Shown: positions 1 through 4,307 of the stretch, piece by piece | Layout of the letters: each line of letters begins with the position of its first letter | Position numbering within the stretch: the stretch's first letter is position 1 | From: a virus | Taxonomy: Duplodnaviria; Heunggongvirae; Uroviricota; Caudoviricetes | Virus record (IMG/VR): IMGVR_UViG_2585427776_000007 | Location: 1 to 4,307 of that record | Length of the DNA stretch: 4,307 bases | Reading direction: 5' to 3' (one strand) | Notes under the pieces: generated by a model | Told to the model about the DNA's origin: nothing | What the model saw: the letters and a program-made list of their open reading frames with translations, nothing else | Database searches by the model: none | Program-made: the position numbers and the translations under genes

Positions 1-447
1 ATACACAACGCCAGCACGTCCGCAGCGTTCGTCTGCAAAAGACTGAACCCACTCCACTGACGGATACAGTAACCTTATGGTTTTCAGTGCATAACTGATG
101 GCCCGTGATTCAGAGTTGCGGGGCATGTCGTCGTGTAGCCACATGCGGTTCAACTCCATATAGCCCCGGTTATCCGTTTCAAGCACGACACGACGACCAG
201 AGTTGGGGTTAAGGGCATATCCCCACTGGAGAACGCCAACCAGATCGCGTCCGCTGAATACTCCCAAGTGGAGGTAAGAGTTATTCACAAAACGGCGGGA
301 ATAGTGCTTTGTCTGAATAATTGTGCGGGCCAGCCAGCAGGATATGGTTTCAACGCGCAGCTCCTTTGAACCATAGCCAACAATCTGGCCTTCATACTCA
401 ATAACGCACGGTTTCGTCAGAATGCGTGATTTCTTCTCTTTTCCCAC
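1..447 (-). CDS. mom: DNA modification protein Mom, N-terminal part only (about 149 codons); the 3' end runs off the left edge of the window
   Basis: Minus-strand frame is open from position 1 up to 477 and translates to ...[55 protein letters not shown]...GVVY, recognised from memory as Mu Mom. It lies immediately downstream of com and overlaps it, as in Mu. Start is assigned to the GTG at 445-447 (minus), which is preceded by GGAG and sits in the hairpin described in findings; an in-frame ATG at 475-477 has no Shine-Dalgarno and is considered less likely. The ORF track omits it because it is edge-truncated. Confidence 0.8.
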
Positions 448-586
448 AATGTTTCTCCGTGGGATGCTCGCAGGCATTCAGCATTATGATATGACGTTTG
501 CAACGCGGACACCTGATTTCAATGTGATCAAAGGAATCCGCCTTAAATAACAGTTTGTTGCAGTTTTTACAGCGAATTGATTTCAT
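398..586 (-). CDS. com: Com, zinc-finger translational activator of mom (62 aa)
   Basis: The 62-aa [47 protein letters not shown]... matches Mu Com from memory, with the Cys4 motif CxxC...CxxC. A strong Shine-Dalgarno (AAGGAGGTGAG on the minus strand) lies directly upstream of the ATG at 586. Its 3' end overlaps the mom start. Confidence 0.9.
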
Positions 587-599
587 CTCACCTCCTTTG

Positions 600-700
600 C
601 ATCAATTCGCCACTATCTTAAAAAACATCGTGGGTTGAGTGTGGTTATTGGGGCATAATCGATCTGTATTGCCGATCGATTTGATTGATTCGATCGTCGT
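600..700 (-). promoter_or_regulatory. Pmom promoter and control region: candidate -10 TAAGAT (minus strand, 614-619), T6 run in the spacer (620-625), weak -35, dyad TTATGCCCCAATAA (645-658) as candidate C-activator site, and three GATC Dam sites at 661-664, 674-677 and 692-695
   Basis: All motifs are read directly from the sequence. The arrangement (activator-dependent promoter with a poor -35, a T-run spacer and an upstream cluster of three GATC sites) matches what is known for Mu mom regulation by C protein and Dam/OxyR. The exact transcription start is inferred (about 607), not observed. Confidence 0.6.
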
Positions 701-1262
701 TTTCTATATGCGTTCGTTTCGCGGGGTGTTTTTTATACAGAGTTGACAGAGCCACATCATAGATCAATGCAACCTGCTTGCGGGGGATTCCTTGTGCTAA
801 TAAACGCCCGGCCTGCTCCCATTCCGCTTTGGTTAGTTTAGGTGGTCGCCCACCAATACGGCCTTTATTTCTGGCGGCAGCAAGTCCAGCCATCGTTCGC
901 TCGATGATTAGTTCTCGTTCCATTTCAGCCAGGGCACCCATAACGTGGAAGAAAAAACGCCCCATTGGAGAAGATGTGTCTATGCTGTCGGTAAGACTGC
1001 GAAAATTAATCCCTCGCTCCCGTAGTTCCCCGACGAGGGAAATCAGATGTTTCATGCTTCGCCCGAGGCGATCCAGTTTCCAGACAACCAGTGTGTCACC
1101 TTTTTGAAGGCGCTTTAAAGCGCGTTTTAATCCAGGTCTGTCTGTCCTTGTTCCGCTTAATTTATCTTCAAATATTTGTTCACATCCTGCACAAACAAGA
1201 GCGTTTCGTTGCAGGTCTGTATTCTGGTCATTTGTTGATACCCTTACATAGCCAATCAGCAC
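645..1262 (-). CDS. gin: Gin-type serine DNA invertase (Gin/Hin/Cin/Pin family), 205 codons as read here with a GTG start
   Basis: N-terminus (M)LIGYVRVSTNDQNTDLQRNAL... carries the catalytic serine motif of small serine recombinases, and the C-terminal part has the helix-turn-helix region (GRPPKLTKAEWEQAGRLLAQGIPRKQVALIYDVALSTLYKK). A GGGAGA Shine-Dalgarno sits 6 nt upstream of the GTG at 1260-1262. Near-identical to Mu Gin as recalled. The canonical 193-aa protein would stop at 681-683; here that codon reads CAA (see findings). Confidence 0.95.
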   Translation of the reverse strand: MLIGYVRVSTNDQNTDLQRNALVCAGCEQIFEDKLSGTRTDRPGLKRALKRLQKGDTLVVWKLDRLGRSMKHLISLVGELRERGINFRSLTDSIDTSSPMGRFFFHVMGALAEMERELIIERTMAGLAAARNKGRIGGRPPKLTKAEWEQAGRLLAQGIPRKQVALIYDVALSTLYKKHPAKRTHIENDDRINQIDRQYRSIMPQ

Positions 1263-1316
1263 TCTGGATCTCCCGTTTAAAAGCGCAAATCATGCCATGC
1301 AGGCCGGAAACAGCCA

Positions 1317-1342
1317 TTATCTAAAACCTCGGTTTGCAGGAA
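1317..1342. other. gix recombination crossover site (26 bp: two 12-bp half-sites around a 2-bp core), gin-proximal boundary of the invertible G segment
   Basis: TTATCTAAAACC-TC-GGTTTGCAGGAA is read from the sequence and differs at about 2 positions from the Mu gix site as recalled (TTATCCAAAACCTCGGTTTACAGGAA). It lies 55 bp upstream of the gin start, and the Sv reading frame runs through it. Confidence 0.85.
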
Positions 1343-2356
1343 ACAGTAAACAAGGCTGGTAACGCCGTTCAGCGTTCCGGCGATAAAATGACCGGAGAAC
1401 TGAAAATTGGCATGATGAATGCGCTGCGAATTTTTAATGATGCCTTCGGTCTTATTTTCCGTCGTTCAGAAGAGTACCTTCATTTCATCCCTACGGCTGA
1501 AGGACAAGGCGAAAACGGTGATATCGGCCCATTAAGGCCATTCGCTATAAATCTGAGAACAGGTGCTATATCTGTCAGCCACGGGGCCAAAATTGATGGT
1601 GGGCTGGCGCTTGGTACAGATAACGCACTGGGCGGTAATTCCATTACTCTCGGAGATAACGACACTGGTATTAAACAGGGCGGCGACGGTGTCCTTTTAT
1701 TCTATTCAAATGGACAACTGGCATTTGGGCTTCAACCCGCATCTGCTGATTTTTATAAGCGGGTTGCATATATTCATCAGGGAATAATTCCTGATGGAAG
1801 TGGCGCATTTGCAGACCAGTTGAATAATGCCACCGCGCCTTTTGTTCAGACGCAGTTTGCCTGGAATCCCACTCCTGGTGGTCATTACGTGCCGATAGTT
1901 AAGGGCTTGTCCATTCGCAATGGACAGGGCTATCCCGGCGCGGTCAGCTTTGGGTATTTACTGACAGAACAGTATGGATTTCCGGTTCCATGTATTCATA
2001 TGCGTGGCGATGGCGGTAATGATGCTTTATGGCAGTTTAACCCGAACGATAAATCCTTTATTTCACCGGGTGCTCTTATTGCGGGTGGCGTCCGTTATAA
2101 CACCGATGGAAATATATTTGGTGGGTGCTGGGGTTCAAACTTAAATGATTACCTGAATAGTTCTTTTATCAGAAATGTGCGTCTGGGAGGCAGACGTTCT
2201 GACACATTATATCGCGGAGGACTTTGCGAACCAGGTAATGGTCATGTGACAACAGGATTGCAAATTATTGGTGAGGTTGATGGAGATGACTGGATGGTGT
2301 CACGACCACTACAAAAATACATTTCTGGTAACTGGTATAACGTTGAACAGGCATAG
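1334..2356 (+). CDS. S: Tail-fibre variable C-terminal cassette (Sv-like). It is a promoterless gene segment that needs fusion to the constant 5' part of the fibre gene across gix; in this orientation it is not fused
   Basis: 340-codon open frame beginning inside the gix site. The TTG 'start' in the ORF track is not a real initiation site, and the frame is closed by a TAA at 1322-1324 just upstream. The product is Gly/Asn-rich, typical of phage tail-fibre distal domains, and ends ...RPLQKYISGNWYNVEQA. It is followed 15 nt later by a tail-fibre assembly gene with AGGAG ahead of its ATG. Confidence 0.8.
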   Translation: MQETVNKAGNAVQRSGDKMTGELKIGMMNALRIFNDAFGLIFRRSEEYLHFIPTAEGQGENGDIGPLRPFAINLRTGAISVSHGAKIDGGLALGTDNALGGNSITLGDNDTGIKQGGDGVLLFYSNGQLAFGLQPASADFYKRVAYIHQGIIPDGSGAFADQLNNATAPFVQTQFAWNPTPGGHYVPIVKGLSIRNGQGYPGAVSFGYLLTEQYGFPVPCIHMRGDGGNDALWQFNPNDKSFISPGALIAGGVRYNTDGNIFGGCWGSNLNDYLNSSFIRNVRLGGRRSDTLYRGGLCEPGNGHVTTGLQIIGEVDGDDWMVSRPLQKYISGNWYNVEQA

Positions 2357-2371
2357 CCATCAGGAGAATAT

Positions 2372-2899
2372 ATGCAACATCTGAAAAATATTACCGCCGG
2401 AAACCCCAAAACCATTGAGCAGTATCAGCTTACGAAAAAAGCTGGCGTTATCTGGCTATATACAGAAGACGGTAAAAACTGGTATGACGAATTAAAAAAC
2501 TTTCAGGATGATACTTTAAAAATAGCTTATGACCAGAAGGGGATTATTCGTTGTATTGAGAAAGACGTATCAATGCTTAACCCTGACGGGTTAAGTGTTG
2601 TTGAGTTACCGAATATAACAGCCAACCGTCGCGCCGATATCTCGGGAAACTGGAAGTTTCTGGATGGTAAAGTAGTAAAGCGGGAATATACAAAACAGGA
2701 ACTGCAACAGCAGGCAGAGTTACAAAAAGCCGCTTTGCTTTCCGAAGCGGAGTCTGTGATTCAACCGCTGGAACGTGCTGTCAGACTGAATATGGCAACT
2801 GATGAGGAACGCACACGACTGGAATCATGGGAACGCTACAGCGTTATGGTCAGCCGTGTGGATACTGCAAAGCCTGAATGGCCACAGAAACCAGAATAA
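2372..2899 (+). CDS. U: Tail-fibre assembly protein (Tfa/U family), 175 aa
   Basis: [41 protein letters not shown]... has the conserved N-terminal region of Mu U / lambda Tfa-like chaperones. AGGAG lies at 2362-2366. Length 175 aa matches Mu U as recalled. Confidence 0.85.
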
Positions 2900-2908
2900 C
2901 AACAAATT

Positions 2909-2926
2909 AAGGCCCGTACGGGCCTT
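2909..2926. terminator. Bidirectional intrinsic terminator hairpin between the convergent U and U' genes
   Basis: Perfect palindrome GGCCCGTACGGGCC (2911-2924) flanked by AA on one side and a T-run (TTTTCT) on the other, placed exactly between two convergent stop codons. Confidence 0.7.
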
Positions 2927-2929
2927 TTC

Positions 2930-3463
2930 TTATTCTGGTGGTTCCGGGAATGTTACAGGAAGAACCGAGGTATCAGTTGTCTCAACCTGTTGCACGTATC
3001 GCATCCAGTTCATCAGTTGCTGTCTGTCTGAATCAGTGATAATCCCCAAAGTAAGCTGTGTTTGCCAGAACTGCGTTTTTTCTCTGGCCTGCTGTAATAA
3101 TATTTTTTTCTGGTTTTCCGTCTGTAGGCGCAACTCTTCTTCGGTATATACACGTTTAATGACTGCGCCATCTTTAAACATCCATTTACCTGAGTCGTCA
3201 GCACGCCGGTTGGCGGTAATATCAGGAATCTCAACGACGCTATAACCTTCAGGGTTAAGTGTGGAGGCATCTTTGGTTATGGCAACAATAATATTATTTT
3301 CATCGTAAACAATCTTTATGGTGTCTGTCTGAAATTTTTTCACTTCCTCATACCAGTTTTTTCCGTCCTCAGAGTAAAGCCAGATAACTCCGTGTTTCTT
3401 TGTTAACTCATACTGTTCCAGTGTTTTAGCATTACCCGCTTTTATGTTCTTTAAGTGCATCAT
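2930..3463 (-). CDS. U': Tail-fibre assembly protein (Tfa/U' family), 177 aa, partner of the alternative fibre cassette
   Basis: [41 protein letters not shown]... is a paralogue of the 175-aa U with a diverged C-terminal third. Its start ATG lies 1 nt after the TAA of the upstream S'v cassette (TAA-T-ATG), suggesting translational coupling. Confidence 0.85.
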
Positions 3464-3464
3464 A

Positions 3465-3805
3465 TTAAACGCTCGCTACATTATACCAGGTGCCATTTAT
3501 ATACTTTTGAACGGGTCTGTAATAAACGCCCGCTATATTATCGGCAGAGTTAGACCCTGTATCCTGAACATTAATACCAGACAATACATGACCTGAAGGG
3601 CACTGGAAATTCCATGTTTGCCAGTTGTTCACTCCATAATATTGCCGTGAACCAAGTCGAACATCTTTCACATAACGGGAATCAAAGTTACCGTAATCCG
3701 AGGGGTTAACACGCCCTGTAATATTTATGGTTTTATTACTTTGAATGCTTCCGGAGACAAAGCGCATAACATGGACGTTATTAGCATAAACATCCAGATT
3801 ACCAT
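3465..3805 (-). pseudogene. S': Alternative tail-fibre variable cassette (S'v-like), truncated at its 5' side by the IS insertion; only the C-terminal ~113 codons remain
   Basis: The minus-strand frame is open from the TAA at 3465-3467 up through 3805 (...[42 protein letters not shown]...[17 protein letters not shown]) and continues into the IS terminal sequence before hitting a stop at 3831-3833. The ATG at 3765-3767 reported by the ORF track is internal. The C-terminal motif is shared with the plus-strand Sv cassette. Confidence 0.75.
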
Positions 3806-3859
3806 TGAACCGCCCCGGGAATCCTGGAGACTAAACTTCCTGAGAAAGAGGTAAACAGG

Positions 3860-4186
3860 ATGACTAAAAATACTCGTTTTTCCCCCGAAGTCCGTCAACG
3901 GGCAGTCCGTATGGTTCTGGAAAGTCAGAGCGAATATGACTCACAATGGGCGACAATTTGTTCCATTGCTCCAAAGATTGGCTGTACGCCGGAGACTCTG
4001 CGTGTCTGGGTTCGCCAGCATGAGCGGGATACCGGGGGCGGTGATGGAGGGCTCACCACCGCTGAACGTCAGCGTCTGAAAGAGCTGGAACGTGAAAATC
4101 GTGAACTGCGCCGCAGTAACGATATCCTTCGCCAGGCTTCCGCTTATTTTGCGAAGGCGGAGTTCGACCGCCTCTGGAAAAAATGA
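3860..4186 (+). CDS. IS3-family transposase OrfA (helix-turn-helix/leucine zipper), IS629-like
   Basis: The 108-aa [111 protein letters not shown] ends at an A6 run (4178-4183) followed by TGA, the usual position of the -1 frameshift site. Confidence 0.9.
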
Positions 4187-4307
4187 TGCCACTGCTGGAT
4201 AAGCTGCGTGAGCAGTACGGGGTCGGACCGCTATGCAGCGAACTGCATATTGCCCCGTCAACGTATTACCACTGTCAGCAACAGCGACATCATCCGGATA
4301 AACGCAG
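4183..4307 (+). CDS. IS3-family transposase OrfB (catalytic part), 5' end only; -1 frame relative to orfA; continues beyond the window
   Basis: Open frame from ATG at 4183 to the window end ([41 protein letters not shown]...), overlapping the orfA stop in the -1 frame, as in IS3-family OrfAB arrangements. Confidence 0.8.

Follow-up and report, generated by a model that had tools for sequence, protein, structure and literature searches.

Does a Mu-like prophage still hold a functional tail fibre when the fibre cassette that seems to face the expression side has been cut by an insertion sequence (IS)? This question is raised by the stretch of 4,307 nucleotides analysed here (hereafter the window), in which an earlier note placed an intact variable cassette next to gin, in a silent position, and an IS-damaged cassette on the side of the constant part of the fibre gene. 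All of the elements described there were located in the window sequence (Table 1). The window represents the right-hand end of a transposable prophage of the Mu family and contains mom, com, gin and a Gin-invertible G-type segment. The system is of a type already known, and no new question on the Gin system itself arises from it.

Anatomy of the window

Table 1. Features of the window, with positions counted from its first letter.
Feature	Position	Strand	Remarks
mom, N-terminal 159 codons	1..477	-	Pfam Mom PF25680, E 2e-48; gene leaves the window at its left end
com, 62 aa, zinc-ribbon translational activator of mom	398..586	-	Pfam Zn_ribbon_Com PF10122; Com annotation in relatives
gin, serine DNA invertase, 205 aa, GTG start	645..1262	-	Transcription away from the invertible segment
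gin-proximal gix crossover site, 26 bp	1317..1342	.	Boundary of the invertible segment
Sv, intact variable fibre part, 340 codons from gix	1334..2356	+	Silent gin-proximal slot
Tail-fibre assembly protein (Tfa), 175 aa, partner of Sv	2372..2899	+	Caudo_TAP PF02413, E 8e-35
G+C-rich hairpin between the convergent Tfa genes	2909..2926	.	Terminator-like on both strands
Tfa, 177 aa, partner of the broken fibre	2930..3463	-	Caudo_TAP, E 1e-31
Second variable fibre part, last 113 codons	3465..3805	-	Severed from its own 5' portion
IS3-family element, left 502 bp of 1310 bp	3806..4307	+	IRL, orfA 3860-4186, frameshift region, orfB start 4186
Mosaic crossover zone	2135..3301	.	L030 and lambdoid/L050 types both identical to the window here

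The window was assigned to Muvirus on the basis of its gin, com and mom genes and of the homologues of Mu gp41-gp48 carried by the relatives that are identical to it over positions 1-3301. The host neighbour genes of these relatives differ in each genome. The position of mom matches that of Mom in Mu and in Esc31, and positions 1-1357 are 96.2% identical to Mu without a gap. Gin has the Resolvase and HTH_7 domains, with Ser9 kept. The identical 205-aa Gin is listed in 908 blocks of the collection, adjoining segments in both orientations.

The intact variable part, Sv, starts inside the gin-proximal gix (GGT TTG CAG GAA, for G L Q E) and reads away from gin. An in-frame TAA was found just upstream of Sv at 1322-1324, no promoter-like site was detected upstream of Sv by a simple scan, and no constant fibre part lies between gin and Sv. 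The claim that this cassette is unfused was thus confirmed. The two convergent cassettes were confirmed as well, the plus strand carrying Sv with the 175-aa Tfa and the minus strand a truncated tip with the 177-aa Tfa. The sole start remaining in the broken fibre gene is the ATG at 3767, which opens an ORF of 100 aa.

Gin recombines two inverted 26-bp gix sites. The proximal site of the window, TTATCTAAAACC-TC-GGTTTGCAGGAA, has no mismatches to the gin-proximal gix of L001 and L009-L012, and differs from that of Mu at 2 of the 26 positions. A second gix was not found in the window at up to six mismatches. An inverted match between 1321-1334 and 2963-2976 was considered as an internal second crossover site and rejected: only the 9-bp core AACCGAGGT is common to the two, and 11 of the 24 half-site positions fit in a hand alignment. 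Since the candidate at 2963-2976 was not picked up at up to six mismatches, this match is most likely due to chance.

The left end of the IS starts at 3806 with TGAACCGCCCCGGG... and the part within the window is 100% identical, over 502 bp, to complete copies of 1310 bp, which have TGAACCGCCCCGGG ends and 3-bp target duplications. The orfA product has an HTH_Tnp_1 domain, and the ALIL pseudoknot (RF01497) was detected at 4141-4257 with a score of 120 bits. The orfA and orfB frames with the frameshift pseudoknot, the left inverted repeat at 3806 and the 3-bp duplications of the complete copies place the element in the IS3 family and in the IS629 type. The annotation reads 'IS3 family transposase' only, and it is by its sequence that the element is taken to be of the IS629/IS1203 type.

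Orientation of the segment and the far side of the IS

The orientation was analyzed on the basis of the relatives. The Mu-like relatives that were fetched all share one gene order, namely gp48, S (the constant part, Sc, with a variable part), Tfa, a convergent Tfa with a variable part, gix, gin, com and mom, and the constant part is on the gin-distal side in every one of them. Since Sc is gin-distal in the relatives, the gin-proximal cassette of the window would be silent, and the IS-cut cassette would occupy the slot that faces the constant part. The layout of these relatives thus supports the topology proposed earlier, in which the constant part lies on the IS side with the broken cassette facing it. 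Mu-type Sc fused to variable parts that span the region around the IS insertion point was also found (P0001). In addition, the exact tip of the broken cassette is intact in a Mu-like prophage with the same orientation, where it terminates a 529-aa S (P0010 of L050).

Both orientations were observed among ten genomes with the identical 205-aa Gin. Sv adjoins gin, as in the window, in four of them (L009, L010, L011 and L018), and is joined to Sc in four (L012, L014, L016 and L017). Sc (171 aa) is in frame with the same Sv in L012, L016 and L017, resulting in a 511-aa fibre that is followed by the 175-aa Tfa, while the Sc-Sv fusion of L014 is split by frameshifts. In L009, Sc is fused to the other cassette, giving an S of 460 aa. 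Positions 1-1371 of the window are 99.9% identical to L012 and L014 despite the flipped segment of these two. When the Sv of the window was compared with one of these fusions, the 511-aa S of L012, the identity to its residues 172-511 was 98.5%. The reading frame across gix (...FIQNLG/LQETVN...) is kept in the relatives with the Sc-Sv fusion, and the same is true of Mu. The three genomes with an in-frame fusion support the proposal that inversion would restore an intact pair if the distal gix is intact. L020 and L024, which carry the same type of segment, differ by an exchange of gix half-sites, and this shows that the crossover took place at the central dinucleotide. Induced Mu lysates contain both orientations (PMC4406740).

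The Mu-like prophages L030-L038, as well as L009-L011 and Esc31, have the orientation of the window and show no differences from it over 1-3301. They are inserted at many different chromosomal sites and differ from the window in the expressed cassette, which has another, intact tip (S of 460 aa) and no IS. The absence of differences over 1-3301 from a lineage found at many chromosomal sites points to recent activity. To call the prophage defective or decaying, as the earlier note tentatively did, was therefore an overstatement: gin and the proximal gix are intact, 1-3301 is that of the active lineage, and the assembled orientation is only one state of the switch. For annotation, this means that a prophage fibre gene that seems dead in an assembly may represent one switch state only.

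In our judgement, the locus is probably a Mu-type Gin switch in which the intact cassette is silent, the IS-cut cassette is in the expressed slot and a flip restores the fibre, the tip of the broken cassette having been gained by recombination. Sc would be located outside the segment on the gin-distal side, and the adjoining variable part would be fused to it in frame across gix. Expression of the cassette adjoining Sc, and of the assembly chaperone belonging to it, would come from the late tail operon, and the other cassette would have neither a start nor a promoter. In the assembled state, Sv and the 175-aa Tfa would occupy the silent gin-proximal slot, and the cassette in the expressed slot, cut by the IS 113 codons before its stop, would give a fibre without the receptor-binding tip. 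A single Gin flip would then produce the Sc-Sv fusion, a functional 511-aa fibre. Since one cassette is cut by the IS and the other is intact, the system would act as an on/off switch of infectivity and not as a switch between two host ranges. The anatomy of the window, the mosaic, and the layout with its two orientations in the relatives have been shown here, whereas two points are inferred for the source genome: past the IS there should be Sc and an intact distal gix, and Gin should flip the segment at its enlarged size of about 4.3 kb. Judging from the relatives, in which the two gix sites are about 3.0-3.1 kb apart, the distal gix is expected about 550-620 bp after the IS ends, which would put it about 1.4 kb outside the window.

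It is worth considering that the IS might have done more than interrupt the gene. The insertion could have been followed by an IS-mediated deletion or inversion, with loss of Sc, of the distal gix and of the remaining variable part, in which case no flip would occur and the prophage would be permanently fibre-less. IS629 is found mostly in prophages, in which it generates deletions and diversity (PMC3271280), and several other copies of this IS without matching target duplications were present among the fetched loci (L044, L045, L048 and L049). Against this, no sign of a deletion was seen within the window: the left IS junction at 3805/3806 is a clean insertion at which the uninterrupted sequence of the relatives runs on, and the sequence from mom through 3301 is identical to that of the active lineage. 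We consider such a frozen remnant very unlikely. A simple insertion would give, beyond the window, the right IS end (...CCCGGGGCGGTTCA), a CAT duplication and then the continuation of the fibre gene, CGCCATTTTGTTTAAAGCC... / CGCCATTTTGTTTAAAGCCCGTGTC.

The far side was sought by several searches. Both the window in full and the junction by itself were used to search the 5,426 complete E. coli genomes; none of them joins a Mu-type mom-com-gin to the broken tip, and none has the IS junction. The fibre/IS junction was also looked for in genome_contigs and metagenome_contigs, with 0 matches. Exact-protein look-ups were made with the 100-aa truncated ORF, Gin, the 177-aa Tfa, the 322-aa Sv and the IS orfA, and these found the same IS junction only in L005 and L006. 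Each of the two contigs is about 2.5 kb long, ends at gix and within the IS, and has lambdoid/L012-type SNPs on the Sv side. The 342-aa cut gene of L006 was considered as an Sc fusion and rejected; the L006 contig simply stops inside gix. If a 3-bp duplication is assumed, the product predicted for the far side is the fibre up to ...FKQNGD with a read-through of 53 aa into the right IS end. This product was used as a query, and no protein covering the 53-aa read-through tail was found. None of the searches turned up the distal gix, Sc or the right IS junction of the source genome.

Mosaic structure of the segment

Comparison of the window with its two closest types showed where the types meet. 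The window has no differences from the Mu-like L030 over 1-3301, the first difference being at 3302, where it has the lambdoid-type A. From the lambdoid L024 it has no differences over 2135-3805, the last difference being at 2134, where it has the Mu-type T. Left of the 2135-3301 zone, the Mu-like L030 type is the only one that matches the window; right of it, this holds for the lambdoid/L050 type alone. The exact stretch common to both types is 1,167 bp long and consists of the 175-aa Tfa gene flanked by the 3' part of Sv on one side and by most of the 177-aa Tfa gene on the other. The segment is a mosaic, and the tip that bears the IS belongs to a type known otherwise from segments of lambdoid prophages. 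The broken tip is 98-99% identical to the C-termini of a 941-aa lambdoid Stf (L002) and of a 526-aa protein of L022. Sv is also 98.5% identical to the C-terminus of the 968-aa Stf of L020, and positions 1072-3805 are 98.9-99.4% identical to lambdoid Stf segments. For 3135-3686, the DNA identity to H/G of P2 is 93.7%. Owing to the mosaic tip, the sequence beyond the IS is less certain than the earlier note assumed.

According to the preferred reading, the broken cassette would have entered by homologous recombination in the 1.17-kb core that is common with the lambdoid-type segment. A more general idea, which we offer as possible but doubtful, is that this core is a recombination hub through which unrelated co-resident prophages trade tips, and that an IS-inactivated tip moved in this way from a lambdoid remnant to an otherwise pristine and recently active Mu-like phage, whose switch between two host ranges would thereby have become a phase-variable on/off switch of virion infectivity.

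Since the far side was not recovered, the join is absent from the complete E. coli genomes searched, and the junction-bearing contigs L005 and L006 have lambdoid/L012-type SNPs and end at gix, what lies beyond the IS could also be a lambdoid Stf, or the join itself could have arisen in assembly. The first of these would result from a rearrangement between prophages, in which a single crossover in the 1.17-kb core between the Mu-like prophage and a co-resident lambdoid one with an IS-carrying Stf tip caused a chromosomal inversion or deletion. The Mu-like prophage would then be split, and an Stf constant part of the lambdoid type and lambda-type tail genes would be located beyond the IS. The window is indeed identical to the Mu type up to 3301 and, between 2135 and the IS, to the lambdoid type, and the SNPs of L005 and L006, at the same IS junction, could be read in the same way. 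L050, in which a Mu-like tail module is joined to a lambdoid-type segment and a truncated invertase remnant, indicates that such hybrid joints occur in assemblies. The same data, however, fit a conversion patch without any chromosomal rearrangement, and Mu-type Sc fused to related variable parts exists (P0001 and P0111). The L024-type SNPs on the Sv side are also present in the Mu-like prophage L012, and L005 and L006 are therefore not necessarily lambdoid. We regard this rearrangement as rather unlikely.

The second possibility is an assembly chimera, in which an intact prophage of the L030 type and a separate lambdoid IS-cut segment were misjoined through the exact 1,167-bp repeat. The perfect identity to one type on each side of this exact stretch is as expected for such a misjoin. 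The joined haplotype, moreover, is absent from the 5,426 complete E. coli genomes and was not among the longest contigs examined for any window protein. On the other hand, short-read assemblers usually break at such repeats, as those of L005 and L006 do at gix, and the segment family is visibly mosaic in nature. In addition, the window contains 502 bp of a multicopy IS, an extent that points to long reads or to a finished sequence. A chimera seems unlikely to us. The mosaic is a warning that either real rearrangements or chimeras of assembly can arise from kilobase-long identical cores in such segments. It is also a further concrete example of the exchange of tail-fibre cassettes between unrelated prophages, with a join free of differences.

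Comparison with known systems

The window shares with the G segment of Mu the order mom, com, gin, gix and two convergent cassettes, each of a variable part and a Tfa. Over 193 aa, its Gin has 99.5% identity to Mu Gin, from which it differs by a 12-aa C-terminal extension. The window Sv is only 40% identical to the tip of Mu S.

The Mu names for the two cassettes were more difficult to apply. The earlier note took the 175-aa protein as U and the 177-aa protein as U', and on this basis labelled the arrangement as G(-)-type. Length speaks for the same assignment, with the 175-aa protein resembling U and the 177-aa protein U'. Comparison with the Mu proteins gave no clean orthology: both window proteins are domain-swapped relative to U and U'. 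The 175-aa Tfa is 77% identical to Mu U overall; its C-terminal domain is U-like (90% vs 33% to U'), whereas its N-terminal domain is slightly nearer to U' (72% vs 69% to U). In the 177-aa Tfa, the C-terminal domain is U'-like (64% vs 35% to U), whereas the N-terminal domain is closest to U (86% vs 71% to U'). In the passage of PMC9608196 that cites North et al., the N-terminal domain of Tfa is described as the fibre-binding one. The broken tip is 49% identical to the tip of Mu S and 34% to that of S'. Since the Tfa domains have conflicting affinities and the tip leans towards S, the cassettes are not orthologues of either Mu pair. Assignment by protein length was dropped, and the G(-)-type label was not borne out. 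It is thus unsafe to transfer the names G(+)/G(-) and U/U' by protein length.

The IS shares with IS629/IS1203 the length of 1310 bp, the TGAACCGCCCCGGG ends, the 3-bp duplications, orfA and orfB with the frameshift pseudoknot, and the preference for prophages; the difference is that the window holds the left 502 bp only.

The lambdoid Stf segment next to trp (of the ST131 type, e.g. JJ1886, with an e14 P-segment/Pin-like character) has the same two cassettes and the same gix core, and it is found in both orientations. It differs from the window in its constant part, which is a 628-residue N-terminus of the lambda Stf type, and in its invertase, which is a 60-codon remnant. Since only this remnant is present, inversion in the lambdoid segment must be driven in trans, and Pin-type invertases are reported to act in trans (PMC12529663).

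Orientation of the fibre segment

The gene map of the window is given in the table below. The coordinates and description in the earlier note were correct, including the start of Sv, a variable fibre part, at gix (the 26-bp crossover site of Gin) and the stop codon upstream of it. Sv starts inside gix and reads G-L-Q-E-T-V-N, with TAA in frame at 1322-1324. A scan of the window that allowed up to 6 mismatches found no second gix. A weak gix-like sequence at 2955-2980 (core AACCGAGGT), in the 3' end of the gene for the 177-aa Tfa and inverted relative to the real gix, gave a half-site match of 11/24 by hand alignment and is most likely due to chance.

Features of the window (Tfa, tail-fibre assembly protein)
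Feature	Position	Strand
mom, first 159 codons	1-477	minus
com	398-586	minus
gin, 205 aa	645-1262	minus
gix, 26 bp	1317-1342	
Sv, 340-codon open frame	1334-2356	plus
Tfa, 175 aa	2372-2899	plus
Hairpin, terminator-like	2909-2926	both
Tfa, 177 aa	2930-3463	minus
Second fibre, last 113 codons	3465-3805	minus
IS left end, 502 bp to window end	from 3806	

In Mu, the gene order is gp48, S, U, the reversed U' and S'v, gin, com and mom. This order is kept in the Mu-like relative Esc31, in ten genomes with an identical 205-aa Gin and in ten with an identical 322-aa Sv product. Since the constant part of the fibre (Sc) was distal to gin in every one of these genomes, Mu included, the gin-proximal cassette of the window would be silent, and the IS-cut cassette would face the constant part. 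The central inference of the earlier note, which places expression on the IS side, was thus supported by comparison with relatives, the window itself stopping 502 bp into the IS.

The same note had labelled this arrangement G(-)-type on condition that U is the 175-aa and U' the 177-aa protein, which are their lengths in the Mu reference. Over its full length, the 175-aa Tfa of the window showed 77% to U versus 56% to U', and the 177-aa Tfa was marginally closer to U' (68%) than to U (65%). The two Tfa domains were then compared separately, with the split at residue 105. PMC9608196, with reference to the TfaMu structure paper, assigns fibre binding to the N-terminal domain and trimerisation to the C-terminal one. 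The N-terminal domain showed 69% to U and 72% to U' in the 175-aa Tfa, and 86% and 71% in the 177-aa Tfa; the corresponding values for the C-terminal domain were 90% and 33%, and 35% and 64%. The broken fibre tip showed 49% identity to the Mu S tip versus 34% to S', and 93.7% DNA identity to P2 H/G. The broken cassette is closer to the Mu G(+) pair in its specificity-determining parts and closer to U' in length and C-terminal domain. The labels are not transferable, and the G(-) assignment was not supported.

Mosaic origin of the broken cassette

The main addition to the earlier note is that the broken cassette is of mosaic origin. Compared with the Mu-like loci L030-L038, the window showed no differences over 1-3301; divergence was sharp after that, the first difference being at 3302 and 267 having accumulated by 3785. 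Compared with the lambdoid locus L024, it showed 26 differences over 1072-2134 and none over 2135-3805. Across 2135-3301 (1,167 bp) the window matches both types without a difference, and a crossover must lie within this zone. A crossover with a lambdoid prophage, which would place a lambda-type Stf past the IS, survives as an explanation, as does a misassembly across the 1.17-kb repeat.

The tip bearing the IS was seen intact in the 941-aa Stf of lambdoid prophages (L002, L024) and in one divergent Mu-like prophage, where a 529-aa S is followed by the 177-aa Tfa in the window orientation (P0010, locus L050). Mu-type Sc also occurs in fusion with a related variable part containing the IS insertion point (P0001, locus L029). 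In none of 5,426 complete E. coli genomes was this tip joined to Mu-type mom-com-gin, the best match extending only to 3519, and none contained the fibre/IS junction. Elsewhere the junction was found only in two short contigs (L005, L006), whose SNPs on the Sv side are of L024/L012 type and which end at gix. Most parsimoniously, a single IS insertion would have occurred, its flanks being reshuffled later by homologous recombination.

Searches with the junction, the proteins and the predicted far-side product recovered no sequence past the IS in this genome. Our best estimate is a Mu-like prophage whose tip was converted and in which both Sc and the distal gix lie past the IS; this gix would be expected about 590 bp beyond it. 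An IS-mediated deletion also survives as an alternative. The IS side still holds as the expression side whether the tip was converted or a lambdoid crossover took place.

Two possibly recombinant structures were observed. At 8001-11971 of L050, the tail module of divergent Mu-like type, with its 529-aa S, adjoins a segment and truncated-invertase remnant with lambdoid-type SNPs. The join coincides with the end of a 5.2-Mb contig, and may reflect either recombination between prophages or a break in the assembly where the site is heterogeneous. The 443-aa P0121 of Shigella sonnei, annotated 'bacteriophage tail protein', combines an Sv-like start, an Stf constant piece, a gix-encoded GLRELG and the other variable part, and looks like a product of aberrant recombination between cassettes.

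The insertion sequence and the cut fibre

The sequence from 3806 to 4307 is 100% identical to complete IS copies in other genomes, which are 1310 bp long with TGAACCGCCCCGGG inverted repeats as ends; 3-bp duplications flank four of the eight copies examined. Its orfA encodes an HTH_Tnp_1 domain, and an ALIL frameshift pseudoknot (Rfam RF01497, 120 bits) lies at 4141-4257, in the orfA/orfB overlap. A close copy in RefSeq is annotated no further than 'IS3 family transposase, programmed frameshift'; we take the element to be IS629/IS1203. IS629 makes 3-4-bp duplications and prefers prophages (62% of copies in O157; PMC3271280), which agrees with this identification.

By hand reading, the fibre-strand frame upstream of 3805 runs into TAG within the IS end. 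The sole remaining start codon of the cut fibre is the ATG at 3767, giving a 100-aa ORF. The same tip is broken independently in three other loci within about 20 bp of this site (equivalent to window 3785-3805), though these were found with the 100-aa ORF as query, which biases towards this spot. It is interrupted by an IS end, presumably of IS1, in L004 (1-29) and by another, presumably of IS903/IS102 type, in L007 (1-53), and carries a 1-bp deletion (GGGC to GGC) around 80-95 of L008.

Inversion and the state of the prophage

The Gin of the window is 99.5% identical to Mu Gin across the latter's 193 residues and retains Ser9. The exact 205-aa protein is widespread, with entries in 908 blocks of the collection. 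Within 645-700, its 12 extra codons extend into the com/mom upstream region, where GATC occurs at 661, 674 and 692; this is presumably the Dam/OxyR-controlled regulatory region of mom.

Ten loci were retrieved through Gin, an unbiased query. Sv adjoins gin as in the window in four (L009, L010, L011, L018) and is joined to Sc in four (L012, L014, L016, L017); the other two carry other cassettes. L012 and L014 are 99.9% identical to window 1-1371, and their segment matches in the opposite orientation. The 171-aa Sc of L012 ends in FIQNLG and runs in frame into LQETVNKAGN to give a 511-aa S, followed by the 175-aa Tfa, and the variable part of this S is 98.5% identical to the Sv of the window. 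Lambdoid prophages carry the same segment type in both orientations (L020 versus L024; 9041-9066, 12122-12147); the outer gix half-sites stay put and the inner half-sites travel along with it, the pattern that a crossover at the central dinucleotide should leave. Their own invertase is only a 60-codon remnant, so that the invertase of another prophage must drive inversion in trans, as reported for PinQ acting on e14 (PMC12529663).

Lysates of induced Mu lysogens contain both orientations in equal ratios (PMC4406740). Together with the relatives, this suggests that the assembled orientation is best read as one state of the switch and not as a fixed defect. One flip by Gin would join Sc to Sv and the 175-aa Tfa, if the distal gix is intact. 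Since the spacing of gix sites is flexible, a 1.3-kb insert within the segment would probably be tolerated.

The earlier note had suggested a defective or decaying prophage. The IS is indeed a lesion, and the only one within the window. From mom to 3301, the sequence does not differ from that of a lineage whose neighbouring host genes vary from genome to genome, which is the signature of recent transposition. Decay is therefore not established, and that part of the claim was overstated. The window represents a known kind of system, in which a prophage of the Mu family carries a Gin-type invertible fibre switch, here with routine damage.

Follow-up and report, generated by a model that had tools for sequence, protein, structure and literature searches.

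An IS629 insertion in one of two opposed tail-fibre cassettes of a Gin-type invertible segment, in DNA that combines Mu-like and lambdoid prophage sequence

A tail-fibre cassette was found to be interrupted by IS629 in the window, the whole stretch of 4,307 nt analysed here (positions 1 to 4,307 of IMG/VR record IMGVR_UViG_2585427776_000007). Comparison of the two junctions with empty sites shows that a full-length element (1310 bp) transposed into the conserved motif ...GFKQNGD/GNLDVYAN... of one fibre cassette and duplicated ATG (here and below, a slash marks the edge of the element). As judged by the same comparison, the insertion splits the N-terminal ~197 codons, on the side of gix and the fibre trunk, from the receptor-binding C-terminal 112 codons and the chaperone U′. 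The cassette lies in an invertible segment whose left part matches Mu-like prophages and whose right part matches a lambdoid-type allele. Feature coordinates are given in the table.

Features of the window (strand +, − or. for none)
Feature	Position	Strand	Basis or remark
mom, N-terminal 149 codons, continues beyond the left edge of the window	1-447	−	PF25680 Mom, 1.8e-48
com, 62-aa zinc-ribbon mom regulator, overlaps the mom start	398-586	−	PF10122 Zn_ribbon_Com; annotated Com in Esc31
gin, full-length serine DNA invertase, 205-aa ORF	645-1262	−	PF00239 Resolvase, 7.6e-50, and PF02796 HTH_7
gix, invertase side, 26 bp, TTATCTAAAACC-TC-GGTTTGCAGGAA	1317-1342	.	aligns with both gix of L009 and with the distal gix of L001 and L032
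Sv, intact fibre cassette adjoining gin, 340-codon open frame	1334-2356	+	
U, tail-fibre assembly chaperone of Sv	2372-2899	+	PF02413 Caudo_TAP, 7.8e-35
861-bp stretch shared without difference by the two parental types	2441-3301	.	3′ end of U, hairpin, 3′ two-thirds of U′
GC-rich hairpin between convergent U and U′	2909-2926	.	−12.2 kcal/mol, z = −3.5
U′, tail-fibre assembly chaperone of the disrupted cassette	2930-3463	−	PF02413 Caudo_TAP, 1.3e-31
C-terminal remnant of the second fibre cassette (S′v type), 112 codons + 2 nt + stop	3465-3805	−	equals the cassette ends of L024 and L006
CAT, which is ATG in the sense of the fibre gene; one of the two copies of the duplicated 3-bp target	3803-3805	.	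three-way junction comparison
IS629, left 502 nt	3806-4307	+	identity, Pfam and Rfam matches
orfA	3860-4186	+	PF01527 HTH_Tnp_1, 7.4e-13
ALIL pseudoknot (frameshift)	4141-4257		Rfam RF01497, 120 bits, E 7e-32
A6 run of the IS629 part	4178-4183		
orfB, cut by the window end, DDE domain outside the window	from 4183	+	

IS629 and the fibre cassette that it interrupts

The sequence to the right of the cassette remnant had been called IS629 from the letters of the window alone, and this call was borne out. Many E. coli copies that bear the annotation "IS3-like element IS629 family transposase" matched it in full (502/502 nt, 100%), and no mismatches were found against positions 1-502 of an intact 1310-bp IS629 (L019:1501-2810). 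An imperfect terminal inverted repeat of ~25 bp, TGAACCGCCCCGGG, begins at 3806, and the orfA helix-turn-helix (HTH), the overlapping orfB and the −1 frameshift with a downstream pseudoknot were all present. In every feature the element is the same as IS629, a member of the IS3 family with IS1203 as a close relative, which is abundant in Shigella and E. coli O157:H7. When the window was joined to L032, an IMG/VR contig carrying the other end of an IS629, the composite element measured exactly 1310 bp, with orfA and orfB both open, and differed from the annotated intact copy by one substitution, Ala to Val. Judged by this composite, the element is probably active.

The minus-strand fibre frame was open from its stop (3465-3467) through 3805 (translation of 3465-3950(−)), after which 8 more codons inside the IS lead to a TAG in the same frame at 3831-3833. 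Megablast matches in hundreds of E. coli genomes broke exactly at 3805. In intact homologues the frame goes on for ~197 codons past this site, up to the distal gix; the intact cassette of JJ1886 (L001) comprises 310 codons, from the distal gix at L001:8327-8352 to the stop at 7394. The sequence-only reading had placed the IS within, not beside, the invertible fibre segment and had counted 113 remaining codons of about 300. The count was accurate (112 codons plus 2 nt, against 310 in JJ1886), and since IS629 does lie to the right and full-length homologues run on beyond the equivalent of 3805, the observation stands. That the cassette instead ends naturally near 3805, with the IS merely adjoining it, has next to no probability: a 100-aa ORF with its own ATG (3465-3767) could be called there and nothing else favours this reading, whereas all intact homologues are longer, in frame and across the site, and the frame is open over the IS junction.

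The exact U′ protein (177 aa) was found in 662 collection blocks; the 10 places listed were mostly lambdoid prophages adjoining trp, and the lambdoid loci among them lacked this IS. Homologue searches with the N-terminal part of the cassette, with a chimera of Mu Sc and this part, and with the read-through ORF of L032 yielded no truncated read-through product, and returned intact or unrelated partial fibres. One candidate for a junction product, P0010, which ends in ...QNGDG, was rejected, since its contig (L020) stops 6 nt past the site within intact sequence; the end motif is conserved among cassettes.

For the junctions, the window, L032 and empty sites (L024, L001 and L008) were compared three ways. 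The empty site reads AATGGCG-ATG-GTAATCTGG, the window junction on the fibre-coding strand reads ...ggcggttca/ATGGTAATCTGG, and the L032 junction reads AATGGCGATG/tgaaccgcc.... In this comparison ATG is duplicated, the right junction being taken from another public sequence that is not demonstrably of the same genome. L032 was identified with a predicted right junction made up of the right terminus of IS629, a gap of 2-5 nt and the continuation of the intact cassette; the prediction gave one exact match in the viral contig collection, which was L032, and was absent from the metagenome contigs scanned. The 3-bp duplication that the sequence-only reading had forecast was thus located in a public contig. 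Target duplications of 3-4 bp have been reported for IS629 (PMC3271280).

The insertion site alone sets this copy apart from other IS629 copies: neither junction was found when 5426 complete E. coli genomes were searched by megablast with junction-spanning queries. Exact scans for the left junction gave no match in the genome, metagenome or viral contig collections, and nothing in the plasmid collection covered at least 80% of the window. The left junction is also present in two independent public assemblies, L005 (ENA metagenome) and L006 (Logan run), both of which end at gix; the insertion allele therefore circulates.

The same cassette was also seen interrupted at window positions 3797/3798 (L004, 1-29) and 3785/3786 (L007, 1-53), 8 and 20 bp away, in further public assemblies. 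One of these two other elements is an IS903B end, and the remaining one is presumably an IS1 inverted repeat. An insertion hot spot, with three different ISs within 21 bp, was considered and dropped: the query was the 100-aa ORF, which selects truncations just upstream of its ATG, so that selection accounts for at least part of the clustering.

The Mu-type end and the layout of the invertible segment

The left end of the window had been read as Mu-type, correctly. Positions 1-1350 were 99.6% identical to Escherichia virus Mu_3F6, and gin, com and mom were 92.7% identical to those of Mu, 94.9% to those of D108 and 99.6% to those of Mu_3F6; from this identity and the domains of the mom-com-gin module, the left part is a genuine Mu-type right end. 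The gin ORF has 205 aa here and 197 aa as annotated in Esc31 and in the L031 prophage record, with small indels at the C terminus; Mu Gin has ~193 aa.

Two marks of a fibre-switching segment lie in the window: a serine invertase next to the fibre genes, with its catalytic domain at the N terminus and an HTH at the C terminus, and two opposed sets of fibre end and chaperone, Sv-U on the plus strand and U′-S′v on the minus strand. The Sv frame reads across the gix next to gin, and the exact 322-aa Sv product (ATG at 1388) occurs in Mu-like prophages at many chromosomal sites. No second copy of gix was found within the window; an inverted copy is present at L032:6122-6147 and would be the partner site if L032 adjoins the window. 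The hairpin at the centre of the segment is, as modelled, probably a bidirectional terminator.

Gene order and orientation (Sv-U / U′-S′v, gix, then gin-com-mom) are those of the Mu G segment, which likewise has a 26-bp gix with central TC and two opposed cassette-chaperone pairs. Both variable cassettes, however, are unlike those of Mu, so that merely 46% of the window aligns to Mu; the distal cassette here is of lambdoid type and interrupted by the IS. The variable cassettes also differ from those of D108. Mu, P1, P2 and lambdoid phages are known to exchange tail-fibre cassettes with one another. By analogy with L009 and Mu, the intact Sv-U set next to gin would be in the silent position and the broken cassette in the trunk-joined, expressed position, and a complete fibre would then need inversion of the segment.

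Two parental types and the far side of the IS

Against Mu-like prophages (L009-L017) no mismatches were found over window positions 1-3301, a portion that holds mom, com, gin, gix, Sv, U and part of U′; dense differences follow, and there is no alignment past 3519. Against the lambdoid-type segments L024 and L006 no mismatches were found over 2441-3805, and in L006, which has the IS, identity spans the IS junction as well; over 1229-2440 the window and L024 differ at 20 positions, and the window has the Mu-type bases G at 2048, T at 2134 and A at 2440. Because the last lambdoid-type mismatch is at 2440 and the first Mu-type mismatch at 3302, the switch lies inside the 861-bp stretch that both types share. 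This exact mosaic was present in no complete E. coli genome (best match 99.8%). The nearest Mu-like prophages carry a different S′v cassette, on a 460-aa fibre. Among 24 contigs with the Mu-type Sv, the S′v cassette of the window was in none of the places listed, all of which had another S′v, and the mosaic was still not seen when the Sv look-up was repeated with a short flank. The Mu-like prophage identical over 3.3 kb (L009-L018) lies near arnA, near yfbK, near a formate hydrogenlyase-like operon and inside the tail genes of another prophage; this number of chromosomal sites fits a currently active transposable phage.

The sequence-only reading had predicted, beyond the IS, the remainder of the cassette, an inverted gix copy and a constant fibre region. 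The first two are present in L032, but its trunk is lambdoid and lies in a prophage remnant: across gix, L032 and L024 read ...VIEYLGLRELG, as against ...FIQNLGLQE in Mu Sc. L032 was 100% identical over 6203 bp to L024 (CP050200.1), in which the site is empty and the cassette intact. In both, a 5′-truncated lambdoid fibre ORF directly follows the lysis genes, and the prophage is without head and tail genes, so that the fibre in this context was already functionless even without the IS. The deletion that took out the head and tail genes (L032 ~5319/5320; L024 8419-9999) has fused the DNA directly after the Rz lysis gene to the central part of a lambdoid fibre gene.

The last 20 nt of the window (4288-4307) are identical to the last 20 nt of L032 (7551-7570), inside IS629. 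This is suggestive of, without proving, neighbouring contigs of one k-mer assembly, and suggests that the window, at 4307 nt, may represent a complete contig. If the two are neighbours, the uninterrupted pass through 2441-3301 would argue that this stretch is single-copy in that genome, which would make the Mu/lambdoid join real, a chain laden with assumptions; the DNA from gix to gix would in that case have grown from ~3.06 to ~4.37 kb. L032, the only right junction found, leads to the lambdoid trunk and not to Mu Sc. Mu-like fibres with the same cassette module exist (P0121, 477 aa; P0125, 405 aa). Even with a real join, the constant region to the right of the IS could be other than Mu Sc.

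Lambdoid prophages adjoining trp, for example in ST131 JJ1886, were 98.9% identical to window positions 1072-3805 and have the same cassette pair, and are as close to the host structure of the window as the Mu G segment is. Of the invertase they keep only a remnant of 180 bp, and com and mom are missing from them, whereas the window has the complete Mu-type module. Genomes differ in the orientation of the lambdoid segment at trp: in L022 (9214-14014) the fibre has 968 aa and ends in Sv, and in L026 (7174-12076) it has 941 aa and ends in S′v. As the invertase of JJ1886 is reduced to ~180 bp, inversion would have taken place at an earlier stage, or with another invertase acting in trans.

The cassette had been described as the S′v of this Mu-like prophage. 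Its ownership by that prophage is doubtful, because the window equals the Mu-like prophages only up to 3301, from 2441 through the IS junction it matches the lambdoid allele, the nearest Mu-like prophages have another S′v and the only far side found is lambdoid.

Origin of the arrangement and what it means

The explanation preferred here, which we consider somewhat better than an even bet, is that IS629 transposed into the lambdoid-type segment of a degraded prophage and that this segment was later joined to a Mu-like mom-com-gin module. The junctions show the transposition itself, with the 3-bp ATG duplication, into one cassette of an opposed pair in a Gin/Pin-type invertible segment; identity by descent suggests that the insertion allele arose in a lambdoid-type segment within a degraded prophage. 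Its association with the Mu-like right end (mom-com-gin-gix-Sv-U) would have come later, via the 861-bp identical stretch, either by homologous recombination between two prophages in one cell or by an assembler crossing from one locus to another. For the join itself, natural recombination and an assembly chimera are about equally likely. Simple transposition is supported by an empty site in intact homologues, a complementary right junction with the ATG duplication and a composite of 1310 bp. Against lambdoid descent, the right flank of the window's own source was not recovered, and L032 as its neighbour is suggestive only; the fibres P0121 and P0125 show that Mu Sc could lie beyond the IS; and L005 and L006, ending at gix, give no wider context. 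That the window is a natural hybrid, in which recombination in the 861-bp U/U′ stretch fused the right end of an active Mu-like prophage, with gin, com and mom intact, to the invertible segment of a decayed lambdoid prophage already carrying IS629, is proposed tentatively, as rather less than an even chance. In such a hybrid a functional Gin could flip a segment of ~4.4 kb containing a transposition-competent IS, and the chromosome between both prophages may be deleted or inverted.

Two other readings were weighed. The IS could lie inside the G segment of a Mu-like prophage that is complete in all else, with the rest of S′v, an inverted gix and Mu Sc just to the right and one host range lost. 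This appears unlikely, although mom, com, gin, gix, Sv and U match an active-looking Mu-like prophage at many chromosomal sites, Mu-like fibres with this cassette type exist, and the join would be real if the window is a single-copy contig: from 3302 the window no longer follows any of the Mu-like prophages retrieved and equals the lambdoid-type allele, the 24 contigs with the Mu-type Sv have another S′v in every place listed, the sole right junction found goes to a lambdoid trunk, and the mosaic is in no complete E. coli genome. The loss of a host-range alternative, asserted in the sequence-only reading, accordingly divides into two parts; the cassette is broken, but the Mu-like prophage is affected only if the Mu/lambdoid join is real. 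Much less probable still is an IS-mediated deletion or rearrangement that would have left IS629 at the edge of a deletion, with the N-terminal part of the cassette, the distal gix and the DNA beyond lost. The unrecovered right flank of the source would suit it, as would the IS629 copy of L019, whose flanks show no duplication, and IS629-associated deletions are known in O157 (from background cited in PMC3271280). Against it stands a contig in which the reciprocal junction is exact and the 3-bp duplication perfect, as simple transposition predicts and as would be unlikely after an adjacent deletion.

No new type of system is seen here, and an IS629 insertion in a prophage fibre gene is an ordinary event. 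Among the IS629 copies in four O157 genomes, 62% lie within prophages or prophage-like elements (PMC3271280), and IS629 is a main driver of the diversity of Stx2a phages (PMC4587872). The general importance of the insertion is small, as IS629 is already known mostly in prophages, inactivating prophage genes. For annotation, the case advises caution, in that the Mu-like prophage is not to be scored as having lost a host range before the join of Mu-like and lambdoid sequence is verified. If the join is real, it would be a concrete case of two unrelated prophages recombining via shared invertible fibre modules, a kind of event by which a chromosome can be rearranged and an IS carried into DNA that Gin inverts.
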